Sequence record: PZ053912.1
Length of the DNA: 64,000 nt
Reading direction: 5' to 3' (one strand)
Source of the DNA: a phage
Shown here: positions 1 through 64,000 of the stretch, one piece after another
Numbering within the stretch: position 1 is the first letter of the stretch
Layout: every line of letters begins with the position of its first letter
Notes under the pieces: model-generated
Seen by the model: the letters and a program-made list of their open reading frames with translations, nothing else
Told to the model about the DNA's origin: nothing
Database searches by the model: none
Translations under genes and position numbers: made by a program

Positions 1-189
1 ACTGTTATCTAAAGCCACCTTTAATGCATTGATAGACGGCATTGCATTATATTCGTTAACGTGGCTCTTTATAATTTTAAAGACATTTTTTGCCGGTCCA
101 CGCTCAAAATACTCAGAATCCATATAAGGCCAAACCTTAGAAAAATAAGCCTGGTCATATACTAGATGAGACAAAATAATTTCTACCAC
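1..189 (-). CDS. 41: DNA helicase gp41, N-terminal 63 codons only; gene runs off the window start; GTG start at 187-189
   Basis: Minus-strand translation from 189 gives VVEIILSHLVYDQAYFSKVWPYMDSEYFERGPAKNVF..., recalled as the T4 gp41 N-terminus; AAGGAG 7 nt upstream; synteny uvsX-40-41. Confidence 0.6.
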   Translation of the reverse strand, partial: MVEIILSHLVYDQAYFSKVWPYMDSEYFERGPAKNVFKIIKSHVNEYNAMPSINALKVALDNS

Positions 190-198
190 GATAACTCC

Positions 199-540
199 TT
201 AAAAGAATTTAAATTTTTTCTTGGTCCGTTCATTAAAAGCTTGTTGTACTTGCATTGTAACACATTTTTCAACATGTGGTGCAAGTTCTGCTTTTCTATC
301 CTGGTCAAGAACTGCAAAGTCCATTACGATTTTACCATCAACCCAGTCTAGTTTTGTAATATAGACTATATGATGAGAACCGTCTTCAAGTGTAATCAGA
401 ATCTCTTGAATGACATTTTCCATTGCTGAACGGATAATTTTAAGAGATTCATTAAACACTCGTTCTTTGCGAATGTCTTCCCCTTCCGAAGAAGGGGATT
501 CATCAACGATTTCTAGATTTAAATCATCGAGATTATTCAT
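199..540 (-). CDS. 40: gp40-like head vertex assembly protein; start taken at internal ATG 538-540 overlapping the uvsX stop
   Basis: ORF 199..561; 114 aa from MNNLDDLNLEIVD; position between uvsX and 41 as in T4. Confidence 0.6.
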   Translation of the reverse strand: MNNLDDLNLEIVDESPSSEGEDIRKERVFNESLKIIRSAMENVIQEILITLEDGSHHIVYITKLDWVDGKIVMDFAVLDQDRKAELAPHVEKCVTMQVQQAFNERTKKKFKFF

Positions 541-1705
541 CGAAATCTTCCATTTCGTCAAGGTCGTTTTCTATATCTGCTGCAGACGGAGCATCAGAAG
601 TTTTAACCGGAACTTTAGTTGTTGCTTTGCAATTAATAAGGTCATTAACAGCGTCATCAACTTCTTTAATAGAAGAGATAGCACCTAGTTTATATTTAGT
701 TTCAATTGCATCTCGGAAAGGTTTGTGTTTAAACAACGGTCCCCAGAATTCTACACAATCAGTAGCTTTAGCACGCCATGATTTCTCTTCACGAATCATT
801 TCGCCTGTTTCTTCGTCAAGGAATTCTCGAGCATACCAACCAGCTTTAGGCTTAACCACAAAACCGATTTCAGTTGCCATTTCTAACAAGCCACTGAATG
901 GGTCGATACCACCATCGAAATTAACCGTGATTGGGAAAGTAGATTTCTCTTTAACTGTACGAGATTTTTCTGCTTTCAACGTGAAGTCATAACCGGTCAA
1001 TTCTGTACCTTCTTTAACCTGACGTTTAGAGATAAAGAATACGGTGTTAGCAGAGTAAAGAATACCTGTGCCACCGCCCATAATCTCTTTAGGATACAAT
1101 CCGCCAATTTCCATTGCTGTATGGTTGATTGCAACACATGGAATATCTTTAATAGTCAGATAAGGAGTCACAATGCGGAACAGAGATTTAAGTGCCTTAG
1201 CACGAGACATATCACCTACGACTTTCTCGTTCAATGCATCTTCGGTTTCTTTCTTAGATGCAGTATTACCGATTGAATCGATAAAGATAATAACTTTATC
1301 ACCGCGTTCAATCGCGTCAAGCTGATTAGTCATATCAACTTTAAGTTGTTCGACAGATTGAATCGGAGTATGAACTACACGGTCTAAATCAACACCCATT
1401 GAACGAAAATAAGATTCTGAAGCACCAAATTCTGAATCATAGAACAAACAAATTGCATCTTTATATTTCTTCATATATGCTGCAACCATGGTCAGTCCAA
1501 ACAACGTTTTAAAGTGTTTAGAAGGAGCAGCAAAAATAGTTAAGCCTGATTGCAACCCGGCATTCAGTGCACCACCTAATGCAATATTCAACATCGGAAT
1601 ACGAGTAGGGACTTCATCGCGATTATTAAACAGCTTAGACTTAGTCAAGTCTGCAGTCATTTTAGAAGTAGAAGCTTTAATCAGACGAGATTTTAAATCA
1701 GACAT
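533..1705 (-). CDS. uvsX: UvsX RecA-like recombinase
   Basis: 390 aa; MSDLKSRLIKASTSKMTADL... and RecA-fold core recalled from T4 UvsX. Confidence 0.95.
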   Translation of the reverse strand: MSDLKSRLIKASTSKMTADLTKSKLFNNRDEVPTRIPMLNIALGGALNAGLQSGLTIFAAPSKHFKTLFGLTMVAAYMKKYKDAICLFYDSEFGASESYFRSMGVDLDRVVHTPIQSVEQLKVDMTNQLDAIERGDKVIIFIDSIGNTASKKETEDALNEKVVGDMSRAKALKSLFRIVTPYLTIKDIPCVAINHTAMEIGGLYPKEIMGGGTGILYSANTVFFISKRQVKEGTELTGYDFTLKAEKSRTVKEKSTFPITVNFDGGIDPFSGLLEMATEIGFVVKPKAGWYAREFLDEETGEMIREEKSWRAKATDCVEFWGPLFKHKPFRDAIETKYKLGAISSIKEVDDAVNDLINCKATTKVPVKTSDAPSAADIENDLDEMEDFDE

Positions 1706-1804
1706 TGTATTTTTCCATAGGCATCATTATATTTTACTCATGTTTAAAAGATAAGATGATTATATACTAAGGGTTATACAGCATTTAAAACTTTAAACAG
1801 GCTC

Positions 1805-2353
1805 TTAACGAGCCCATTTGATAATTTCTGTAATCAAATAATTACGTTCGCTTGCATTAAATCCTATAACTTTGTTAGCACCGTCATGATTAAGTAATTG
1901 ATACGTTTGGATTTTGTTATGAATTGCAAACTCTTCAAAATATGAAATGACTGTATTAAAACCGAATGAAGACAAAGTAATAAGATCGTCTTCAAAACTT
2001 TCAGTCATTTCGTTACGTGTTAAAATAATTGTGAACACATCATGGTTTTGGCAAAGACGAACATAATCCTGTTCATAAACGTCAAGAACCGAGTCCGCAT
2101 CTTGTCGAATACGTCCATAAACCCAGTTACTAATATATCCACGGTCTAACAGATAAATCTTAGTAGGGTCTAAATAATTCAACATCGTTTCGAAACAGCC
2201 AACTTCATTTCGAGACTTAACATCGAAACGTCCATCAACTGTTCGTTTAGGGAAATCAATCTTTACATATCTTTCACTAATTTCCATTATGTCATTAATG
2301 AAAGTTGTTTTACCAGCATTATCCGGGCCATCTACTAAAATAATTTTAGCCAT
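1805..2353 (-). CDS. P-loop NTPase, small kinase-like protein, substrate unknown
   Basis: 182 aa; Walker A GPDNAGKTT at residues 9-17; sits in the block between uvsX and gene 42. Confidence 0.5.
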   Translation of the reverse strand: MAKIILVDGPDNAGKTTFINDIMEISERYVKIDFPKRTVDGRFDVKSRNEVGCFETMLNYLDPTKIYLLDRGYISNWVYGRIRQDADSVLDVYEQDYVRLCQNHDVFTIILTRNEMTESFEDDLITLSSFGFNTVISYFEEFAIHNKIQTYQLLNHDGANKVIGFNASERNYLITEIIKWAR

Positions 2354-2354
2354 T

Positions 2355-3254
2355 TTATTCCTCGATTACGACATCTTCATATTTAGGTATATTATACGGC
2401 GAAGAAATTAAAGCGTTAAAGTAGATGAACTCGCCAAGACCTGGATGGAATACTTCTTCAGGATTTTCGAAATATTGAATCTTCGGCCGTCCTTTAAGAA
2501 TTTGATAGTACTCAGTTTTAGTTGGTTTAAAAATTCGAATCAGCGCTTCTTCAGGATACTTATTTCTGTCGAAGCTATTATTTGGATCGGTTATATAAAG
2601 CGGTTGGCCTAATTGAATTGCACATTCAACCACTTGTTCAAAACGATAGCACGGGTCACTAATTCGAAATGGATGAAAAATACCATCTAGATGAATAGGA
2701 GCCAAATCACCTACAAGACGCTGCATGATGGAAGGACGTATAACTTTCTGGGTTACGATAATCTTATTACCATCTGCACCTGCGTTAACCAGCACTTCTT
2801 TTTGACGTTCATTCAACACAGTAGTTTGAAGTGAACGATTAACCGACAACATATCAGTTTTTAAGAATTCGTCAATATAAAAACGTGGTTTATTAGGGTC
2901 TGCAGTGATATTGAAATTGAATTCCACATCAAAAGCGCCGTCATATCCGGTGATATCTGTGATTAGAAAATCACAATCATAATAAGCAATTAATGAATCA
3001 ACCACAAATTCATTTTCAGACCAGAAATATTTACGAGTGTTATACGCGTTATCTTTATACCATAATGGAACAAACTTAAATTCTGGAAAAAGACGTTCGC
3101 ATTCTTTAATATCAGATGCATTACGTGGATATGTAATCACATCACCCGGATTAGCACGGTGCAAATGAAGTTGGAAGTTGCCATCCTTAAGGATAGCATA
3201 CTGTCCAGTTTCATAAGACCGCATACTCAAGATAGGTACGCGGAAATTAGCCAT
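2355..3254 (-). CDS. Hypothetical protein at the locus where T4 has beta-glucosyltransferase; candidate DNA sugar transferase (inference only)
   Basis: 299 aa ORF tightly packed between the P-loop gene and gene 42; no resemblance to T4 beta-gt or any motif I recognise. Confidence 0.4.
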   Translation of the reverse strand: MANFRVPILSMRSYETGQYAILKDGNFQLHLHRANPGDVITYPRNASDIKECERLFPEFKFVPLWYKDNAYNTRKYFWSENEFVVDSLIAYYDCDFLITDITGYDGAFDVEFNFNITADPNKPRFYIDEFLKTDMLSVNRSLQTTVLNERQKEVLVNAGADGNKIIVTQKVIRPSIMQRLVGDLAPIHLDGIFHPFRISDPCYRFEQVVECAIQLGQPLYITDPNNSFDRNKYPEEALIRIFKPTKTEYYQILKGRPKIQYFENPEEVFHPGLGEFIYFNALISSPYNIPKYEDVVIEE

Positions 3255-3970
3255 TAGTCAAGGAATCCTTTAACATAATCAAAATCACGTTCAAACACAT
3301 GGGCACTTACCATGGTATGAGTATAATCACCAACTTCTACACCACATTCGTTAGCGATATAATGAAGTAATTTTCCTTGGAGATAAAAATCCAACTGCAT
3401 AACAACAGCACAGTTCTGAGAACGCATATGACAGTGGGTATAAAGCTTACCATCACGAATATAATAAGTCACTGAGTCAGTACATGGATATTCAAGTGTT
3501 TCGTCCGAATCAAGCAAAGCCTGATCTGAACTTTCAAGAATTTGAAACACAACTCTTCGAGAGTTAGGTTTCTCTTTAAGTTCTTTGAGAAGAGCTGGTA
3601 ATTGGGCCGCAATGCGAGGACCATAGAAAGTGTTGAAGTTCGCCGGCAAAACATCTGATTTTGGTTTAGAAATAAATTTAGCGACATTAGGATATGCCTT
3701 AAACGCTTCTTCTGCGTTGGTACCACCAGAAATCATAAACTTCCAGAAGTCTTCGGCATATTCATAAGAGATGCGGTTAATACGTGGGTCGGTCATTTTG
3801 AATGATGATGGAGTGTCAACAACTACTGTCATAGACCCAATTTCATTACAACGTCCAATACGAGAATCAGTTACGAATTCCGGGTTTTCTAAAATTTCAC
3901 GATTGACTGCTTTAAATGCGGTTTGAAAATCTGCGGCTTTGATATATTTCATTGTGTTATGTTTTCCCAT
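3254..3970 (-). CDS. 42: dCMP hydroxymethylase (thymidylate synthase family)
   Basis: 238 aa; CTDSVTYYIRDGKLYTHCHMRSQNCAVV resembles the active-site block of T4 gp42/thymidylate synthases; T4 position of gene 42. Confidence 0.8.
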   Translation of the reverse strand: MGKHNTMKYIKAADFQTAFKAVNREILENPEFVTDSRIGRCNEIGSMTVVVDTPSSFKMTDPRINRISYEYAEDFWKFMISGGTNAEEAFKAYPNVAKFISKPKSDVLPANFNTFYGPRIAAQLPALLKELKEKPNSRRVVFQILESSDQALLDSDETLEYPCTDSVTYYIRDGKLYTHCHMRSQNCAVVMQLDFYLQGKLLHYIANECGVEVGDYTHTMVSAHVFERDFDYVKGFLD

Positions 3971-3990
3971 GTTTACCTCAATACAATTTA

Positions 3991-4014
3991 TTATATACTC
4001 AATTCGTAAAGCTT
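3991..4014 (-). promoter_or_regulatory. Candidate MotA-type middle promoter upstream of gene 42
   Basis: Minus strand AAGCTTTAC (MotA-box-like) about 11 nt upstream of TATAAT, about 20 nt before the gene 42 ATG. Confidence 0.3.
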
Positions 4015-4146
4015 ATTTGAATTTCTTGACAATGTTGATATAACGTAAAGCTTCAGCATCGATACTTCCAAGAACACTATGAAGAAATGCATCAGCGTAG
4101 TATTCCAATTGAACAGGTTTCTTTAATCACTTTAGCCGCTTTAGTT

Positions 4147-4170
4147 TCAAACAGGCCCTTATGGGCCTGT
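4147..4170 (-). terminator. GC-rich perfect palindrome AAACAGGCCC-TTAT-GGGCCTGTTT (10-bp stem); terminator-like hairpin after the 386-aa gene
   Basis: Seen directly; no clear U tract. Confidence 0.35.
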
Positions 4171-4249
4171 TTAAGAATTTGTTCGTTGCTGTTAATTTTC
4201 ATAGTCAAAATCTCTTCATTAAGTTGGTGGTTAAAAGTTTTTCTAGAAA

Positions 4250-5410
4250 TCATTCCGGGTACCTCAAAGCGTCATCAGAGTTAGTTATATCAATAATAGA
4301 TATAGAGTTTTCTGCTAACCCATTTTTAGATAACTGACGTTTATAATATCTTTCACAATATGTACACGTCGTCCCGCAGATTTCATTAGCACAATCGAAA
4401 TCTGGATGTCTGAACCACCTTTTTTCTAAAAAGCCGTCTAACAAAGAGGTTTCAATATTTACTGTATGTGAAAACTCAATTTCGTTTTCAAGAGTGAAAA
4501 TAGTCTCTAAAGGCTTCCACAGTTCTAACAAATTACCTTCAAACTTTTCAGAAGCGTATGCTTCAAGAACTTTCAAAATGTAGTCTGTGCTACCTGTACG
4601 TCCTGAAACTTTGAATTGAGTGATACCAATATCATTATAAAGTTTCAAATCTTGAGGACGAACAAAACGAGTTCTCAACCAGTTAAATGGGTCTGTATCA
4701 CGAGCTTTAATACAGTGCTGCATAGGATATCCGTTTAAGGATTTAGCATCATCAGCTGTAACATCAGTACTATGGAAAATATAGCAAGAGTCACGATAGC
4801 TACAATGTGTTGTATACCCTTTACCAGCATTAGAACAGAACTCATTTACAAGAACTTCAAATATTATATTGTTCTTATTGCAAAACTCTGCTGCACGCTT
4901 CAGGAAAGAAACTGAACGGTTCTTATGAATTCCACAGCAGACCTTTTTGATATTATATTGGTCATGCAAATATTTGATTTGAGTTACAGCATCGACATGT
5001 AGAATTGTTGAAACTTCAATCTCAATGTCTTTATTGACTTCACGAACAATTTCCATAACAACAGGGTTAGCGATAGTAATACGCCATACGCCTATTGACC
5101 AAAGATACTGAACATAATCCTGAATAGCTTTCTTCTTCCACTCAACTAGTTCTCTTTTTGAACCAGGATTTATCGTGTTGAGTGTATAGTTAAAGCAAAT
5201 ACCTAATTCGTTACAACGTTTAACGTAATCTTCTAACATCTTTTTGTCAACGTCAGGAAGCCTAAAATCAGGTCTGGCTGCTACAAAAGCCATTTCTCTT
5301 GTAGAGCCGTATACTTCATTTATCAAGCTATTAGGATAAGTTTTATTGAGCTCTACGATTTTATCAAGAAGAGCTAAATCAAAATTCGTTCCGATTTTAA
5401 AAGTATTCAT
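4250..5410 (-). CDS. Cys-rich enzyme-like protein of unassigned family; possible Fe-S protein
   Basis: 386 aa; Cys clusters CSNAGKGYTTHCSYRDSC and C-terminal CANEICGTTCTYC (contains CxxxCxxC); lies inside the sugar-nucleotide gene block. Confidence 0.45.
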   Translation of the reverse strand: MNTFKIGTNFDLALLDKIVELNKTYPNSLINEVYGSTREMAFVAARPDFRLPDVDKKMLEDYVKRCNELGICFNYTLNTINPGSKRELVEWKKKAIQDYVQYLWSIGVWRITIANPVVMEIVREVNKDIEIEVSTILHVDAVTQIKYLHDQYNIKKVCCGIHKNRSVSFLKRAAEFCNKNNIIFEVLVNEFCSNAGKGYTTHCSYRDSCYIFHSTDVTADDAKSLNGYPMQHCIKARDTDPFNWLRTRFVRPQDLKLYNDIGITQFKVSGRTGSTDYILKVLEAYASEKFEGNLLELWKPLETIFTLENEIEFSHTVNIETSLLDGFLEKRWFRHPDFDCANEICGTTCTYCERYYKRQLSKNGLAENSISIIDITNSDDALRYPE

Positions 5411-5467
5411 TTTTTTACATCTCGCGTTAATTGATGCGATGGTTTTTTGCAGGTCTTACTTAAATTA

Positions 5468-5854
5468 TTATAGATTCGGTTTATATGATTTAAATGTTTC
5501 GAATTCGCCTTTATTCATAAGAGCTTTGAATTCGTCAGGACGCATAGCTTTGTCGTCGATAATCCAATCATATACTGGTTTATGTGTTAGCAAATTATGG
5601 TACTTCAAGCCAATGTTTGCCAAGTTCTGAATCAGACTTGGGAGAATGTCAATTGCTATACGACCAGGACCTACTGACTTCATACCACGAGCAGTGTAAA
5701 GCGTTATGGTATGCCCTGCATCATACAGGGCATTAATGGCAGACACCATTTCGACGTCTGGTTTGAAGTTCACGTAATCACGATTGTTATTCCACTCTGT
5801 TATACAATCATCGACATCAAAACAAAGATTAAGCATGTTTTCTACACGGTGCAT
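5468..5854 (-). CDS. HAD-superfamily phosphatase, small
   Basis: HAD motif I FDVDDCIT and C-terminal KPxxDWIIDD; start ambiguous (ATG at 5869, 5854 or 5836); 5854 gives a TAATG overlap with the upstream stop. Confidence 0.65.
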   Translation of the reverse strand: MHRVENMLNLCFDVDDCITEWNNNRDYVNFKPDVEMVSAINALYDAGHTITLYTARGMKSVGPGRIAIDILPSLIQNLANIGLKYHNLLTHKPVYDWIIDDKAMRPDEFKALMNKGEFETFKSYKPNL

Positions 5855-7542
5855 TAGATTCGTTCCCATTGATGAGTGATATCGCCACCGATTGGACGAT
5901 AGGAAACACCAGTTTCTTTATCAGTTAGTACCCATTTACCAGGATTTTTTGTAATCAGAGTAGCCGTTACAGGTTCTGCTACGTCATAACTAATAGAGCC
6001 GTCTTGAAGTACACGGCCCATGTTACGTAATTGCTTAGTCAGAAGTTCCATACCTTTATAATATGCGGCTACCGCTTTAAGTGGATTATTCTTGAAATAA
6101 CCACCTAATGCAATCCAGATAATTGCCACTGCCAAATGATGATACTCGTTAAACGAACTCATCTTTCCATATTTGTAAACTAATGGATTGATGTTAATAG
6201 TCACATTACAAGTTGTTTCATCAATAGTAAACTGTCCCCAGGTCGGATTAGCATTGAATTCATCATAACCTGAAACAGCATAAAGCACTTTAGCTTCATC
6301 GTACAATTTTGGCCCGTAAATCTTGGTTTCGCCAAAATATCCACGAGGGTCGATAAACTTGACTTCACCATTATCAGTAATCATAGTATTACTGAAGTTC
6401 GGGTCACCATGAATAACAGAGTACTGTCCCTGAGAACGGTTATGATAACGAATAAGGTGTTCTAAAGCTTGTTTCAACATTGGCTTCAGACGTCCAATCT
6501 TAGTGTAGTTCACATGTGTGATTTTACCGAATGAATCAATCAATGGTTGAATACTTTCACAACGATCAATAACTTTCGTATAGAACTCTTTAGTGAAATC
6601 ACGGCGAACAGTTTCAGGACTTACAAAATAAGTGTCTGTGCTGAATTTCAGTGCATCTAAAATTGCATCAACAATTTGTGGACGAGCAAGACTCGATTTG
6701 GATTTAATATATTCAAATGCCGGCTTACCTTTAATGCGTTCCATAATAAAGTGGCCGCCAGGATGATAACTTACAATCCGTGGAACTGAATCTGATTTAA
6801 CTTTCTTATACCAATTGACTTCATCTTTTTGAAGTGCAACGCCCTGTTCTGTTAAAGCAATCTTTGTTACCGTTTCTTCGCCAATTTCAACTGCATTAAA
6901 ACTACGATTAAGTTCACGAACTTCATGAGCTTTTTCAAGTTTAGGCATATCACCAAGGTCGATGATATTCATAAGCTCTGATTTATTGAATGCGCTGCCG
7001 TAAAGGAATTCTACGAAATCACGTCCTTTGCAGTATTCATGAATTTCCTCATCAGTAGAACCCATATAGAATTCCCAGTCTTTGAACTGATAAATTCCTA
7101 CAACATTACCACCTGTTGAACCTACATTAGTGATATTTTCACCGTCGAAATTATATCGACATTCGTCACCCTTAACATAGATTGCGTTAACATTCCAAGA
7201 CCACGAACCAAAATCAGGAATAATATCACACCAGTTAACAATTACATTATGGCCGTCTAAATCTTTGTGCAATTTAGCAAGAGCATAAGCAGAACCATAC
7301 GCTTCATCAACTGTACGAATAGTCACATTGAACCCTTCTTGCTCACAATAAGCTCGAACAGTTTCAGCAAATTTTGAATGAACTACTACAATAATTTCAT
7401 CTGCGCCAAGGTCAGAATAAATTGTATACAAATTGCTCAGAATAGTGTCTTGTTTATAGTTAACAAGCACCTTAGGAATATGATGCGTTATTGGATACAA
7501 ACGAGTTGCCAGTCCAGCACCAAGAATAACAGCTTTTTTCAT
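5854..7542 (-). CDS. Bifunctional sugar-phosphate nucleotidyltransferase (N-terminal) / APH-choline-kinase-fold kinase (central-C-terminal)
   Basis: 562 aa; N-terminal AVILGAGLATRL glycine-rich nucleotidyltransferase signature; later VIHGDPNFSN ... KFIDPRG resembles the catalytic loop of APH/choline kinases. Confidence 0.7.
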   Translation of the reverse strand: MKKAVILGAGLATRLYPITHHIPKVLVNYKQDTILSNLYTIYSDLGADEIIVVVHSKFAETVRAYCEQEGFNVTIRTVDEAYGSAYALAKLHKDLDGHNVIVNWCDIIPDFGSWSWNVNAIYVKGDECRYNFDGENITNVGSTGGNVVGIYQFKDWEFYMGSTDEEIHEYCKGRDFVEFLYGSAFNKSELMNIIDLGDMPKLEKAHEVRELNRSFNAVEIGEETVTKIALTEQGVALQKDEVNWYKKVKSDSVPRIVSYHPGGHFIMERIKGKPAFEYIKSKSSLARPQIVDAILDALKFSTDTYFVSPETVRRDFTKEFYTKVIDRCESIQPLIDSFGKITHVNYTKIGRLKPMLKQALEHLIRYHNRSQGQYSVIHGDPNFSNTMITDNGEVKFIDPRGYFGETKIYGPKLYDEAKVLYAVSGYDEFNANPTWGQFTIDETTCNVTININPLVYKYGKMSSFNEYHHLAVAIIWIALGGYFKNNPLKAVAAYYKGMELLTKQLRNMGRVLQDGSISYDVAEPVTATLITKNPGKWVLTDKETGVSYRPIGGDITHQWERI

Positions 7543-7723
7543 GTTGTGGTCCTCATTGGTAAGTAGGAGTATTGTACACTATTCTAGTTAAAGCATTCAT
7601 ACTTTGCTTGTAGTCCAATCATAATCCATCCAATTACAAGTGTTGGAATCATTACTGGAGCCGTTAAGCTCCAGTAGATAGTCATGACAAGCATCAATAG
7701 TAAAAGTCCTATTGTTATTGCTT

Positions 7724-8359
7724 TCATTGTTCGCCTCGTAACATGGCACCTAGTGCACCGCCAGGGTGGAACTTAAGGAAGTCATTAGAGGTAAATCCAC
7801 GCTCAGACGAAAGGTTGATAGCAAACGTATCGATAAGCGCTAACAACAATGTAGTGGACATGGTCGGAGCCAGAGAATTCTCATCAACCTCTACTGCGAT
7901 GCCTGTACAGAAAGAGTAATCAAAAAGGGCTTCATTTTCTTGTGGAATGTCCGGGTTACAATGCAACAGAATCTGTTTGACGTTCGGACGAATCATTTTA
8001 AGATGCTTAGCCACGCCTATCATTTCTTCAGTTTTACCAGAACGACTAATATGAATCAACACATCATTAGGCGCAATGAATCCTGCATCACCGTGAGAAT
8101 AATGCCCAGTGTTCAAGTACATACTCGGGATACCGAGTGAAGCAAATGTCTCAGAAGCTTTAGTTGCAATATTAGCATTCTTACCAACACCTGTAATAAT
8201 TACTCGGCTTTCATAATTACTAAGTCCTGGGCGTCGAAGAGTTTCTAGAATAGCATTATAACGAGCAGGGTTTTGACTAATTACTTTGGCCATAGCGGCC
8301 AAAGAAGAAGCTTGTTTTATGATTGCGTCAATAGCGATAGTAATAGGAGTAGTTTTCAT
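7724..8359 (-). CDS. SIS-domain sugar-phosphate isomerase, KdsD/GutQ-like arabinose-5-phosphate isomerase core without CBS domains
   Basis: 211 aa; GVGKNANIATKASETFASLG, HGDAGFIAP, ISRSGKTEE and C-terminal FHPGGALG match my memory of the KdsD SIS domain. Confidence 0.75.
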   Translation of the reverse strand: MKTTPITIAIDAIIKQASSLAAMAKVISQNPARYNAILETLRRPGLSNYESRVIITGVGKNANIATKASETFASLGIPSMYLNTGHYSHGDAGFIAPNDVLIHISRSGKTEEMIGVAKHLKMIRPNVKQILLHCNPDIPQENEALFDYSFCTGIAVEVDENSLAPTMSTTLLLALIDTFAINLSSERGFTSNDFLKFHPGGALGAMLRGEQ

Positions 8360-8399
8360 ATTTCTCTCATTTAATTAGTTTACCGTCCATGACATTATA

Positions 8400-11111
8400 T
8401 CAAAAATCGAACATATCGAACAGAGATGCTTTCTTCTCGTAATCGAGTTTCGCTGCTGATGTGAATCCTTCAAGTGGTTTAATAAATGTCTTCTCAAGGA
8501 GAACAGTGTAGTCCATCCAATGAAGTACGTCGTCTTTAATTAAATCGGTGATTTCAGTACCAGAAGGCCATGCGATACATTTATCACCGAATGGGTTTCC
8601 TTCACGTAAAGGCAGAACATATACTTTTTCACCTTCTACAACTTGCGGTGCATCGATATTACCTTTGATAGCCCGGTTATACGTCAGAATTCCACGAATA
8701 TGGAACGGGCATTTGGGACCAGGGAATCCACCTACATCATATTTAGCAATGTTATTCGCAGAAGATACCGACGCGATGCTAATATAATTCAATTGACGGA
8801 ATTCTTTTTCAAACTCTTTAAAATATTCTTGTAATGATTCTTCACCTTCTTGAAGCATACGACGAATACATTCTTTAAGAGCTTTCTGTACTGCTTTAGG
8901 AGTCGAAGATTTCTGAGTCTCTAGACCCATGATTTTGAGTTTAGGCTCAGCGTAACGAGTACCTTCCATATCCCACACGTTTAATGCATAACGTTTCTTA
9001 CCAGTCCAGAATCCACCAATACCTTTAGAACCGAGTGGAGGCCCAGCGATAGCTTCTCGGTCCATGAACATTAAGTGTTGTTTATTGTTCATGTATTCAC
9101 ACATTTCACGGAAACCTCTATCAATAGCTGGTTCCATACGTTCACGAGCGAACTTATCTAAGAAGTCTACCCAATGGTTGGTATCACGGAATTTAGATTC
9201 ACCAACCTTATCGATAATTTTATCAGCAGATACGTAAATAGAGTCTGTATCACCATAAAGAACGAAAGCTTCACCTTCTGTACCACAAACTTCATTCAGA
9301 TATTCATTAACTTTACGTTCAATCCACTGTAAAGCCATTTGACCAAATGTTGTGATTGCAGTAGCATTACGCAAATCATAATAACGGAACCAAACGTTGC
9401 CAAGTGCACCATAAAGTGAGTTGATAAGCAATTTACGGTTAATTTGGGCAGTCATACCTGCAACTTCAGTACGTTGAGCTCTAAACAACATTTCATTAAG
9501 AGATTTAGCAGACAACTTTTTAATCTTTTCTTTAATCTCATCGCTGAAGTCGAAACGATAATCAACATCTAATGGTTCGTCAACAGAAAGATTAGGATTA
9601 TGCAATGCCTCTTTAATTATTTCGCCATTACGTTGAGCCGCAAGCATATAACCTTTATGTTCTTTACGTTGATTAAAGACCTTAGTGATTTCAGTTGGAA
9701 CTACACCATCACGGTCTTTATAATACATCATGCCGTTAGGAGAGCAACTGTACACATCGGAAGGACGTTCAGCGATTGCGTTAATATAATCATGTAGTGG
9801 AGCTACTTTAAACGTTCCTGCTATTGTTTCTGGGCTAATATTCACTTGGCGAATAATACTTGGATACAGAGATGTAAGGTCGAAACTCATTACATATTTG
9901 TATCGATTTGGAATAGGTTCCTTAACAAAAGCGCCGGGATAAGGTTGAACCGGGTGAGAACGACCTTGTGGAATCACCTTGTTCTGCTCTTTAAGGCTAT
10001 TAAAAATAATAGCATCCCATGTTTTAATTGGGCTAAACACAGATTGAATCTGTATCTTAGCATAATAACCCATGTCCAAACTCAAGTTGATGAACTGACG
10101 CTTAGCATCAATTTGCAATACACGATACACGTCGATAATGTTATAAGAAATATATCGTTGGTGATTGCTTTCACGAAGCTTAGAAATAGGGCCGTCATAT
10201 TTCAGTTTACCAACGTTCAATTCAAATTCTGAAATGTAATCCAGAGAATATGACGGTTGATTGGTAAAAGAGAATTTTTTGTAAAGGTCAATGTAATCAA
10301 GAACAGAGATACCGAACAATGTAATGATTTCACGAGAACCATACATGTTTTCGATAACTTTAACACGAGTTTTACGATGTGGTGATAAACGTTTCGCAGT
10401 AGATTCGCCAAAAATATTCTTGATTCGGTTATACACATATGGAATATCAAATGACTCAACGTTCCATCCAGTCAAAATGACAGGAGTTTTCTGTTGCCAG
10501 AAGTTGAGATATTCCATCAACAATTCTTTTTCGTTATCGAACGGCATATAAATGATTTTATCGATAATTTCTGATGGAACTTCATCACCACCTTGTTCTT
10601 GAAGCTTAGCCGCAATTTCGATAGACCATTCTTCTACATTACCATATGGAGAATTCAATAGATCAAATACGTAGAACCTGTCATCAATTGAGTCATAATG
10701 GGTGATAGCATCAATCGGATGTTTTGCTTGCGACGGCTCAGGGAACCCATCCGGAGATGTTACTTCGATGTCGAAGTTAGCCACACGAATTTTTGTATGG
10801 TCGTATTTGATTTCATAGTTATAAGTGTCAGACAAATACGCCAATTTGAAATCGTCCATGCCAAGTGCTTCAAGTCCGATATCTTCCATGCGTTTAATCC
10901 ATTGGGAGGCATCACGCATATTAGCGAACAACTTACGAGTGCACGGCTTACCGTAGATATCGAAATATTTCGTAGCCTGACTTTCTGGACAATGAGCAAA
11001 CAGTGATGGTTTATATTCTACTTCACGAGTACGTTCACGACCATTAGAATCGATGTAACGTTCAAAAATTGAATCACCAATCTGTTCAACCGTTAAGTAA
11101 AATTCTTTCAT
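8400..11111 (-). CDS. 43: DNA polymerase gp43 (family B)
   Basis: 903 aa; MKEFYLTVEQIGDSIFERYIDSNGRERTREVEYKPSLF..., exo motif FDIEV, pol motifs SLYPS and YGDTDS; recalled as RB69-type gp43. Confidence 0.97.
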   Translation of the reverse strand: MKEFYLTVEQIGDSIFERYIDSNGRERTREVEYKPSLFAHCPESQATKYFDIYGKPCTRKLFANMRDASQWIKRMEDIGLEALGMDDFKLAYLSDTYNYEIKYDHTKIRVANFDIEVTSPDGFPEPSQAKHPIDAITHYDSIDDRFYVFDLLNSPYGNVEEWSIEIAAKLQEQGGDEVPSEIIDKIIYMPFDNEKELLMEYLNFWQQKTPVILTGWNVESFDIPYVYNRIKNIFGESTAKRLSPHRKTRVKVIENMYGSREIITLFGISVLDYIDLYKKFSFTNQPSYSLDYISEFELNVGKLKYDGPISKLRESNHQRYISYNIIDVYRVLQIDAKRQFINLSLDMGYYAKIQIQSVFSPIKTWDAIIFNSLKEQNKVIPQGRSHPVQPYPGAFVKEPIPNRYKYVMSFDLTSLYPSIIRQVNISPETIAGTFKVAPLHDYINAIAERPSDVYSCSPNGMMYYKDRDGVVPTEITKVFNQRKEHKGYMLAAQRNGEIIKEALHNPNLSVDEPLDVDYRFDFSDEIKEKIKKLSAKSLNEMLFRAQRTEVAGMTAQINRKLLINSLYGALGNVWFRYYDLRNATAITTFGQMALQWIERKVNEYLNEVCGTEGEAFVLYGDTDSIYVSADKIIDKVGESKFRDTNHWVDFLDKFARERMEPAIDRGFREMCEYMNNKQHLMFMDREAIAGPPLGSKGIGGFWTGKKRYALNVWDMEGTRYAEPKLKIMGLETQKSSTPKAVQKALKECIRRMLQEGEESLQEYFKEFEKEFRQLNYISIASVSSANNIAKYDVGGFPGPKCPFHIRGILTYNRAIKGNIDAPQVVEGEKVYVLPLREGNPFGDKCIAWPSGTEITDLIKDDVLHWMDYTVLLEKTFIKPLEGFTSAAKLDYEKKASLFDMFDF

Positions 11112-11155
11112 TTAATTTCCTTTAGACGAGTTATTGTCTTTTGTTTGTTGATGAA

Positions 11156-11189
11156 CTTATTATACTCCAAATGGGACCGAAGTCCCATT
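11156..11189 (-). promoter_or_regulatory. UUCG-tetraloop hairpin (AATGGGAC-UUCG-GUCCCAUU on the transcript) directly after the regA stop, abutting a TATAAT element upstream of gene 43
   Basis: Seen directly; hairpin 11170-11189, TATAAT (minus) at 11156-11161. Confidence 0.4.
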
Positions 11190-11192
11190 GCT

Positions 11193-11561
11193 TTAATTAC
11201 CAATTGTATATTTTGCTTTCAAAGTCCAGTCATCTTTCTGTTTAAAGGAGATAACACGGAAGTTATTAGTCAGGCCAAACAGATCTTCACGAGCAGAATC
11301 TTCAATAACAATCAATCCCCAGTCTTCAAGCAACTGAGCAATCGAATCACGTCGCTGATAGTCTTCACCGTCAATATCAACCTGACGTCCATCCATACGC
11401 AACATTTCTTTAAAGTGGACGATATAGTACTTACCTTGCTTTTGGAGGATATGACAAGACTGGTAAAGGACTTTATCCTTGTTATTAGCGATGCCCATGC
11501 GGGTCAAAGTCTCTTTGACTTTCAGAAAATCTTCAGGGTTCTTCAATTTAATTTCAATCAT
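11193..11561 (-). CDS. regA: RegA translational repressor
   Basis: MIEIKLKNPEDFLKVKETLTRMGIANNKDKVLYQSCHILQK... closely matches recalled T4 RegA; start at internal ATG overlapping the gene 62 stop. Confidence 0.9.
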   Translation of the reverse strand: MIEIKLKNPEDFLKVKETLTRMGIANNKDKVLYQSCHILQKQGKYYIVHFKEMLRMDGRQVDIDGEDYQRRDSIAQLLEDWGLIVIEDSAREDLFGLTNNFRVISFKQKDDWTLKAKYTIGN

Positions 11562-11563
11562 TT

Positions 11564-12127
11564 TTACCATTCCAATGCTAATTTTTTAAATTGTTTTTGT
11601 TCTTTCACATTTTTTGTAACTTCTTTGAGAAACTCATCAGTGACCATGGCCTTCAGTTCTTTAAGGACTATTGGCAACTTGTTATTTTTTTCAAGGAGCC
11701 ACTTATACTCAGTAGCATCATTCATGTTGATTGTGTAATGTTTCATCAACAGTTTGATAACTAGTAACTCTGAAGTGTCTTCGACTAGTTTAGCCCATTT
11801 AGAGAATCGACGACCACGCGGAATTGCCGCCATCATATAGTTGAAGTGCGCTTCATCACTTAATTCAGAACCGACTAAGTTCATCATGTAAACAGCTGGC
11901 ATACATTCTGGGAACTGGGATAATGAGTTCTCAACCATAAATTTTGAGTAGTCAACCTGAGCAATTGACATAGATTTCTTTTCATTAATAGCATTAATGA
12001 TTTTAAAGAATTCATTCTCAGGTTTTTCTTTAAACATATCAGCACATTTTTGAATCGCATCAGCGTCATTAGACTTCCATGCAATTTGGTGCTCGTTAAG
12101 CTGGACGTCATCATCGAATAAGTTCAT
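11564..12127 (-). CDS. 62: Clamp-loader small subunit gp62
   Basis: 187 aa; T4 position between regA and 44. Confidence 0.8.
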
Positions 12128-12128
12128 A

Positions 12129-13091
12129 TTATTTCCAAGTCAGTTCACAGGTCAGTTGAAGAAGCATATACATAACATGTAATTCAATATTACTTGCTAG
12201 TCCATGAAACTTATTATTTTCGCCTGCAATTTCGTAAAGCGAAATAATACTTTTACCAGGTGCAACTTGGTCATAACATTCTGAAACTAATTTATCGATG
12301 AACCATGAATAATCTGCAGCATATTTTGGAGCTAATGCACGAAGTTGTTTGATATCTTTGTTCTTCATTGCTTCAATAACATCAGAGACTGTGCCACGGT
12401 CATTAGTTACAATAGACAGAATACCTGCATCAAGAACACCTTTAGATGAGTACTGGTCTAATTGGCCAATTGTACGACGAAAGTCTGGGAAGTTCTTTTT
12501 AACAAGAGCTGCAACAACTTTCATATCAGCGATTTCGATATTTTCGTTCTTACAGATTTCAACCATACGATGAATCATTTTCTTCATCATCGAGATTTTA
12601 TCTTCTTCGGTTGGACGCCCGAATTCGATAACTCGACAACGACTACGTAATGGTTCAATAATTCCATCGATGTTGTTAGCAGTAATAATAATAGAACAGT
12701 TACTAGAGAATTCTTCCATAAACGTACGAAGGTGACGTTGTGATTCGGCGAGGCCACTACGGTCAAATTCATCGATAACAATAACTTTTGGCTTGCCTTC
12801 CATTGAGACTGAACGAGCAAATGCAGTTAATGGACCGCGTACAAAATCAATTTTACAATCGGAACCGTTGACGAACATCATTTCAGCGTTGATATCATTA
12901 CATAATGCTTTTGCTACGGTTGTTTTACCTGTACCAGGAGAAGGAGAGTGCAAAATAATATGAGGAAGTTTTCCTTTAGATACTAAAGACTTGAATGTTT
13001 CATGGTCATACGCAGGCAGAATACATTCGTCAATGGAAGAAGGACGATATTTCTGTTCTAGAATGTGTTCTTTGGAATTGATAGTAATCAT
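12129..13091 (-). CDS. 44: Clamp-loader large subunit gp44 (AAA+ ATPase)
   Basis: 320 aa; Walker [11 protein letters not shown]; synteny. Confidence 0.9.
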
Positions 13092-13116
13092 GTAATTTTC
13101 CTCATTATCATTAAAC

Positions 13117-13134
13117 TGGAGGATTTCTCCTCCA
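13117..13134 (-). promoter_or_regulatory. Hairpin UGGAGGA-GAAA-UCCUCCA in the 45-44 intergenic region
   Basis: Seen directly; 7-bp stem, GNRA-type loop on the minus-strand transcript, about 25 nt upstream of the gene 44 SD. Confidence 0.35.
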
Positions 13135-13166
13135 TAATCGTATCACAATAAACGTAAAGCTTTGAC

Positions 13167-13853
13167 TTAGAAGTCGTGAGTAGAATCGGCTTCCATCGCA
13201 ATAACATAACTTACTTGAGAGCTTTCAAACTTGGCTGCAACTTTATCACCAGCTCCCCACAACATTACTTTATAATTACCCGGCTGAATTTTCATATTAG
13301 CCATATTGATTACGAAGTTAAAGTTATTAGAACCATCATAATCGGTAAGAGTCAAAGAATACTTAGGACGAGTTAGTCCAGAATCTTCAACTTTATTATA
13401 GCCATTGATAACAATTTTACCATCTTTATTTGTAATAGCAATTGTATCAATCTGAAGACCACGTGAAACTCGAAGCAATTGTTGAAGGTCTTCAGCTTTA
13501 ATTTCAGTAATCACAGAAGCCACTGGGAATTGAATTGGCTTATTAGGAAAAACAATGGTGCTCTTGTCAGCGGCAGGCCAATAAACTGTGGAACGTGTAT
13601 CTGCAATTTTAATATTGCCATCAGTGTGCATTGAAATTTCAGCATCATCAGACACTAGACTCAAAATGCTTAAGAAGCTATTCAAATCATAAAGTGCTAC
13701 GTCAAAATCAATTTCATCAGAGATATTTGCTTCCGCATAAGTGGTGCCATTAACTGCACGAGTCATAATAAATTTACCTTGACTCAGCAGAATGCCAGAG
13801 TTAATAGAGGCAAAGTTTTTCAGAATAGCGATAGTATCTTTAGACAGTTTCAT
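13167..13853 (-). CDS. 45: Sliding clamp gp45
   Basis: MKLSKDTIAILKNFASINSGILLSQGKFIMTRAVNGTTYAEANISD... matches recalled T4 gp45; the ORF track start at 13868 is a TTG, so the ATG at 13853 is taken. Confidence 0.92.
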   Translation of the reverse strand: MKLSKDTIAILKNFASINSGILLSQGKFIMTRAVNGTTYAEANISDEIDFDVALYDLNSFLSILSLVSDDAEISMHTDGNIKIADTRSTVYWPAADKSTIVFPNKPIQFPVASVITEIKAEDLQQLLRVSRGLQIDTIAITNKDGKIVINGYNKVEDSGLTRPKYSLTLTDYDGSNNFNFVINMANMKIQPGNYKVMLWGAGDKVAAKFESSQVSYVIAMEADSTHDF

Positions 13854-13893
13854 TTTATTTCCTTTCAAGACAATTCAAAGTTTAACAAATTTA

Positions 13894-14310
13894 TTATGCA
13901 GCAACCATTTGCTTTTTGATAGCTTCAGGCAGTGATTCAATATATTCTGGAATTTTAGAAGCAACAATTTCGCCAGCTGCAATTAGTTGTTCGTCGGCAT
14001 CAACACAGTAGAGATCTTCCAGACGCTCAGAACCATCTTTATCAAGAACGATTTTTCCGCCGGCTTCAATAGAATCTTTATAGTGCTTACGCATCAGATG
14101 AATCCACATATCAGATACATCGTTATCAATAAAACCATAAATCATAAAACGAGTTTCTTGTGGCAAAGATTGGAGTTTTTTAGCACTTGCGTCATCACAA
14201 TGCAGGACCCATGCTTTACGAACACGATTATGGTTATGTGGGTTAGCGTCAGTACGGATAGAAGTAACTTTCAGATCAGCAGCAGTGAAACCTTTAGCAG
14301 TAGTAAACAT
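13894..14310 (-). CDS. rpbA: RpbA-like RNA polymerase-binding protein
   Basis: 138 aa ORF at the T4 rpbA position between 45 and 46; sequence not individually recognised. Confidence 0.55.
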   Translation of the reverse strand: MFTTAKGFTAADLKVTSIRTDANPHNHNRVRKAWVLHCDDASAKKLQSLPQETRFMIYGFIDNDVSDMWIHLMRKHYKDSIEAGGKIVLDKDGSERLEDLYCVDADEQLIAAGEIVASKIPEYIESLPEAIKKQMVAA

Positions 14311-14322
14311 ATTATTTCTCTC

Positions 14323-14523
14323 TTATTCGTAGAAGTCGGTAACTGTCCATGCGGAATTGCGATTAGACATTATTTTATTATACTCATCTTTAAAAGCAGA
14401 TTTGAGCATTTGTTCAGTAACAATATGTTCTTCACCTGAAAACGTATTGGTCAAAACATATTTTTTAATTTCAGGGACAACGAGAAGATGTTGGCCGGTT
14501 GAATACTCCATGTTGTTCTCCAT
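14323..14523 (-). CDS. Small hypothetical protein (45.2 position)
   Basis: 66 aa ORF; synteny only. Confidence 0.45.
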   Translation of the reverse strand: MENNMEYSTGQHLLVVPEIKKYVLTNTFSGEEHIVTEQMLKSAFKDEYNKIMSNRNSAWTVTDFYE

Positions 14524-14565
14524 TTAATTTGATGTGGTCATTATAACCACATCATGTTAAAGCGT

Positions 14566-16254
14566 TTATGAAACAGTCATTACCGTAAATCGTCCAACTT
14601 TGCTCATTTGAAGATGTTGTCCATAACGTTGAGGGTCATGGTCTCGATGAGAGATAATGAACACATTAGTATTTTGTAAACTTCCAAGAATGGTATCTAT
14701 AGCCTTAACAGCCTCAGAATCGACAGCACCATCAAAAACCTCATCAAGAATCAGAGTGTTGATTTTAACACCAGAGACCTTTTCAGCAATATCTCGCCAT
14801 GTAAACAACAATGCGATATCGATACGTGCCTTTTCACCTTGACTAAATGAAGCATAACTAAAATCTTCACGACCACGTGATTTTATAGATTCATTGAATT
14901 CTTCATCAATAGAAAACACGTAATCAGCTTCCATGATTTTAAGATAATAGTTAATCTGCTTGTTGAACAGAGGCACATATTTTTTAATGATAGCACCTTT
15001 AATACCAGAATCTTTTAACATATCTGTGATAATACCACGATGGTATTTTTCAAGAACGATATCTGATTTTGTTTTAATGATTTTATCAAGTTCTTTTTGA
15101 AGCAAAGCTATCTCATCAGCATGGTCGATAAATTCCGCCGAGGCTTGTTCTATTGCAGCTTTAACTTTCTTAGCTTTATCAATAGTGGCAATCATTGCTT
15201 GTTTCTTGGTACGAATATCAGATGCAAGGTCCTGTTTAGTCTTAACATTAGCTCTATATTCGTCCACTAGGACACTCAGATTATCTCTGTGACATGTAAG
15301 TTGCTCGAATGAGTGATTACATTCATGAAGCTTATCGGTAATCTTAGAGACAATAGGATCACCCTGGTGCAACTGCGATGCACAAGTAGGACATGTACCA
15401 CCATCATGATACATCTTAATAACTTTGTTATACGAGTCAATTTTAGATTTAATCAAGAATGCTTCTTGTCCTATCTTGTTGAATGCCTCAGTAGGGTCTT
15501 CATCAAGAACGATATTAAGTAGTCGCTCATTAGCTTCTTCGATTTCTGCTTTTAATGAACGAGCTTCTTTGGCTAGGTCGTCATACATATTCTGTAGACG
15601 CGCTACATTATCACCAGATAATTTCTTTTGACGTTCGATATTCTCGTTATAAATCTTAATTTGTTGGATAACACCATCTTTCTTGGCATCGAGAACTTGT
15701 CCCTGGGAATTAAGTTCTCGAACTTGAGACTTATTGATTTTATCCATTTCAGCGAGTGTGCCGACTTCTAAAAGGTCTTCGACAAGTTTTCTACGAGCAG
15801 GGGTGCTAAGAGCCATGAAAGGGGTATACCCTGCCGTCCCAAGCACAACGATTTGTTTAAAAGACGCGTATGACATTCCGATGCTACGTTCAAATTCTTC
15901 TTGGAAGTCACGACTGCTGGCAGATTCATCAAGACGAACACCGTCAACGGAGATTTCGAAAATATTGGGTTTTTGGCCACGTTTAATGAAGTATTTTTTA
16001 CCATCGAATTCCATCCAAAGCTCAACTAAGAGCTCTTTCTTGTTCGTGCTATTAATGATTTGCCCTTTCTTAACATCACGAAATGGTTTACCAAAAAGTC
16101 CGAAAGTAATGGCTTCTAACATCGTAGATTTACCACCACCATTTTTACCAGTGATTAATGTCTTTTGGACTTTATCTAATTGGATGTCAATAGGATTCCC
16201 ACCTACCGACATGATGTTTTGATAACGAACACGATTTAATTTAAATGATTTCAT
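14566..16254 (-). CDS. 46: Recombination endonuclease subunit gp46 (Rad50/SbcC-like ATPase)
   Basis: 562 aa; Walker A ITGKNGGGKST, long coiled-coil middle, C-terminal LILDEVFDG (Walker B-like). Confidence 0.9.
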   Translation of the reverse strand: MKSFKLNRVRYQNIMSVGGNPIDIQLDKVQKTLITGKNGGGKSTMLEAITFGLFGKPFRDVKKGQIINSTNKKELLVELWMEFDGKKYFIKRGQKPNIFEISVDGVRLDESASSRDFQEEFERSIGMSYASFKQIVVLGTAGYTPFMALSTPARRKLVEDLLEVGTLAEMDKINKSQVRELNSQGQVLDAKKDGVIQQIKIYNENIERQKKLSGDNVARLQNMYDDLAKEARSLKAEIEEANERLLNIVLDEDPTEAFNKIGQEAFLIKSKIDSYNKVIKMYHDGGTCPTCASQLHQGDPIVSKITDKLHECNHSFEQLTCHRDNLSVLVDEYRANVKTKQDLASDIRTKKQAMIATIDKAKKVKAAIEQASAEFIDHADEIALLQKELDKIIKTKSDIVLEKYHRGIITDMLKDSGIKGAIIKKYVPLFNKQINYYLKIMEADYVFSIDEEFNESIKSRGREDFSYASFSQGEKARIDIALLFTWRDIAEKVSGVKINTLILDEVFDGAVDSEAVKAIDTILGSLQNTNVFIISHRDHDPQRYGQHLQMSKVGRFTVMTVS

Positions 16255-16505
16255 ATGTATTCTCTTCGAATGAAGTCCTCTACATATTTTAACATGTCAT
16301 CTCTATCAGCAAAATATTCATCTAGTTCTGCATATATAACAACACCTGGCGCGTACTCACAGGTAACATACATTGTTCCAAAGAAACGAGGAGTTGATTC
16401 CTCGTAATTCTCAGTCCATTCAACGACGCCAATATAACCGTCACCAATACTAAATTCATGACGATGGATTTCATAATCAGTCTTCGTCATTATATGCATC
16501 CTCAA
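16251..16505 (-). CDS. Hypothetical protein (46.1 position)
   Basis: 84 aa ORF; overlapping stop-start arrangement. Confidence 0.45.
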   Translation of the reverse strand: MRMHIMTKTDYEIHRHEFSIGDGYIGVVEWTENYEESTPRFFGTMYVTCEYAPGVVIYAELDEYFADRDDMLKYVEDFIRREYI

Positions 16506-16734
16506 TACACGCTTCAGCCATTTTAAGAATAGAGCCAGGAGTATCGTTGTCCATTATATTAAAGCTAAATTCAATAGCCCAGTCGGTGCAGACATGAACT
16601 GCTTTAACTTCATTGCCTTCAACGCGTAATGGCTCAATCCAATACTTGATAGTGTTCTCGAATCCATCATCGTCTTTAACGTCCATTTCGACTTCAAGCC
16701 TGAGTCCAGCATTGTTAAATTCATCTAAAGTCAT
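16477..16734 (-). CDS. Hypothetical protein (46.2 position)
   Basis: 85 aa ORF. Confidence 0.45.
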   Translation of the reverse strand: MTLDEFNNAGLRLEVEMDVKDDDGFENTIKYWIEPLRVEGNEVKAVHVCTDWAIEFSFNIMDNDTPGSILKMAEACIEDAYNDED

Positions 16735-17750
16735 TGTGTTGCCTCAATATAAAGTTCGTTGGAATATTTGACCAGCGCTTCTCTGTCTTCGTCTGAGATA
16801 TCTGGAATCGCGTCAATATATTCTTTAATGATATCTTGAAGTGATTTAATCTCGATTTCCTGGTCGTCATCAGATTCAACACTGTTATCAACTTTAGAAA
16901 CCATACGAAGAGAGTGGACTACTTTTTCAAGTTCAGATTCAAACTTAGTCAACTCTGAATCAATTTCTGATACTATAACACGTAAGGCTAGATTAGTATA
17001 ATCAGAATAATTGATTTTGCCTTTAAACGGATAAGTGATTCGTCGATGCCATGTTGTTTCATTAGGAATAAATTCCATACGTTCAACATCAGTGTCAAAT
17101 ACCCAGAATCCGCGCGGGTCGTTCTCATCGCCTGCAGTAAGGGTCCATGGTGTCCCAATATATTTGACGTTAGCAGCTTCAGAGATTGTGTGGAAGTGGC
17201 CGGACCAGACTTGTTTATAGGTCTTTAAGAAATCAGGTTCAAGCCCATGAGACTTCATTCCTTTATAGAAATAAAAGCCATTCAGTTCCCAGTGCCCAAC
17301 ACAATACGCGGCAGAAGAAGTCTTGATGTGCTCTAAGATTTCACCTGTATTTTCTTCACACATCCATGGAACGATATCAATCAGACATCCGTCAAAATCT
17401 ACAGTAGTTGGATGCTCGTAAATAGTAAAGTTTTCAAATTGAGTTAACAATTCAGAAACAGTGTTAGGTGTTATTGTATTCTTGAACGCCATGTCATGGT
17501 TTCCTATCGTGACATGAACGTGAATGCCTGCTTTAGAAATCATATCAACGATTTCACGATTGAATTCCATTGTACGATGTGTTATTGCTTTACGGACGTC
17601 AAACCAATCACCATACTGAATCCAAGTTTTAATCCCGTGTTTCTTAGAGTATTCAATTGCTTGACGAATACCATCACGTTGAATATCTTGAACCCATGGG
17701 TCATCTTGTTTGACTCCGATATGGAAGTCGCCTAAGTGCAAAATTTTCAT
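16731..17750 (-). CDS. 47: Recombination endonuclease subunit gp47 (Mre11/SbcD-like phosphoesterase)
   Basis: 339 aa; MKILHLGDFHIG metallophosphoesterase motif I, later GNHD. Confidence 0.9.
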   Translation of the reverse strand: MKILHLGDFHIGVKQDDPWVQDIQRDGIRQAIEYSKKHGIKTWIQYGDWFDVRKAITHRTMEFNREIVDMISKAGIHVHVTIGNHDMAFKNTITPNTVSELLTQFENFTIYEHPTTVDFDGCLIDIVPWMCEENTGEILEHIKTSSAAYCVGHWELNGFYFYKGMKSHGLEPDFLKTYKQVWSGHFHTISEAANVKYIGTPWTLTAGDENDPRGFWVFDTDVERMEFIPNETTWHRRITYPFKGKINYSDYTNLALRVIVSEIDSELTKFESELEKVVHSLRMVSKVDNSVESDDDQEIEIKSLQDIIKEYIDAIPDISDEDREALVKYSNELYIEATQ

Positions 17751-17796
17751 ATTATTTCCTCATTAGTTAATTCATTCTATCATCCGTTTATAAAGC

Positions 17797-17820
17797 AAAA
17801 AAGGAACTCCGAAGAGTTCC
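17797..17820 (-). terminator. Rho-independent terminator: GGAACUC-UUCG-GAGUUCC followed by UUUUUU
   Basis: Seen directly; hairpin 17803-17820 with the U run at 17797-17802 on the minus strand; lies upstream of gene 47. Confidence 0.7.
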
Positions 17821-17993
17821 TATCCACATAGTACACCGTACAGAGGCTCATTTGAACTTTTAAATCGAATGGGCTTGTATGTAATAGTTCCTTCGGCTTT
17901 AGCTTTATCATAAGACTCTTTAAAACGTCTCATTCTTTCTGCTTTGCCTTTACGGATTTTATCGAAATTTTCAGAGGTCAGGTCGTTCGTCAT
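17820..17993 (-). CDS. Small ORF (57 aa) missing from the ORF track
   Basis: Minus ATG at 17991-17993 preceded by GAGGTGA; translates MTNDLTSENFDKIRKGKAERMRRFKESYDKAKAEGTITYKPIRFKSSNEPLYGVLCG; stop abuts the terminator hairpin. Confidence 0.45.
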   Translation of the reverse strand: MTNDLTSENFDKIRKGKAERMRRFKESYDKAKAEGTITYKPIRFKSSNEPLYGVLCG

Positions 17994-18032
17994 GCATAAT
18001 CACCTCTCAGAAAATACCTAAATCGATTTCTC

Positions 18033-18254
18033 TCATCGTTTCCACCATTTCTTAACTTGAAATGAATCAACCCACACGAGTTGTTTTGGGTCTGCCTTTA
18101 CAATAGGCGGACAAATTTCTGTAATAGAACCGTCGTGATATTCCTTTTCGGAAATTTTAACACAAAGAGGACCTCCCAATTTAAGGGTGAATCCTGCGTT
18201 CAGATTAAGACGTTTAAACTTTGTTTGAACTAGCGCCATTAATGATGTCCTCAA
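18033..18254 (-). CDS. Hypothetical protein
   Basis: 73 aa ORF. Confidence 0.4.
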   Translation of the reverse strand: MRTSLMALVQTKFKRLNLNAGFTLKLGGPLCVKISEKEYHDGSITEICPPIVKADPKQLVWVDSFQVKKWWKR

Positions 18255-18537
18255 TAGCCTGACGAGTAGTAATCCACTGGATTTTAATTAACTTGTCATT
18301 ATATGGTTGTCGTAGAATATCCCGAGATTTCTTAATAGCATATTCGTAAGCTTCGAAGTTGTTTTGAATTGCTGCTTCTTGAGCATGAGCATAAAGACGG
18401 TTTAGTTCAAAACGATTCTTTTTAAGAATCTTTTCGGATTTTTTACGTGCTTCAGCTTCATTTTTCTTTTGGATTTCTTGTAGCATTTTAGCTACTGCAT
18501 CTTCTGCTTCTTTATTTTCAATAATCTCGGTAGTCAT
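18214..18537 (-). CDS. Hypothetical protein
   Basis: 107 aa ORF. Confidence 0.45.
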   Translation of the reverse strand: MTTEIIENKEAEDAVAKMLQEIQKKNEAEARKKSEKILKKNRFELNRLYAHAQEAAIQNNFEAYEYAIKKSRDILRQPYNDKLIKIQWITTRQAIEDIINGASSNKV

Positions 18538-18538
18538 A

Positions 18539-18748
18539 TTATCTCATTAAATTAAAATAAAAACGTCCATCCTCTTCAATACAGAACTCATACTCAACCG
18601 GAGTCCCATTTATCGAAAATGACACGTCATGTGGGTTCAAAGGGTCGATGTCAAAATTAATTTTAAATTCACGACCCAACAGTTTTACCAAATAAGGGAT
18701 TGCTTCGTCAAAAGGTTCTTCTAAGTAGTTAGAGATGTCAATTGTCAT
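18539..18748 (-). CDS. Hypothetical protein; start trimmed to an internal Met to avoid a 95-nt overlap with gene 55
   Basis: ORF 18539..18832. Confidence 0.4.
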
Positions 18749-19295
18749 CCTCATATAAAAAATCCAAACTAGGCGAATCGCTAACAACTTCCTTCTTTTC
18801 AGCCCCAGGAGCTTTATAAGCGGATTCTTCATAATGCGTCATTTTATCGTAGATGTCTTGAATAAACGTTTCATCTACCAACGCTACCATATCATCGTCA
18901 TGACTGTCGTAGACATTATGAACGAAGTAACTATATTTCTTTGCAACTTCCTTACGTTCTTTTTTGATACGTTGGACAAAAGCATTAAAACAAGCTCGAG
19001 TTATGTATGCATGTGGGTTATTGTACTTAGTTTCGTCGAAATTATGAAGTCCCTTAATAGAGGCTTCAATCCCATCTGCAATCATCTCCTGCTTCCAAGA
19101 CTGGGTATATCCTGAAAAGTTGAAACGTTTGGACAGGCCTTCGGCGATAAGCATAATTGCTAAACCGATGGTATCATTCTGACGAATAATTTTGTTTGGG
19201 TCTTTATTATTTAAGAGCTCCTTTTTCCACTCGATTATAGCGGCGAGAAGCTCTTTATTATTCACATAGTTATTTTTAGGTTTTTGTTCAGTCAT
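18738..19295 (-). CDS. 55: Late-transcription sigma factor gp55
   Basis: 185 aa; [74 protein letters not shown]... matches recalled T4 gp55. Confidence 0.95.
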
Positions 19296-19335
19296 AAGTA
19301 CCTCTTAGCTCAATTCATAGGTCTATTATATCATA

Positions 19336-19359
19336 ATATTTAGAGACCTATCTTAAAGC
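19336..19359 (-). promoter_or_regulatory. Candidate MotA-dependent middle promoter upstream of gene 55
   Basis: Minus strand TGCTTTA (MotA-box consensus) at 19353-19359, 11 nt upstream of TAAATA; a second TATAAT lies at 19324-19329. Confidence 0.4.
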
Positions 19360-19450
19360 ACGAGATACTATCAAAGATACATAACTTTCATAAAGTTGTT
19401 GACTTAAAATTCACCAAACTTTTCTTCGGTTATAGCGATTCAAGATAGTT

Positions 19451-19678
19451 TCATTCTATTTCCTTTGCTGCAAATAAGGCAGCATCCAACGAATCAAATT
19501 GGTCAACGAAATCAATATTCAACGCATCGTCAACTGTAGCATATAACCACCATTGTTTGAATTCGTATTCAAGAATAAATCCAGGACCTTCAATCTGAGG
19601 AAGACCTAGGCTATTTGTACCAACTTCGTAACCAGCTAGACGCAGGTCATTAATCAAAGTTTCTGTTAATACGCTCAT
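19451..19678 (-). CDS. Hypothetical protein
   Basis: 75 aa ORF. Confidence 0.45.
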   Translation of the reverse strand: MSVLTETLINDLRLAGYEVGTNSLGLPQIEGPGFILEYEFKQWWLYATVDDALNIDFVDQFDSLDAALFAAKEIE

Positions 19679-20007
19679 TTTACCGCCTTAACAATTTTCA
19701 AGTCAGCGAATTTTTTCTTACGTTGATTTTTCATACGACGGATAGTTTTTTCAGAGATTTCATGTTTCTGATAAGCTTTAGATTCAACACCAAATGCAGC
19801 AACGTCAAATTCAGAAAGAATATATTGTACTAGAATTTCGCGAATAGAATTACGTCCAATTTTCTGGTCGTGTTTTTGCATGATTTCATAAAGACGGAAT
19901 TCCCACGCGTCAAGAACTTGAGGAGTAACAATATTGCCGGATTCCAGAAGAGCAACAACTTTATCGAAAGCGAAAGAATTAACTACGTTTTTGATTTTAG
20001 TAGACAT
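19675..20007 (-). CDS. Hypothetical protein; start at MSTKIKN after GAGGAAAA
   Basis: ORF 19675..20046; the first 13 codons of the track ORF translate the promoter cassette. Confidence 0.45.
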   Translation of the reverse strand: MSTKIKNVVNSFAFDKVVALLESGNIVTPQVLDAWEFRLYEIMQKHDQKIGRNSIREILVQYILSEFDVAAFGVESKAYQKHEISEKTIRRMKNQRKKKFADLKIVKAVK

Positions 20008-20037
20008 ATTATTTTCCTCGGTTGTTTTATTATCCAA

Positions 20038-20066
20038 TGAGAGCATTATACTCTGCTCTCAAGAGT
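20038..20066 (-). promoter_or_regulatory. Early sigma70-type promoter (TGTACA-17-TATAAT) with inverted repeat GAGAGCA/TGCTCTC flanking the -10
   Basis: Seen directly; near-identical 47-nt copy at 49741-49788. Confidence 0.5.
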
Positions 20067-20073
20067 TTGTACA

Positions 20074-20313
20074 TTATTTCGTGATAAGATAATGTAAATA
20101 GTTTGCTTGACGAACACTGATATCAACACCCATATCAAAGATACCTTTATAGAACGGGTATTTGTTTTCAGTAGAATCTAGACTAAAAGCCTTTCCACCA
20201 CAACTAACGGTAATAGCATCAGTTAAAGTGTCATATACAAACTTAATAGTTGAGCCATTCACTACGACTTCAAGACGTTTTTTCGATGTAGTAATGTCTA
20301 ATTCTTGTTCCAT
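20074..20313 (-). CDS. Hypothetical protein
   Basis: 79 aa ORF. Confidence 0.45.
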   Translation of the reverse strand: MEQELDITTSKKRLEVVVNGSTIKFVYDTLTDAITVSCGGKAFSLDSTENKYPFYKGIFDMGVDISVRQANYLHYLITK

Positions 20314-20334
20314 GATATTTTCCTCATTTTAAGA

Positions 20335-20363
20335 CGATAGGAATATAATAACATGTCTTCCTA
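20335..20363 (-). promoter_or_regulatory. Early promoter-like element (TGTACA-17-TATTAT) with 9-bp arms CGATAGGAA/TTCCTATCG flanking the -10
   Basis: Seen directly. Confidence 0.4.
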
Positions 20364-20376
20364 TCGTTGTACATTA

Positions 20377-20589
20377 TTAACCGAACTTTTTAGCGCCTTT
20401 CCAGCCTTCGTACATAACTGCGCAAGTCAGTAGTACAGCGTGCTGGCATTCTTTGTATTTGTAAATCCAGAACCAACGTAAAAAGTCTTCATCATCAACA
20501 CCGTTGAGTTTCATATTGGCAAAGAATTCGGCACGTTCTTCACGAAGTTGCCATGACACAATATTTTCAGGATTCATTTTGTGTTCCAC
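20377..20589 (-). CDS. Hypothetical protein
   Basis: 70 aa ORF. Confidence 0.4.
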   Translation of the reverse strand: MEHKMNPENIVSWQLREERAEFFANMKLNGVDDEDFLRWFWIYKYKECQHAVLLTCAVMYEGWKGAKKFG

Positions 20590-20801
20590 GCCCCATTTTC
20601 ATCGATGAACTTAATCCAGTCATTTACAGACCATTTAGTTGTATCACCCTTTGGATTAGCATTTAAAGTATATAATCCCTGCTTAAAAAGCATTCGTTTG
20701 ATATTCATAATTTCCTCAACTGTACCGATAACATTCGTTAGCTTTACGTTTGGCTTCAGTATGAGAAGTATTATAATCATAATCTTCTTTACTGTAAACA
20801 T
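20574..20801 (-). CDS. Hypothetical protein; start uncertain
   Basis: 75 aa ORF; hydrophobic N-terminal part may be spurious. Confidence 0.3.
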   Translation of the reverse strand: MFTVKKIMIIILLILKPNVKLTNVIGTVEEIMNIKRMLFKQGLYTLNANPKGDTTKWSVNDWIKFIDENGAWNTK

Positions 20802-21009
20802 CTTTTTTCAACTTACGAACTTCTTTGCGAAGTTGTCGATTCATTTCATTCTTGACTTCAGAATCAACGCCTTTCATACGTTTCCATTTATCTGAGCGGA
20901 AAATGTTTTCAACCATGTCTTTGTGGCTAACACCGTCAGGAGCTTTACGCTTACCAAAATAGTCGTAATCACGAACTTTCAAATCTTTACGACGATACGT
21001 TTTACCCAT
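20716..21009 (-). CDS. Hypothetical basic protein
   Basis: ORF 20716..21036; Lys/Arg-rich. Confidence 0.4.
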   Translation of the reverse strand: MGKTYRRKDLKVRDYDYFGKRKAPDGVSHKDMVENIFRSDKWKRMKGVDSEVKNEMNRQLRKEVRKLKKDVYSKEDYDYNTSHTEAKRKANECYRYS

Positions 21010-21016
21010 AGGTACC

Positions 21017-21265
21017 TCAGAGGTTGATTGATACAATGCGTTTGATAAAATTCACTTCACTTACTGAAAGGTCTTTAAGACCGATTGATTCTAAACGCTG
21101 AGTAAGCGTCAACATTGGGATATAGTCCCATTGTGTTTTAGACGTTTGATAAGTACGGACGCCATTAGCAATTTCAACATGCAAATCGGAAATGGTAATG
21201 AATATCAGACGTTCGTTGTTTACATTAAGAGTTAGAACAACTTTCTTTGAATCTAAACTAATCAT
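21017..21265 (-). CDS. Hypothetical protein; start at MISLDSK after GAGGAAAA
   Basis: ORF 21017..21385. Confidence 0.4.
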   Translation of the reverse strand: MISLDSKKVVLTLNVNNERLIFITISDLHVEIANGVRTYQTSKTQWDYIPMLTLTQRLESIGLKDLSVSEVNFIKRIVSINL

Positions 21266-21430
21266 TTTATTTTCCTCTATAGTAGATGGTTTAATCTTAA
21301 CACATCTATTGAGGATGTAAACTGTTTTATGAAAATATTTTCGATTTGAGAGGGGCACAAGGAGATAGTGAAGTGAAGATTCCAATGGATTATATTAGAA
21401 ATGAGATAAAGAAGACCAGGCGGCACCTGG

Positions 21431-21730
21431 TCAATCTTCTATGATATCAGAGTCATATCCTAATGAAATCAAGGACTTTTTAAACTCTGCAATATTCTTT
21501 TGTTTCTTATCATTTAAAAATATGACAGGATAACGAATATTAAGTGAAGTGAATCCTGCACGTTTAGCAAGAGATACGATTAAAGGACGGTCGTATTCAA
21601 TCTTACCATTATTAGTGAGGACTTTATAAAACGTATAAGGAGCATTGAGCTCCTTTAAAAGTTTTGTAACAGTATAACATCCCGGACAACGTCCTACTTC
21701 TTCAGGGATGCCATAAATTTCAATCTTGTT
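21431..21730 (-). CDS. Glutaredoxin/NrdH-like redoxin; start unresolved
   Basis: CPGC redox motif in IEIYGIPEEVGRCPGCYTVTKLL; the reading frame overlaps the upstream ORF 21720..22037 by about 160 nt and has no in-frame ATG after that ORF's stop. Confidence 0.5.
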   Translation of the reverse strand, partial: NKIEIYGIPEEVGRCPGCYTVTKLLKELNAPYTFYKVLTNNGKIEYDRPLIVSLAKRAGFTSLNIRYPVIFLNDKKQKNIAEFKKSLISLGYDSDIIED

Positions 21731-22037
21731 CTTTAAGTTCGAGTTTTGTTCCACGAGAAATAATTCCTTGGTAAGCCCAATAAGGAGGATTAACAGAATC
21801 CTCACCAGAGTTTTCTTCAGGAAAATAAACCTGGATAACAAATCCAGATTCATCAAAGGTAAAATAAACCGTAGGCAGTTCACCTAACAATTCGGCGCGA
21901 GCATTAATTTCTTCGAGATCTCGTTCACGTCCAGCCCAAAAACTAGGATTTAGATTACATTCGTAAAAATAATAGTCATTACCGAACATATCAAACCCAT
22001 TCCAACTCTCTACCACGTACCGCTCAAAACTAATCAT
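21720..22037 (-). CDS. Hypothetical protein
   Basis: 105 aa ORF. Confidence 0.45.
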   Translation of the reverse strand: MISFERYVVESWNGFDMFGNDYYFYECNLNPSFWAGRERDLEEINARAELLGELPTVYFTFDESGFVIQVYFPEENSGEDSVNPPYWAYQGIISRGTKLELKEQD

Positions 22038-22039
22038 AA

Positions 22040-22255
22040 TTAAGCCTTTTTATCAAGAACAGAATTCAGTTTGTTAGTAATTTTGTCCAAACGTTCATTG
22101 AATTCGCTGGAGGATAAACCCTTTTCCGGAGAAATTAAACTAATCAAGAAAAATACAACAGTAAAAGGAATAAGAAAAATAGCTCCAACTGCCATAAACA
22201 GAAAGAATGTTACAGTTGTAAGAAAATCAGCTAAACCTTTACGAAATTTATACAT
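22040..22255 (-). CDS. Small membrane protein
   Basis: 71 aa; one hydrophobic span. Confidence 0.45.
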   Translation of the reverse strand: MYKFRKGLADFLTTVTFFLFMAVGAIFLIPFTVVFFLISLISPEKGLSSSEFNERLDKITNKLNSVLDKKA

Positions 22256-22365
22256 ATTTACCCTTAATTAACTAAGCATTGATAAGCACTAAACTATATT
22301 GCGAATAAAATTCTGGACCAAAACGAAAAATCATATCATTTATAGTATCCATAATGTAATTCAAT

Positions 22366-22836
22366 TTAATCATGTTTCCACACCCCATCGGTATTTGACC
22401 AAAGTCGCTGATTATCTGATCCTCGCCACAGCTTTTTAGTCGGAAGATTTTTCTCATACTTCCCATCAATAATAACATCAACATATTTAAGCATTTCTAG
22501 TTGTTTAATATCTTCAAACTTATATCCTGTCCACAACCAAATGCTTTTATTAGGATAAAGATTTTTTACTGTTTGAACGATGCAATGAACAACATCTCGG
22601 TTGTCAGGATAGAGAGGGTCACCTCCGGTTATAGTCAATCCTTCTATATAATCATTATTCAAGCATTCAATTAATTGTTCTAGTGTCTCTCCAGTGAATG
22701 GAATGCCATTTCTAGCATTCCATGTTGATTTATTATAACACCCTTCGCATTTATGCAAACAACCTGTAACGAAAAGAACGACCCTGCATCCAGGGCCATT
22801 CACAAAATCGCAAGGATAAAATCTATCATAATTCAT
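22366..22836 (-). CDS. nrdG: Anaerobic ribonucleotide reductase activase NrdG (radical SAM)
   Basis: 156 aa; CLHKCEGCYN (CxxxCxxC); adjacent to nrdD. Confidence 0.9.
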   Translation of the reverse strand: MNYDRFYPCDFVNGPGCRVVLFVTGCLHKCEGCYNKSTWNARNGIPFTGETLEQLIECLNNDYIEGLTITGGDPLYPDNRDVVHCIVQTVKNLYPNKSIWLWTGYKFEDIKQLEMLKYVDVIIDGKYEKNLPTKKLWRGSDNQRLWSNTDGVWKHD

Positions 22837-24650
22837 TGGTGTTTAACCCTATGCATGATTTCTTTATTTTTACCGAGATTAAATCCGCGTTCGTTCGGAT
22901 TTCCCAAATAACCGCATGTTCTTCTTATGGTGTTCATCTTTTTAGGATCACTTTCTCCACAAATAGAACAAACAAATCCGTTTTCAGTAGGAGTCATTTC
23001 ATGGGTACTTCCACATGTAAAACATTTATCTACTGGCATATTAACACCAAAATAATCTAAATGCTGTGCAGCATAATCCCATACAGCCTCAAGACCTTTT
23101 AGGTTATTTTTCATATCAGGAAGTTCAACATAAGAAATGTGACCACCTGTTGCAATGAAATGATACGGGGCTTCGCGAGAAATCTTTTCAAACGGAGTAA
23201 TATTTTCTTCTACCGAAACGTGGAAACTATTAGTGTACCAGCCTTTATCAGTAACATCTTTTACACTTCCATATTTCTCAGTATCAAGTTTACAGAAGCG
23301 ATAGCACAGGTTTTCAGCAGGTGTAGAATACAAGCTAAAAGCAAAACCGGTTCTTTCAGTCCACTGCTTAAGACGAGCATTCATTTTAGTTAAAATTTCC
23401 TGTCCAATATCACGTCCGACAAGAATATTCAATTCGTGAATACCAATGTATCCTAGGGACACTGAACTTCTACCATTTTTAAATAACTCAATTATATCGT
23501 CATCAGGTTTAAGACGAACCCCGAATGCACCTTCTTGGTAAAGAATAGGAGCTACAGTTGCTTTAACACCCTTTAAAGAACTAATTCTACACATCAAAGC
23601 TTCAAAACACAGATCCATTCGTTCATTAAATAGCTCAACAAATTTCTGTTCATTGAATTGTGTTCCAATATAAGAATCTAATGCAATACGAGGAAGATTC
23701 AGTGTTACAACACCAAGATTATTACGTCCATCAAGAATTTCATTACCAGTCGAATCTTTCCATACGCTCAAGAAACTACGACAGCCCATCGGAGAAACAG
23801 GAACTGAAGAACCAGTAATAGCTTTATTATTCTTAACCGAAATAATGTCAGGATACATTCTTTTGCTTGCACATTCTAACGCAAGTTGTTTAATATCATA
23901 GTTCGGATCATCTTTATAAAGATTAACACCTTCTTCAACAAACATAACAAGTTTAGGAAAAATAGGAGTTATCCCATCACGACCAAGGCCTTTAATGCGG
24001 TTTTTAAGAATTGTCTTCTGAATAATTCGTTCAGTCCAGTCAGTTCCAGTACCAAATGTAATTGTCACAAAAGGCGTTTGTCCGTTTGAACTAAAGAGAG
24101 TATTTACTTCATATTCATAAGCTTGGAATGCATCGTATACGTCTTTTTCTGTTTTAGATTGGGCGTAATTCAACGCATCAGCGATTTGCCATTTTTCTGC
24201 ATCCTCAATATGTTTTGCATAGGTGCGTTTAACATAAGGAGAAAGTACTTTATCTACATTCGCAAATGTAGTTCCACCATACTGATGCGAAGCAACTTGT
24301 GCAGTAATTTGTGCCATAATTGCAGTAGCAACGCCAATAGATTTAGGCGTTTCAATTTGAGCATTGCCTAATTTAAATCCATTCTCAAGCATTCCTTTTA
24401 AATCTACTAAACAGCAATTAGTAAATGGAAGAGCAGGAGAATAATCAATATCATGGAAATGGATAATTCCGCTTTCATGTGCTTTCATAATAAAAGACGG
24501 GACCATATTTTTGGCAATGTGCTTAGACACAATACCAGCCATAAGGTCCCGTTGAGTTGGAAAAACACGAGAATCTTTATTAGCATTCTCGTTCAAAAGA
24601 TCTTTATTAGTTTTATGAATTAATCCTTCAATTTCTTTTTCAATTTTCAT
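22833..24650 (-). CDS. nrdD: Anaerobic ribonucleoside-triphosphate reductase NrdD (glycyl radical enzyme), uninterrupted
   Basis: 605 aa; C-terminal Cys cluster CFTCGSTHE...CSICGESD and glycyl-radical tail RTCGYLG. Confidence 0.95.
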   Translation of the reverse strand: MKIEKEIEGLIHKTNKDLLNENANKDSRVFPTQRDLMAGIVSKHIAKNMVPSFIMKAHESGIIHFHDIDYSPALPFTNCCLVDLKGMLENGFKLGNAQIETPKSIGVATAIMAQITAQVASHQYGGTTFANVDKVLSPYVKRTYAKHIEDAEKWQIADALNYAQSKTEKDVYDAFQAYEYEVNTLFSSNGQTPFVTITFGTGTDWTERIIQKTILKNRIKGLGRDGITPIFPKLVMFVEEGVNLYKDDPNYDIKQLALECASKRMYPDIISVKNNKAITGSSVPVSPMGCRSFLSVWKDSTGNEILDGRNNLGVVTLNLPRIALDSYIGTQFNEQKFVELFNERMDLCFEALMCRISSLKGVKATVAPILYQEGAFGVRLKPDDDIIELFKNGRSSVSLGYIGIHELNILVGRDIGQEILTKMNARLKQWTERTGFAFSLYSTPAENLCYRFCKLDTEKYGSVKDVTDKGWYTNSFHVSVEENITPFEKISREAPYHFIATGGHISYVELPDMKNNLKGLEAVWDYAAQHLDYFGVNMPVDKCFTCGSTHEMTPTENGFVCSICGESDPKKMNTIRRTCGYLGNPNERGFNLGKNKEIMHRVKHQ

Positions 24651-25120
24651 TTTAAACTCTTTCTAAGCTGCTTTTTGAATGAAGCTATTAATTGTGTTTT
24701 GGTATCAGATTCATTATATTCAAATCCTCTTTGAAGCATCTCGGACATCATTTCCTCTTTACCTAGTCTTGAGAACTCTTTAGTTTTGTCTGGAACAAAA
24801 TTAGGATGGATATTATTATCAGAATAATCTTGTTTCAAATAAGCAAGAAGAGCTTCAAGCCATTCGAGGTAGTCGACATCACGTCCTTTAAGACCGGAAC
24901 GGTTGAACTTATGCTTCATTTGACCTTCTGCTGCATTGCACAGATTACAGAGTAACCCACGAACTCTACCTGCTTTTGGCCCGTTTAATTCATGGTCGTG
25001 GTCAAGATGGTTACCTTGAACATCAGGGTCTAATTCACGGTGGCAAATAGGACACTTACCATTCTGTGCATCGTAAAATTTTTGTTTTTCTTCTTTATAT
25101 TTTGCGCCTGATAATAACAT
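24647..25120 (-). CDS. 49: Endonuclease VII (Holliday junction resolvase) gp49
   Basis: 157 aa; CPICHRELDPDVQGNHLDHDHELNGPKAGRVRGLLCNLCNAAEG matches recalled T4 endo VII. Confidence 0.9.
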   Translation of the reverse strand: MLLSGAKYKEEKQKFYDAQNGKCPICHRELDPDVQGNHLDHDHELNGPKAGRVRGLLCNLCNAAEGQMKHKFNRSGLKGRDVDYLEWLEALLAYLKQDYSDNNIHPNFVPDKTKEFSRLGKEEMMSEMLQRGFEYNESDTKTQLIASFKKQLRKSLK

Positions 25121-25159
25121 GATAAACCCTTACCTTAAATAGATAAGGGTATTTATAAT

Positions 25160-25585
25160 TTAGTAAACGTTATAAAAGTCTCGATGAAAACGTCTTTCTA
25201 AATATTCAATGTATTCCGCTGCGGCTTGCATCAGATTACCTTCATAACCGTCATTATTTTCTTGGGCGGCTAATTTAGCTAGAGCATAAGAAATACGTTC
25301 ACCTTCGAATTCGCCAACACAAACTACTTGGTCAATTTCTTCGAGTTCATCTATTGAATGGGATTCCCAGAAGCACCAAAGAGAAGTATCACGGTCATAG
25401 ATGCAAAGTTTCTCACCTGTGTTCAACATCACTTCGTTAATGCCATGGCCGCCATAACCATCTTCGGTAGTAGTACCAATTACCTTGATGAGTGTTCCTT
25501 TCTTTAATTCAGGAAACTTGACTTGTAGTTCTTCATCTTCTTTAACAATCTTGAACCATTTACCGCGAGTTTCAGAAATATTCAT
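25160..25585 (-). CDS. Hypothetical protein (T4 pin / 49.x position)
   Basis: ORF 25160..25723 trimmed to internal MNISETRGKW. Confidence 0.4.
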   Translation of the reverse strand: MNISETRGKWFKIVKEDEELQVKFPELKKGTLIKVIGTTTEDGYGGHGINEVMLNTGEKLCIYDRDTSLWCFWESHSIDELEEIDQVVCVGEFEGERISYALAKLAAQENNDGYEGNLMQAAAEYIEYLERRFHRDFYNVY

Positions 25586-25586
25586 A

Positions 25587-25757
25587 TCAATATTCTCTAT
25601 AAAAGTTACGATGAGAACGTTTAGCTTTGCGAAGCTGACGTTTAGTAGGACGAACTGTAAATGGTTGTCCAGAGAAAAAATTCGGATCGGTTTTAATAAG
25701 CAAATACCAATCATGCTTGCCATTTTTTAATAAACGGTACAATAATTTAACTTGCAT
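25587..25757 (-). CDS. Small basic hypothetical protein
   Basis: ORF 25587..25784. Confidence 0.3.
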   Translation of the reverse strand: MQVKLLYRLLKNGKHDWYLLIKTDPNFFSGQPFTVRPTKRQLRKAKRSHRNFYREY

Positions 25758-25885
25758 AATAATCTCTTCCCATTTCCATATCAATTAATTCATTTATTGA
25801 AGGTTCATCATAACACGTTTCTTCGTCATTGTAAACTGTTTCGACGTCTGGCTCGACTGTCTCCCATCGAGCCGAATACCACGGT

Positions 25886-26242
25886 TTAACCCCGGAGTTT
25901 ATTGAGCTCTTCATAATCAATCCAGGATTCTAGTCCGGATGGCAGGTCACATTCAATGTTCCACAGAAGCTCTTCAATGGCTTGCAGGCGATTATATTCT
26001 TCAACGGTAATGGTAACCATTGGTGCAACCGGTTCTGCCTTTTTAACCATCATATCGTTCATCAGGACGTAAAGGTCATCACGAACGACAGTGTCGTTCC
26101 AACCCCATGATTTGGCTTCGTAAGCTAATGATGAAGGGAGCACATTTAAAACTTCAATAATAGTTGGAGCATCAGGACCAAGTTCATTGGCACAAACTTC
26201 GTATACATCTTGGAAATCTTTAAGATTTAATGAATATGTCAT
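25886..26242 (-). CDS. Hypothetical acidic protein
   Basis: 118 aa ORF. Confidence 0.45.
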   Translation of the reverse strand: MTYSLNLKDFQDVYEVCANELGPDAPTIIEVLNVLPSSLAYEAKSWGWNDTVVRDDLYVLMNDMMVKKAEPVAPMVTITVEEYNRLQAIEELLWNIECDLPSGLESWIDYEELNKLRG

Positions 26243-26502
26243 TTAAAATATTCTCGTAGTTGGTCAAAGCCACCGATCGAAGTTCCATCAGGAGCAAACA
26301 CTTGAGGCATAGTCAATCCAACTTGTGATTCACGTCCAAGCTTAACCAGAAGCTCAGCAATTTTCTCATCATCGAACACACCTTTTTCTGGCATAACATT
26401 AATGAATTCGAATGGTTGTTTCTTAACAGTCAGCAATCGTTTCGCATTATCGCAATAAATGCATTTATGAATAGTAGAGTCATACCCGTACACTTTAAAC
26501 AT
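26239..26502 (-). CDS. nrdC: Glutaredoxin NrdC
   Basis: MFKVYGYDSTIHKCIYCDNAKRLLTVKKQPFEFINVMPEKG... matches recalled T4 NrdC; AAGGA before the internal ATG. Confidence 0.9.
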   Translation of the reverse strand: MFKVYGYDSTIHKCIYCDNAKRLLTVKKQPFEFINVMPEKGVFDDEKIAELLVKLGRESQVGLTMPQVFAPDGTSIGGFDQLREYFK

Positions 26503-26908
26503 TATTTTTCCTTTCATCGATTAAATATGCAATGCCAAATACAATACATATAATAAAACCTGTGATACAGATAGAAACCAACAACACTGTACCAAAGAAC
26601 CAAATCAAGTTATCTTTAGTAGTTTGTTTGATATCCATCTCACGAATTTCTATAGCTATCGTATCACCTTTATTCAGAAGCGTATAAAACGATGGCGATA
26701 CACGCCTGTCAAAAACTCGTCCTTGCTCATCTTTATAGACTGCAATAAATTCTAATTTAGAATATTTTCCTGTAGATTGGCCTGAGATTAATTCCACTAC
26801 CTCCACAGGAATTACTTTAGTTTCCATGTAAGTATTCTGGCTGTTCCAAATGAATGGAATAATAGCAAAAACTAAAGCTGCGATAAAACAACGAAGGCTA
26901 TATCTCAT
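26495..26908 (-). CDS. Membrane protein, hypothetical
   Basis: 137 aa; N- and C-terminal hydrophobic spans. Confidence 0.45.
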   Translation of the reverse strand: MRYSLRCFIAALVFAIIPFIWNSQNTYMETKVIPVEVVELISGQSTGKYSKLEFIAVYKDEQGRVFDRRVSPSFYTLLNKGDTIAIEIREMDIKQTTKDNLIWFFGTVLLVSICITGFIICIVFGIAYLIDERKNNV

Positions 26909-27213
26909 TATAATGTTCTCTCAAATTTGTGGAAGCATTTACGGCATTTCAATTTCAAGTTATCAGTGGTCCAGTTAACCAGTTGGACTTGGATAGTTCC
27001 ACATTCCGGGCACGGATGTTTTGCTGCCGATTTGGCAGCATTTTCACGTCGTTCAACCATTTTCATTATTTCGTTCCATGCCGGAGGAACGAACTCTTCT
27101 TCACCGTGGATTTTATCTCGCTGAACAAATTCAATCTTTGAACTATCGTCAATAAACTTAACCAAGCCGTGATTAGTGCTCATATCAATATCCTCTAAAA
27201 GACGTAGTTTCAT
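26908..27213 (-). CDS. Zn-ribbon-like hypothetical protein
   Basis: 101 aa; CPECG ... CRKCFHKF. Confidence 0.45.
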   Translation of the reverse strand: MKLRLLEDIDMSTNHGLVKFIDDSSKIEFVQRDKIHGEEEFVPPAWNEIMKMVERRENAAKSAAKHPCPECGTIQVQLVNWTTDNLKLKCRKCFHKFERTL

Positions 27214-28157
27214 TATAAAACCTCAATGGCATTTCGTAAACCATCAGCTTTTGCATTCAGAGCTTTTAATGATTTAGTTTGTTCTGCAATCTGGGCTTCG
27301 ACTTCTTTCAGGCGAGATTTGAGATATTCGCGTTCTTCTCTTAAGTTATCAACTTTTTCTGCTTTAGGCTCTTTAATAGGCTTATACTCGTTATGGTTCT
27401 TCAACTTAATTTGAATGCGAGAACTGTATAACATTGAACCATTATCTTCGGTTTCATCATACATTTCTACCACGTCCATGATTCTTAACATCATGCGAAG
27501 TTTATAAGACAGCGAACGAATGGTTTTGTTGTGCTTATTAATTTCTTCGGCTTTCATGGTACCGAGATTACGTGAGTAGTAATAAGGAACCTGGATATCA
27601 ATTGATAATGATGCGGTACCATTACCTGTTGGTTTGAACACTGCAGTAACCCAATCTTTAGCATGAACTGTATTTGTACGATCATCGCCACCTGTGAATA
27701 ATTTACGTGAATGTTTAAAAAGCATATTCACTTGGTTATTGAATTCACAAGCAAATTTATCAGCAAATTTAGTTTCAGGAATGGTAGATAACCAATCAGC
27801 CAAATGAGTCTTTTTAACATCGTTAATAATAGTAAATTCAACTAAATCAGTTTTAGATGTCACAGATTTAATAAAGCTCGGCTTCATAAAGTTTTTAATG
27901 TTATCACGAGCTACAGTAGAAGATAATAAACGAGAACGTTTGAACCATTGAAGCAGTGTCCCTAATGAATGAGAATATGCATTCTGAGTATCTTTACAGA
28001 TATGATTTTCTTGGCCTGTGTATGTACCAAAATCGCGAAGAATACCACTTACTACAACTCGGTGTGGAACATCAAATCCTAATGAACCAGAAGCACGTTG
28101 GGCATGAACGTTAGCGATAAGACCTGCAAAATAATCAATGTAATGTGAACGTGTCAT
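27213..28157 (-). CDS. Hypothetical protein with C-terminal coiled coil
   Basis: 314 aa ORF. Confidence 0.55.
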   Translation of the reverse strand: MTRSHYIDYFAGLIANVHAQRASGSLGFDVPHRVVVSGILRDFGTYTGQENHICKDTQNAYSHSLGTLLQWFKRSRLLSSTVARDNIKNFMKPSFIKSVTSKTDLVEFTIINDVKKTHLADWLSTIPETKFADKFACEFNNQVNMLFKHSRKLFTGGDDRTNTVHAKDWVTAVFKPTGNGTASLSIDIQVPYYYSRNLGTMKAEEINKHNKTIRSLSYKLRMMLRIMDVVEMYDETEDNGSMLYSSRIQIKLKNHNEYKPIKEPKAEKVDNLREEREYLKSRLKEVEAQIAEQTKSLKALNAKADGLRNAIEVL

Positions 28158-28185
28158 AATATTTTCCTCTCGTTAAGATAGAAAG

Positions 28186-28214
28186 ATTATACTCCAACCA
28201 TCCTTGGTTGTAAA
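28186..28214 (-). promoter_or_regulatory. Early promoter (TTTACA-17-TATAAT) with hairpin CAACCA-AGGA-UGGUUG inside the spacer
   Basis: Seen directly; same architecture at 29182-29210 and 50056-50084. Confidence 0.5.
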
Positions 28215-28219
28215 CTGAT

Positions 28220-29155
28220 TTATGATTTTAATGCATTCATTGCGTTAAAAAGTTTAGAGTACTGCAACTGGAGCTTGGTAACTACTTGTTGAGCATCACG
28301 AAGCTTAGCTTGTGCTTTGTCAAGTTCAACAGACAGTTGGTCCACAGTGGCTTTGATTTGATTATAATAGTAATCTTCGGCAGGAAGAAGACCGTTAGAG
28401 ATTTCCAGTTTAGTCGACGGTGAAGTGTATATAGATGGAGCAGTAAAATATGCACCTTGAACTTCAGCATTGCCAATTGGGGTTGTAGTAATTGACGCTT
28501 CGAACGTTGCATTTTCCTTTTTAAGATTTTTATAATATTCAGAGTCTTTGTGCCACCATGGCGCAGGAACCTTTTTACCAATAGATACACGAGCCTGGAT
28601 AGCGATATGGCCCTTATTCTTGATAGGGTTGATAATATTAAGCTCACGAGAATAAATTGCTTTAATCTGGTGAATATTATCACCTAACACTTCCAACGCT
28701 TGGTGGAATACACGAGCAACGTTATCATTCTTAGGTTTATACGTAAGAGTGAACTCGTTCTCACTGATAACCATGATTTCTAACTTATCGTAAGTATATT
28801 TCAAATGTTTCATGTTAATTGCTTGAGGACGAATACGAGAAGCAATGGCCATCAGATTGTTAAGGTTATTTCTGAACTGTTTAGCAAAATATTGTCCTTC
28901 ACCGCCAATACAAAAATTACGAAGTTTCTGTTTGGCTAATAAACGGCTGAACTCACCATTTTTAATGAACTCTTTAACGGGTGTGTTAGTAACGCATTCA
29001 AATTGAGTAAACTTACGAGAATTAATCCCATAATATGAACAGATTTCCTCAATCTCTTCAGGAGTCTTTACAGGCATACGGATAGGATTAGGTCCTGGGG
29101 TATATGCGTTCGAGGTAAATTCTTTGATAAGTTCTCTACGTGTAATAGAAGCCAT
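28220..29155 (-). CDS. Hypothetical protein
   Basis: 311 aa ORF. Confidence 0.55.
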   Translation of the reverse strand: MASITRRELIKEFTSNAYTPGPNPIRMPVKTPEEIEEICSYYGINSRKFTQFECVTNTPVKEFIKNGEFSRLLAKQKLRNFCIGGEGQYFAKQFRNNLNNLMAIASRIRPQAINMKHLKYTYDKLEIMVISENEFTLTYKPKNDNVARVFHQALEVLGDNIHQIKAIYSRELNIINPIKNKGHIAIQARVSIGKKVPAPWWHKDSEYYKNLKKENATFEASITTTPIGNAEVQGAYFTAPSIYTSPSTKLEISNGLLPAEDYYYNQIKATVDQLSVELDKAQAKLRDAQQVVTKLQLQYSKLFNAMNALKS

Positions 29156-29181
29156 TTTATATTCCTCATGTTGAAAAATTT

Positions 29182-29210
29182 ATTATACTCCAACCATCCT
29201 TGGTTGTACA
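29182..29210 (-). promoter_or_regulatory. Early promoter (TGTACA-17-TATAAT) with the CAACCA-AGGA-UGGUUG spacer hairpin
   Basis: Seen directly. Confidence 0.5.
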
Positions 29211-30206
29211 TCATTCCTTAAGAAGTTTTACTACCTGAATAAGATTAGCTCGTTCTGTTTTATTTTTACTGTTTAAGCCTGCTAATCGTGAGATTTCATC
29301 GTCAGTCTGTTGAATAGTTACATTAAGTTCGTTAATCAAAGCTTCAAAGTATTTGATTTGCTCAGCATGTTTTGATTCGAATTTCTGAACCGGAATAACG
29401 TCTTGGTTTAGTTCATCAATAAGGTCTTTAAGAGCATCTTCTTGGTTGATATCATATTCAACTTCTTTTATTTCTTCAACGAGCTCGTCTTTATATCTAA
29501 CGTCTTTTAGTCCTGGTGCTGGTCCTGAAATCTCTTCTTTAAGAGTACAAACATATCCAATACGGTATCCAATGCTGTCTCGCTTGATATCAACTTCGTC
29601 GATAAATCCACAATGTTTAAGTCCAGAGCCGATTAGGTCAAAATATCCTTGACGTCGTCCTTCAAACGTTACACGAACTACTAAGACAGTTTTACCTGCG
29701 ACCTTTTGAAGCTCACATTTATAAAAGTCTGTTGAACCTGAATAACGTGGATGAGTTTTAAAGTTCATCTGACGATCTAGGCCCATTTGTAAGCGTGCTG
29801 ATACGGCCATAAAACGTGTTTGATTCTCGTTAAGATGAGCAACAATCCATTTCAAAGGCATTTTACACTGTTCACGACCGAACAAATCAGTACGTCCTAG
29901 ATTACGCAGGATGTTGTTAGAGTTAATCATCGACAGAACGTTAAGTTTATTCAGCGCGCTGAAGATTCCATCGGCCATTGATTTTCCGTAACCTTTACAC
30001 GCTTTAATAAGCGCTCGTGGTAGGTTAGTATAGATTTCAGACGGCATATGAAAATCAAATTTACTAGTCAGTAATTGATGAACTTGGATAGCAATTTGCT
30101 CATAATTAAGTGCTCTGCGATCATTATGGTCTTTAAACCACACTTTAATCTGTGAAGCACATAAACCGTTAATTTCATGTTTTACCGCATCAGATGTAAT
30201 GCTCAT
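29211..30206 (-). CDS. Hypothetical protein
   Basis: 331 aa ORF. Confidence 0.55.
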   Translation of the reverse strand: MSITSDAVKHEINGLCASQIKVWFKDHNDRRALNYEQIAIQVHQLLTSKFDFHMPSEIYTNLPRALIKACKGYGKSMADGIFSALNKLNVLSMINSNNILRNLGRTDLFGREQCKMPLKWIVAHLNENQTRFMAVSARLQMGLDRQMNFKTHPRYSGSTDFYKCELQKVAGKTVLVVRVTFEGRRQGYFDLIGSGLKHCGFIDEVDIKRDSIGYRIGYVCTLKEEISGPAPGLKDVRYKDELVEEIKEVEYDINQEDALKDLIDELNQDVIPVQKFESKHAEQIKYFEALINELNVTIQQTDDEISRLAGLNSKNKTERANLIQVVKLLKE

Positions 30207-30268
30207 AACTATTTCCTCAGATTGAATTGGAACTCAAAACCATTATAACCCGTCCTTGGGTAAAGCGT

Positions 30269-30796
30269 TTATGCGTGAACCGTCTTTAAACGTTCTTCAA
30301 ATTTCCGAAGAGTACTAATACGTTCTGCTTTCTGTTTTGTATAGTTTGCAATACGTTCTGAAGTGAGAGCGTATCGTTCGTTTACTGTTTCTTTCATGAA
30401 GTCAGGGATTTCACGAGAAGCTTTAATTTCATCAAACTTATCGAGTACTGCCTGGTCTTCAGCAATTAAATTTTCGTACATCTCGATATCTTTCTTGATG
30501 AAGTCGATATCTTCCTGGGTTACTTTGGATAAACGAGATGCTTTATCCTTTTTGTACTGCTCGTTAGTTTCACGAGACCAGAATAATGTACGTTTTTTGT
30601 TAGTGTTTTTGTAGACTTCCACAATTCCAACTGAATCGATGATAACAATCCAATTCCAGCGAGATTTGAAAATCTGACCTCCGTCCACGGTAATCTCGTT
30701 ACCATAAGCAACGTCATTAAAGAACTTGCTTTGTGCTTCAGATTTAAATTTACCGTCGTTATAATTTACCAGGTTGAAAATATCTTTAGCGTTCAT
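30269..30796 (-). CDS. Hypothetical protein
   Basis: 175 aa ORF. Confidence 0.55.
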   Translation of the reverse strand: MNAKDIFNLVNYNDGKFKSEAQSKFFNDVAYGNEITVDGGQIFKSRWNWIVIIDSVGIVEVYKNTNKKRTLFWSRETNEQYKKDKASRLSKVTQEDIDFIKKDIEMYENLIAEDQAVLDKFDEIKASREIPDFMKETVNERYALTSERIANYTKQKAERISTLRKFEERLKTVHA

Positions 30797-30823
30797 GTTT
30801 TACCTCCAGTAGTTGATAGGTCT

Positions 30824-30852
30824 ATAATAACATAAACATAGACCTTGTAAAC
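30824..30852 (-). promoter_or_regulatory. Early promoter (GTTTAC-17-TATTAT) with AGGTCTAT/ATAGACCT arms around the -10
   Basis: Seen directly. Confidence 0.45.
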
Positions 30853-30854
30853 AA

Positions 30855-31142
30855 CTAAAAGAAACTTTTTTCGGTATTTTTTCCACTGAACCAAACCGAC
30901 TTCGGGACTTTCTGTAATTTTTCGGATTTAAGTTTCTCTTCCTGTTCTTTCTTATATGCATCCTTGTCGTACTGGAACAACTCTAGGGCATTCTTTTGCA
31001 AACGATCTAAGGTAATTAAGGCTTTAGTTTTTCCTTTCAAGGAAGAGTCCTGGCGAACCTCCTCGCTATATTGCATCGTAGAACTAACCATACGATGAGC
31101 ATAGAGTTCTACTGCGGCTTTAATTTTTTGCATAAAATCCAT
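30855..31142 (-). CDS. Hypothetical protein
   Basis: 95 aa ORF. Confidence 0.45.
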   Translation of the reverse strand: MDFMQKIKAAVELYAHRMVSSTMQYSEEVRQDSSLKGKTKALITLDRLQKNALELFQYDKDAYKKEQEEKLKSEKLQKVPKSVWFSGKNTEKSFF

Positions 31143-31280
31143 AACATATCCTCTTTGATTTGTACATCATTATTTTTAAATATTTCTATGCCCTCAGTAG
31201 GTTCCTGGTGTCCTTATTTGAGGTAAGCCATATGATTATTCATCTTTATGGCTTTTGTTACCTCAGGACTTCCTGTAAGC

Positions 31281-32261
31281 TTATTTCAGTAAAGTTACTT
31301 CAGAGATTTCCTCCCAACCATCTTTATCAGTTGAAATAAAATCTGCTACGTAAAGAGCCGTACGTAATGATACATTGCGAAGACGAGATACGTTAGCCTT
31401 CATCCAGGACAATGCTTTATACGTTTCTGCATCCGTCAGACCACGTTTCTGCATCATGTCAGTAGATAATATTACATCTTCAACTCGAACCATAATCTCT
31501 TCATTAGAGTGTACTCCAAGGTCGAGATACACTGAACGAGATACTAAAGCTTGAAGGTGTGGGGCAAGTTTCGAACCGCGTTCTAACTCTTTATCGATAT
31601 CAACGTTAGTAATGAAAACGATAGTACCTTCAAACTCAAATTCTTTATCAATACCCTTATCATCGAGATAAGATGACGCAGTGCTCCAACAAACTTTGCG
31701 TTTATCTCCAGTATCTAATGCTGCTTTAAGAAGGTTCAAGATGTCCATATCTGAGAATACGTCAACGTCGTCGATTAAGAGAACGCTGTCTGCATCACGG
31801 TTGAGCCAAAGTTGTTCGTAAAGGCCGATACCAGAGATTTTACCATTAATGCTTTTGTATTTGATGAAACCATTATCATTAGCGTTATTAAGTGCTTTAT
31901 CCAGAGAATACGTCTTACCAATACCGGCTGCACCTGAAATAATGAGTGAACGAATTTTGCCATCAATAATGCCATTCGTCATCATGTTCATTACTTTAAA
32001 GCGTTTGTTGATACGAGTTTTCATATCTTCAGTGCTTTCAACAACTGCAACTGGTGACGTCTCAACTCCTTCCATTACGATGTCTGATTTGAAGACCCAT
32101 ACTCCACGTTCAGAACCATCAATCATAACGAAAATTTTGCCATCACCTAAGTGGGAACATTCAGGATTAAGCTTTGCCGGGAACCAGGTCTTTGTGGCAA
32201 CATAAGAACCAGAGATTTCGTTATTACGATAGATACCTTTTTTGATTTGAACGTTGAACAT
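31281..32261 (-). CDS. P-loop ATPase (AAA-like), hypothetical
   Basis: Walker A ISGAAGIGKT and Walker B-like LLIDDVD; start moved to MFNVQIK after GAGGAGAA. Confidence 0.6.
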   Translation of the reverse strand: MFNVQIKKGIYRNNEISGSYVATKTWFPAKLNPECSHLGDGKIFVMIDGSERGVWVFKSDIVMEGVETSPVAVVESTEDMKTRINKRFKVMNMMTNGIIDGKIRSLIISGAAGIGKTYSLDKALNNANDNGFIKYKSINGKISGIGLYEQLWLNRDADSVLLIDDVDVFSDMDILNLLKAALDTGDKRKVCWSTASSYLDDKGIDKEFEFEGTIVFITNVDIDKELERGSKLAPHLQALVSRSVYLDLGVHSNEEIMVRVEDVILSTDMMQKRGLTDAETYKALSWMKANVSRLRNVSLRTALYVADFISTDKDGWEEISEVTLLK

Positions 32262-32289
32262 TTTATTCTCCTCTTGTTTTGATAGGTCT

Positions 32290-32318
32290 ATAATAACATA
32301 TCCTAAAAGCATGTACAC
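32290..32318 (-). promoter_or_regulatory. Early promoter-like element (TGTACA-16/17-TATTAT)
   Basis: Seen directly; lies inside the N-terminal extension of track ORF 31281..32318. Confidence 0.4.
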
Positions 32319-32347
32319 TACTTTTTTAAAAATATTTTAACCCCATA

Positions 32348-32365
32348 AAGGGCCCGAAGGCCCTT
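32348..32365 (-). terminator. Hairpin AAGGGCC-UUCG-GGCCCUU directly after the stop of the 328-aa gene
   Basis: Seen directly; weak U-rich tail. Confidence 0.45.
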
Positions 32366-32366
32366 A

Positions 32367-33353
32367 TCATTTATAGTATGAATTGTGGTTTTCTAAGTAG
32401 ACTTGCTCAAGGAAGTCATCCCAGAAACTCATATCTACTTTTTGTTGCATACCATTCTTGGCAGCTTGTTCTGACGCATGTTCAACTTGGTCAACGATAT
32501 CTTCTAGGAATTCTTGTACAGTTTTAAACGTATGTTTACCAAGCTTAACATCGAGAATAAATGGAGCATCCTGAAGTGGGTAAACCAGGTCGCCGGTTTT
32601 GTAAATTTCCAATAGTTGAAGTCCACCGCGACATGCATGACTCAGTGCTTTCCAGTCAATACCTTCGTTAGCTTCTGCCTTACGAGCACGTTCACCATAG
32701 TTCTCTTCCAGTTTAACCAGGATGGCATTGAACTCTTTATTGGTTAACGTGTCTTGGAATTTACGGTCTAACAGATTATAGAATGTTTGCTTACCTGTTT
32801 TCTCGTTTTCGGTTTCAACCCATGAAGCAAATTCACCTACAGGCAGAACATTCTTCATATGTGATAAACGAATTACTGCACCATTATCAAAGTATTGTCC
32901 CCATTCATTAGAACGTTTAAGGGCTTGACGAAGAACAGCCAGTCGAGAACCCTTGACACCGTATTTAGAAGCTTGCTTACGGACATACCCTAAATAAGAT
33001 TTCATGTTAGTGGTATAGAAACGAGACCTGTTGTCTTGAATATACTTCCATACATCAGGCAAATCGGATTTAACTACTAAACTTGGCGGAGTGTGAAGCA
33101 TATCTAATGCGACAGTTTCACCATCCGCAGCTAGTTTAAAGAAATATTTGAGACTATACAACTCATGGTCCACGTCGTCTTTTGTGTTCTTAGAAGATGT
33201 GTTATTCGTGTTCTTGCTCATGTGTTCTTTAACGTTACCGGTCAAGATATCACGAGCATGAGGGACATAAATTTCTTTAAAATCGACGTCAGATTCAGGA
33301 GTAGACGTTCCATAAAGGTGGCTACCAAAGTAAGCCTTAACAATCGTTTTCAT
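32367..33353 (-). CDS. Nucleotidyltransferase-fold protein (pol-beta superfamily-like)
   Basis: 328 aa; N-terminal GSHLYGTSTPESDVDF resembles the G[SG]...DxD nucleotidyltransferase signature. Confidence 0.5.
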   Translation of the reverse strand: MKTIVKAYFGSHLYGTSTPESDVDFKEIYVPHARDILTGNVKEHMSKNTNNTSSKNTKDDVDHELYSLKYFFKLAADGETVALDMLHTPPSLVVKSDLPDVWKYIQDNRSRFYTTNMKSYLGYVRKQASKYGVKGSRLAVLRQALKRSNEWGQYFDNGAVIRLSHMKNVLPVGEFASWVETENEKTGKQTFYNLLDRKFQDTLTNKEFNAILVKLEENYGERARKAEANEGIDWKALSHACRGGLQLLEIYKTGDLVYPLQDAPFILDVKLGKHTFKTVQEFLEDIVDQVEHASEQAAKNGMQQKVDMSFWDDFLEQVYLENHNSYYK

Positions 33354-33826
33354 TATTTAGCCTTATATTCAAGAGTAGGACAGACTTTTTCTTTACGAGC
33401 TTTAAGGTATTCACCTATTAATGATTTCTTACGTTCAATAGGTTCAAGTCCATTTTTAATTCGTTCTTGGTTTTGCGCAATGAGCTCAATTTCTTTATAA
33501 TATTTTCTGTCGTTATATTTGTCTAACAACCAAGACGGACCAATTACCAACCCGGTAGAAATAAAAGCCATGACTGATACCATTAAAATGCCTACACCAA
33601 TTGAGGCCGGAACTAATGTCCATAGACTGCTAAAAACAAAGAATCTAGTTAAAATTTCCTGACCAATGATTATGACTGCTGCTAAAATCGCAAATCCAAT
33701 AATTGAAACAGACAATACTGGGATTAACGTTTTCCAAAAATAAGCACACAACGTTTTCGGGCGATTCCATGTACTATTGAACGCGGCATAAATTTTAAAG
33801 TGCCAAGAGTTTTCATTGATAATCAT
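33353..33826 (-). CDS. Membrane protein, hypothetical
   Basis: 157 aa; multiple hydrophobic spans. Confidence 0.45.
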   Translation of the reverse strand: MIINENSWHFKIYAAFNSTWNRPKTLCAYFWKTLIPVLSVSIIGFAILAAVIIIGQEILTRFFVFSSLWTLVPASIGVGILMVSVMAFISTGLVIGPSWLLDKYNDRKYYKEIELIAQNQERIKNGLEPIERKKSLIGEYLKARKEKVCPTLEYKAK

Positions 33827-33835
33827 AATAATTCC

Positions 33836-34378
33836 TTATTTCAAAGTCGGGATAATAGAATCAAGATAAGCTTTAAGAGCAACTGCTTCATCTTTGTCTA
33901 ATGTAACGATATGTTGACGAAGGTCATCAATTTGACGAATAACTACGACATCACCATCTTCATACGAAGGATTAACGCCTAGGACTGTTGTATAGTCAGG
34001 GTGGTCCTGATTTGTAATAAAAGCATTACGGCATTTAGCCCATTGAAGTTTGGCCTTTTTGGCTGTTTCAGATTCCATTAATTCTTTCACCTTAGTGACG
34101 AATGTTTTCCAATTATTAATAGAAAAACATTCGTCTTCAGTTTCGATATTAACCCCACTATAAAGTCCATGATAAAAACGAACTTGGAGGTCTTCACCAA
34201 TGTTAATTACAGATGCATGGCCGGGTGGATTGAGTTTCAAAATCTTGTCTAGTTCCATAGGAAGAATAGTAGCAGCATCATCTTCTTGTGTCAGAACATA
34301 CACATAACCGCGTTTTTCGATACATAAATCACCAAACAACTCGGTTGTTTCAATTACAGTTTTCATATTATTCACCAA
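33836..34378 (-). CDS. Hypothetical protein
   Basis: 180 aa ORF. Confidence 0.5.
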   Translation of the reverse strand: MVNNMKTVIETTELFGDLCIEKRGYVYVLTQEDDAATILPMELDKILKLNPPGHASVINIGEDLQVRFYHGLYSGVNIETEDECFSINNWKTFVTKVKELMESETAKKAKLQWAKCRNAFITNQDHPDYTTVLGVNPSYEDGDVVVIRQIDDLRQHIVTLDKDEAVALKAYLDSIIPTLK

Positions 34379-34645
34379 TTAAAGTTTCGACAAAATTCAC
34401 CAAAGCGTTCTGGCAAGCATCAACCTGATTTCTATAAAATTAAATAAGATCCATCAATTTATTAGCTTGTTCACGGGTCATTTTACCATACTCGTTTCAA
34501 TAAGATTCACTATGCCGTTTACCATGTTATAAGTAAACATCGGATAATTGTATTGTACTACAACATAAGCGATAAGCAAAAGTTTCATTTTGTTCTCCAT
34601 TTGTTTTGGTAGGATTACTATATCATAGTCCTACCAAGACGTAAA

Positions 34646-34879
34646 CTACCGATTGTGTTTTAAATGTTGATAAAGTTCTTCAACTTGTTTAGGGTCTAAA
34701 ACAATTAAGTCATTTTCTTGGCGAAGATAAATCCATCCCTTATCCCCAGGGCCATTTTTACAAAACATCACCACCATATCGTCATCTTCAGCGCTTTCAG
34801 GTAAAAGTTCAAGTACGCCGTCTTCAGATTTTCCAGTATAATCGTAAAGCATAATATCCTCACATAATCTCGTTAACAT
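34646..34879 (-). CDS. Hypothetical protein
   Basis: 77 aa ORF. Confidence 0.45.
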   Translation of the reverse strand: MLTRLCEDIMLYDYTGKSEDGVLELLPESAEDDDMVVMFCKNGPGDKGWIYLRQENDLIVLDPKQVEELYQHLKHNR

Positions 34880-35038
34880 ACATTTGCAATTCGGTGTGGG
34901 CTTCGGTCATCTTTTTCATAGCTCTGTTAATGTCGATGTCTCCATCTTCGCAACCATGAGCATTTTCCCAATCGGACACCGCATTAGCGTACTCTTCAAT
35001 CAAAAACATTAACTTAGAAATTTTTTCTTTACGTGTCA
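34860..35038 (-). CDS. Small hypothetical protein; start at MTRKEKISK after GAGGAGAA
   Basis: ORF 34860..35108 trimmed; the upstream part is promoter/hairpin sequence. Confidence 0.45.
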
Positions 35039-35043
35039 TAACG

Positions 35044-35095
35044 TTCTCCTCTAGTAAGTAAGATCTACTATAACACAACCTGAGGAGAAGTAAAC
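35044..35095 (-). promoter_or_regulatory. Early promoter (GTTTAC-17-TATAGT) enclosed by 8-bp arms that pair the SD (GAGGAGAA) with an upstream anti-SD
   Basis: Seen directly; arms at 35044-35051 and 35082-35089, -10 at 35067-35072. Confidence 0.5.
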
Positions 35096-35105
35096 TGATA
35101 GATGC

Positions 35106-35135
35106 CAAAAAGCCCCAACCTTTCGGAAGGGGCTT
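35106..35135 (-). terminator. Rho-independent terminator (GCCCC...GGGGC stem plus U5) after the 185-aa gene
   Basis: Seen directly; near-copies at 35729-35757 and 51369-51396. Confidence 0.6.
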
Positions 35136-35138
35136 TGA

Positions 35139-35696
35139 TTAGTTTTTGTAATATCGTAAAGGGTTAATATGGAATGAAAGCATTGCGCGTGGAATAGGAC
35201 GACTCAAAAGACTCTTAAGTTTCCAACCACAGTAAACACGCAGATAAAATGTAATACCACCAACCTTAAGATAAGGTATAGCAGCGAATAATCCCCATGC
35301 CGACTCGTTCCAAACTAAAAGATATCCATGATGTGCCGGATCAGGAGATCCAGATTTAGTTTCGGCGTTGCCTTTATAGTGCCATTCTGATGAAGCTTCG
35401 CGACCTAAAACATGATACGAAAAATTATATGCTTTGTTGCGCCATAGCCAAGCTACGCGTTGAGCATATTTACCTATAACAGGAATTTTACGTATTTTAG
35501 ACCAACGTTCAACATGGCCGCGGTCACCATCGATAGGATTATCGTAAGTCATCATCCAGTCAAAGCCATAAGGTAGTTTACCGGTTTTTTCACTATGGAA
35601 TGGAACTACAAATGGTGCTAGAATAATTGCTAAAATCGCTGCGATCCAATCTATAGGAACAAGAACAACCCAACTTATGTATTTTAAAAATTTCAT
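35139..35696 (-). CDS. Membrane-anchored hypothetical protein, apparently late-expressed
   Basis: 185 aa; N-terminal transmembrane span; TATAAATA late promoter 25 nt upstream. Confidence 0.55.
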   Translation of the reverse strand: MKFLKYISWVVLVPIDWIAAILAIILAPFVVPFHSEKTGKLPYGFDWMMTYDNPIDGDRGHVERWSKIRKIPVIGKYAQRVAWLWRNKAYNFSYHVLGREASSEWHYKGNAETKSGSPDPAHHGYLLVWNESAWGLFAAIPYLKVGGITFYLRVYCGWKLKSLLSRPIPRAMLSFHINPLRYYKN

Positions 35697-35720
35697 ATAT
35701 CCTCTCTTAGTTTACAAGGA

Positions 35721-35728
35721 TATTTATA
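35721..35728 (-). promoter_or_regulatory. T4-type late promoter TATAAATA
   Basis: Exact consensus on the minus strand, immediately downstream of a terminator and about 25 nt before the ATG at 35696. Confidence 0.6.
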
Positions 35729-35757
35729 CAAAAAAGCCCCAACCATAAGGAAGGGGC
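35729..35757 (-). terminator. Rho-independent terminator (GCCCCUUCC...GGUUGGGGC plus U6)
   Basis: Seen directly; follows the stop of gene 35765..36067. Confidence 0.6.
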
Positions 35758-35764
35758 AGGTAAA

Positions 35765-36067
35765 TTAGATAGATGTAGGCTCTAATTTTATTTTCATGAA
35801 CTCTGCAAATTGTCTGGCAGTTTTTATGCCTTGTTCATGACATTCAAATGCATCATCACAGGGGCTATTTTTGTAATGCTTTGCCATATACTTATAGAAT
35901 TTTTCAGAATTCTCGACATTTTGAATTTCAAACAAAGTATATACGTTTTTAATCCCTGATTCCATAAAGTTGTCAAAATATGGGTCGGTGTACGCAGTAC
36001 CAACGATAGGAGTTGTTGCTGCAAAAAACCCCAGCATCGCCATGACAGCTATCGCTCTTAAGGCCAT
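35765..36067 (-). CDS. Secreted or periplasmic small protein
   Basis: 100 aa; N-terminal signal-peptide-like MALRAIAVMAMLGFFAATTPIVGTA. Confidence 0.5.
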   Translation of the reverse strand: MALRAIAVMAMLGFFAATTPIVGTAYTDPYFDNFMESGIKNVYTLFEIQNVENSEKFYKYMAKHYKNSPCDDAFECHEQGIKTARQFAEFMKIKLEPTSI

Positions 36068-36079
36068 ATAGGCCTCCTG

Positions 36080-36292
36080 TTAATTTTGGCCAGTATTTAT
36101 TTTTCGCCTTTGGACGGCCTTAACATCTGTGAGGTATTTTTCCAGCTTGCGCTTGCGTGTATAATCAGCTTTAGAACCAGTTTGACGGATATCCTCGTTT
36201 AAATGAGAAATAGAATGTCCTAATTCTCTTCGGATTTCATCCAGTTGGGTTACAGTAAGATTACGAAGTTGTCTTTCGTTTAATTGCTGCAT
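36080..36292 (-). CDS. Hypothetical protein
   Basis: 70 aa ORF. Confidence 0.4.
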
Positions 36293-36319
36293 ATATACCT
36301 CTTGGTTAGATATTAGTAT

Positions 36320-36901
36320 TTATAACAACCCTGTCAAATCATTCCAATGCTTCCGGCATAATGACACATATCTATCAGTATCACCAATTTCAATTTGACT
36401 GCCATCTGTAATTGGAAGTCCGTCTTCCGTGACTCTAGCTACCATTGTGGCCTTTTTACCACAATGACAGACACCTTTAAGTTCAACAAGCTTATCGGCA
36501 ATAGCCATTAACGCTTGAGAACCTTCAAATAGATTACCTTTAAAATCTGTTCGTAGTCCATATGCCATTACCGGCACATTGTATACGTCAACAATACGAC
36601 TAAGTTGATACACCTTTTCAGTAGTTAAGAATTGAGCTTCGTCAACAAATACACAATGAATATCCTTTTGTGCTGCAGCCCATTTATAGAACTCAAAAAT
36701 ATCCATGTCTTTTGTAATTATATTGGCGTCCTGACGAATACCAATACGAGAGACTATTTCACCTTTTGAATCGCGAGTATCAATAGCCGGTTTAAGAACT
36801 AATACACCCATGCCACGTTCTTTATAGTTATGTGCGGCCGTAAGTAATGAAGCAGACTTACCAGCGTTCATAGCGGCATATGTAAAAATTAAACTAGCCA
36901 T
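36320..36901 (-). CDS. tk: Thymidine kinase
   Basis: 193 aa; Walker A AAMNAGKS; C-terminal Cys pairs CHCG ... LCRKH typical of type II thymidine kinases. Confidence 0.92.
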   Translation of the reverse strand: MASLIFTYAAMNAGKSASLLTAAHNYKERGMGVLVLKPAIDTRDSKGEIVSRIGIRQDANIITKDMDIFEFYKWAAAQKDIHCVFVDEAQFLTTEKVYQLSRIVDVYNVPVMAYGLRTDFKGNLFEGSQALMAIADKLVELKGVCHCGKKATMVARVTEDGLPITDGSQIEIGDTDRYVSLCRKHWNDLTGLL

Positions 36902-37091
36902 AAGAGTCCTTAGTTAAATTTTCTAAATATGTTTCTAAATCATTTTCAGCTTTATCGATAGATTTTACTAATTCGTAGTATGTTTCAGCATCTCCATAAT
37001 CCGAAGCCAATTCAAAAGATAAATCTCGTTCTAAACTAATAATTTCGCTGATTAAAAATCGTATTTCATTCTTTTGTTCGCGAGTAATCAT
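36894..37091 (-). CDS. Hypothetical protein
   Basis: 65 aa ORF. Confidence 0.4.
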   Translation of the reverse strand: MITREQKNEIRFLISEIISLERDLSFELASDYGDAETYYELVKSIDKAENDLETYLENLTKDSYG

Positions 37092-37294
37092 AAGGAATTT
37101 ATATAATCAATAAGTTCTTGTTCTTTATCGTCGAAATCTTTACACAGTTCTTCGTATTCATCGGTATTAAAAGGACCGCATTCATCGCAAACTTTTTCCA
37201 ATTCACTATTTTTATCCATAACTTCGTGAATAAGAGAAAACAGTCTGTCTTTTTGTTCTTTACTTAAACTCATAACCATGTAACCTTTAAGCAA
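37088..37294 (-). CDS. Hypothetical protein
   Basis: 68 aa ORF. Confidence 0.4.
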   Translation of the reverse strand: MLKGYMVMSLSKEQKDRLFSLIHEVMDKNSELEKVCDECGPFNTDEYEELCKDFDDKEQELIDYINSL

Positions 37295-37497
37295 TATTCT
37301 TCTACATGTTGTTTACGACCTTTCTTATCAATAAAGGTATATTCAACGAATGTTCCAATATAGTCTTTATCTACATCATGTGGACTATTAATTGGGCATT
37401 TAGTACGGCAAATACGTTCCCATTGACGAATAATTACTGCCTTATTCTTTGGGTCATATGGATGTGGATAATGTATATTCATAATAATGGTTCCCAA
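37270..37497 (-). CDS. Hypothetical protein
   Basis: 75 aa ORF. Confidence 0.4.
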   Translation of the reverse strand: MGTIIMNIHYPHPYDPKNKAVIIRQWERICRTKCPINSPHDVDKDYIGTFVEYTFIDKKGRKQHVEEYCLKVTWL

Positions 37498-37976
37498 TCA
37501 ACAATCACAATTTCTAGTTTAGTGGAATACGTATCTAAAATCTCTTCGATGACATCCCAGTTTCCACCACCGATACCTGCACCAATTCTTGGCATATAAA
37601 TTACAGGCTTTGTTATCTTATTCTTTCCGAATTCATTTAATTCTATTATACAATTCATTAAAGCAGAGTACTCAAAATTAGGTCCCGGCTCAAACTGCGT
37701 ATAAAGATTAAAGCAATAAGCTTTATGGGTCTTAAAATATTTTTCATAAACTGAATAAGTCCCGAGTTTAGACTCGTCTCCGAATTCGGTTTGAAGTTTA
37801 TCGGCTTCTAAAATTTTTGGATAAGCCTTTGCTAATTGTCCTGCCACACCAGCGCCCATTGTATGAAAACAATTACACCCATGAGCAATATTATTACCTT
37901 TAGAAAACAGGGCGACAATATCGCCCTTGATATAGTTTTTAATCACTTGCTGCAAGTCCTCTAGTATAAGAGTCAA
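37479..37976 (-). CDS. Macro-domain protein (ADP-ribose binding/processing)
   Basis: 165 aa; GNNIAHGCNCFHTMGAGVAGQLAKAYP and IGAGIGGGNW resemble macro-domain glycine-rich loops. Confidence 0.6.
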   Translation of the reverse strand: MTLILEDLQQVIKNYIKGDIVALFSKGNNIAHGCNCFHTMGAGVAGQLAKAYPKILEADKLQTEFGDESKLGTYSVYEKYFKTHKAYCFNLYTQFEPGPNFEYSALMNCIIELNEFGKNKITKPVIYMPRIGAGIGGGNWDVIEEILDTYSTKLEIVIVDWEPLL

Positions 37977-38286
37977 CTAGACGGTCCACCATAGAATTGC
38001 ATGCTGCCTTATCTTTAGGTTCCGCCACCGAGCATTCTAATATTTGCCATTTTTTATAGTATCTTTTAATTAAGGTAGACGCCTTGAACCTACTAGACGC
38101 CCCATCTTTTTCTCCGTCTTTATACGCATATAACAATTTTTGTGAAAAATCTACTTTACACTCTTGACTTTTACCACAATAATCAGACGCTGTTCTGTTT
38201 GTATACTCCGTTACATCAGTATATGTAGTATTAGCAAGAGCGTTAAATGAAACCAAGCCAACTATTAAAGCCAACATTTTGGTCAT
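37939..38286 (-). CDS. Secreted small protein
   Basis: 115 aa; signal-peptide-like MTKMLALIVGLVSFNALA. Confidence 0.45.
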   Translation of the reverse strand: MTKMLALIVGLVSFNALANTTYTDVTEYTNRTASDYCGKSQECKVDFSQKLLYAYKDGEKDGASSRFKASTLIKRYYKKWQILECSVAEPKDKAACNSMVDRLVDSYTRGLAASD

Positions 38287-38825
38287 TCTTTTATTTCCAG
38301 TAGTTTATTTGATTTAAGGTAATTAGCCTTTTCTAGGACTTCAGAAGCATATTTACTTCCAGCACTTGTCTTCCATCCCGCATTATATGAGGATATAGCT
38401 TTTCTTATATCCCCATTATGTATATTTAACCAATAAGAAAATTCGATATAAGCCCATCTGGCTGAATTAGACCGCTTAGATAGCATTTTCTTAATTTGGG
38501 CATCAGTCATATTATAACCAAGCTGGTTAATTCTTGCCCTCATTGTTGGTAGATAATTTTGGAACATTCCATACGCATGGTGACCTTTCTTATTTTTAAG
38601 ATTAATACCGGCAGATGATTCCTGCCATAGTATTGCGGCCATTATGTATCCAAGTCCTTTCTTATGCATATTTTCATGCGTTTTAAATTTTCCGTCCTTA
38701 GAAAACTGTTCCCCAAACTGATAAGCATAATTCAAGTTATCGAGTTGGACATTACTAAAAGTATGCTCGGAGCTATGTGCTGATAATGAAAGAGCAAATA
38801 GACCAGCGAGTAGTGCTTTTCTCAT
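38283..38825 (-). CDS. Exported lytic transglycosylase-like protein (SLT domain)
   Basis: 180 aa; signal peptide MRKALLAGLFALSLSAHS; motifs WQESS, AYGMFQ, YNAG. Confidence 0.55.
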   Translation of the reverse strand: MRKALLAGLFALSLSAHSSEHTFSNVQLDNLNYAYQFGEQFSKDGKFKTHENMHKKGLGYIMAAILWQESSAGINLKNKKGHHAYGMFQNYLPTMRARINQLGYNMTDAQIKKMLSKRSNSARWAYIEFSYWLNIHNGDIRKAISSYNAGWKTSAGSKYASEVLEKANYLKSNKLLEIKE

Positions 38826-38833
38826 GTTTACCT

Positions 38834-39292
38834 CTAGATTTTAATCACTGCTTTAGAAGCTTTTCCTGGTAGTCGTTTACTGTTAATAATAGCCATTCTG
38901 CATTGAAGAGTCTTCATTTTGAATGCTGGATTTTCGCGACAAACTGTAAGTCCTAACCAAAGATTTCCATCAGTTATTTCTAAACGGCCTGGACGATATT
39001 CGACACCTTCGACAAAATCTTCATCAACATCTGGACGTGCCGGCATTGATAAAAATTCTGCAACTTCTTTAACATGATTTTTTACTTTACGAAATAATTC
39101 AAAAACGTAATTCTCATCTATTTCTCTCTGGATGGCACGATCTAAGAGATGTTGAGAATACTTGATATGAAAGCCTGGTAGTCCAAGAGACTTTGCAGCA
39201 TCTTTTATACCGGCATTTATTTTGCGGAACTCCGTTTCAAAGATTCGACGGAGTTTATTACGGCGGATAAAAACGTCAGAATTGATAGTCAT
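38834..39292 (-). CDS. regB: RegB sequence-specific endoribonuclease
   Basis: MTINSDVFIRRNKLRR...HIKYSQHLLDRAIQREIDENYVFELF...YRPGRLEITDGNLWLG...CRMAIINSKRLPGKASKAVIK matches recalled T4 RegB. Confidence 0.9.
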   Translation of the reverse strand: MTINSDVFIRRNKLRRIFETEFRKINAGIKDAAKSLGLPGFHIKYSQHLLDRAIQREIDENYVFELFRKVKNHVKEVAEFLSMPARPDVDEDFVEGVEYRPGRLEITDGNLWLGLTVCRENPAFKMKTLQCRMAIINSKRLPGKASKAVIKI

Positions 39293-39300
39293 TTTTGATT

Positions 39301-39350
39301 TCTCCTCTAGTTGACAGGTCTATAGTAACACATCTAGAGGAGAAGTAAAC
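39301..39350 (-). promoter_or_regulatory. regB early promoter (GTTTAC-17-TACTAT) enclosed in a 10-bp hairpin pairing the regB SD with an anti-SD in the promoter spacer
   Basis: Arms UCUCCUCUAG (39334-39343) and CUAGAGGAGA (39301-39310); -10 at 39322-39327. Confidence 0.55.
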
Positions 39351-39354
39351 AACT

Positions 39355-39570
39355 TTATTGATAAAATGGAGTTAAAGCCCAAGATTCTTTAGATACCATA
39401 TCGGCGAAATGCCTCATCTCTTCGATTTGGCGACGACGTTGGTCAGCATAGTCTTCTTCGCCTTCTTCCTTACAATCATCAAGGTCTTCTTCAAGATACT
39501 TTAAGTATTCACTACAAATTTTGTTGACCTTTTCTTGAAAGTCCAATAACCCAGTAATAGTAGAAGCCAT
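39355..39570 (-). CDS. Hypothetical acidic protein
   Basis: 71 aa ORF. Confidence 0.45.
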   Translation of the reverse strand: MASTITGLLDFQEKVNKICSEYLKYLEEDLDDCKEEGEEDYADQRRRQIEEMRHFADMVSKESWALTPFYQ

Positions 39571-39836
39571 TAGTATTTTTCCTCAGGTCGAAATACTGCA
39601 CGGCATGCCCACATGCTGGCTTCTTTTAGATGTTGCTTAGCATACTTAAGAGCCTGCACTGCATCCATATCTTCTTTGGTTTGTTGCTCTGATTCATTTT
39701 CTTTCAAGATATATGCTTCTTCAATCAGAGCATCAAACATCAATCCAAGACGGACTTCTGCATCTTTAATAGCGTTCACTTTACTGATTTTATCATCGGT
39801 ATGCGGCTTGTAGCCTTTGATGTCTTCAATCGACAT
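39570..39836 (-). CDS. Hypothetical protein; start trimmed to MSIEDIKG
   Basis: ORF 39570..40004 overlaps the upstream ORF by 180 nt in another frame. Confidence 0.4.
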   Translation of the reverse strand: MSIEDIKGYKPHTDDKISKVNAIKDAEVRLGLMFDALIEEAYILKENESEQQTKEDMDAVQALKYAKQHLKEASMWACRAVFRPEEKY

Positions 39837-40050
39837 AAGGAATTTCCTCATCGGTGGCAAGGTCATATTCGACCAATTGGATAGGCTCATTAATACCATA
39901 TCCACGTACAGTGATATCGGTTGTCGGATATTTTCCAGTAATATCACCCATTCTAAATGCTTCAATGAATGATTGCTCGCCTGAGCAACTAAACCAGGCG
40001 GCAAAACATTTTAAAACATCTTCAGACCCTTCTATAATCAATTTAGCCAT
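39826..40050 (-). CDS. Hypothetical protein
   Basis: 74 aa ORF. Confidence 0.45.
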   Translation of the reverse strand: MAKLIIEGSEDVLKCFAAWFSCSGEQSFIEAFRMGDITGKYPTTDITVRGYGINEPIQLVEYDLATDEEIPYVD

Positions 40051-40412
40051 TATAGACTCTCAGTAAAGGTACGAGCGATAACATCGCGCTGCTGTTCCGG
40101 AGTCAGAGAGTTAAAGCGAACTGCATAACCGGATACACGGATGGTCAGCTGCGGATATTTTTCCGGATGCTTAACTGCATCTTCCAGAGTTTCACGACGC
40201 AGAACGTTAACGTTCAGGTGTTGACCACCTTCAATTTTAACTTTAGGTTGATGTTCAATTTCAATTTCACGGGCATTCAAACCGTAGAAAATTTCCGGGT
40301 CTACAATAGCGTCTTCTTTAAAAGTCTTAGAGACAATAATCCGGGCTTGAGTACCGTCTTCAAAATAAATAGTGCCTTTATGTGCACCTTCAAGAATTTG
40401 ATATGCTTTCAT
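40050..40412 (-). CDS. Autonomous glycyl-radical cofactor (GrcA/YfiD-like; T4 Y06I-type)
   Basis: 120 aa; C-terminal [43 protein letters not shown] with the RVSGY glycyl-radical motif. Confidence 0.8.
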
Positions 40413-40418
40413 ATAACC

Positions 40419-40727
40419 TCAATTAGAAAATAAATTTATCCAAGATTTTTCTTTAATCAAAAATGGGTCGGAATTAAACGCCATTAAACTTTGAGTGATT
40501 AATCCCTTAAATGGCCCATCAATAAATTCCATTTTGAAATGCGGAATACTAGTCATCAACCGTGCATTAGGAGCAGTACAAAGAACATGCTGCCCTGCGA
40601 ACGGACCTTTAGTCAAACGATATCGTTTAGGTTTAAAATGGTAAATCTCGTAATTTTCTACAAGAGCCCTTTTATTGCATGCTGGGCTGTTATAACAATA
40701 CTCAAAAACTTCAATAGTGGTCATCAT
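40419..40727 (-). CDS. Hypothetical protein
   Basis: ORF 40419..40775; start uncertain. Confidence 0.4.
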   Translation of the reverse strand: MMTTIEVFEYCYNSPACNKRALVENYEIYHFKPKRYRLTKGPFAGQHVLCTAPNARLMTSIPHFKMEFIDGPFKGLITQSLMAFNSDPFLIKEKSWINLFSN

Positions 40728-41263
40728 TGCATTCCAATCACAAAAAATTGAGGACGAGCAATACCGCCTATGCAATATTTGCTTTTGCAGCAGTGCTGTA
40801 CTGATTTAATATGGACATTGTAAATCTTATCCATATCAGGAGCTTTAATAGGCTCGTCAATTATGTATAGAATACGAGAAAGCGTTAATCCACGGAATTT
40901 AGAACCTTCATTGCCAATAAAACTACGGACAGAATCAGTAAATAAACGGAATCGAATATCATCGCTAGAATAACGAGAAAATTCTTTTTTAATGTTGCCA
41001 GCAGAAATTTTAGCATAAGCTGAAGTATTAGAAAGAACAATAACTGTTCCATCGTCGTGCAGCCAATTAGCAGCAAAATTAGTTACTGCAGTGGATTTAC
41101 CTGATTGTCTGCCACCGTCTAAACGAAGTGTACAGTACTGCTTGAGTATGTCTTCAAATGGTGGGACATAACCGTTCTTACAAATTTCTTCTACTCTAGC
41201 ATCAGAATGGTGTGTAAAAGCATTCATCAGGGATAGATAAGGTCCAGTTAAAAATGTTTTCAT
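40724..41263 (-). CDS. P-loop NTPase, hypothetical
   Basis: Walker A GGRQSGKST; start taken at MKTFLTGP after GAGAGAA. Confidence 0.5.
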   Translation of the reverse strand: MKTFLTGPYLSLMNAFTHHSDARVEEICKNGYVPPFEDILKQYCTLRLDGGRQSGKSTAVTNFAANWLHDDGTVIVLSNTSAYAKISAGNIKKEFSRYSSDDIRFRLFTDSVRSFIGNEGSKFRGLTLSRILYIIDEPIKAPDMDKIYNVHIKSVQHCCKSKYCIGGIARPQFFVIGMQ

Positions 41264-41535
41264 TTTGTTCTCTCTAAGTTTGGGCCATTCCATGGCACAT
41301 GAATTGTCCATTTCTGTATTTACCCATTACCGCACTTGGGCTCGACCTTATTACAGGTTGGCGGGAATCCCTCATAGAATCATGAGGTCCAGCTTGTTCC
41401 CATGTTATTTGAATGTAAATATTTTTGCCTTAATACTTATACCAGTGTGGCTTCATTAAAATTTTTTCATCGAGTCATTTTACCTCTCCAAGTAATTATG
41501 ATTATACTATCACAATTCTAGGAGAAAGTAAACTG
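41264..41535 (-). other. 272-nt untranslated leader with an early promoter-like element near 41500-41530, a 3-codon uORF and internal hairpins
   Basis: No ORF longer than 8 codons on the minus strand; hairpin CCUCAU-GAUUCU-AUGAGG. Confidence 0.35.
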
Positions 41536-41838
41536 TTATTTACCTTTAATTACTTTAGCTGCTTCGATAGCCGCTTGCTGAAGGTCATCCATAGACATAC
41601 CGAATTTAGAAGCAAAGTTATCAATTTTCTTTTCAACAGCATTCAAAGGCTTGGCCTGTTTACCTTCATTAGCGCCAGGAAGAGCGAGAATACGCTCTTT
41701 GTCAATATAAAGGCTTACAAGTTTCTTACGGTCTTTATCGGACAAATCGTGAAATGAATGGGCCTTTTTATTTATAGCGGCTTCTAATTTACCTGCACTC
41801 ACTCGCGCTTCAGTAATAAATTCTTGATATGTTTTCAT
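41536..41838 (-). CDS. ipIII: Internal head protein IPIII-like, with N-terminal capsid-targeting sequence
   Basis: MKTYQEFITEARVSAGKLEAAINKKAHSFHDL...; the leader MKTYQEFI-x-E is the recalled T4 CTS. Confidence 0.8.
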   Translation of the reverse strand: MKTYQEFITEARVSAGKLEAAINKKAHSFHDLSDKDRKKLVSLYIDKERILALPGANEGKQAKPLNAVEKKIDNFASKFGMSMDDLQQAAIEAAKVIKGK

Positions 41839-41929
41839 TTTTGTTTCCTTGTTTGTTTTGATAGAGTAATTATACCATATTAATACTTAAGCGTAAACTG
41901 TTTAAGCTTTACCATCGCAACCTTTTTCC

Positions 41930-42343
41930 TTAGTAAATTGATTTACCATAGTATTTGTACCAAGTAGGACGTTGAGCAATTTTTTCATCTAAACGAGCTT
42001 GACTTATCGCAATGGACGCTTCGGTCGGGACATAATTATTACGAAATTCGGCAGGGATGTCGGAAATATCTTGGACAGTCGTGTCCTTGATTTTGAAACC
42101 ACGTTTCAAGCATTCAGCGATTAGCTCGATTTGACGTAAACGTAAAAATTCGAGTTTGTCGTAAAAGAATGTTACATGACCTGTGCCTAAGATAAATGTC
42201 GGGGAGATTTTAAAATCCTTTACACGTTTACCGTTTTGAACATGTTTACGGACTGCACCAAATACGCGTGGTAATTCACGATACTCAGCCATAAGATGTT
42301 GGTCGGTCAGTTCAGAAACAAGTGTTAAATTGATACGAGTCAT
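41930..42343 (-). CDS. denV: Endonuclease V (pyrimidine-dimer DNA glycosylase) DenV
   Basis: [34 protein letters not shown]... matches recalled T4 DenV; start at internal ATG after GGAGGAA. Confidence 0.9.
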
Positions 42344-42346
42344 AAT

Positions 42347-42400
42347 TTCCTCCAAGTAGTTGATGAATGTATAGTATCAAAACCCTTGGAGGAAGTAAAC
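42347..42400 (-). promoter_or_regulatory. denV early promoter (-10 TACTAT at 42371-42376) enclosed in a 10-bp hairpin pairing the denV SD with an anti-SD at the -35/spacer
   Basis: Arms ttcctccaag (42347-42356) and cttggaggaa (42385-42394) on the plus strand. Confidence 0.5.
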
Positions 42401-42401
42401 A

Positions 42402-42683
42402 CTATTTTTCTGAAGCGCCTGAAATATATTTTTCAAGACGTTGTTTCATCAGCGAGCCATTCTTAGCGATTTCTTCCGGTTTATCACACATACGCAACAA
42501 GGCTTCAAGCTTAACGATATCACTGGTGCGCTCAAATTTGCGAGTATCTATCTTACTAGCAAGTTCAGAAATACGTGCTAATAGACTTTCAGCTTCAACC
42601 AAAGCTGCACCTAGCTTGGTTGCAAATGTGTCAGTAGCTTCGTTAAGAATAGATTCTGATAAAAATTCACTATATGTTTTCAT
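42402..42683 (-). CDS. ipII: Internal head protein IPII-like, with capsid-targeting sequence
   Basis: [15 protein letters not shown]...; start at the internal Met of ORF 42402..42698. Confidence 0.75.
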
Positions 42684-43168
42684 ATATACGCTTTCCAAGT
42701 TCCTGTTTTAAATGTTGAGATTACGCGTTTCGCGCGATTAGGTGTCTGACGATACCATTTAGATTGGGCTAGATTTACTGCCGCTTCATCCCAACGTTTC
42801 TGTTGAAGCATACGAAGAGAATTAGTAAAACCTGCGACGCCTGCTACACCCATTTGGAAGACCATATTGACCAATGCACATCGACGAACTGCATCTAAAG
42901 AATCATATACCGGTTTAAGTTTAGCATTACCCAAGATTCCGCGAACGGCTTTATCAACGTCTTCATTAAATAGCTTTTCAGCCTCATCAAGGGTAATTGT
43001 ACCGTTGCATTTACGACCGATCATTCTGTCAAGTTCAGCTTTAGCTACGGCTAAAGACGGGTTCTTTGTTACTAAATGGCCTATGCCAATCGTCCAAAAG
43101 CCTTCGGTGTCTTTGTATAAAGTCAGTCTAAGACCTTCGTCATTACGAAGCATTTCAAATATATTCAT
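42680..43168 (-). CDS. e: Endolysin (T4 lysozyme, gene e)
   Basis: [32 protein letters not shown]... matches recalled T4 lysozyme, including the catalytic Glu and the DTEG block. Confidence 0.95.
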
Positions 43169-43170
43169 AA

Positions 43171-43194
43171 TACCTCCCACGTTTATAGGAGGTA
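43171..43194 (-). promoter_or_regulatory. Hairpin sequestering the gene e ribosome-binding site, with a late-promoter-like TATAAACG in the loop
   Basis: Arms UACCUCC and GGAGGUA, loop UAUAAACGUG; the same arrangement is documented for T4 gene e. Confidence 0.6.
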
Positions 43195-43202
43195 TTTATT
43201 AC

Positions 43203-43661
43203 TTATAGGAGGGTAGTGAGCACCTTATATAATGATTTGCCCATTACATATTCCCATTGAGAAGGTTTAATTAAAGCGAATGCATCAAATTCAGGAATCT
43301 GTCGTCCGTCTGGGAATGTATGATAGGAATTACAAACACTGTTTCTGAATTGCTCGTGCTCTACAGGGATGGTATATAGGAACAGATGAATATTCTTATT
43401 GTCTGAGTAATGATGTTCACCTAGGTCTTTCAGGAAGGCAGGGTCATATTGTGTAAACCCAGTTTCTTCTTCGCATTCGCGAATAGCGGCTTCAATAGGA
43501 GATTCGGCGGGCTCGACACGTCCTTTAGGAATATCCCACCGATGAGCTAAAGAACCTTTAGGACGAGAACCAGTTACACGCCCCATGAATAATTCTTTAT
43601 CTTCGGTAAGGAAAATAATACCGGCTGATAGTTCTTTCACTTTATTTTTCTTACTCATCAT
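43203..43661 (-). CDS. nudE: Nudix hydrolase NudE
   Basis: 152 aa; Nudix box GRVEPAESPIEAAIRECEEETG. Confidence 0.85.
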   Translation of the reverse strand: MMSKKNKVKELSAGIIFLTEDKELFMGRVTGSRPKGSLAHRWDIPKGRVEPAESPIEAAIRECEEETGFTQYDPAFLKDLGEHHYSDNKNIHLFLYTIPVEHEQFRNSVCNSYHTFPDGRQIPEFDAFALIKPSQWEYVMGKSLYKVLTTLL

Positions 43662-43902
43662 CTCGGTCCCATGATTTAGCCATTAATTCGGACATAAATT
43701 CTTCAATGCGCGTTTCTTTAGATGGACTTTCACTATTAGAGACCGCAAGTTTGTAATCTGCAATAGGACAGAACATATCAAGGTCCATATTAAGATCGTC
43801 TTTGATTTTTTCTTCTGACACGTCTTTATCGTATGTGTACAGATAACTATCACATGATTCTGATTTAATGTAAATTGCTATACTCATCTCAAATTCCTGC
43901 AT
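43651..43902 (-). CDS. Hypothetical acidic protein
   Basis: 83 aa ORF. Confidence 0.45.
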   Translation of the reverse strand: MQEFEMSIAIYIKSESCDSYLYTYDKDVSEEKIKDDLNMDLDMFCPIADYKLAVSNSESPSKETRIEEFMSELMAKSWDRDDE

Positions 43903-44375
43903 TCGGTAATAAAACGTTCAACTTCATTATTCTTGGCCTTTATCTTGGCTTTATGTTCTTGTAAACTACTTTTAATAAGATTAATAATGATGGCGGCGGT
44001 ACCGCCGCCAATGATGCCACCAACAACACTTATGATACTAGATGCTAATAAGATGGCAATAATATCAACAAAACCGAAAGAACTCACCTTAGTACTGAAA
44101 AACCATATAGACGGTACAAATATAATCCATCCTGTTATCCATTGGCACTTATTGAAAAACTTTTCAAGCTCAGCTTGAGTTGTTCGTATTACTTCATCGA
44201 TAGGTTGATATCCATTAATGTATCTGTTCACGATAATACCTGCTGGCTGGTCGATTTTAAATTCTTGGCAAATATGTTTCACTAAGTAGGATGGACATCC
44301 TGTCCAATCTACTGAATAGTATGAAATACCTTCGTTGCCATCGTCTATATTAGACCAATATGTTTTGCTAATCAT
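43884..44375 (-). CDS. Membrane protein, hypothetical
   Basis: 163 aa; central hydrophobic spans. Confidence 0.45.
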   Translation of the reverse strand: MISKTYWSNIDDGNEGISYYSVDWTGCPSYLVKHICQEFKIDQPAGIIVNRYINGYQPIDEVIRTTQAELEKFFNKCQWITGWIIFVPSIWFFSTKVSSFGFVDIIAILLASSIISVVGGIIGGGTAAIIINLIKSSLQEHKAKIKAKNNEVERFITECRNLR

Positions 44376-45061
44376 TACCAGCCTTCCATAGGGAATTCCA
44401 GATAAACTTGAGCGTTGACACGAATTTCATTGGTAATCTTTTTAACTCGGTCTGTATTACGAGATACACGGCCGAACCAACGCCATCCATTACTAATTGC
44501 ACGAGAACCAGTGTGCCATGTTTGCCAATCAAACTGAAGAAGAGTACGATCTGGAGCTTCCCATTTCTCTAGTTCGCCTTTTTCGATTTTTTCGAGGACT
44601 TCTTTGTGCCACTGGCGATAGATAAGTTCGCCATCAGGAATCTGACTGAACTCTGCAGTTCCTGTTGCAAAATGAGTAGGACACACATCAGCGTTAACAA
44701 GACCAAGAATATGTTCAGACAAATAGCGAGGATTGTCATAATCAGGTTGTCCCGCAGTAATAAAGTGCTGACCAACTGGAATATCAGGGCGTGGTACGTC
44801 ATCATGGTGATATCCAGGAATAGCAGGATACCAACCAGGCATCAGCATGTGGACTCGTGAATCAAATACAACCTGGTCGGTGTTCCAATCATCAGGCAAG
44901 TTCATGATGAAGCTGCGAGTAATAGGACCACCGTTATTATAAGCAAATTCTAAACTACAGTTGAAGAACATAGGCTCGTTTTTAATCTGGTCATTTTTAA
45001 TCGCATGAGCAAAACCACCTACTGCACGAGCTTGACTATTAAACACTTTAGAACTATTCAT
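44375..45061 (-). CDS. Hypothetical protein
   Basis: ORF 44375..45088 trimmed to the ATG after GAGGAAAA. Confidence 0.5.
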   Translation of the reverse strand: MNSSKVFNSQARAVGGFAHAIKNDQIKNEPMFFNCSLEFAYNNGGPITRSFIMNLPDDWNTDQVVFDSRVHMLMPGWYPAIPGYHHDDVPRPDIPVGQHFITAGQPDYDNPRYLSEHILGLVNADVCPTHFATGTAEFSQIPDGELIYRQWHKEVLEKIEKGELEKWEAPDRTLLQFDWQTWHTGSRAISNGWRWFGRVSRNTDRVKKITNEIRVNAQVYLEFPMEGW

Positions 45062-45062
45062 A

Positions 45063-45368
45063 TTATTTTCCTCGACATTCTTTAACAAAATTTTCTAAAT
45101 CTGTTGATTCAATAGCTTTTTTACGAGCTTCAGCGTGTTCTTCTTCAGTTAATCTACGTTTAAACTTGACCCAAACATTATGGTCGAAACCTGTTGTCGC
45201 GTATAATAACAGAGCACCAACGAATAACAAAAACGGTGATAAAAATACACAACCAGGAACACCGTCCATGCCATAGGCCTTTTGTAATACTGCAACAGAA
45301 AGCACAGCATAAAAAGGTGATGTAAGTATCGTTAAAAGGCCAATTCGGTTGGTTTCTGTTAATTTCAT
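45063..45368 (-). CDS. Membrane protein, hypothetical
   Basis: 101 aa; two hydrophobic spans. Confidence 0.45.
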   Translation of the reverse strand: MKLTETNRIGLLTILTSPFYAVLSVAVLQKAYGMDGVPGCVFLSPFLLFVGALLLYATTGFDHNVWVKFKRRLTEEEHAEARKKAIESTDLENFVKECRGK

Positions 45369-45396
45369 ATTATTCTCCTCATGTTTTAATAGGACT

Positions 45397-45425
45397 ACTA
45401 TAACATAGCCCTATCAATTTGTACA
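45397..45425 (-). promoter_or_regulatory. Early promoter (TGTACA-17-TATAGT) with arms ATAGGGCUA/UAGUCCUAU flanking the -10
   Basis: Seen directly; same cassette at 46950-46978 and 53685-53713. Confidence 0.5.
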
Positions 45426-45426
45426 C

Positions 45427-45627
45427 TTATTTTGACATTTCTTCGATATCACGACGATACCCGTCACGAACTTCACGAAGAGCTTCAAGGCCACACATAG
45501 GCTCGATGCCAGTAATGTGAACTTGATTAATCTGATACTCTACATCTTCTAACTGAGCGAAAATGTAACGACGTTCTGCTGCACAGCCAGGTTTAGCTTT
45601 ACCGAAACGTTTATTCAAAGTAGTCAT
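45427..45627 (-). CDS. Small hypothetical protein
   Basis: ORF 45427..45648 trimmed to MTTLNKRF. Confidence 0.4.
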   Translation of the reverse strand: MTTLNKRFGKAKPGCAAERRYIFAQLEDVEYQINQVHITGIEPMCGLEALREVRDGYRRDIEEMSK

Positions 45628-45664
45628 TTTGTATCTCCATTCACTCATTTGTTTTGATAGGTCT

Positions 45665-45693
45665 ATAGTATCAACAACTACAGACCTTGTAAA
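45665..45693 (-). promoter_or_regulatory. Early promoter (TTTACA-17-TACTAT) with arms GGUCUGUAG/CUAUAGACC
   Basis: Seen directly. Confidence 0.45.
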
Positions 45694-45706
45694 CAGTTTG
45701 GTGAAA

Positions 45707-46663
45707 TTATTTGAAAGGTTTTACCATATGGAAATTTTGTTTGAAACGTTTGACGTAATCATCATGTCCTAAGCTTTGGTACATACTTACTACTTTGCTG
45801 TAGTTCTCCCAGGCATACTCACGGAACCAGCCTGATGTGATTGAAGTACAGACCTTTTCTAATGCCATCATAAAACTATCACGAGGATGGATTTCAAAGC
45901 CATTAGGAATCTGAGAACGTTCTAATGCTAGTACACATGATTCTTCATATACACCGGCCAATTTGACCATTTCTGGTAACGATTCGAACTTCTCGCGTGA
46001 GGTCATGACTTCAGAACCGTCTTTCATATAAAATGTATATGCTGGACGGTCTGTTAGTGCAATGGCTTCATGAATAGTATCATGGTCATATGTATAGATG
46101 TCATCTTTAAAGAACGCACTTTTAGAAGTGTCAAGAACTGGGTGAGCATAGTTCAAGGTTTCTTTCTGACGTTTCAGCATAATTTCAGTAAGTTCATCAT
46201 TCAGTTTAACACCTTTACCACGAAGATACTGAATATGGTTCATAGTCTTTAAAAAGAATGGATTATTTTTCTTGAAACGATGAGACATCTTAATTGCAAG
46301 GCACATCTCAGGAGTTGCCCAGTAAAACCCGTTCAAACGGTCTTTAGTCAAATTTTTCTTGGCGTATTTTAAAAGGTCATAAGAAGACGTGAAATCTTCA
46401 GGAGTGAGTTCACCGACTAGTTCACGGACATTAGTGATTGCCGGAACAATATATGCTTCAAAATGAGTTTCGCGTCCGTTATGGAAGCATTTGAAAACTT
46501 GGACATCAGGGTTATCTTGATGAACATATATACCCATCATTTGATTTTTGAATGCATTCCAAGAACCTTGGTCTGCAATAAAGTCCCAGTCACTATTTTT
46601 GATAGCGTTAGAATCAATAAGACCGTGATAGTGAAGTGCACGAGAACCAATAACTAACATCAT
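45707..46663 (-). CDS. Hypothetical protein
   Basis: 318 aa ORF. Confidence 0.55.
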   Translation of the reverse strand: MMLVIGSRALHYHGLIDSNAIKNSDWDFIADQGSWNAFKNQMMGIYVHQDNPDVQVFKCFHNGRETHFEAYIVPAITNVRELVGELTPEDFTSSYDLLKYAKKNLTKDRLNGFYWATPEMCLAIKMSHRFKKNNPFFLKTMNHIQYLRGKGVKLNDELTEIMLKRQKETLNYAHPVLDTSKSAFFKDDIYTYDHDTIHEAIALTDRPAYTFYMKDGSEVMTSREKFESLPEMVKLAGVYEESCVLALERSQIPNGFEIHPRDSFMMALEKVCTSITSGWFREYAWENYSKVVSMYQSLGHDDYVKRFKQNFHMVKPFK

Positions 46664-46691
46664 AATATTTTCCTCGGATTAATTCATTAAC

Positions 46692-46943
46692 TTAAATTTC
46701 ACGACATGCGGTATCATATTCATCCCAGAGGTCGTCATGTGAAGCCTCTACCAATGGAACGATTGTACCATTTATATCTTCATTATAAGGGCAAATTGTA
46801 CAATGTGCATCTTCGAATCGGATGCCTTTGTGTTCAGATTTTTTATAACGCATATCGAATATCTTTGCAAACTTTTCACGAGTAATGGTTTTAGCAACCA
46901 CTTCGGTTCCAACACTTTCGTAATAAATCATTGTGGACTCCAT
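46692..46943 (-). CDS. Hypothetical protein
   Basis: 83 aa ORF. Confidence 0.45.
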   Translation of the reverse strand: MESTMIYYESVGTEVVAKTITREKFAKIFDMRYKKSEHKGIRFEDAHCTICPYNEDINGTIVPLVEASHDDLWDEYDTACREI

Positions 46944-46949
46944 TTAATT

Positions 46950-46978
46950 TGATAGGACTACTATAACATAGCCCTATC
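46950..46978 (-). promoter_or_regulatory. Early promoter (TTTACA-17-TATAGT) with arms ATAGGGCUA/UAGUCCUAU
   Basis: Seen directly. Confidence 0.5.
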
Positions 46979-46993
46979 TTGTTGTAAACTGTT

Positions 46994-47191
46994 TTAGCAA
47001 GAATAACTAGATGATACCCAGCCTTGAACAGTAATACTATTATTTGATACCGAGATTGCGTTCTGGAGATTCAGACCTGCGTTATCTTCAATCCATAATG
47101 TAACTTCTTCGTGTTCTTCTGTTGCAATTTGGAACAGGTTTTCCAGGGCAGCTACTGCCGTACGTACAGCACAATCTAATTCACGAGACAT
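46994..47191 (-). CDS. Hypothetical protein
   Basis: 65 aa ORF. Confidence 0.4.
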   Translation of the reverse strand: MSRELDCAVRTAVAALENLFQIATEEHEEVTLWIEDNAGLNLQNAISVSNNSITVQGWVSSSYSC

Positions 47192-47200
47192 ATGGTTTCC

Positions 47201-47473
47201 TTAGCAAGTGTGAGAAGATGCAATCCAACCACCAGTTTCGAGGCTCAGGTTGTAGTCGTATTGGTAAACGTCAGCCCATTCGGCATAGCCGTTTTTTGTA
47301 CAACGTTCAAGATCGGCTTTAAGTTGTCCGGGTGAATGATAGGTTCCACCCATACCATAAGCTGGATACAAGTCGAATGATGTGTTTTGTTTATCAGCAA
47401 TTTCTTTGGCAGCCTCAATAGCTGCATAGATTTTTGCTACAGCTTCAGCCAGTTCGGTTTGTTCTTTAGACAT
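47201..47473 (-). CDS. Hypothetical protein
   Basis: 90 aa ORF; shares the C-terminal ...WIASSHTC / ...WVSSSALC theme with its neighbours, suggesting local paralogs. Confidence 0.45.
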   Translation of the reverse strand: MSKEQTELAEAVAKIYAAIEAAKEIADKQNTSFDLYPAYGMGGTYHSPGQLKADLERCTKNGYAEWADVYQYDYNLSLETGGWIASSHTC

Positions 47474-47482
47474 AGTGATTCC

Positions 47483-47788
47483 TTAGCACAACGCAGAAGA
47501 CGAAACCCAAGCACCTTCAGTAATAACGTAACCATTACCTTCACGCTTAACATCGCCACCGTTATTTTCAATTTCATCTTTCATCCACTGGGATACAATT
47601 TCACCCTTAGGATAATAAGTACGACCGCTACCATAATCACCTACAGAAAATGATACAGCATATTGGTCTGCGATCTTTGTTGCTTCTTCTTCGATACGTT
47701 CAGCTTGATTCAGAAGTTTATAAATTGCATCTGAAGCGGATTTAGCATCATTAAACTCTGGTACTTTAATTTCAATAATCTTACTCAT
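47483..47788 (-). CDS. Hypothetical protein
   Basis: 101 aa ORF; C-terminal GAWVSSSALC. Confidence 0.45.
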   Translation of the reverse strand: MSKIIEIKVPEFNDAKSASDAIYKLLNQAERIEEEATKIADQYAVSFSVGDYGSGRTYYPKGEIVSQWMKDEIENNGGDVKREGNGYVITEGAWVSSSALC

Positions 47789-48144
47789 TTTCTACATTCC
47801 TTAATAAAGTTTTCTATTGTTTCATTTTCACGTCTAGCTAGGAGTTCATTATAACTAATCATTTGAGAAGCGTAAACCTTTTTATTTTTCTTGTTATGGT
47901 TTATAAAATCGTAGTAAAAATAGACTACAGTACAAAATGATGCGATAGATGCAAAAGCTTGGGTGTATCTTAGGTCCTGCCATTGGTCTGTGAATCCACC
48001 TGTATTCCCTATAAATCCTAACACAACTCCGTCAATAAGAAATCCAACTAATCCAAAGGCAAATCCCATGCCAATACTCATAATAAAAATTAGAATGTTC
48101 TCACCAAGAGACGGCCATACGGTTAAGAGTTGAGGCTTTTGCAT
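47785..48144 (-). CDS. Membrane protein, hypothetical
   Basis: 119 aa; hydrophobic spans. Confidence 0.45.
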   Translation of the reverse strand: MQKPQLLTVWPSLGENILIFIMSIGMGFAFGLVGFLIDGVVLGFIGNTGGFTDQWQDLRYTQAFASIASFCTVVYFYYDFINHNKKNKKVYASQMISYNELLARRENETIENFIKECRK

Positions 48145-48548
48145 CTTATTTCCTTAACGAATTCCATAGCTTCTTCATATTCATACTTTTTAACAGCTTC
48201 ATCATATTGAGCTTGGGCTTTTGCGCACTGAACTTTCCATTCTCTTAATCGGGCTCTGTGATGACGGCCTTGGTGCCAATATCCTACCCAATTAATAGGC
48301 ATTAATAAAAACGGTACAATAAGTGGTGCGACGAACATTAATGAAAATGCTGCATCAGACGATATAACTTTATTGGAATCTAAAATAGCTCCTATAATCA
48401 TAAAGATTAAAAATGCTAAAGCTAAAATAGGACCAAACAACACTTCATTAGGAATTAGTTTACGTTTGTATTCGTATGCCCAGGGCTTAATTGGCATGTA
48501 TAGGGTTGGCTTTGACATATTCTCTACATTCCATAATAAATTGCTCAA
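48123..48548 (-). CDS. Membrane protein, hypothetical
   Basis: 141 aa; hydrophobic spans. Confidence 0.45.
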   Translation of the reverse strand: MSNLLWNVENMSKPTLYMPIKPWAYEYKRKLIPNEVLFGPILALAFLIFMIIGAILDSNKVISSDAAFSLMFVAPLIVPFLLMPINWVGYWHQGRHHRARLREWKVQCAKAQAQYDEAVKKYEYEEAMEFVKEIRCKSLNS

Positions 48549-49104
48549 GGATTAAATTGTTAGTGAAATTAGGACTAACAACCATGGTTTCATAAAGCGC
48601 ATCAATAGCACTTAAAGCATCAACTCTTTTAAGCAAAGGCTTGCCTTCATACATAGTTTCAGAATCGACGATTAACGTAAAGTAATATTTTTTATTATCG
48701 ACTAGAACTTCAGTATCGATATAAAACATGTTAGACCTTAAGAGCTTATCTCTAAAACCATAATAATCTTCAGAGCGTTCACTGATATAGTCCCATTCAG
48801 TGTTTAAACAACAAACAGACCACGTAGGAGCAACGAAATCAGTGAATCTAATATCATGGTCCGCAACTAGTTTAGCAATAGCTCCGATATCATGAATCAT
48901 AATACCTGGGGCTAATAAAGATTTTCGGTTATTTGCATATTCAGTTGTCTCATAAGAAGACGACCAGTACCATTTACGTCCAGTTGCAACATATCGTAAT
49001 GAATCAACTAAAGACGTAGGTGGATTTACCTTATCTCGGAACTCTTCGAACATTGAGTCAATATCATTATTTTGGTTTCGCATGTTAACTCCTTTATTAT
49101 CCAA
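48487..49104 (-). CDS. Hypothetical protein
   Basis: 205 aa ORF; start uncertain. Confidence 0.5.
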   Translation of the reverse strand: MDNKGVNMRNQNNDIDSMFEEFRDKVNPPTSLVDSLRYVATGRKWYWSSSYETTEYANNRKSLLAPGIMIHDIGAIAKLVADHDIRFTDFVAPTWSVCCLNTEWDYISERSEDYYGFRDKLLRSNMFYIDTEVLVDNKKYYFTLIVDSETMYEGKPLLKRVDALSAIDALYETMVVSPNFTNNLILEQFIMECREYVKANPIHAN

Positions 49105-49132
49105 AAGGAGGACCGGAGTCCTCCGTATTATT

Positions 49133-49726
49133 TTATTTCAAAGAGTTAATATATTCTTGTACATCAGCAGAAGTGGTTTCGACACCGGCTGGAGTACCAT
49201 TGAACGTTTCAACACGAGTCAGAGTGTCTTCGATATCAACCTTAGTCAGTGCAGCGATTTCAATTACATCATCGGCCGTAGAGATACCAAGGGCATTGGC
49301 TGCTCGAGTTTCACGAATGTATTCGAGTTTGATTGCCAGATTCTGACGAGCATCGTCAAGTTCAACCACCTTACGAGCAATTTCAATTCGCATAGCAGCG
49401 TACCCGTCAGCTTTTGTATTAAGTTGTTCGGCAGTTCGACGATACAGAAGACCAAGCTTAGCATGCATGGTAACATCTTGTCCTTCAGCCAGGAGCTTAC
49501 GAATTTCACGTTCCTTAGAAGCGGCTTGCTTATTCTTTTCAATAACAAGTTCGCGAATACGTTTTTCTTCATTAATAGATTTAACAGAAGCCGTTTTTAG
49601 TTCTTTGATTTGGGTAATCAACTTATCTGCAGCTGCGTTATACTGTTCTTCGACAGTCAGATTTTTAGCCATAGCAGTACCCAGTTTAGTGCGGATGAAT
49701 TCAACAAGTTTCTTCAGTGTGTTCAT
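49133..49726 (-). CDS. Coiled-coil hypothetical protein; start at [10 protein letters not shown]
   Basis: ORF 49133..49771; the first 15 codons of the track ORF translate the promoter cassette. Confidence 0.5.
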
Positions 49727-49759
49727 ATTATTACCTTTCAATTGGTGGTGTTTATTATC

Positions 49760-49788
49760 CAATGAGAGCATTATACTCTGCTCTCAAG
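49760..49788 (-). promoter_or_regulatory. Early promoter (TTTACA-17-TATAAT) with the GAGAGCA/UGCUCUC arms; copy of the cassette at 20038-20066
   Basis: Seen directly. Confidence 0.5.
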
Positions 49789-49798
49789 AGTTTGTAAA

Positions 49799-50026
49799 TT
49801 ATTTTTTAATCAAATTGACATAAAACTCGGCGTCTTCCGGGTGCATGCCTTCGCAGTATTCTTCAACCATGAACTTCTTAACGGCTTCATAAGGACCACT
49901 CAGATTAAGCTCAGTTGTCCAGAACTTGGAATCTTGGACTGAATCGATACGAACTTCAGGGTGACGGTTGCGAATAACTTCTTCGGTGTATTCATAATCA
50001 ACGACATCAATACTAACTGTAGCCAT
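49799..50026 (-). CDS. Hypothetical protein
   Basis: 75 aa ORF. Confidence 0.45.
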   Translation of the reverse strand: MATVSIDVVDYEYTEEVIRNRHPEVRIDSVQDSKFWTTELNLSGPYEAVKKFMVEEYCEGMHPEDAEFYVNLIKK

Positions 50027-50055
50027 TTTGTTTCTCCTCTGTAGTTGATAAGTCT

Positions 50056-50084
50056 ATAGTATCACCATCCTTGGTGCTTGTACA
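50056..50084 (-). promoter_or_regulatory. Early promoter (TGTACA-17-TACTAT) with spacer hairpin CACCA-AGGA-UGGUG
   Basis: Seen directly. Confidence 0.45.
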
Positions 50085-50588
50085 TCATTTATTTTTAATT
50101 TTGCAAATTTTTTCTGCTTCAACAATTGCAGCGTCAATGATGCTTTGTGCAATTTTATTACTAGTTGACCTGGCAATCACACTAAGAACAATTTCTTTTT
50201 CTTCACCACCCCAACCCCAAGTCCTTTGTTCGTGGGTACCTTTAACTACAGCTGAAACTTCAACAGAACGTCCGCCATCAGAAGTTTTAACATCTACAAC
50301 CCAATCACCATCTTTCTCTTCTACCCTTGATTTATCCCAAGAAATACTAATATATGATTCGCTATCAATAGAAGTCGCCTGGTTTTTCTCTACCGTAAGA
50401 CCTTCACTTTCCAGCCATTCAATAGTATTTGCGCATAAATCAGAAGAACACCTCATCGGAAACTGGCAAGATTTTTCACCTTTAGATGCAGCGTTATACA
50501 TCTTTTCTAAAATACGCTTTTGCACGTTTTTAAAAATAGTTTCAGCGGATTCTTCAGATTTTTTATTCAGTTCAGTATAAAGACTCAT
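50085..50588 (-). CDS. Hypothetical protein
   Basis: 167 aa ORF. Confidence 0.5.
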   Translation of the reverse strand: MSLYTELNKKSEESAETIFKNVQKRILEKMYNAASKGEKSCQFPMRCSSDLCANTIEWLESEGLTVEKNQATSIDSESYISISWDKSRVEEKDGDWVVDVKTSDGGRSVEVSAVVKGTHEQRTWGWGGEEKEIVLSVIARSTSNKIAQSIIDAAIVEAEKICKIKNK

Positions 50589-50616
50589 AATATTCTCCTC
50601 ATGTTTTAATAGGACT

Positions 50617-50645
50617 ATAGTAACACATCTAGGGAAGAAGTAAAC
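50617..50645 (-). promoter_or_regulatory. Early promoter (GTTTAC-17-TACTAT)
   Basis: Seen directly. Confidence 0.45.
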
Positions 50646-50673
50646 AACTTTTTCAGTAAGTTATAGACCCCCT

Positions 50674-50695
50674 AATGGGGACCGAAGTCCCCATT
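50674..50695 (-). terminator. Hairpin AAUGGGGAC-UUCG-GUCCCCAUU directly after the stop of the IPI-like gene; no U tract
   Basis: Seen directly; near-identical to the hairpin at 11170-11189. Confidence 0.4.
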
Positions 50696-50697
50696 CT

Positions 50698-51324
50698 TTA
50701 CTTACGAGTTTTTGCATACTGAGCAGCGTCAGCAGCCAAACGACCTGCCTGACGAAGTTTTTCTTTAATCGCATCGTGAAGTGGTTGAGTATACTTCAAA
50801 CCTTCGATAGTCAAATAAAGACGATAAAGGTCTGGGGTATCAAGGTTGTTGATATGTTGGCCATTACGAAGACTGTTGAATTCACGAACGAGTGAAGATG
50901 TATCGGATTCAATATCACGAACAAGCGAAGATAGTTGTTTATATTTTTTTTCCAGGCTAGAAGTATCAAACTTAAGAGCAGGAGCTTTAGGAGTTGCTTT
51001 TACTTCCGGCTTAGGCTCAGGTTTTGCTATTGCTTTAGGGGTCGCAGGCTTAGGAACGGTAGGAGCAGGTTTTACTTTAGGCGAACCCGATTTAGCAGAA
51101 ACACCGCCACTAACAATATCTTTGAATGCTTTAGAAGCTCTGTAATATTCTTTTTGGCTGGAAGTGTCGATACCATACATGGCTTGAACGTTTTTGAAAA
51201 ACTCTGTACTAGTTTTTGTACCAGAAATAGCATCGTAAGCAGCTTGCCATTTCTCTTTTGTCATACGTACACCGGCTTCGGTGATTACTTCCGTTTCGGC
51301 TAAAAATTCATTAAAAGTATACAT
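50698..51324 (-). CDS. Candidate internal (injected) head protein: CTS-like N-terminus plus Pro/Lys/Ala-rich linker
   Basis: 208 aa; MYTFNEFLAETEV resembles the MKTYQEFIAE capsid-targeting leader; late promoter TATAAATA upstream; T4 ipI sits at this locus. Confidence 0.5.
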   Translation of the reverse strand: MYTFNEFLAETEVITEAGVRMTKEKWQAAYDAISGTKTSTEFFKNVQAMYGIDTSSQKEYYRASKAFKDIVSGGVSAKSGSPKVKPAPTVPKPATPKAIAKPEPKPEVKATPKAPALKFDTSSLEKKYKQLSSLVRDIESDTSSLVREFNSLRNGQHINNLDTPDLYRLYLTIEGLKYTQPLHDAIKEKLRQAGRLAADAAQYAKTRK

Positions 51325-51359
51325 TGATGGTCCTTAGAAAGTAGGTTTATTGTTTACTA

Positions 51360-51367
51360 TATTTATA
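51360..51367 (-). promoter_or_regulatory. T4-type late promoter TATAAATA
   Basis: Exact consensus on the minus strand, about 36 nt upstream of the ATG at 51324 and just downstream of a terminator. Confidence 0.55.
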
Positions 51368-51368
51368 C

Positions 51369-51396
51369 AAAAAAGCCCCAACCTTTCGGAAGGGGC
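51369..51396 (-). terminator. Rho-independent terminator (GCCCCUUCC-GAAA-GGUUGGGGC plus U6)
   Basis: Seen directly; same element as 35106-35135. Confidence 0.6.
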
Positions 51397-51440
51397 TATA
51401 TACCTTGTTGGGGTTTCCACCTACTAAGGCAAGTGTTTGT

Positions 51441-51531
51441 ACGAAACGCCGGGATTCGAACCCGGTTATTAAGCAGTTGACGCTACTCAATATTTTTAAA
51501 AGGCCATATCTCGACCATATCCGAACGTTCC
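51441..51531 (-). ncRNA. tRNA-like element: canonical T-arm and a 7-bp acceptor stem can be drawn but no convincing D or anticodon arm; degenerate tRNA or stable-RNA 3' end
   Basis: Minus strand CCGGG-UUCGAAU-CCCGG followed by CGUUUCG, which pairs with CGGAACG 91 nt upstream. Confidence 0.3.
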
Positions 51532-51700
51532 GTCAAAAACGCTACTCGGCTTACGGCAAAGATATTTCCTCGAATCGATAATTCTTTGCGCCGTTTCTGC
51601 TGTGATGTAAGGGGATATTAACAAATCATAAAGATTTATTAAGACCAGTCCTTACTCAGGGAACATCAGTCCGACGACTTGCCGGTAGCGACCCGGCTTC

Positions 51701-52045
51701 TTATTTTGACATATCATCAATTTGTTCTCTACGTCTACGCCATAGATTAATTACTTCATCAACACATTCAGCATTTGGTATATGACGACAATAGTATAGT
51801 GATTCGCGTTTCTGGAACCGATGTTGTAATGGAATTTCGTTTAAAAGGTCTTTACGGTCAAAGTATTCAAAACTAGTTAACCCGGAACGGTTTTTAAGAA
51901 ACTTCCAATGTCCGAATTCATTTTGAAAATAAACGTAATCAGCGTGTTGATATAACGAATTAATCAACCGATCGGAAATAACTGTATCCTGTTCGTTAAA
52001 ATAAAACGTTAAATCATGAACTACCAAATAAATATTGCCTTTCAT
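51701..52045 (-). CDS. Hypothetical protein in the tRNA region
   Basis: ORF 51701..52093 trimmed to MKGNIYLVV so that it does not overlap tRNA-Arg. Confidence 0.45.
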   Translation of the reverse strand: MKGNIYLVVHDLTFYFNEQDTVISDRLINSLYQHADYVYFQNEFGHWKFLKNRSGLTSFEYFDRKDLLNEIPLQHRFQKRESLYYCRHIPNAECVDEVINLWRRRREQIDDMSK

Positions 52046-52055
52046 ATTTTCCTCA

Positions 52056-52132
<77 letters not shown>

Positions 52133-52136
52133 ATGC

Positions 52137-52210
52137 CTCGAATTGGTGACCCTGGCTGGTTTCGATCCAGCTACCTATCAGTTATGAGCTGACAGCTCTC
52201 CCATTGAGCT
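52137..52210 (-). tRNA. tRNA with CAU anticodon (Met, or Ile if lysidine-modified)
   Basis: Cloverleaf drawn by hand: acceptor GGCCCUG/CAGGGUC, D-arm GCUC/GAGC, anticodon loop CUCAUAA, T-arm GCUGG-AUCGAAA-CCAGC, encoded CCA. Confidence 0.8.
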
Positions 52211-52297
52211 ACAGGGCCTAAATAACTTTCTATTATGAAAGGCACTTTAGAGTACCTTTGGTAATAGAGGGTATGAATTAATAATAACACATAATTC

Positions 52298-52813
52298 TTA
52301 AAGCAAATCAATCATTTTAACAGTCGGCAAAACAATTTCTTCTTCAATATAAGCGAATTCAACACGTTCAACTACACGCAAGAAATCATAGTCGTAGTAT
52401 TCAGAAGCATAGCCAAGAATATCAATAAGGCCTTGGGATATCTCATCGCCTTTCACAAAGAACAGGTCGAATACACGCGATTCGTCTTCTTCAGATTTAT
52501 TACCAAGGTCGACTTCAATATCAAAGACCTTTTTAATGAATTCTGGATAAAGCTGGTCTGAGAACAGTCCTTCAACCAAGTATTCATAGATTAAAAGCGA
52601 GCAATCACTGAATGGTGTATTACCACAGTAACGTTCAGCTTTAGTGCTAGAATGACGACTCTTAAATTTCTTCAAGAGATATTTAAACTGTTGGAGCTCA
52701 TGCTCTTCTACACCAAATAATGTTTTGGTTTTATAGTTGTCGCCGTCATTTTCCCAAGTAGTGACATCAATTACGTAACCTTTAGGAATTGTACTGCCTA
52801 AACAAATATTCAT
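52298..52813 (-). CDS. Hypothetical protein
   Basis: 171 aa ORF. Confidence 0.5.
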   Translation of the reverse strand: MNICLGSTIPKGYVIDVTTWENDGDNYKTKTLFGVEEHELQQFKYLLKKFKSRHSSTKAERYCGNTPFSDCSLLIYEYLVEGLFSDQLYPEFIKKVFDIEVDLGNKSEEDESRVFDLFFVKGDEISQGLIDILGYASEYYDYDFLRVVERVEFAYIEEEIVLPTVKMIDLL

Positions 52814-52817
52814 TTAC

Positions 52818-53108
52818 TCACCGTACCATATTAATGTAATTATATTCAATGCAACATAATTTCAAAGGATTCTTGAAAATATCATATTCAAGAGGACCTT
52901 TTTCTGTTTCAATAAAGAAATCAAAGTTCACACTATTAAATTTGCGGTCTTCCCAAAGTAATTTAACCTGTGAAGATGAACGGTCGACGTAAACCTTTTC
53001 AACTTCAAAGTGGGTCAAAATACCATAGTAATCGACTAGTGCTTTAGCTGCAGCTCGGTCGCTTTCATATCCATTCTCAACGGATTTTACCTTAGCATAA
53101 AGAATCAT
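52818..53108 (-). CDS. Hypothetical protein
   Basis: 96 aa ORF. Confidence 0.45.
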   Translation of the reverse strand: MILYAKVKSVENGYESDRAAAKALVDYYGILTHFEVEKVYVDRSSSQVKLLWEDRKFNSVNFDFFIETEKGPLEYDIFKNPLKLCCIEYNYINMVR

Positions 53109-53485
53109 GAATGTTCCACCATTTCAAAGGTATGAGCATCAACAATATGATACCAGTCGAAATTTTCTTCAGCGTTCTTATATATTTCACGAAGAGCTTC
53201 GACAGTTTTACCTTTAGCGTAAAGGTCGTCGATACCACCATAAGGATAGTATTCATAACCAGCAAACAGAAGGAAATTAATAGTTTCCGTAGGGGCTGGA
53301 TGCAGTGTACCATTGTCATCGACTACTTCAAAGAACATATAACCGGGTGATTTAGATTTAATCCAGTGCCATGCTTCTGTGGCTGAATCAAACGGTTCAC
53401 GTAACAAACGACAATCAGGGTCTTTAGAAGGATTAGCTTCAAAATCAGAATATACATGATATTTCATTTTACTCACCTTTTGCAA
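53105..53485 (-). CDS. Hypothetical protein
   Basis: 126 aa ORF. Confidence 0.45.
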   Translation of the reverse strand: MQKVSKMKYHVYSDFEANPSKDPDCRLLREPFDSATEAWHWIKSKSPGYMFFEVVDDNGTLHPAPTETINFLLFAGYEYYPYGGIDDLYAKGKTVEALREIYKNAEENFDWYHIVDAHTFEMVEHS

Positions 53486-53654
53486 TTTTATCCATAACGA
53501 TGGCGATTAAGCCGATTAGAAATGCCACTACCAATGAGATAGAGTTTTCGGTTGTCGTCAGTAGTCCACAAATGAATCCTACAAACATCGAAAAACTAAA
53601 AGCCATTGAAGCAATTACTACAGCAACATTACGAATCAGTTCAGCGCGTTTCAT
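53469..53654 (-). CDS. Small membrane protein
   Basis: 61 aa; hydrophobic. Confidence 0.4.
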   Translation of the reverse strand: MKRAELIRNVAVVIASMAFSFSMFVGFICGLLTTTENSISLVVAFLIGLIAIVMDKIAKGE

Positions 53655-53684
53655 TTTATTATCCTCTCATGTTTTGATAGGACT

Positions 53685-53713
53685 ACTATAACATAGTCCT
53701 ATCATCATGTAAA
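53685..53713 (-). promoter_or_regulatory. Early promoter (TTTACA-17-TATAGT) with perfect 9-bp arms AUAGGACUA/UAGUCCUAU flanking the -10
   Basis: Seen directly; arms at plus 53677-53685 and 53694-53702. Confidence 0.5.
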
Positions 53714-53716
53714 CTA

Positions 53717-53980
53717 TTAAATACCAGCTTCGCGTTTAACATAATCGACGTAAGCTTGGATAGCTTTCTTGCTGGTAATTTTTACCTGACCACGACCATT
53801 GCCTTCTTTAGAGTTTTTCTTAACAACTACATTACCATCTTTAACACCCCATACATGGACGTAAGTACCGATGTTTCGGTCGTAGAACATTGCATGGTCG
53901 TTGTTGTAAGAGAATGATTCGTAGTTCTCTGTCAGAGTAGAAGATTGAGATTCGGCGATAAATTCTTTATAGGTTTTCAT
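53717..53980 (-). CDS. Internal head protein IPI-like, with capsid-targeting sequence
   Basis: 87 aa; MKTYKEFIAESQS is a near-consensus CTS; small and basic as expected for an injected internal protein. Confidence 0.65.
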   Translation of the reverse strand: MKTYKEFIAESQSSTLTENYESFSYNNDHAMFYDRNIGTYVHVWGVKDGNVVVKKNSKEGNGRGQVKITSKKAIQAYVDYVKREAGI

Positions 53981-54014
53981 TTTATTTCCTTGAGGCTGTT
54001 TATTTGATAGGATG

Positions 54015-54043
54015 ATAGTAACACACCATCATCCTTATGTAAA
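54015..54043 (-). promoter_or_regulatory. Early promoter (TTTACA-17-TACTAT) with arms GGAUGAU/AUCAUCC flanking the -10
   Basis: Seen directly. Confidence 0.45.
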
Positions 54044-54057
54044 CTGTTTTGTGAAAA

Positions 54058-54743
<686 letters not shown>

Positions 54744-54747
54744 TTTA

Positions 54748-55482
54748 TTACCTTAAGATTGTTTCAATTTTAGAATAAAGCTCTTCTAAAGAGCCGTCGT
54801 TTGTAATAACTAAATCGCCTTCTTCAATAGGCAACCCAGCTTCTGTAATATGTTTATCAGTGGATTCCGTACCAGAGCGAACCACATGAATAACTGTAGC
54901 ACCCATCGCTCTAGCGGTTTCCATTTCATGGACTTGACGTGTATCTGTTACAACATAGTAATCGAAATCACTTCCAATATAATCCATATAGTTTAATGCA
55001 AAAAGCTTAACCCAATACATACGGTCAAATAAATTAACGACAACATCCGTACCGAGGGCTTGCATAAGACGGCGGATTGACCATGTGTCGTTGATATTAT
55101 TTATAGCTTCACGCAGGGCTTCGTATGGTTTAATATCTAGATACGAATATCCACCTTCTAACGATGATAATACTTTAACATTATTAATTGGTAAATATTG
55201 ACTTTGCAAATAAATTAGCGCTTCTTCCAATAATTCAATAACATCCAACTTATTGAGATTTAATGGTGTTTCACGGTCGTATCCAATGCCTTCAAAGTAT
55301 TCGTATTTCAACTCTGTGAATACATCAGGGTTTTCAGCATGCCTACGTCCCCAGGCTATTGCTAGAGCGTCTTTAATCGGATATGCCAATTGGTATTTTA
55401 CGGATTTAAAGTTTGAATTGATGTAATCAGCAGTAGTGTCTTTACCACTACGTTTGATGCCACTTAAAAAGATTAGCTCCAT
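54748..55482 (-). CDS. 1: Deoxynucleoside monophosphate kinase gp1
   Basis: 244 aa; IFLSGIKRSGKDTTAD and RRLMQALGTDVVVNLFDRMYWVKLFAL... match recalled T4 gp1. Confidence 0.93.
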   Translation of the reverse strand: MELIFLSGIKRSGKDTTADYINSNFKSVKYQLAYPIKDALAIAWGRRHAENPDVFTELKYEYFEGIGYDRETPLNLNKLDVIELLEEALIYLQSQYLPINNVKVLSSLEGGYSYLDIKPYEALREAINNINDTWSIRRLMQALGTDVVVNLFDRMYWVKLFALNYMDYIGSDFDYYVVTDTRQVHEMETARAMGATVIHVVRSGTESTDKHITEAGLPIEEGDLVITNDGSLEELYSKIETILR

Positions 55483-55535
55483 AGGTTTTCCTCATATAAT
55501 TTATGAGTGATTATAACATACGGAGCTAGAAGCGA

Positions 55536-56126
55536 TTAACGCAAGGAAGGGTGTCTAGAAATGGATTTAGATTCGACAGCTTGGCGTGGTTGTTGAGATA
55601 CAATGACTTCGCCATCCTTTTCTATCGTCATATACGCGTAGTGAATAGTTGCTACGCACGTAACGGCAGGGTCAGAGTCTTCGGTGTAACTAAATTCAAT
55701 TTCACTCAAATCAGAAATCCATGGTTTATAGAAATTTGCCGTCAAAACTACTTCGGTCTTATTGTTGTTTAAAATGTGCAAAGTAACAAACTCAGGACCA
55801 TCAGAGTGGGCCGTATTATGGCCGGTTATATAGTTATTAGTGCTGAGCATCCATTTATACATGTTCATCCAGGACGTCATGTCTTCATCAACTATAAATC
55901 GTACAATAAAAGGGTCATATTCAAATGTGGTGCCTGCACGCATTGCACGCCCTAGCCCCATTGTGCCTGTCACAGTTTCAACAACAGGAATTCTCACACC
56001 TGGCAATGGAGCCGTTTGGGCATTGAGCACAAAACCTGAAGTTCGTGTACTATCTGGGATATCCACAACAAAGTTTGTTATATTTGTTTGGTTAAAAATC
56101 TGTCTCGCTGGACGAGTCATAAGCAC
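55536..56126 (-). CDS. 3: Tail completion / sheath stabiliser gp3
   Basis: 196 aa ORF at the T4 gene 3 position; start may be internal. Confidence 0.65.
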   Translation of the reverse strand: MLMTRPARQIFNQTNITNFVVDIPDSTRTSGFVLNAQTAPLPGVRIPVVETVTGTMGLGRAMRAGTTFEYDPFIVRFIVDEDMTSWMNMYKWMLSTNNYITGHNTAHSDGPEFVTLHILNNNKTEVVLTANFYKPWISDLSEIEFSYTEDSDPAVTCVATIHYAYMTIEKDGEVIVSQQPRQAVESKSISRHPSLR

Positions 56127-56222
56127 CTCAAAAACGCTTTAATAAAAATGCAGTATAATGGTTTTAGGTCTCTTCCATTAATCCGGTTCAATAGAATATC
56201 AGACGAACGGAAGAGAATAGAA

Positions 56223-57044
56223 TTAAGATTTCCAAACAGTATTCGCAGAGAAACGTTTTCCTTTTGACATAAACTGTTGAGTAGGTAACATGATTATGTT
56301 AGCCCAGTCTTTAGGAGCTATTTCTGTTATTGTTCCTCTAATGTGGCCTGGCAGGTATGCTTTAATCATTTTGTCAGCACCTTGAAATCCTTTCACCTTG
56401 CTCCAGTCTATCTTCAACTTTGTGTTATTAGTAATAGTAGTTGTGCTAGCATATTGCTTCAGCAATTCTTCAAGAAACTGTTGACGTGCTTTAGGTGGGA
56501 TATAGTGCAAGTTTAACCCATACATCAAATTATGTTTACCTAATCCTAAATAAATAATCAAAGGATATCGGTCCCAGTATGGCAGAGTATCTTTATGTTT
56601 AGCATCATACACGTAAGTATAAATTTTGCCTGGCGTAGGCTTGACTACTTTATGACCTTTTACACTTTTCTTAATTGTTTCAACAAACCACTTAGATGAT
56701 TTGTTGTTTACTGCTGCGCCTTCATTTCTAATCTTTTCTCGTATTGAACTGCGAAACGAGTTTATCATCAGAAGTTGACGTTCTTGCTTATTGAGTTTAT
56801 TTTTAGGTTTAGATTCAAGCGTTTCAATTTTCTGTGCAATCTTAATAGATGATGCATATCTAGACATTGCAGATGTAAACGACGAGTATTTTATTCCTTT
56901 TGATTCTGCAAATGCTTTTGCAGTGATTCCTTTCTCTTTAGCTTTCCTGTATTCTAATCCTATCTCAATCCATTTTCTTTCATTCATAGACTGAGCAATC
57001 TTAGGGGCTTGTACGCCTTCAGATATAATTTGGAATATGCTCAT
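56223..57044 (-). CDS. 2: DNA end protector gp2
   Basis: 273 aa, basic; T4 position between 3 and 4. Confidence 0.75.
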
Positions 57045-57046
57045 AA

Positions 57047-57496
57047 TTACCCCTTGTATCCGAGTTTTCTAAGTCCGTCTTCGGTTAGAACTCGAAATTT
57101 TATATTTCTCTTTTCAGCAACAGCTGAGGCAGCTTTCCATTTGTCACAGTTCACAGACCACGTGTAGATTTCATTCATATAACGTTTCTTAGCCGCAGTT
57201 GTAAGATTCACCGGTTTAATAGGTGGCTGAGTTTCTTTCTTTGGTTTTATTTCTACAAAGAACTCTTGACCTGATGCATCTTTCATCCATATGTCCATAT
57301 AGTATCGACGTTTCTTACCTTCAGCATTACAAAAATATGGAATTACTGCTGTTTCACTACCCCATGCAATAATTTCTGGATTTTTATCTAACCATTCGAA
57401 AAAGAATTTTTCCCAGTTTGAACGATACGTTATTTTGGTATGGTCTCCACGGTATTTTTTTAAATTTTTTGGGACCCATTTACCAGAGTAGGCCAT
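57047..57496 (-). CDS. 4: Head completion protein gp4
   Basis: 150 aa from the ATG at 57494-57496 preceded by AAGGAGGA; the longer track ORF would run through the divergent promoter and into gene 53. Confidence 0.75.
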
Positions 57497-57506
57497 GTTG
57501 TCCTCC

Positions 57507-57514
57507 TTATAAAT
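57507..57514 (+). promoter_or_regulatory. Late promoter TATAAATA for gene 53
   Basis: Exact consensus on the plus strand, 44 nt upstream of the gene 53 start. Confidence 0.55.
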
Positions 57515-57521
57515 AGTATTA

Positions 57522-57529
57522 TTATTTAT
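57522..57529 (-). promoter_or_regulatory. Late promoter TATAAATA for gene 4 (divergent from the gene 53 promoter)
   Basis: Exact consensus on the minus strand, 26 nt upstream of the gene 4 ATG. Confidence 0.55.
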
Positions 57530-57557
57530 ACCAATTTCATATTGGAAGGAGACTATC

Positions 57558-58133
57558 TTGTTATTTACATTCTTCGACCCAATAGGATATAGTGCTAAAA
57601 CAGTTAATAAGAACGCACCTACTATTCCTATGACAGACATATTTCGTAACTATAAAGAGTACTTTAAGCGTGTTGCTGCCAATTATAGATTACGTTCTTA
57701 TTATATTAAAGGCTCTCCGCGTCCTGAAGAACTAGCAAATATAATTTATGGCAACCCTCAATTATACTGGGTCCTTTTGATGTGTAATGACAACTATGAT
57801 CCGTATTATGGTTGGATTACATCTCAGGAAGCAGCGTATCAAGCTTCTATTCAGAAATATGCTAATGCTGGCGGTGACCAAATTCTTTATCATATTAACG
57901 AGAACCGTGAGAAATTTTACAATTTGGTTTCATATCCGGACGAGCCTTTAGTGTGGTACGATAAAGGTGATGAAGCTCGTAAGTATCCGCAATATAAAGG
58001 ACCTTTAGCTGCAGTAGATACTTATGAAGCGGCAGTATTAGATAATGAAAAACTTCGTAAAATAAAAATTGTTGCAAAAGAAGATATAAACTCGTTTATC
58101 ACAGATTTGATTCGTGAGATGGAGATTGCATAA
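57558..58133 (+). CDS. 53: Baseplate wedge protein gp53
   Basis: 191 aa; MLFTFFDPIGYSAKTVNKNAPTIPMTDIFRNYKEYFKRV matches recalled T4 gp53. Confidence 0.85.
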   Translation: MLFTFFDPIGYSAKTVNKNAPTIPMTDIFRNYKEYFKRVAANYRLRSYYIKGSPRPEELANIIYGNPQLYWVLLMCNDNYDPYYGWITSQEAAYQASIQKYANAGGDQILYHINENREKFYNLVSYPDEPLVWYDKGDEARKYPQYKGPLAAVDTYEAAVLDNEKLRKIKIVAKEDINSFITDLIREMEIA

Positions 58134-59866
58134 TGGAAATGATTAGCAGTAGCCTTAATTGGTTCGTGGGTGTTGTCGAGGACAGAATGGACCCATTAAA
58201 ACAAGGGCGAGTTCGAGTTCGAGTCGTTGGTCTTCATCCGGCACAGAGAACACAAGGTGATGTACAAGGTATTCCTACAGAAAAACTTCCATGGATGACT
58301 GTTATTCAACCTATTACGTCTGCATCAATGTCAGGTATTGGTGGTTCTGTTACAGGTCCTGTTGAAGGAACTCGAGTATATGGTCATTTCTTAGACAAAT
58401 GGAAAACAAACGGGATTGTACTTGGTACATACGGTGGAATAGTACGTGAAAAACCTAATAGACTTGAAGGTTTTTCAGACCCGACAGGTCAGTATCCGCG
58501 ACGTTTAGGTAATGATACGAACGTATTAAACCAAGGTGGTGAAGCTGGTTATTATTCGAACTCTAACGTAATTCAAGATAACAACTTGGATTATGGTATA
58601 AACCCAGACGATACAGATTTAGCAAATATTCCAGAAGATGATGACCCTAATTTTACAATAACAGAAATGTTACGTCGTGACGAAGGTCTTCGTGATAAAG
58701 TGTATTGGGACCATCTCGGATATCCTACAGTAGGTATTGGACACCTTATAGTAATGGAAAAAACCCGAGATATGTCTCGAATTAATAAATTGTTATCTGA
58801 TCAAGTAGGGCGTGAAGTAACAGGAAATCCGGGAACTATTACATTAGAAGAAGCAACAGCGTTATTTGAGAAGGACCTTGCTAAGATGCAGAAAGACATT
58901 CGTTCTAATTCTAAAGTAGGTCCTGTTTATGCTAAAATGAACAGATCTCGCCAAATGGCATTAGAAAACATGTGCTTCCAGATGGGCGTTGGTGGTGTAG
59001 CAAAATTCAATACTATGCTTAAAGCAATGGCCACAGGTGATTGGAAAACCGCATACAAATCTGGACGCGATTCGTTATGGTTCCAACAGACTAAAGGGCG
59101 TGCTTCACGTGTAACAACAATTATTTTAACTGGTAACATGGAATCATATGGCGTTCCTGTTAAAACACCACCTTCACCAGGAGTTGGTGCTGATTTAGTT
59201 ACTAGAAATACCGATCCAGAAGACCCAGCTGGTCCTCCTGTTCCGTTAGATTCACGCATCCTTTTTAAAGAACCGGAATCAAGTTATCGTGGTGAGTATC
59301 CATACGTTCATGCTATGGAAACAGAAAGCGGTCATATCCAAGAATTTGACGATACTCCAGGTAATGAACGTTATCGCTTAGTTCATCCAACAGGGTCATA
59401 TGAGGAAGTTTCTCCGTCTGGGCGTCGTACTCGTAAAACTGTAGAAGACCTTTTTGACATCACTAATGGCGATGGGAACTTCTTGATTTCTGGTGATAAG
59501 CTTGTTAACGTTGGTGCTAACGAAATATATTATAACATGGCAGACCGCCTCCATCAAATAGATGGCAATGACACAATCTTTATTCGCGGTAACCAATCTA
59601 AAACTGTTGAAGGCGATGGAACTCTTTACGTTAAGGGTAATATCAAAATAGTTGTTGACGGAAATGCAGATATTCTTGTTAAAGGTGATGCTAAAACTCA
59701 GGTCGAAGGGAATCATGATTACACCGTCAACGGAAACGTTAAATGGACTGTTAATGGTAATGTTGATATGACTGTTGCCGGGGATTGGGCAGAAACAATG
59801 ACTACAATGAGCTCAGTAGCTTCAGGACAATACACTGTTGACGGATCTCGTATTGATATTGGGTAA
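58133..59866 (+). CDS. 5: Baseplate hub / cell-puncturing protein gp5 with lysozyme domain
   Basis: 577 aa; T4-lysozyme-like block TEMLRRDEGLRDKVYWDHLGYPTVGIGHL; C-terminal VxGxxxxxV beta-helix repeats. Confidence 0.95.
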   Translation: MEMISSSLNWFVGVVEDRMDPLKQGRVRVRVVGLHPAQRTQGDVQGIPTEKLPWMTVIQPITSASMSGIGGSVTGPVEGTRVYGHFLDKWKTNGIVLGTYGGIVREKPNRLEGFSDPTGQYPRRLGNDTNVLNQGGEAGYYSNSNVIQDNNLDYGINPDDTDLANIPEDDDPNFTITEMLRRDEGLRDKVYWDHLGYPTVGIGHLIVMEKTRDMSRINKLLSDQVGREVTGNPGTITLEEATALFEKDLAKMQKDIRSNSKVGPVYAKMNRSRQMALENMCFQMGVGGVAKFNTMLKAMATGDWKTAYKSGRDSLWFQQTKGRASRVTTIILTGNMESYGVPVKTPPSPGVGADLVTRNTDPEDPAGPPVPLDSRILFKEPESSYRGEYPYVHAMETESGHIQEFDDTPGNERYRLVHPTGSYEEVSPSGRRTRKTVEDLFDITNGDGNFLISGDKLVNVGANEIYYNMADRLHQIDGNDTIFIRGNQSKTVEGDGTLYVKGNIKIVVDGNADILVKGDAKTQVEGNHDYTVNGNVKWTVNGNVDMTVAGDWAETMTTMSSVASGQYTVDGSRIDIG

Positions 59867-59869
59867 TAT

Positions 59870-60385
59870 ATGGCACAAATACTTCCTTTAAATACCGACT
59901 TAGGAGAAGACATGGAAGGGGCGTCTATTGACGTCCTTTTTACTCCACAGTTAGAAACAACCGAAACTTTAGTGTCAATAAATATAACAGATTATGAACC
60001 GACACAAGGCATTACGGTAGACGGTAATCGTTTATATGGAACATATGAAAGTGTGTTTAGCTTTTCTTCGGATGCATTGAAATACCGATTAAATGATGAT
60101 TTTGAAACCGCATCTTCATGGGATGATTTACCAAAAGATGAATCCACACAGTTATATTTGTGGAGAGCTCCTCAGAATCTTCGTAAAGTGTTTAGTTATA
60201 CGGTTGAAATGATTTATAACTACCAAGAAGAAAGTTCATCAGGCGGTTCTAGAAGTGACTCTGGTACAGAACCTCCACCGGCTCCAGTACAAAAAACTCT
60301 TACTAAGGTTTATACAAAAACTATAGTAGGAAATTGGAGCAAATGGGCTCAACAATTACGAAACTATGTTTATGTGAGGCCGTGA
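59870..60385 (+). CDS. 5.1: gp5.1-like baseplate-region protein
   Basis: 171 aa ORF immediately after gene 5. Confidence 0.6.
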
Positions 60386-60387
60386 AA

Positions 60388-60681
60388 ATGTCTGGCTTAA
60401 GTTACGACAAGTGCGTTACAACAGGTCATGAAGCATGGCCTCCTACTGTGATAAATGCTTCCCAATCTAAAGTGTTCACCGGTGGTATTCCTGTTCTTGT
60501 GGCAGGAGACCAAATAACACCTCATACAGAAATTAAAAAACCATACGAGACTCATGGAGGTGTTACTGAACCTCGTACATCCAAAGTATACGTCACCGGT
60601 AAAAAGGCCGTTCAAATGGCCGACCCAATTTCATGCGGGGATACTGTTTCTCAGGCCTCGTCAAAAGTCTTTATAAAATAG
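60388..60681 (+). CDS. 5.4: PAAR-repeat spike-tip protein gp5.4
   Basis: 97 aa from [14 protein letters not shown]...; small Gly/Thr-rich PAAR-like protein; the track ORF start at 60334 overlaps 5.1. Confidence 0.7.
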
Positions 60682-60689
60682 GAATTAAA

Positions 60690-62663
60690 ATGGCAAACAC
60701 TCCTGTAAATTATCAATTAACACGAACAGCGAATGCTATTCCCGAGATTTTTATCGGGGGCACATTTGCCGAAATCAAACAGAACATTATCGAATGGCTC
60801 AATGGACAGAATGAATTTCTTGATTATGATTTTGAAGGTTCGCGTTTAAACGTATTATGTGACCTTTTAGCATATAACACTCTTTACATCCAACAGTTTA
60901 GTAATAGTGCAGTGTATGAAAGTTTTATGCGTACTGCAAACTTGCGTAGTTCTGTTGTACAAGCGGCTCAAGATAACGGATATCTGCCTTCATCTAAATC
61001 AGCAGCACAAACAGAAATTATGCTCACATGTACGGATGCATTAAATAGAAACTATATCACCATTCCACGTGGCACTCGTTTCTTAGCATACGCTAAAGAT
61101 ACTTCTGTTAACCCGTATAACTTTGTTTCTACTGAAGATGTCATTGTAGTTAAAGACAAAAATAACCAATATTTTCCACGTCTTCGATTAGCTCAAGGAC
61201 GTATTGTTCGCACTGAATTAACATTCGATAGATTAAAACCTATCATTATTCGTGATAAGAATATTGACCGTAATTTGGTTAAGTTGTATGTTGACGGAGC
61301 AGAATGGATTAACTGGACTCGTAAGTCGATGGTTCACGCTGGTTCTACGTCAACAATCTATTATATGCGTGAAACAGTTGATGGGAACACCGAATTTTAT
61401 TTTGGTGAAGGCGAAATCTCTATTAACACATCAGAAGGTGCGTTAACATCTAACTATATTGGTGGCCTTAAACCTGTTCAGGGTTCTAAAATCGTAATTG
61501 AGTATATTTCTACTAACGGCGCAGATGCTAACGGTGCTGTAGGATTTTCTTATGCTGATACATTAGCTAATATCACGGTAATCGGTATTAACGAGAACCC
61601 TAGCAATAACCCAGACTTTGTTGGGGCTGATGGTGGTGGCGACCCTGAAGATATTGAACGTATCCGCGAATTAGGCACAATTAAACGCGAAACTCAACAA
61701 CGTTGTGTAACTGCTTCCGACTATGACACATTCGTCTCTGAGCGGTTTGGTTCTATTATTCAAGCGGTTCAAACATTCACAGATTCATCTAAACCAGGGT
61801 ACGCATTTATTGCTGCTAAACCTAAGTCTGGGTTGTATTTGACTTCTGTTCAACGTGATGATATCAAAAACTATTTAAATGATTATAACTTAGGGACTAT
61901 TACACCTGTTGTTATTTCGCCTGATTATTTGTTTATCAAAATGAATATCAAAGTTACGTACGCGTTGAATAAACTCCAAGAATCAGAACAATATCTTGAA
62001 GGGCAGATTATTAATAAAATAGACCGTTATTATATTGAAGATGTAGAAATTTTTAACTCATCGTTTGCAAAATCTAAAATGCTAACTTATGTCGATGATG
62101 CAGATATTTCTATTATTGGTTCTTCAGCTACTATTCAAATGGTTCGCGAAGTACAAAACTTCTATAAAACGCCTGAGGCCGGTATTAAATACAATAATCA
62201 GATTAAAGATAGATCGATGGAATCTAATATATTCTCGTTTGATTCACACAGACCTAATCCAGAAAATGCAAACGAAACTATTAAATACGGTGTTCGCATA
62301 GTATCTTCTGACCGTAATGACCGTGGCATAGGTCAAGTTATTATTGGTCCATTTGCAGACGGCGATGTTGTTGAAAACGAAAATATACAACCTTATACAG
62401 GTAATGATTTTAATAAACTTACTGTTACTGACGGACGAAACAAATACTATTCAATTGGTGAAGTGAATTATCCTGCCGATTCGATTTATTGGAACATTGC
62501 TAAAATTGACCTCACTTCAGACCGTTTTGAAGTTCAAACAATTGAACTTTATTCCGACCCTGCAGATGATATTATTTTTACAAAGGATGGTTCTTTAATC
62601 GTATTCGAAAATGACTTACGTCCTCAGTACTTAACTATAGATTTGGAGCCTATTTCACAATGA
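60690..62663 (+). CDS. 6: Baseplate wedge protein gp6
   Basis: MANTPVNYQLTRTANAIPEIFIGGTFAEIKQNIIEWLNGQNEF... recalled as T4 gp6; start at the ATG after GGAATTAAA. Confidence 0.88.
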   Translation: MANTPVNYQLTRTANAIPEIFIGGTFAEIKQNIIEWLNGQNEFLDYDFEGSRLNVLCDLLAYNTLYIQQFSNSAVYESFMRTANLRSSVVQAAQDNGYLPSSKSAAQTEIMLTCTDALNRNYITIPRGTRFLAYAKDTSVNPYNFVSTEDVIVVKDKNNQYFPRLRLAQGRIVRTELTFDRLKPIIIRDKNIDRNLVKLYVDGAEWINWTRKSMVHAGSTSTIYYMRETVDGNTEFYFGEGEISINTSEGALTSNYIGGLKPVQGSKIVIEYISTNGADANGAVGFSYADTLANITVIGINENPSNNPDFVGADGGGDPEDIERIRELGTIKRETQQRCVTASDYDTFVSERFGSIIQAVQTFTDSSKPGYAFIAAKPKSGLYLTSVQRDDIKNYLNDYNLGTITPVVISPDYLFIKMNIKVTYALNKLQESEQYLEGQIINKIDRYYIEDVEIFNSSFAKSKMLTYVDDADISIIGSSATIQMVREVQNFYKTPEAGIKYNNQIKDRSMESNIFSFDSHRPNPENANETIKYGVRIVSSDRNDRGIGQVIIGPFADGDVVENENIQPYTGNDFNKLTVTDGRNKYYSIGEVNYPADSIYWNIAKIDLTSDRFEVQTIELYSDPADDIIFTKDGSLIVFENDLRPQYLTIDLEPISQ

Positions 62664-64000
62664 CAGTAAAAGCGCCAGCAGTCACAAGTCTCAGAATATC
62701 CAAGTTGTCCGCTAACCAAGTTCAAATACGCTGGGATGACGTTGGTGCTAATTTCTACTATTTCGTAGAAATCGCTGAGACTAAAACGGCAGACGGGGAA
62801 ATAATTCCCCTTGCCAGCTACAGATGGATAAATTTAGGATATACTCCTAATAGCGACTGGTTCGAAAGTAGCTTAGACCCATTAACTTCTTATATTATTC
62901 GTGTATCAACTGCCGCCGAAGGCTTCGAGAGATCTGATTGGGTATATACCGAAATATTTGAATCATTTCAGACCAACGCGTATACATTTCAACATATGAT
63001 TGAAATGCAATTGGCTAACACTTTTATTAGAGAAAAATTTACAAATAACAACACGGCTTATGTCGATTTTAATAACGACACTATAATGGCAGCTCTAATG
63101 AATGAATCGTTCCAATTTAGCCCTGCTTATGCGGATATTTCATCTATTAAAAATTTCATTATTGGCGAAAATGAGTATCATGAAATTCAAGGTTCGATTC
63201 AACAGGTGTGTCATGATATAAACCGCGTTTATTTGATGGAATCCGAAGGAGTTCTTTATTTGTTTGAACGGTACCAGCCTGTGGTTAAAGTCTCTAATGA
63301 TAAGGGACAAACCTGGAAATCGGTTAAATTGTTTAATGACCGTGTAGGGTACCCTGTATCAAGAACAGTGTATTACCAGACAGATCACACCACGTATGTT
63401 CTTGGGTATGATAAATTATTTTACGGCCGTAAATCAACTGACGTTCGTTGGTCTGCTGATGATGTGAGATTTAGTTCTCAAGATATAACATTTGCTAAAA
63501 TTGGCGACCAATTAAATTTAGGATTTGATGTAGAAATATTTGGTAACTACGCATCATTACCTGCTAACGTATCGCGTATTGCAGAAGCTATCGTTTGCAA
63601 TGACGATTATGTATACGTTGCTGCTCGAGATAAAGTTCGTTTTATTAAAACTAGTAATGCCCCTATTGATTCGGACCCATTATCTCCGACATATTCCGAA
63701 CGTTTATTTGAACAAGAAACATTTAACATCACAGGTAACCCTAAGGCAGTTTGCTATAAAATGGATTCTGTCGGTGGTAAAATATTTGCACTGATTATCG
63801 GTGAAGTTGTTAATCTTAATGACGACCCGAGGACCACTCCTATTGTTGATTCTGTTGATAAGGGTGTTTACGTTCTAGACCATGATGCTGGCACATTTAA
63901 ACGTGTGTTTGGTAATACTGAAGAAGAACGCCGTCGTATTGAACCTGGGTACACCAGTATGTCTACTGATGGTGTTGAGTTATCTATTTCATCTAGTAAT
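62660..64000 (+). CDS. 7: Baseplate wedge protein gp7, N-terminal 446 codons; continues beyond the window end
   Basis: ATG at 62660 overlapping the gene 6 stop (ATGA); hand translation MTVKAPAVTSLRISKLSANQVQIRWDDVGANFYYFVEIAET... stays open to the end of the window. Confidence 0.85.
   Translation, partial: MTVKAPAVTSLRISKLSANQVQIRWDDVGANFYYFVEIAETKTADGEIIPLASYRWINLGYTPNSDWFESSLDPLTSYIIRVSTAAEGFERSDWVYTEIFESFQTNAYTFQHMIEMQLANTFIREKFTNNNTAYVDFNNDTIMAALMNESFQFSPAYADISSIKNFIIGENEYHEIQGSIQQVCHDINRVYLMESEGVLYLFERYQPVVKVSNDKGQTWKSVKLFNDRVGYPVSRTVYYQTDHTTYVLGYDKLFYGRKSTDVRWSADDVRFSSQDITFAKIGDQLNLGFDVEIFGNYASLPANVSRIAEAIVCNDDYVYVAARDKVRFIKTSNAPIDSDPLSPTYSERLFEQETFNITGNPKAVCYKMDSVGGKIFALIIGEVVNLNDDPRTTPIVDSVDKGVYVLDHDAGTFKRVFGNTEEERRRIEPGYTSMSTDGVELSISSSN

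Follow-up and report, generated by a model that had tools for sequence, protein, structure and literature searches.

The minus strand of positions 51441-51704 in the window (the whole 64,000-nucleotide stretch of phage DNA analyzed here, sequence record PZ053912.1) very probably encodes the orthologues of phage T4 rnaD and, following it, rnaC, an assignment that takes identity, structure, and gene boundaries together. The product of the second gene, RNAC, is a conserved tRNA-shaped RNA with a four-arm cloverleaf. The element itself is already known, as the species 1 and species 2 RNAs (RNAC and RNAD) of T4. These RNAs have been known since the 1970s, and their genes were sequenced in the 1970s and 1980s. 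The discovery value is small, the present phage carrying orthologues of RNA genes sequenced in T4; some value is added by the comparative structure and by a covarying loop contact.

The window derives from a T-even phage of the RB69 type (Mosigvirus). Over 1 kb around the locus, it is 96-99% identical to the RB69-like Mosigvirus coliphages 308Ecol101PP, JS09, and HX01, and a BLAST search with the minus strand of 51380-51705 matches approximately 800 T-even phage records. The match to phage T4 (MT984581), at 92% identity over 301 nt, lies under the annotated rnaD and rnaC, which this record labels "small, stable RNA; species 2 RNA" and "species 1 RNA". X03016, the original record of the T4 tRNA region, places species 2 RNA at 4615-4734 and species 1 RNA at 4741-4877. 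The locus aligns base-for-base with T4 rnaD and rnaC, and its coordinates are mapped from T4. A reading made from the sequence alone had pointed to two small stable RNAs at the T4 locus and proposed an alignment with the T4 tRNA cluster. That alignment bears this out, with species 2 and species 1 RNAs annotated under the match in two T4 records. The suggestion of a stable RNA with a tRNA-like end is correct; in the rnaD/rnaC alignment, the tRNA-like piece corresponds to the 3' two-thirds of rnaC.

Every gene of the locus is on the minus strand, to which all feature coordinates below refer. Two tRNA genes, tRNA-Met(CAU) at 52144-52218 and tRNA-Arg(UCU) at 52064-52140, are found by ARAGORN and by Rfam at gathering thresholds, upstream of rnaD and rnaC and in the same orientation; T4, in contrast, has eight. 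The phages share their gene order (tRNA-Arg, rnaD, an AAUUAU spacer, rnaC, a trailer hairpin, and a terminator, on the same strand and with the same lengths), but whereas tRNA-Arg directly adjoins rnaD in T4, an ORF of 114 aa (phrog_3355, 51701..52045) separates the two in the present phage. The UAA stop of this ORF (51703-51701) falls within the T4-equivalent 5' end of rnaD. The earlier reading saw no ORF in the upstream 170 nt; the ORFs overlapping the region are mechanical ones, none longer than 58 aa.

Downstream of rnaC, the 51368..51431 stretch folds (z = -2.81) into a 3' trailer hairpin at 51431-51401 and a second hairpin at 51397-51374, followed by a run of U's at 51373-51368. This stretch is homologous to the "pot. 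terminator" of X03016 and is likely the end of the tRNA/RNA transcription unit. A simple terminator scan does not detect this structure, perhaps because of unpaired U's (U.U) inside the stem in the fold; the only "terminator-like" site that it reports is the reverse complement of the rnaD 5' hairpin. Together, rnaD and rnaC close the phage's tRNA transcription unit on its 3' side, immediately before the terminator. For T4, a paper on SegB (PMC2330249, summarizing Broida and Abelson) describes a primary transcript of ~1.75 kb as the precursor of eight tRNAs and the species I and II RNAs and as ending 3' of the species I gene.

The rnaC orthologue (T4 species 1 RNA) spans 51441..51577, a putative 137 encoded nt from C1 at 51577 to U137 at 51441. 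It is identical to 4741-4877 of X03016 at 135 of 137 bases (two differences). In X03016, species 1 RNA is 137 nt long and runs from CGAUUCG to CGUUUCGU. The ends assigned to rnaC and rnaD in the present phage are transferred from the T4 records, which themselves differ by one base at each end of rnaC (139 nt in MT984581, 137 nt in X03016). The 139-nt rnaC RNA has a minimum free energy (MFE) fold with z = -4.55 relative to shuffles. A covariance-model check had also been proposed from the sequence: Rfam supplies no matching family, but a model built from 16 rnaC homologues scores the window copy at 140.3 bits (E = 3.6e-34) and finds no other copy within the 64 kb.

In 18 homologues compared for their flanks, rnaC is usually preceded by CCA and an A/U-rich spacer ahead of C1, and U137 is followed by ACAA. 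The spacer is AAUUAU (51578..51583) between rnaD and rnaC in the window, and a similar A/U-rich spacer of 5-6 nt (AAUWAU-like) lies between the CCA end of an upstream tRNA and rnaC in other genera. The conservation of ACAA 3' of U137 is odd if the trailer is merely removed. Marfavirus copies of rnaC encode U-CCA at the 3' end. Every copy is 136-140 nt long, despite unrelated long-arm sequence in several genera.

The cloverleaf of RNAC is given alike by the MFE fold of the full RNA and by RNAalifold, in which compensatory changes affect 26 of 42 pairs with 11 homologues and 23 of 38 pairs with 16. Direct pair counting over 44 pairs finds standard pairs in 92.4% of cells, versus 40-52% in slid controls, and compensatory changes in 26 pairs. 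For four of the five measures, none of 500 shuffles reaches the observed value; for further pair types, 9 of 500 do. The homologues come from Tequatrovirus, Mosigvirus, Gaprivervirus, Kanagawavirus, Moonvirus, Karamvirus, Tegunavirus, Marfavirus, Gelderlandvirus, and Kagamiyamavirus, plus one phage without a genus assignment.

The acceptor stem joins the two ends of the RNA. Its 5' strand, CGAUUCG (51571..51577, RNA positions 1-7), pairs with CGUUUCG (51442..51448, RNA positions 130-136), which directly follows the T stem and is itself followed by U51441 in the discriminator position and by ACAA. Pairing of this 3' strand with the actual 5' terminus of the 137-nt RNA holds in 16 homologues, drawn from about ten genera of T-even phages. 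Of the 7 bp of the stem, numbers 4 and 5 are a tandem U.U. At pair 3, the T4/RB69 group (3 of 16 sequences) has A-U and the other 13 have G-C; at pair 2, phiR1-RT has A-U and the remaining 15 have G-C. Both U.U mismatches are replaced in phiR1-RT, by U-A and C-G, to give a perfect 7-bp stem, and TH15 replaces one of them with U-A. In most lineages, the two U.U mismatches may weaken recognition by tRNA enzymes.

The sequence-only reading had recognized the 3' half of this arrangement, and the T arm that it described, CCGGG-UUCGAAU-CCCGG, is real (51465-51449), with CGUUUCG (51448-51442) and U51441 directly behind it. The 5' strand of its acceptor stem was mis-assigned to 51533-51527; the true partner is the 5' end of the RNA itself, 44 nt farther upstream. 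ACGGAAC (51533-51527, starting two bases past the 51531 given at the time) can pair with GUUUCGU (51447-51441) through six Watson-Crick pairs and one G.U, yet the stem is not the conserved acceptor. It is 80% paired in 11 homologues, mostly through invariant bases and with no compensatory change; its two central pairs are broken in 6-7 of the 11, and it clashes with a well-supported hairpin stem. Between the claimed strands, we agree that no D arm or anticodon arm can be folded. The same unsupported stem carries the best permissive Rfam match at the locus, tRNA-Sec (RF01852), at 16.6 bits against a threshold of 47 (E = 3.3). ARAGORN and Rfam at gathering thresholds return nothing at 51441-51700, and neither gathering nor permissive thresholds yield an Rfam family for rnaC or rnaD.

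The position of the D arm is occupied by a long arm of ~70 nt (51501..51570). Its base pairs AGG (51570-51568) with CCU (51503-51501), and this 3-bp base carries an extension of ~60 nt made of three further stems (51565-51506) and capped by the apical loop UUGACG (51531..51536). Compensatory changes are found in 16 of the 20 pairs of the three outer stems. The hairpin stem formed by GCGUUUU and GGAACGU, to which the 5' strand mis-assigned to the acceptor belongs, shows them in 5 of 6 pairs. KLB31, fGh-Ecl01, MY02, NM4.3, Ursula, Kosakonia 305, and Melville have unrelated sequence in the long arm and retain the same hairpin and length. An 8-nt single-stranded linker, UUUAAAAA (51493..51500), connects the long arm to the next one; its last four A's and the following U (AAAAU) are invariant.

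In the anticodon-arm position, a 10-bp arm (51467..51492) pairs 51492-51483 with 51476-51467 and closes the hexaloop CGUCAA (51477..51482). Six of its nine tested pairs show compensatory changes, and it is the only stretch that X03016 marks as a "pot. stem-loop structure". One unpaired A separates it from the T arm (51449..51465), which has 5 bp and a 7-nt loop with the tRNA consensus UUCRA; this arm is 100% paired, with compensatory changes in two of five pairs. CIP9 and MY742 replace the T loop with UGCAUGC. The 7-bp acceptor stem stacks on the T arm to form a 12-bp unit, the "top half" of a tRNA. RNAC lacks an anticodon loop and therefore cannot decode.

The hexaloop of the 10-bp arm is the exact complement of UUGACG, the apical loop of the long arm. 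The complete set of six pairs is available in each of the 11 sequences compared, and the loops change together, to UUGAUG/CAUCAA in phiR1-RT and to UUGGCG/CGCCAA in the Marfavirus phages MY02 and Clarke. None of 500 shuffles reaches the covariation score of the loops, and slid controls pair in 17-50% of cells. Five further homologues and 15 IMG/VR copies have complementary loops of the known types, mostly UUGACG/CGUCAA. Complementarity together with covariation in two lineages, which amount to two independent compensatory events, points to a kissing-loop contact. This contact most likely locks the RNAC body into a closed two-helix bundle, although covariation scores pairing within one molecule and pairing between molecules alike. 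The lengths of the helices would be compatible with an intramolecular kiss: stacking the 10-bp arm on the 6-bp kiss and this on the apical stem of 5 bp gives ~21 pairs, and the rest of the long arm supplies ~20 layers leading back to the junction. No description of the contact was found in the literature searched, the original T4 RNA papers being beyond reach.

Like a canonical tRNA (RF00005), RNAC has an end-to-end 7-bp acceptor, a 5-bp T stem with a UUCGAAU loop, and a four-helix junction, and like tRNA genes, rnaC sits in tRNA arrays with tRNA-like spacers. Unlike a canonical tRNA, it has a ~70-nt hairpin in place of the D arm, a 10-bp stem with a 6-nt loop in place of the anticodon arm, an 8-nt A-rich linker, a variable region of 1 nt, and the tandem U.U in the acceptor. 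A D arm (3-4 bp, GG loop) and an anticodon arm (5 bp, 7-nt loop, U33) are absent from RNAC, and neither RF00005 nor ARAGORN detects it. Pair 3:70 is A-U or G-C, never G3.U70.

The tRNA-like domains of tmRNA and of bacterial Y RNAs (YrlA, RF02553) are non-decoding mimics of the acceptor and T arm that are handled by tRNA-processing enzymes. ARAGORN finds no tmRNA in the window, and there is no tag reading frame. The sole YrlA match lies on the tRNA genes, not on rnaC, and scores 16 bits against a threshold of 69; moreover, the RNA ends form a Ro-binding stem in YrlA, whereas they form the acceptor in RNAC. ROOL and GOLLD are large structured phage and prophage RNAs that typically lie beside tRNA genes and rely on loop-loop contacts for their higher-order structure (PMC12286853). 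They are 4-6 times larger than RNAC, share neither its sequence nor its fold, and lack a tRNA shape. Contacts between molecules assemble them into cages; in RNAC, covariation suggests a contact that could form within or between molecules.

The rnaD orthologue (T4 species 2 RNA) maps to 51585..51704 as a predicted 120-nt equivalent whose body ends at A51587. It is 86% identical to T4 species 2 RNA (X03016 4615-4734), and the MFE fold of the 120-nt RNA has z = -3.50 relative to shuffles. The consensus of seven homologues begins with a 5' hairpin, and the rest is one long, irregular hairpin whose middle part varies. The 5' hairpin, GCCGG-GUCGCUA-CCGGC (51681..51697; 5 bp, 7-nt loop), is the one already pointed out from the sequence, where it indeed lies at 51697-51681. 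Its closing pair is A-U in five, G-C in one, and G-U in one of the seven sequences, while the remaining four pairs and the loop are invariant. The 3' strand of the terminal stem, CGGCGC (51588..51593), has G51678 and 51676-51672 as its partners and A51587 as the next base. Because the pairs of this stem are invariant in the seven sequences, covariation neither supports nor contradicts it. Few pairs of RNAD vary overall; in an inner stem, U-A flips to A-U in three of seven. The conserved blocks are the 5' hairpin and the 3' end, GAAACGGCGCA, both invariant in seven homologues.

RNAD was also considered as a second tRNA-like RNA and rejected as such: it has an acceptor-like terminal stem followed by A(-CCA), but no adjoining T arm, and its T-arm-sized 5' hairpin sits on the wrong side for a tRNA shape. 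An A-CCA encoded after the terminal stem is absent here; T4 reads GCGCACCA, versus GCGCAAAG in the window, such that A51587 is followed by AAG where T4 has CCA. Other rnaD homologues vary at this site (CCU, CCG, CAG), and an encoded CCA is not a strict feature of the family. A pairing between the two RNAs is conceivable for the loop CGCUAC of rnaD and GUAGCG of rnaC; the rnaC bases lie mostly in stems, and nothing varies.

The genomic setting of rnaC differs between genera. It lies mid-array among tRNAs in Moonvirus, Karamvirus, Gelderlandvirus, and Kagamiyamavirus. The Moon copy takes up precisely the interval from tRNA-Met to tRNA-Gly; rnaC is flanked by tRNA-Trp and tRNA-Gly in fGh-Ecl01, Pet-CM3-4, and Melville, and by tRNA-Phe and tRNA-Trp in EcS1, and it lies downstream of tRNA-Met in CIP9 and MY742. 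The Dhakavirus phages MX01 and EcWhh-1 keep rnaD and have lost rnaC by a clean deletion, and in most other sampled genera the retrieved flanks of rnaC show no rnaD. RNAC and RNAD are independent modules. The Dhakavirus phages without rnaC and the CIP9 lineage without the T-loop consensus indicate that neither feature is indispensable. The covariance model finds one copy per rnaC-bearing locus.

Searches beyond the sampled genomes suggest that, as far as tested, RNAC is specific to T-even phages. A hexaloop-based pattern gives 15 matches in IMG/VR, with no homologue among them, and a single metagenome scan gives one match, by chance. A second pattern (CGAGGA followed by the T arm) finds 18 loci in IMG/VR, 15 of which hold a real copy by the covariance model, with no new loop variant. 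The same pattern gives 112 matches in 185,579 bacterial and archaeal genomes, none of which is confirmed by the covariance model; thus, no cellular homologue is seen. Neither RNA has a BLAST match in 5,426 complete E. coli genomes, and no host origin or extended antisense target is evident.

Four other accounts of the locus have been weighed. The sequence-only reading had offered a decayed tRNA, that is, a pseudogene that keeps the T arm and the 3' acceptor strand and has lost the rest. Such a gene would escape ARAGORN and the Rfam tRNA models, as this one does, and the tRNA-derived look of the T arm and acceptor and the location in a tRNA array fit it as well. Yet the 136-140 nt length and the four-arm fold persist across about ten T-even genera, and 26 of 44 pairs have changed in compensation, some of them in arms foreign to any tRNA. 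A kept length and a compensated fold mean purifying selection on structure rather than decay. The loops are invariant or co-vary, the homologues cannot be taken for recent duplicates of a single sequence (long arms of different genera are unrelated), and T4 RNAC accumulates as a stable RNA (PMC9697503). A decayed tRNA is scarcely credible on this evidence. There is even less to be said for small protein-coding genes, which many GenBank records annotate here as "hypothetical protein", and these have next to no chance of being the explanation. Mechanical ORFs of 42-58 aa do overlap the region, and the records of Clarke_MM3, NM4.3, and Ursula place CDS features on the stretch, but substitutions are compensatory in RNA stems rather than synonymous, and the ORFs are not conserved across genera, whose long arms differ wholly. 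Some of the annotated CDS features overlap tRNA genes, and the T4 records annotate RNAs instead.

RNAC might alternatively be an unconventional working tRNA, or an aminoacylated tRNA-like carrier to the ribosome or to a non-ribosomal acceptor. The 7-bp acceptor, the canonical T arm, the U discriminator, and the CCA encoded in Marfavirus speak for it, and the top half of a tRNA suffices for some synthetases and for the CCA-adding enzyme. This reading is nonetheless very improbable: in place of a 7-nt anticodon loop, RNAC has a 10-bp stem with a 6-nt loop paired to another loop, its acceptor has a tandem U.U and neither G3.U70 nor a recognizable identity set, and the models of tRNA and tRNA-Sec fail on it. 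A further account sees in the locus a purely cis-acting module for processing or stability, which guides cleavage of the precursor or shields its 3' end and leaves the RNAs as by-products. Punctuation by tRNA-like elements is a known principle, rnaD and rnaC come last before the terminator in T4 and in the present phage, and rnaD starts at the stop codon of the upstream ORF in the latter. A cis-acting module is improbable all the same, given the mid-array position of rnaC in four genera, where neighboring tRNAs already provide processing sites. A 137-nt body with covarying tertiary loops also far exceeds what punctuation needs, and T4 accumulates both RNAs as stable, abundant species late in infection (PMC9697503).

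The preferred reading, that of RNAC as a structured RNA orthologous to T4 species 1 RNA, has a plausible route of biogenesis. RNAC presents a 12-bp acceptor/T stack of the kind read by RNase P, RNase BN/Z, and the CCA-adding enzyme, and these enzymes might all act on it. Judging by its fold, its position in tRNA arrays, and the T4 literature, RNAC would be co-transcribed with the tRNAs, cut by RNase P at C1, cut at the 3' end after U137, and extended with CCA by the host CCA-adding enzyme. Deutscher, Foulds, and McClain are said to have found in 1974 that some T4 tRNAs require this host enzyme. The 137 encoded nt and the three of CCA would sum to 140 nt, matching the size of species 1 RNA, which we take to be 140 nt. 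RNase BN/Z trims 3' tails before CCA addition, giving CCA-less 3' ends (PMC4014445).

The function of these RNAs is given as unknown in PMC3014915, PMC9697503, and PMC12685909, and a literature search found no functional assignment for RNAC or RNAD, the original T4 RNA papers being beyond reach. Northern blots identify both as late-accumulating T4 RNAs "of yet unknown functions" (PMC9697503, 2022). Any proposal has to accommodate several constraints. Of a tRNA, only the top half is kept, with a canonical T loop, and a rigid, closed body stands in for the half that decodes; conservation extends to the tandem U.U and the A-rich linker; late in infection the RNA is abundant in T4, and some lineages dispense with it. 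Tentatively, RNAC could be a non-decoding mimic of the tRNA top half that occupies or titrates a protein reading the acceptor, T arm, or CCA end. The target might be a host defense factor directed at tRNAs or a tRNA-processing enzyme. A more elaborate version, in which the top half is mounted on a body locked or multimerized by the 6-bp loop-loop contact and serves as a decoy or scaffold for proteins that read tRNA ends, such as tRNA-damaging host defenses, is unlikely.

Strong constraint across about ten T-even genera, in tRNA arrays, makes RNAC neither a T4 oddity nor a relic. Most of the ~800 related phage records listed leave rnaD and rnaC unannotated, and some bear a spurious "hypothetical protein" instead; the covariance model built here could remedy both the missing annotation and the missing Rfam family. 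The loop-loop contact, the tandem U.U, and the A-rich linker are mutable features that make the function of the species 1 and 2 RNAs testable. Intermolecular pairing of the loops would make RNAC a small phage RNA capable of self-assembly, similar in principle to ROOL and GOLLD. Were the decoy or the self-assembly reading true, it would provide the first functional handle on an RNA unexplained since the 1970s. For RNAD, a suggestive finding is a single SNP that arose convergently in rnaD while a T4-like phage adapted to a semi-permissive host (PMC12685909, 2025).

The rnaC gene, the orthologue of the T4 species 1 RNA gene, is a dispensable neighbor of rnaD in at least one genus. In the Dhakavirus phages MX01 and EcWhh-1 (about 700-860 of the homologous loci L030 and L031), rnaD is present but rnaC is absent. 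The Dhakavirus junction, in which GCGCACCG is joined directly to AACACTTGCC, the trailer found after rnaC in T4, looks as if the rnaC module had been cleanly excised or inserted.

Where rnaC is retained, its T loop is not always canonical. The Enterobacter phages CIP9 (L003, 1507-1644) and MY742 (L029, 599-736) carry UGCAUGC in place of UUCGAAU, yet the T stem and the remainder of rnaC are kept, indicating that the canonical T loop is dispensable in that lineage. In the T4/RB69 group, GAGUAGCGU is present twice in rnaC, once in the long arm (51547-51539 in the window, minus strand) and once in the 10-bp arm (51488-51480, minus strand). GUAGCG could pair with CGCUAC, the loop sequence of the 5' hairpin in rnaD; no variation occurs in any of these sequences.

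The bases that follow rnaC raise the question of where the mature RNA ends. In nearly all genera the four nucleotides 3' of U137 are ACAA (51441-51437 in the window, counting U137 itself), with UCAA as the counterpart in phiR1-RT and CCAA in Marfavirus, and the sequence beyond diverges among rnaC homologues. Such conservation is unexpected in a trailer presumed to be removed from rnaC. ACAA may serve as a signal for processing; alternatively, the true mature 3' end of rnaC may be other than assumed. Further downstream, a hairpin and U run at 51368-51397 on the minus strand is homologous to the potential terminator ("pot. terminator") of T4. A simple terminator scan did not detect this element, possibly because its predicted fold includes unpaired U's (U.U) within the stem. 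The sole match of that scan, at 51681-51697 on the plus strand, is simply the 5' hairpin of rnaD in reverse complement.

The 5' boundary of rnaD, the species 2 RNA gene, overlaps an upstream ORF in the window. Whereas rnaD directly adjoins tRNA-Arg in T4, a 114-aa ORF (phrog_3355; 51701-52045, minus strand) separates the two in the window. The stop codon of this ORF falls within the stretch equivalent to the 5' end of T4 rnaD, and a single cut would thus produce the 3' end of the mRNA together with the 5' end of RNAD. A CDS likewise terminates just upstream of rnaD in the Tequatrovirus IME340.

Scans of the IMG/VR collection call for caution where they are negative. The first pattern, AGCRTCAACT N8 TAAC NN GG, did not recover any T-even contig. 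In contigs recovered with a second pattern, the rnaC sequence apparently carries the first as well; the scan may not be exhaustive for some patterns.

Both RNA genes lack annotation in most records. Several GenBank records instead place a "hypothetical protein" CDS on rnaC, as in Clarke_MM3 (L025, 507-753), NM4.3 (L034, 342-515), and Ursula (L035, 362-472), where the call extends over tRNA-Trp too; these are probably spurious ORFs over an RNA gene. In the Citrobacter phage Moon (NC_027331; L004, 774-2396), the recorded tRNA strand is opposite to that assigned by ARAGORN, which matches the strand of the neighboring CDSs, and the record probably contains a strand error.

Follow-up and report, generated by a model that had tools for sequence, protein, structure and literature searches.

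The closest described counterparts of the elements analysed here are the PeSLs of T4-like phages. In Arbiol 2010, the PeSLs of RB49 and phi1 combine an AT-rich region and a sigma-70 promoter with a stem-loop, an SD, and an ATG, and the stem-loops lie mostly between the -35 and -10 elements or overlap the -10; G-T pairs, terminator-like activity, and recombination between copies are also noted there (PMC2839356). Comeau 2014 extended PeSLs to T4/PST (TTTACW-N17-TAYWAT, with AGNA-loop-TCNT stems) and to KVP40/nt-1 and proposed that they occur in probably all T4-like phages (PMC4122927). A second comparison is provided by the T4 genes e, soc, 49, and I-TevI, which have SD-sequestering hairpins with an internal promoter: long transcripts bury the SD/AUG, and a promoter within or after the 5' arm yields a shorter transcript that is translated (PMC3014915). 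Secondary structure is also known to shield GGAG from RegB, to which the majority of middle transcripts are resistant (PMC3014915). The palindromes go unmentioned in reviews that cover early transcription in T4 and the promoters of RB69.

The window, that is, the whole stretch of 64,000 nt of PZ053912.1 that was analysed, is from a Mosigvirus, an RB69-like T4-type phage. With 4-kb and 25-kb queries, Mosigvirus genomes (RB69, HX01, JS09, PhAPEC2, and others) matched it at 94–98% identity and T4 at ~81%. The region studied is the counterpart of T4 nrdC-tk-vs-regB-denV-e-ipI-57-1. Two tRNA genes lie at 52067–52218 on the minus strand, where relatives have tRNA-Arg/Met (and Asn); these two tRNAs were the only Rfam matches above the gathering threshold in the window, and no Rfam family matched the promoter hairpins described below.

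Promoters were called blind to hairpins, as T[GT]TACN, 16–17 nt, and TANNNT with, further downstream, an SD and the ATG of an ORF that is 30 aa or longer. On the minus strand, 25 early promoters were obtained in this way; they have the form TTTACA/TGTACA-16/17-TAnnnT, with A-rich sequence upstream. In every listed cassette, the SD and ATG of an ORF of at least 30 aa are located 26–60 nt from the -10. The cassettes are concentrated in the nrdC-tk-vs-e-ipI region, which is variable among relatives, and the intergenic gaps of ~60–70 bp are occupied by promoter and TIR elements. Directly 3' of the -10, in the discriminator and initial transcribed region, most of the minus-strand early promoters carry the motif AGNCCTATCAA(A/C)(A/T)AC (for example at 53672–53684), which is common to Mosigvirus, Dhakavirus, and many T4 promoters regardless of hairpin class.

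The window cassettes are further examples of the described PeSLs. They share the intergenic layout of an early promoter with a 17-nt spacer, a stem-loop, an SD, and a start codon, and probably also its repetition in variable early regions; their AGGA...TCCT arms are compatible with the AGNA-loop-TCNT stems given for T4/PST (PMC4122927). The occurrence of identical cassettes before unrelated genes in the window also fits the proposed PeSL shuffling. Because of this match to published cassettes (Arbiol 2010; Comeau 2014), the suggestion in the initial annotation that the palindromes were new for T4 early promoters fails. There are differences, however. The RB69 group is outside the scope of both papers, and the stem-loop is read there as a terminator or attenuator and a recombination site (PMC2839356, PMC4122927). 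The legend of the PST/T4 figure places the stems “just upstream” of the promoter (PMC4122927), whereas in the window, and in T4 itself, one arm is inside the spacer. The text of the two papers contains no arm covariation between orthologues, no anti-SD class, and no start site separating the arms (PMC2839356, PMC4122927). SD occlusion in read-through RNA at early promoters, together with the covariation evidence, may be new; our literature search, with older T4 papers outside its range, found no paper on SD occlusion by an early-promoter spacer.

The site at 53677–53713 is the promoter of a tRNA.4 homologue (61 aa, 53469–53654; six related loci in viral contigs), which lies directly downstream of ipI. 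Its cassette, like all those that follow, is on the minus strand (53654–53713). The -35 TTTACA (53708–53713) is followed by a spacer containing the 5' arm TGATAGGACTA (53694–53704) and by a TGn-extended -10, TATAGT (53685–53690); the 3' arm TAGTCCTATCA (53675–53685) begins at the last -10 base. Consensus spacing predicts +1 at the A at 53678, and the SD GAGAGGA (53662–53668) and the ATG (53652–53654) complete the cassette. From 53713 to 53675, the strand reads TTTACA tgaTGATAGGACTAtgt TATAGT AGTCCTATCA, with a spacer of 17 nt. The inverted repeat that had been annotated around this promoter is borne out as an 11-bp repeat with one arm in the spacer. The RNA folds at -20.6 kcal/mol (z = -4.6), and the antisense RNA folds at -17.9 kcal/mol. 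The unpaired probability of the SD is 0.61 in the read-through RNA and 0.87 in the promoter's own transcript, so the SD is not predicted to be sequestered at this site.

In ten of the 25 promoters, the spacer pairs over at least 7 contiguous Watson–Crick bp with the sequence that runs from the -10 to the ATG. Spacer shuffling, the comparison that the initial annotation had itself proposed, gave an expectation of 0.9 promoters with a maximum of 4–5, and the mean spacer-downstream duplex dG was -11.7 kcal/mol against -6.2 for the shuffles. The same excess was found in T4 (8/16 promoters with at least 7 bp; shuffle expectation 0.6), RB69 (9/23), two further Mosigviruses (PhAPEC2, 10/23; PECP20, 10/22), a Dhakavirus (6/16), and a Jiaodavirus (2/6), with the qualification that promoter sets of related genomes are not independent and some counts are inflated. 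A helix with dG <= -10 kcal/mol and its 5' arm in the spacer is present in ~15–17 of the 25 window promoters, far more than in the controls; the helices quoted here are limited to this threshold, and classing by MFE over-calls weak ones (dG > -7). About 8–10 of the 25 have no convincing helix, and the statement that the arms “always stay complementary” was overstated. Nine of the ten sites originally listed have the arms given for them. The tenth, listed at 32281 (-35 box 32317; 32261–32317), is a degenerate copy without a clean helix, in which pairing of TAGGATAT with ATAGACCTA needs a gap. Just upstream of the A-rich region of this promoter, a GC-rich hairpin and T-run (GCCTTCGGGCCCTTTATGGGG...) at 32330–32361 form a conventional terminator-then-promoter layout, at the one listed site with a degenerate palindrome.

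Three positional classes of hairpin are found among the promoters, all with a 5' arm that precedes the predicted start site. In class i (~11 clear cases, including 53677–53713), the 3' arm is at the -10 end and discriminator. The ipI promoter, which is the site first listed at 54023 (-35 box at 54043), belongs here (53980–54043; arms AGGATGAT/ATCATCCT, T4 orthologue TGATGAGGTA/TACCTCATCA), as does the e.6 promoter (49726–49798; TGAGAGCA/TGCTCTCA), whose core is the same as that of a cassette at 20007–20073. One G.U pair is present in each of the cassettes at 46931–46988 (GATAGGGCTA/TAGTCCTATC) and 45627–45693 (AGGTCTGTAG/CTATAGACCT), and a G.U pair also occurs at 45368–45425 ((TTG)ATAGGGCTA/TAGTCCTAT(TAA)). 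The remaining members listed are the promoter of a 36-aa ORF (34588–34645; TTGGTAGGA/TCCTACCAA, compensatory relative to ATAGG/CCTAT), the nrdC.8 promoter (30796–30851; AGGTCTAT/ATAGACCT), and a cassette at 20313–20373 (ACGATAGGAA/TTCCTATCGT).

A 47-nt cassette, ACAAACTCTTGAGAGCAGAGTATAATGCTCTCATTGGATAATAAA, found within 20007–20085 and 49726–49810, precedes unrelated ORFs (110 aa and an e.6-like 197 aa, respectively), and the identity of the 20073 and 49798 copies hints that, within the Mosigvirus lineage, cassettes have evolved in concert or been exchanged. At ~41440–41545, an SD and a three-codon ORF, ATGACTCGATGA, whose first codons match the denV start (ATGACTCGT), come after a cassette that resembles the T4 ipII/ipIII promoters; this cassette has the appearance of a degraded PeSL or of a scar left by recombination.

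In class ii, an anti-Shine-Dalgarno sequence forms the spacer arm, and the downstream gene's SD provides the 3' arm. Four of the 25 promoters are clear cases. The spacer arm TTCCTCCAAG of the denV promoter (42343–42399) pairs with the SD-containing CTTGGAGGAA, the arm TTCTCCTCTAG of the regB promoter (39292–39349) with CTAGAGGAGAA (SD), and the arm TTCTCCTC at 35039–35094 with GAGGAGAA (SD); at 21265–21321, an imperfect helix pairs TCCTC..TAGATG with CATCTA..GAGGA. Class iii is a small hairpin entirely within the spacer, ACCAAGGATGGTTGG, present at two promoters with -35 boxes at 29210 and 28214 (28157–29210) and as a weaker copy at 50084. Neither the SD-pairing class (denV, regB, and others) nor the intra-spacer class had been listed in the initial annotation. 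The in-spacer hairpins at 29181–29210, 28185–28214, and 50055–50084, and one in T4 near record position 50972 (L001), have a conserved, SD-like AAGGA loop, and the stem covaries, being of the CCAACC../..GGTTGG type in the window and CCACA/TGTGG in T4.

Partition-function folding gave an SD unpaired probability for the window denV of 0.12 in read-through RNA, 0.64 in its own transcript, and 0.51 with a shuffled spacer. The corresponding values for T4 regB were 0.08, 0.78, and 0.35, and those for the 35094 promoter were 0.18 in read-through RNA and 0.70 in its own transcript. The drop in SD accessibility in read-through RNA is confined to class ii. SD occlusion as a general explanation was rejected: across all promoters, mean SD accessibility in read-through RNA was 0.50 against 0.49 with shuffled spacers, and occlusion therefore accounts for class ii only. 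The class ii cassettes (denV, regB, 35094, and 21321) have exactly the geometry of e, soc, 49, and I-TevI. The difference is that the internal promoter of the latter is late (gp55, TATAAATA) and delays translation until late, whereas that of the window cassettes is an early sigma-70 promoter. By these folding predictions, an SD paired in the longer and free in the shorter transcript is a feature of class ii, but not of class i.

We consider it probable, with moderate confidence, that these PeSL-type cassettes form their hairpin in read-through RNA only, with anti-SD gating in class ii and punctuation in class i. In each, a strong sigma-70 early promoter (A-rich upstream sequence, TTTACA, 16–17 nt, TGn-TAnnnT) is packed into a ~60–70-bp intergenic gap, with one hairpin arm encoded in the promoter spacer, which would otherwise be sequence-free. 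As the gaps are filled by promoter and TIR elements, the spacer would be the obvious free sequence for an arm. The start site is predicted, from consensus spacing, ~7 nt after the -10; a search for T4 TSS or Term-seq data sets yielded none. The 5' arm, lying upstream of it, would be absent from the promoter's own transcript, and the hairpin could therefore form only in RNA reading through from upstream promoters. In class ii, the anti-SD arm would bury the ribosome-binding site and the RegB GGAG site in read-through RNA, while the promoter-proximal transcript would be open, and essentially all translation of the gene would depend on its own early promoter. In classes i and iii, the helix would stand just upstream of the translation initiation region with the SD uncovered, most likely punctuating polycistronic RNA as an attenuator or as a 3'-end/decay barrier for the upstream cistron. 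For class i, it is our conjecture that the helix, standing where the upstream cistron ends, serves as punctuation, as an attenuator, or as a barrier to decay; this agrees with the insulating effect (lowered lacZ) measured for an RB49 PeSL stem-loop (PMC2839356).

The PeSL authors read the stem-loops as terminators or attenuators of upstream units, at which incoming RNA polymerase halts, with each gene expressed from its own promoter. All hairpin classes of the window precede the predicted start site and stand where the upstream cistron ends, a position in which an intrinsic terminator also has its stem-loop, and the RB49 stem-loop reduced downstream lacZ about as much as rrnB T1 (PMC2839356). 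Nevertheless, we regard this reading as unlikely for the window cassettes. No U-run follows any of the promoter hairpins, which have A-rich tails (AUCAAAAC); their stems, rich in AT and low in GC, enclose large loops (8–18 nt), unlike those of intrinsic terminators; and termination leaves the anti-SD arms of class ii unexplained. A terminator scan of the window returned 20 terminator-like sites, none of which was a promoter hairpin. Identity with canonical intrinsic terminators was rejected on the grounds of the absent U-run, the A-rich tails, and the scan. Just downstream of the e.6-like gene, a GC-rich hairpin at 49107–49124, GGAGGACTCCGGTCCTCC, has T-runs on both strands and looks like a bidirectional terminator, unlike the promoter hairpins.

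The palindromes around the early promoters are real, and compensatory changes mark their evolution. Orthologous promoters of relatives have them too, with covarying arms: between genera, the helix is kept while both arms change, with G.U intermediates. The e.6 promoter arms are GAGAGCA/TGCTCTC in the window and GAGGACA/TGTCCTC in Dhakavirus, those of denV are TTCCTCCAAG/CTTGGAGGAA and, in an orthologue, TCTCCTGTAG/CTACAGGAGA, and those of the 36-aa ORF are TTGGTAGGA/TCCTACCAA and, in T4, AGTTGACAAGATTA/TAATCTTGTCAACT. The nrdC.8 promoter is of class i in Mosigvirus and of class ii in T4 and Dhakavirus. The arms do not keep one register from promoter to promoter: the sum of the paired positions is, for example, 47 at 53713 but 42 at 54043. 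One structure of fixed register common to all promoters was therefore rejected, and statistical covariation was assessed on the register of the 53677–53713 helix only. The alignment comprised 17 distinct promoters of the same register, in which both sides changed in 5 of the 12 pairs and 90% of the cells were paired. None of 500 shuffles reached the observed covariation score, and sliding the partner by 1–3 columns lowered pairing to 25–59%. A compensatory path can be followed from ATAGG/CCTAT through GTAGG/CCTAT (G.U) to GTAGG/CCTAC.

The regB promoter was also followed in metagenomes, at 18 loci encoding RegB relatives of 55–100% identity with 12 distinct upstream sequences. All 12 sequences form a hairpin that is stable, at -19 to -26 kcal/mol, and whose 5' arm falls within the promoter; the arm sequences are unrelated to each other, and the SD is buried in most. 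In two lineages, a class i helix is nested in a class ii helix, and one has class i only. In two of the regB relatives (L021 and L022), the -10 region and discriminator (GAGTTATGATTATCC) pair with the SD and AUG (GGAGATAATCATGACT), a fourth way of burying the read-through RNA's ribosome-binding site.

Selection on a helix in read-through RNA would make the arms covary. The symmetry could also act at the DNA level, as cruciforms or single-stranded hairpins that promote cassette recombination or template switching (PeSL shuffling) or modulate promoter melting, which we consider improbable. The 47-nt cassette is identical at 20073 and 49798 before unrelated genes, while the Dhakavirus orthologues differ from each other, and the degraded cassette at 41532 points in the same direction, as do the PeSL mini-circles and crossovers inside the loop that have been reported (PMC2839356). 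The DNA of the 53677–53713 site folds at -9.5 kcal/mol (z = -3.4). For recombination, however, shared promoter sequence suffices, and covarying arms are not needed. Moreover, stems of 7–11 bp with 8–18-nt loops are poor candidates for cruciform extrusion.

The two strands also differ in ways that selection on the sense RNA predicts and a symmetric role of duplex DNA does not. Interior mismatches of the extended stems are mainly G:T on the sense strand (16, against 5 A:C), and all one-sided changes in the 53677–53713 helix alignment are G.U on that strand. Across 72 non-redundant promoter-TIR units, folding is better for the sense than for the antisense strand (z -2.57 and -1.90, respectively; Wilcoxon p = 3e-4), although the antisense has more G+U. 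Perfect palindromes fold on both strands, and the difference between sense and antisense is modest. These asymmetries support RNA, rather than DNA, as the selected molecule without being decisive, given their moderate size and the phylogenetic relatedness of the promoter sets. Of the two structures originally proposed, a hairpin in read-through RNA is favored by the compensatory G.U path, the sense-strand folding, and the position of the 5' arm upstream of the predicted start, and the cruciform is the weaker.

A role in binding a dimeric phage or host protein, for instance a factor shutting off early promoters, would give the symmetry another meaning, since this shut-off is mechanistically unexplained (PMC3014915; PMC2988021). 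This is very improbable, as arm sequences, registers, and loop lengths vary freely between promoters and orthologues, with no half-site in common beyond the promoter consensus; the covariation of the arms instead favors a structural role over a shared protein-binding site, as the initial annotation had argued. Finally, that the pairing is chance or a by-product of a self-complementary promoter consensus can practically be dismissed: ATAGG...CCTAT and CTAT..ATAG elements are common to several promoters, and pairing the spacer of one promoter with the downstream sequence of another reaches at least 7 bp in 9.5% of cases, above the shuffle level, but self-pairing reaches it in 40% (permutation test, P<5e-5), the arms covary in orthologues, and among 86 promoters, at least 7 bp was found for 41% of spacers, 2% of equal-length segments just upstream of the -35, and 0% of coding segments.

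Our analysis thus shows, by statistics and by comparison across four genera (Tequatrovirus, Mosigvirus, Dhakavirus, and Jiaodavirus), that the stems are under selection, as seen in arm changes that compensate each other and in G.U intermediates. We propose only tentatively that T-even-type early promoters routinely double as translational gates, with the spacer serving as an anti-SD or other 5' arm. If such gating operates, only transcripts begun at a gene's own early promoter would be open to translation and to RegB; on read-through (delayed-early or middle) RNA, the gene would stay silent and resist RegB. The late-only gating at e, soc, 49, and I-TevI would then have an “early-only” mirror image, maintained through compensatory evolution in at least four genera. 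Such gating could contribute to the sharp drop in some early proteins and to the resistance of middle transcripts to RegB. Should the anti-SD subclass behave as predicted, translation of many early genes, regB and denV among them, would be confined to transcripts from their own promoter, which would bear on the timing of early protein synthesis and on the escape of some GGAG sites from RegB. In phage engineering, insertion or deletion of a cassette would then alter which transcripts are translatable.

Follow-up and report, generated by a model that had tools for sequence, protein, structure and literature searches.

The candidate gene and its place in the ipI slot

The window, that is, the whole 64,000-nucleotide stretch of record PZ053912.1 that was analysed, comes from the genome of a Mosigvirus (RB69-like, T4-type) and contains an 87-codon open reading frame (ORF) proposed as a candidate internal protein (Ip) gene. 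The ORF starts with ATG, its translation begins MKTYKEFIAESQSSTLTENYES... and its complete product is MKTYKEFIAESQSSTLTENYESFSYNNDHAMFYDRNIGTYVHVWGVKDGNVVVKKNSKEGNGRGQVKITSKKAIQAYVDYVKREAGI. The features of the locus, along with the other relevant features of the window, are listed in Table 1. The 1.2 kb around the gene shares 95-98% identity with Escherichia phages DCP548, PNJ-9, ZQ3, ST0 and others. In a tblastn search of 50,697 phage records, the protein was intact in 29 Mosigvirus records, with an identity of 96-100%; the NicPhage copy is 98.9% identical, and the protein falls in a cluster of 14 sequences. The gene is annotated as 'hypothetical protein', and nothing more, in all 29 related phage records, and no record names its product as an Ip. 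The small size and this annotation might suggest that the ORF is not a functional gene. Against this, the ORF is intact in 29 phage records, is preceded by a promoter and a ribosome-binding site, belongs to a family of homologues with E values as low as 1e-28 and has a confident predicted fold. The conservation of the ORF effectively refutes such a view, whose probability is negligible; the ORF is a real gene and the initial observation holds.

Table 1. Position of the 87-codon gene, its parts, its surroundings and other relevant features of the window
Feature	Position	Strand	Basis or remark
87-aa gene, candidate internal (injected) protein	53717..53980	-	ORF listing; stop codon included
CTS MKTYKEFIAE, codons 1-10, ending in protease motif I-A-E	53951..53980	-	T4 IPII/IPIII match
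Variable linker SQSSTLTE, codons 11-18, ending in second L-x-E	53927..53950	-	low pLDDT there
Predicted mature body, codons 19-87, 69 aa, 7.9 kDa, pI 9.4	53720..53926	-	phrog_13302, AlphaFold
23-nt leader-coding repeat ATGAAAACCTATAAAGAATTTAT, holding the ipI-loss junction	53958..53980	-	DNA alignment
Ribosome-binding site AAGGA, 6 nt before start	53987..53991	-	ipI-type
Upstream PeSL-type element, TTTACA, 17 nt, TACTAT	54009..54043	-	PeSL definition PMC4122927
Downstream PeSL-type element, TTTACA, 17 nt, TATAGT	53675..53713	-	closes cassette, drives trna.4 homologue
trna.4 homologue, downstream neighbour, 61-aa hydrophobic	53469..53654	-	phrog_1692; annotations in relatives and T4
57B homologue, anti-CBASS protein Acb1, upstream neighbour	54058..54513	-	Pfam PF23474, E 1.8e-58; T4 synteny
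TATAAATA late-promoter motif inside gene 1	55098..55105	-	consensus match only
IPII homologue, 93% identical to T4 IPII	41536..41838	-	
Ip5 homologue, 93 aa, CTS-bearing	42402..42683	-	~48% identical to T2/RB32 Ip5
208-aa ORF, weaker CTS-like start MYTFNEFLAE	50698..51324	-	phrog_2280
tRNA-Arg(TCT)	52064..52140	-	
tRNA-Met(CAT)	52144..52218	-	

The downstream neighbour of the gene, the trna.4 homologue, is annotated as 'putative transmembrane protein' in phage 55. On the upstream side, the 57B homologue is followed by 57A, gene 1, gene 3, gene 2 and gene 4. The T4 gene located between trna.4 and 57B is ipI; therefore, the 87-codon ORF occupies exactly the ipI slot. Acb1 is an anti-CBASS phosphodiesterase, so an anti-defence gene directly adjoins this slot. 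In the tRNA region of the window, a TTG-start ORF (51701..52093) overlaps tRNA-Arg, and its true start is therefore probably the internal ATG used in the annotations of relatives.

In type, the signals preceding the gene correspond to those of T4 ipI. The AAGGA site is an ipI-type site and not the gene's own site seen in relatives that carry both genes, and the 93 nt up to the start codon match those preceding JS09 ipI in all but one base. In the upstream PeSL-type element a TG precedes the -10 hexamer, and the element overlaps a 12-bp hairpin (54009..54035, fold z-score -3.15); the downstream element contains another 12-bp hairpin (53675..53704, fold z-score -6.25). The gene thus has an early promoter and a stem-loop on each flank, as a PeSL cassette does. 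The pattern GTTTAC-N18-TAYWRT was found at 11 sites in the window against 0.08 expected, and two of these sites flank the gene. All eleven lie on the minus strand (20770, 27212, 28186, 34617, 41869, 42371, 45665, 46960, 47848, 53685 and 54015) and, as a AGGACTATG..TAGTCCTATCAAA hairpin recurs in several of them, they look like PeSL-type cassette boundaries. Judging from consensus matches only, there is no terminator-like site between the late-promoter motif inside gene 1 and the 87-codon gene, so late read-through is possible.

The content of the slot varies between phages. It holds ipI alone in JS09 and, according to annotation notes, in RB69, while ipI followed by the 87-codon gene is present in phage 55, O157 typing phage 3 and 308Ecol101PP. 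The 87-codon gene stands alone in the window phage and DCP548, and the geometry of the hits suggests the same for ST0 and UGJNEcP1/2. In Mizar, ipI is followed by an unrelated 102-codon gene starting MKTYKEFINE; its product (L008 1825..2133) resembles neither IPI nor the 87-residue protein and is annotated only as hypothetical. The 87-codon gene is dispensable, being absent from many Mosigviruses.

The manner in which ipI was lost emerges from the alignment of window positions 53958..54057 with the loci of two sister phages (L002 4582..5014 and L003 4582..5011). The window follows ipI from its upstream region through its ribosome-binding site to codon 8, with the ipI-type C present at codon 3, and then passes straight into codon 9 of the 87-codon gene. 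Approximately 355 bp is absent in comparison with the two-gene phages, comprising the body of ipI, the promoter/stem-loop between the two genes and the weaker ribosome-binding site belonging to the 87-codon gene itself. The crossover lies within TATAAAGAATTTAT, inside the CTS codons, and DCP548 is arranged likewise. The simplest reading of this arrangement is that an ancestor with both genes underwent a deletion between its two direct leader repeats, and it is in this direction that we infer the event to have run. The 87-codon gene would have inherited the promoter and the ribosome-binding site of ipI through recombination in the shared leader codons. A tblastn search of the window found neither the IPI body nor the IPIII body encoded elsewhere in it. 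A second copy of the 23-nt leader repeat, with 2 mismatches, forms the start of the IPII homologue (41816..41838), and through it the two ip loci might exchange sequence.

Capsid targeting sequence and protease motifs of the leader

The first ten residues of the product, MKTYKEFIAE, are identical in nine of ten positions to the propeptide MKTYQEFIAE of T4 IPII and IPIII (T4 proteins translated from NC_000866). At the lone mismatch, position 5, the K is shared with IPI, both that of T4 (MKTFKEF) and that of Mosigvirus (MKTYKEF). The specificity of this match was assessed by a scan for the capsid targeting sequence (CTS), in which every possible start in the window was considered (1410 ORFs of at least 40 aa) and scored with BLOSUM62 against the T4 10-mer. 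Four ORFs reached scores of 47, 47, 41 and 33, with the 87-codon ORF tying for the top score; the next best value, and the best for a non-Ip ORF, was 20, which indicates that the match is not due to chance. The near-consensus leader described in the earlier note is thus a clear outlier among the ORFs of the window, and the four candidate injected proteins counted there correspond to the four CTS-type ORFs of the scan: the 87-codon gene, the IPII homologue, the 93-codon ORF and, more weakly, the 208-codon ORF.

The identity of one of the four had to be revised. The 93-codon ORF had been regarded as IPIII-like, but it is an Ip5 homologue, and the window contains no IPIII body. It is flanked by the IPII homologue and the next upstream gene, a location that by gene order corresponds to the ipIII position of T4, and a lysozyme gene is annotated beside this position in relatives. 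The 208-codon ORF encodes a protein with a lysine/proline/alanine-rich middle, and a TATAAATA late-promoter motif is located at 51360..51367, 36 nt before its start codon. The similarity among the CTS-type proteins is limited to the first ~20 residues, with the exception of T4 IPI and the IPII homologue of the window, which share a marginal match over 63 residues (25% identity, E 0.02). The earlier statement that the 87-residue protein resembles the other Ips in nothing but the leader is correct; its BLAST matches to T4 and Mosigvirus IPI cover residues 1-19 only.

The significance of individual leader residues can be judged from work on T4. The first ten residues of IPIII are described as sufficient to load foreign proteins into T4 heads, and the prohead protease gp21 as cleaving after L/I-x-E (PMC9026906, PMC3012670). 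Targeting rests mainly on positions 4 and 7 and processing on positions 8 and 10, both sets having been defined experimentally (PMC9026906, citing Mullaney and Black 1996). Comparison of the 15 distinct alleles of the 87-residue protein revealed that Y4, F7, I8 and E10 are invariant in all of them, and the exact T4 10-mer MKTYQEFIAE is present in five. The complete set of invariant leader residues comprises M1, K2, T3, Y4, E6, F7, I8, E10, S11, L16 and E18, whereas positions 5, 9, 12-15, 17 and 19 vary. A second L-x-E motif is formed by residues 16-18, in which L16 and E18 are fixed while 12-15 and 17 vary. As variable positions make up 8/19 of the leader versus 2/68 of the body (Fisher p = 4.5e-5, 15 alleles), it is the leader that represents the variable part of the gene. 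The presence of fixed targeting and cleavage residues amid freely varying neighbours points to selection on CTS function and not on DNA homology alone.

Moreover, the only [L/I/V]-x-E sites in the whole protein are IAE10 and LTE18, both located in the leader and both invariant. The resulting 18-residue leader resembles the 19-residue propeptide of T4 IPI, MKTFKEFTSTTTPVSTITE, which ends in I-T-E. Cleavage after E18 would yield a product of 69 residues and 7.9 kDa with a predicted pI of 9.4, which is comparable with IPI*, IPII* and IPIII* (9.0-9.65). The gene therefore combines the sequence attributes of the Ip class, namely a CTS, an L/I-x-E motif, location at an ip locus, a small basic mature product and variable presence.

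The body and its leaderless relatives

The remainder of the protein has a different history. Residues 16-87 match phrog_13302 of the PHROGs collection (E 6e-38). Among the 50,697 phage records, the protein with its leader is confined to the 29 Mosigvirus records, and the only other tblastn match was a leaderless Dhakavirus homologue (IME08, IME341, AnYang) of 73 aa, 66% identical, which starts MKTLNINSFFY and is located between gene 52 and motA. This set was extended, by a profile search against 1.84 billion representative proteins and by further searches, to a family of 67-93-aa proteins, with E values down to 1e-28. Its members are found in Aeromonas phage 25 and relatives, Klebsiella phage pzk-kv8, Citrobacter phage Ci1, Shewanella phage Thanatos-1, Pectobacterium phage PM2 and metagenomes. 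The homology extends over the whole body of ~68 residues, with conserved H-[AV]-M-[FM], W/Y-G/N, V-K-x-N and K-K motifs. The orphan status previously assumed for the body is not compatible with these matches. Similarly, the protein had been called fast-evolving; the body is nearly invariant in the 15 alleles, it is the leader and the linker that vary, and leaderless body homologues exist in other T4-like phages, so rapid evolution is not what the data show.

In the four genomes inspected, the homologue is a short ORF amid small hypothetical genes; its neighbours in phage 25, Ci1 and Dhakavirus include topoisomerase genes, rIIA, an exonuclease gene or motA. An early promoter lies immediately upstream of the homologue, of the GTTTAC type in four of the five inspected loci and of a looser sigma-70-like form in Ci1. 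The possibility that the leaderless homologues merely have misannotated starts was considered and rejected, as the five loci contain no CTS-like sequence in frame upstream and have the early promoter immediately upstream. Members of the early family start at the body, and only in Mosigvirus is the body preceded by ~14-18 additional leader residues and encoded in the ipI slot. All homologues outside Mosigvirus being leaderless and located in early-gene regions, the 87-codon gene looks like an early protein gene with an acquired CTS. By parsimony, the leader would have been added to a pre-existing early gene at or beside the original start codon. At the level of sequence, the gene is shown to be an Ip leader fused to the body of a leaderless early-protein family, and to have replaced ipI in the window phage. 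The fuller scenario is that a cytoplasmic accessory protein of the early phase, which has no leader in at least five other T4-like groups, gained an Ip leader in Mosigvirus, after which the leader codons provided the homology through which the gene displaced ipI; we regard the odds of this scenario as about even. To our knowledge, neither the recruitment of the body from a leaderless early family nor the displacement of ipI within the leader codons has been described before for this gene.

Judging from the leaderless homologues with their own early promoters, the body is evidently able to function in the cytoplasm like any other early protein, a point that speaks against the internal-protein reading. 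The leader might be only a scar of cassette exchange, for which Ip leader codons provide the homology at this locus, attached to a protein that is not packaged efficiently and acts as an early cytoplasmic protein. Such an explanation would agree with the fact that every non-Mosigvirus homologue is a leaderless early gene, with an early-type promoter directly upstream of the 87-codon gene, and with the position of the ipI-deletion junction, which indicates that leader codons act as recombination substrates. However, the four targeting and processing residues are invariant although neighbouring leader positions vary freely, and a CTS is sufficient to package unrelated proteins (PMC9026906). The early promoter is no argument against packaging, since T4 ipI has the same kind of promoter upstream and its product is packaged (PMC9026906). 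We therefore consider a scar without efficient packaging unlikely.

The structure of the protein was predicted with AlphaFold. An initial run with 3 sequences only gave a pLDDT of 52.6 and was discarded, while the use of 14 family members gave a mean pLDDT of 83.7. In steps of ten residues, values of 84-93 were obtained for the body and 58-67 for the first 20 residues, as for a low-confidence, detachable leader. The body is modelled as five beta-strands followed by a C-terminal helix. Its sequence had no match in Pfam, PADLOC or the PDB sequences, and searches of the model with Foldseek returned family members only among viral models and nothing significant in the PDB. A weak structural match was noted to AcrIF13, an anti-CRISPR protein (PDB 7fi4).

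These properties bear on the possibility that the packaged protein lacks a specific anti-defence target and is a generic basic head-filling or DNA-associated protein or a minor component of the core. A basic mature product (pI 9.4) would suit such a role, as would the description of internal proteins as embedded and mobile in packaged DNA (PMC3012670). On the other hand, the body is a conserved and well-folded domain that is also kept by phages that do not package it, which argues for a specific intracellular activity. Moreover, all four Ips of known function are specific inhibitors (PMC12373910; 10.1101/2025.11.20.689424), and many Mosigviruses manage without the gene. A purely head-filling role is therefore improbable.

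Proposed function and comparison with known systems

The reading that we favour, with a probability of roughly three in four, is that the 87-codon gene encodes an Ip of the T4 type, which is packaged, cleaved and injected and which acts on an immediate host defence. The internal-protein interpretation of the earlier note thus finds support in the CTS, the protease motifs, the ipI slot and the ipI-type signals, and we infer packaging, cleavage and injection. A search of the literature found no virion proteomics for Mosigvirus, nor for any phage that carries the gene. The precursor would be made from the ipI-type promoter and would bind the prohead scaffolding core through its N-terminal CTS. 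The prohead protease (gp21 homologue) would then cut after I-A-E10, exposing the new N-terminus S11 (SQSSTLTENYESF...), and probably also after L-T-E18, leaving N19 as the N-terminus (NYESFSYNNDHAMFYDR). The resulting basic protein of ~7.9 kDa, composed of a beta-sheet and a helix, would remain in the head along with the DNA, enter the next host by injection together with it and act there before any phage gene is expressed.

As the target of the body, our best guess is an enzyme of modification-dependent (type IV) restriction, or else some other host defence that acts immediately. The T4 proteins Ip1, Ip2 and Ip3 each block a distinct GmrSD-type restriction enzyme (PMC12373910), and Bas37_0260, a CTS protein encoded at the ipI locus of phage Bas37, blocks McrBC (bioRxiv 10.1101/2025.11.20.689424). 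All four Ips of known function are thus inhibitors of type IV restriction enzymes (PMC12373910; 10.1101/2025.11.20.689424). Mosigvirus DNA contains arabinosylated 5-hydroxycytosine and not glucosylated hydroxymethylcytosine (PMC13390438, PMC13326640); therefore, the target could be a defence that recognises this modification of the carriers' DNA. BrxU, an enzyme of the GmrSD family, cuts Mosigvirus DNA, and NicPhage is sensitive to it (PMC13390438). Since NicPhage is restricted in spite of its 98.9% identical copy of the gene, BrxU is probably not the target. The expectation that phages with leaderless homologues have no cytosine modification, which would oppose a type IV target, was not supported: homologues of gene 42 (dCMP hydroxymethylase) are present in Aeromonas phage 25 (55% identity) and in many Klebsiella T4-like phages (~70%). 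The cytosine-modification test consequently does not discriminate, and the argument was dropped.

Each new Ip of known function has so far exposed a new restriction-enzyme variant. Because the 87-codon gene replaces ipI in the window phage, this phage relies in its biology on the 87-residue protein and not on IPI. If the recruitment of the body from an early gene is true, the gene would be a natural record of the birth of an internal protein, in which a protein formerly synthesised after infection came, through the leader, to be delivered in finished form together with the DNA. The whole body family would then represent an uncharacterised anti-defence or host-takeover factor, and tagged and untagged versions would reveal directly what pre-delivery adds. 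The leaderless homologues offer a ready comparison of injected and expressed delivery of one domain, useful both for understanding Ip evolution and for engineering phage heads as protein-delivery vehicles.

Summarizing, the 87-residue protein is best described, from its sequence attributes, as an unnamed member of the known polymorphic class of CTS-bearing internal proteins. Its closest parallel is T4 IPI (Ip1, the GmrSD inhibitor), which has the same slot, the same type of promoter/stem-loop and ribosome-binding site, a similar MKT(F/Y)KEF...(I/L)TE propeptide of 18-19 residues and a basic mature product, at 95 aa versus 87. However, the bodies of T4 or Mosigvirus IPI and of the 87-residue protein are without detectable similarity, and in the window phage the gene replaces ipI instead of accompanying it. 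In the T-even phages (Repoila et al. 1994 via PMC12373910, PMC3012670), IPII, IPIII and Ip4-Ip13 have an identical or near-identical CTS that ends in IAE, and Ip2-Ip13 are, like the 87-residue protein, small, non-essential, variably present and recognised by the leader alone. The body is unrelated to those of IPII and IPIII, its relatives being found only in Mosigvirus, with the leader, and in other T4-like groups, leaderless.

Bas37_0260 of a Tequatrovirus is likewise an alternative CTS gene in the ipI slot, and it demonstrates that a variant occupying the slot can inhibit type IV restriction with a new specificity (bioRxiv 10.1101/2025.11.20.689424). It is probably unrelated to the 87-residue protein, as the tblastn search of 50,697 phage records with the latter matched only Mosigvirus and Dhakavirus. 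Finally, the gene resembles the PeSL mobile cassettes (PMC2839356, PMC4122927) in being bounded by TTTACA-N17-TAYWRT promoters over 12-bp hairpins, and flanks of the same PeSL type are present at ipI, at the 102-codon gene of Mizar and at the Dhakavirus homologue. Unlike in those cassettes, the rearrangement in the window crossed over in the leader-coding repeat and not in the PeSLs.
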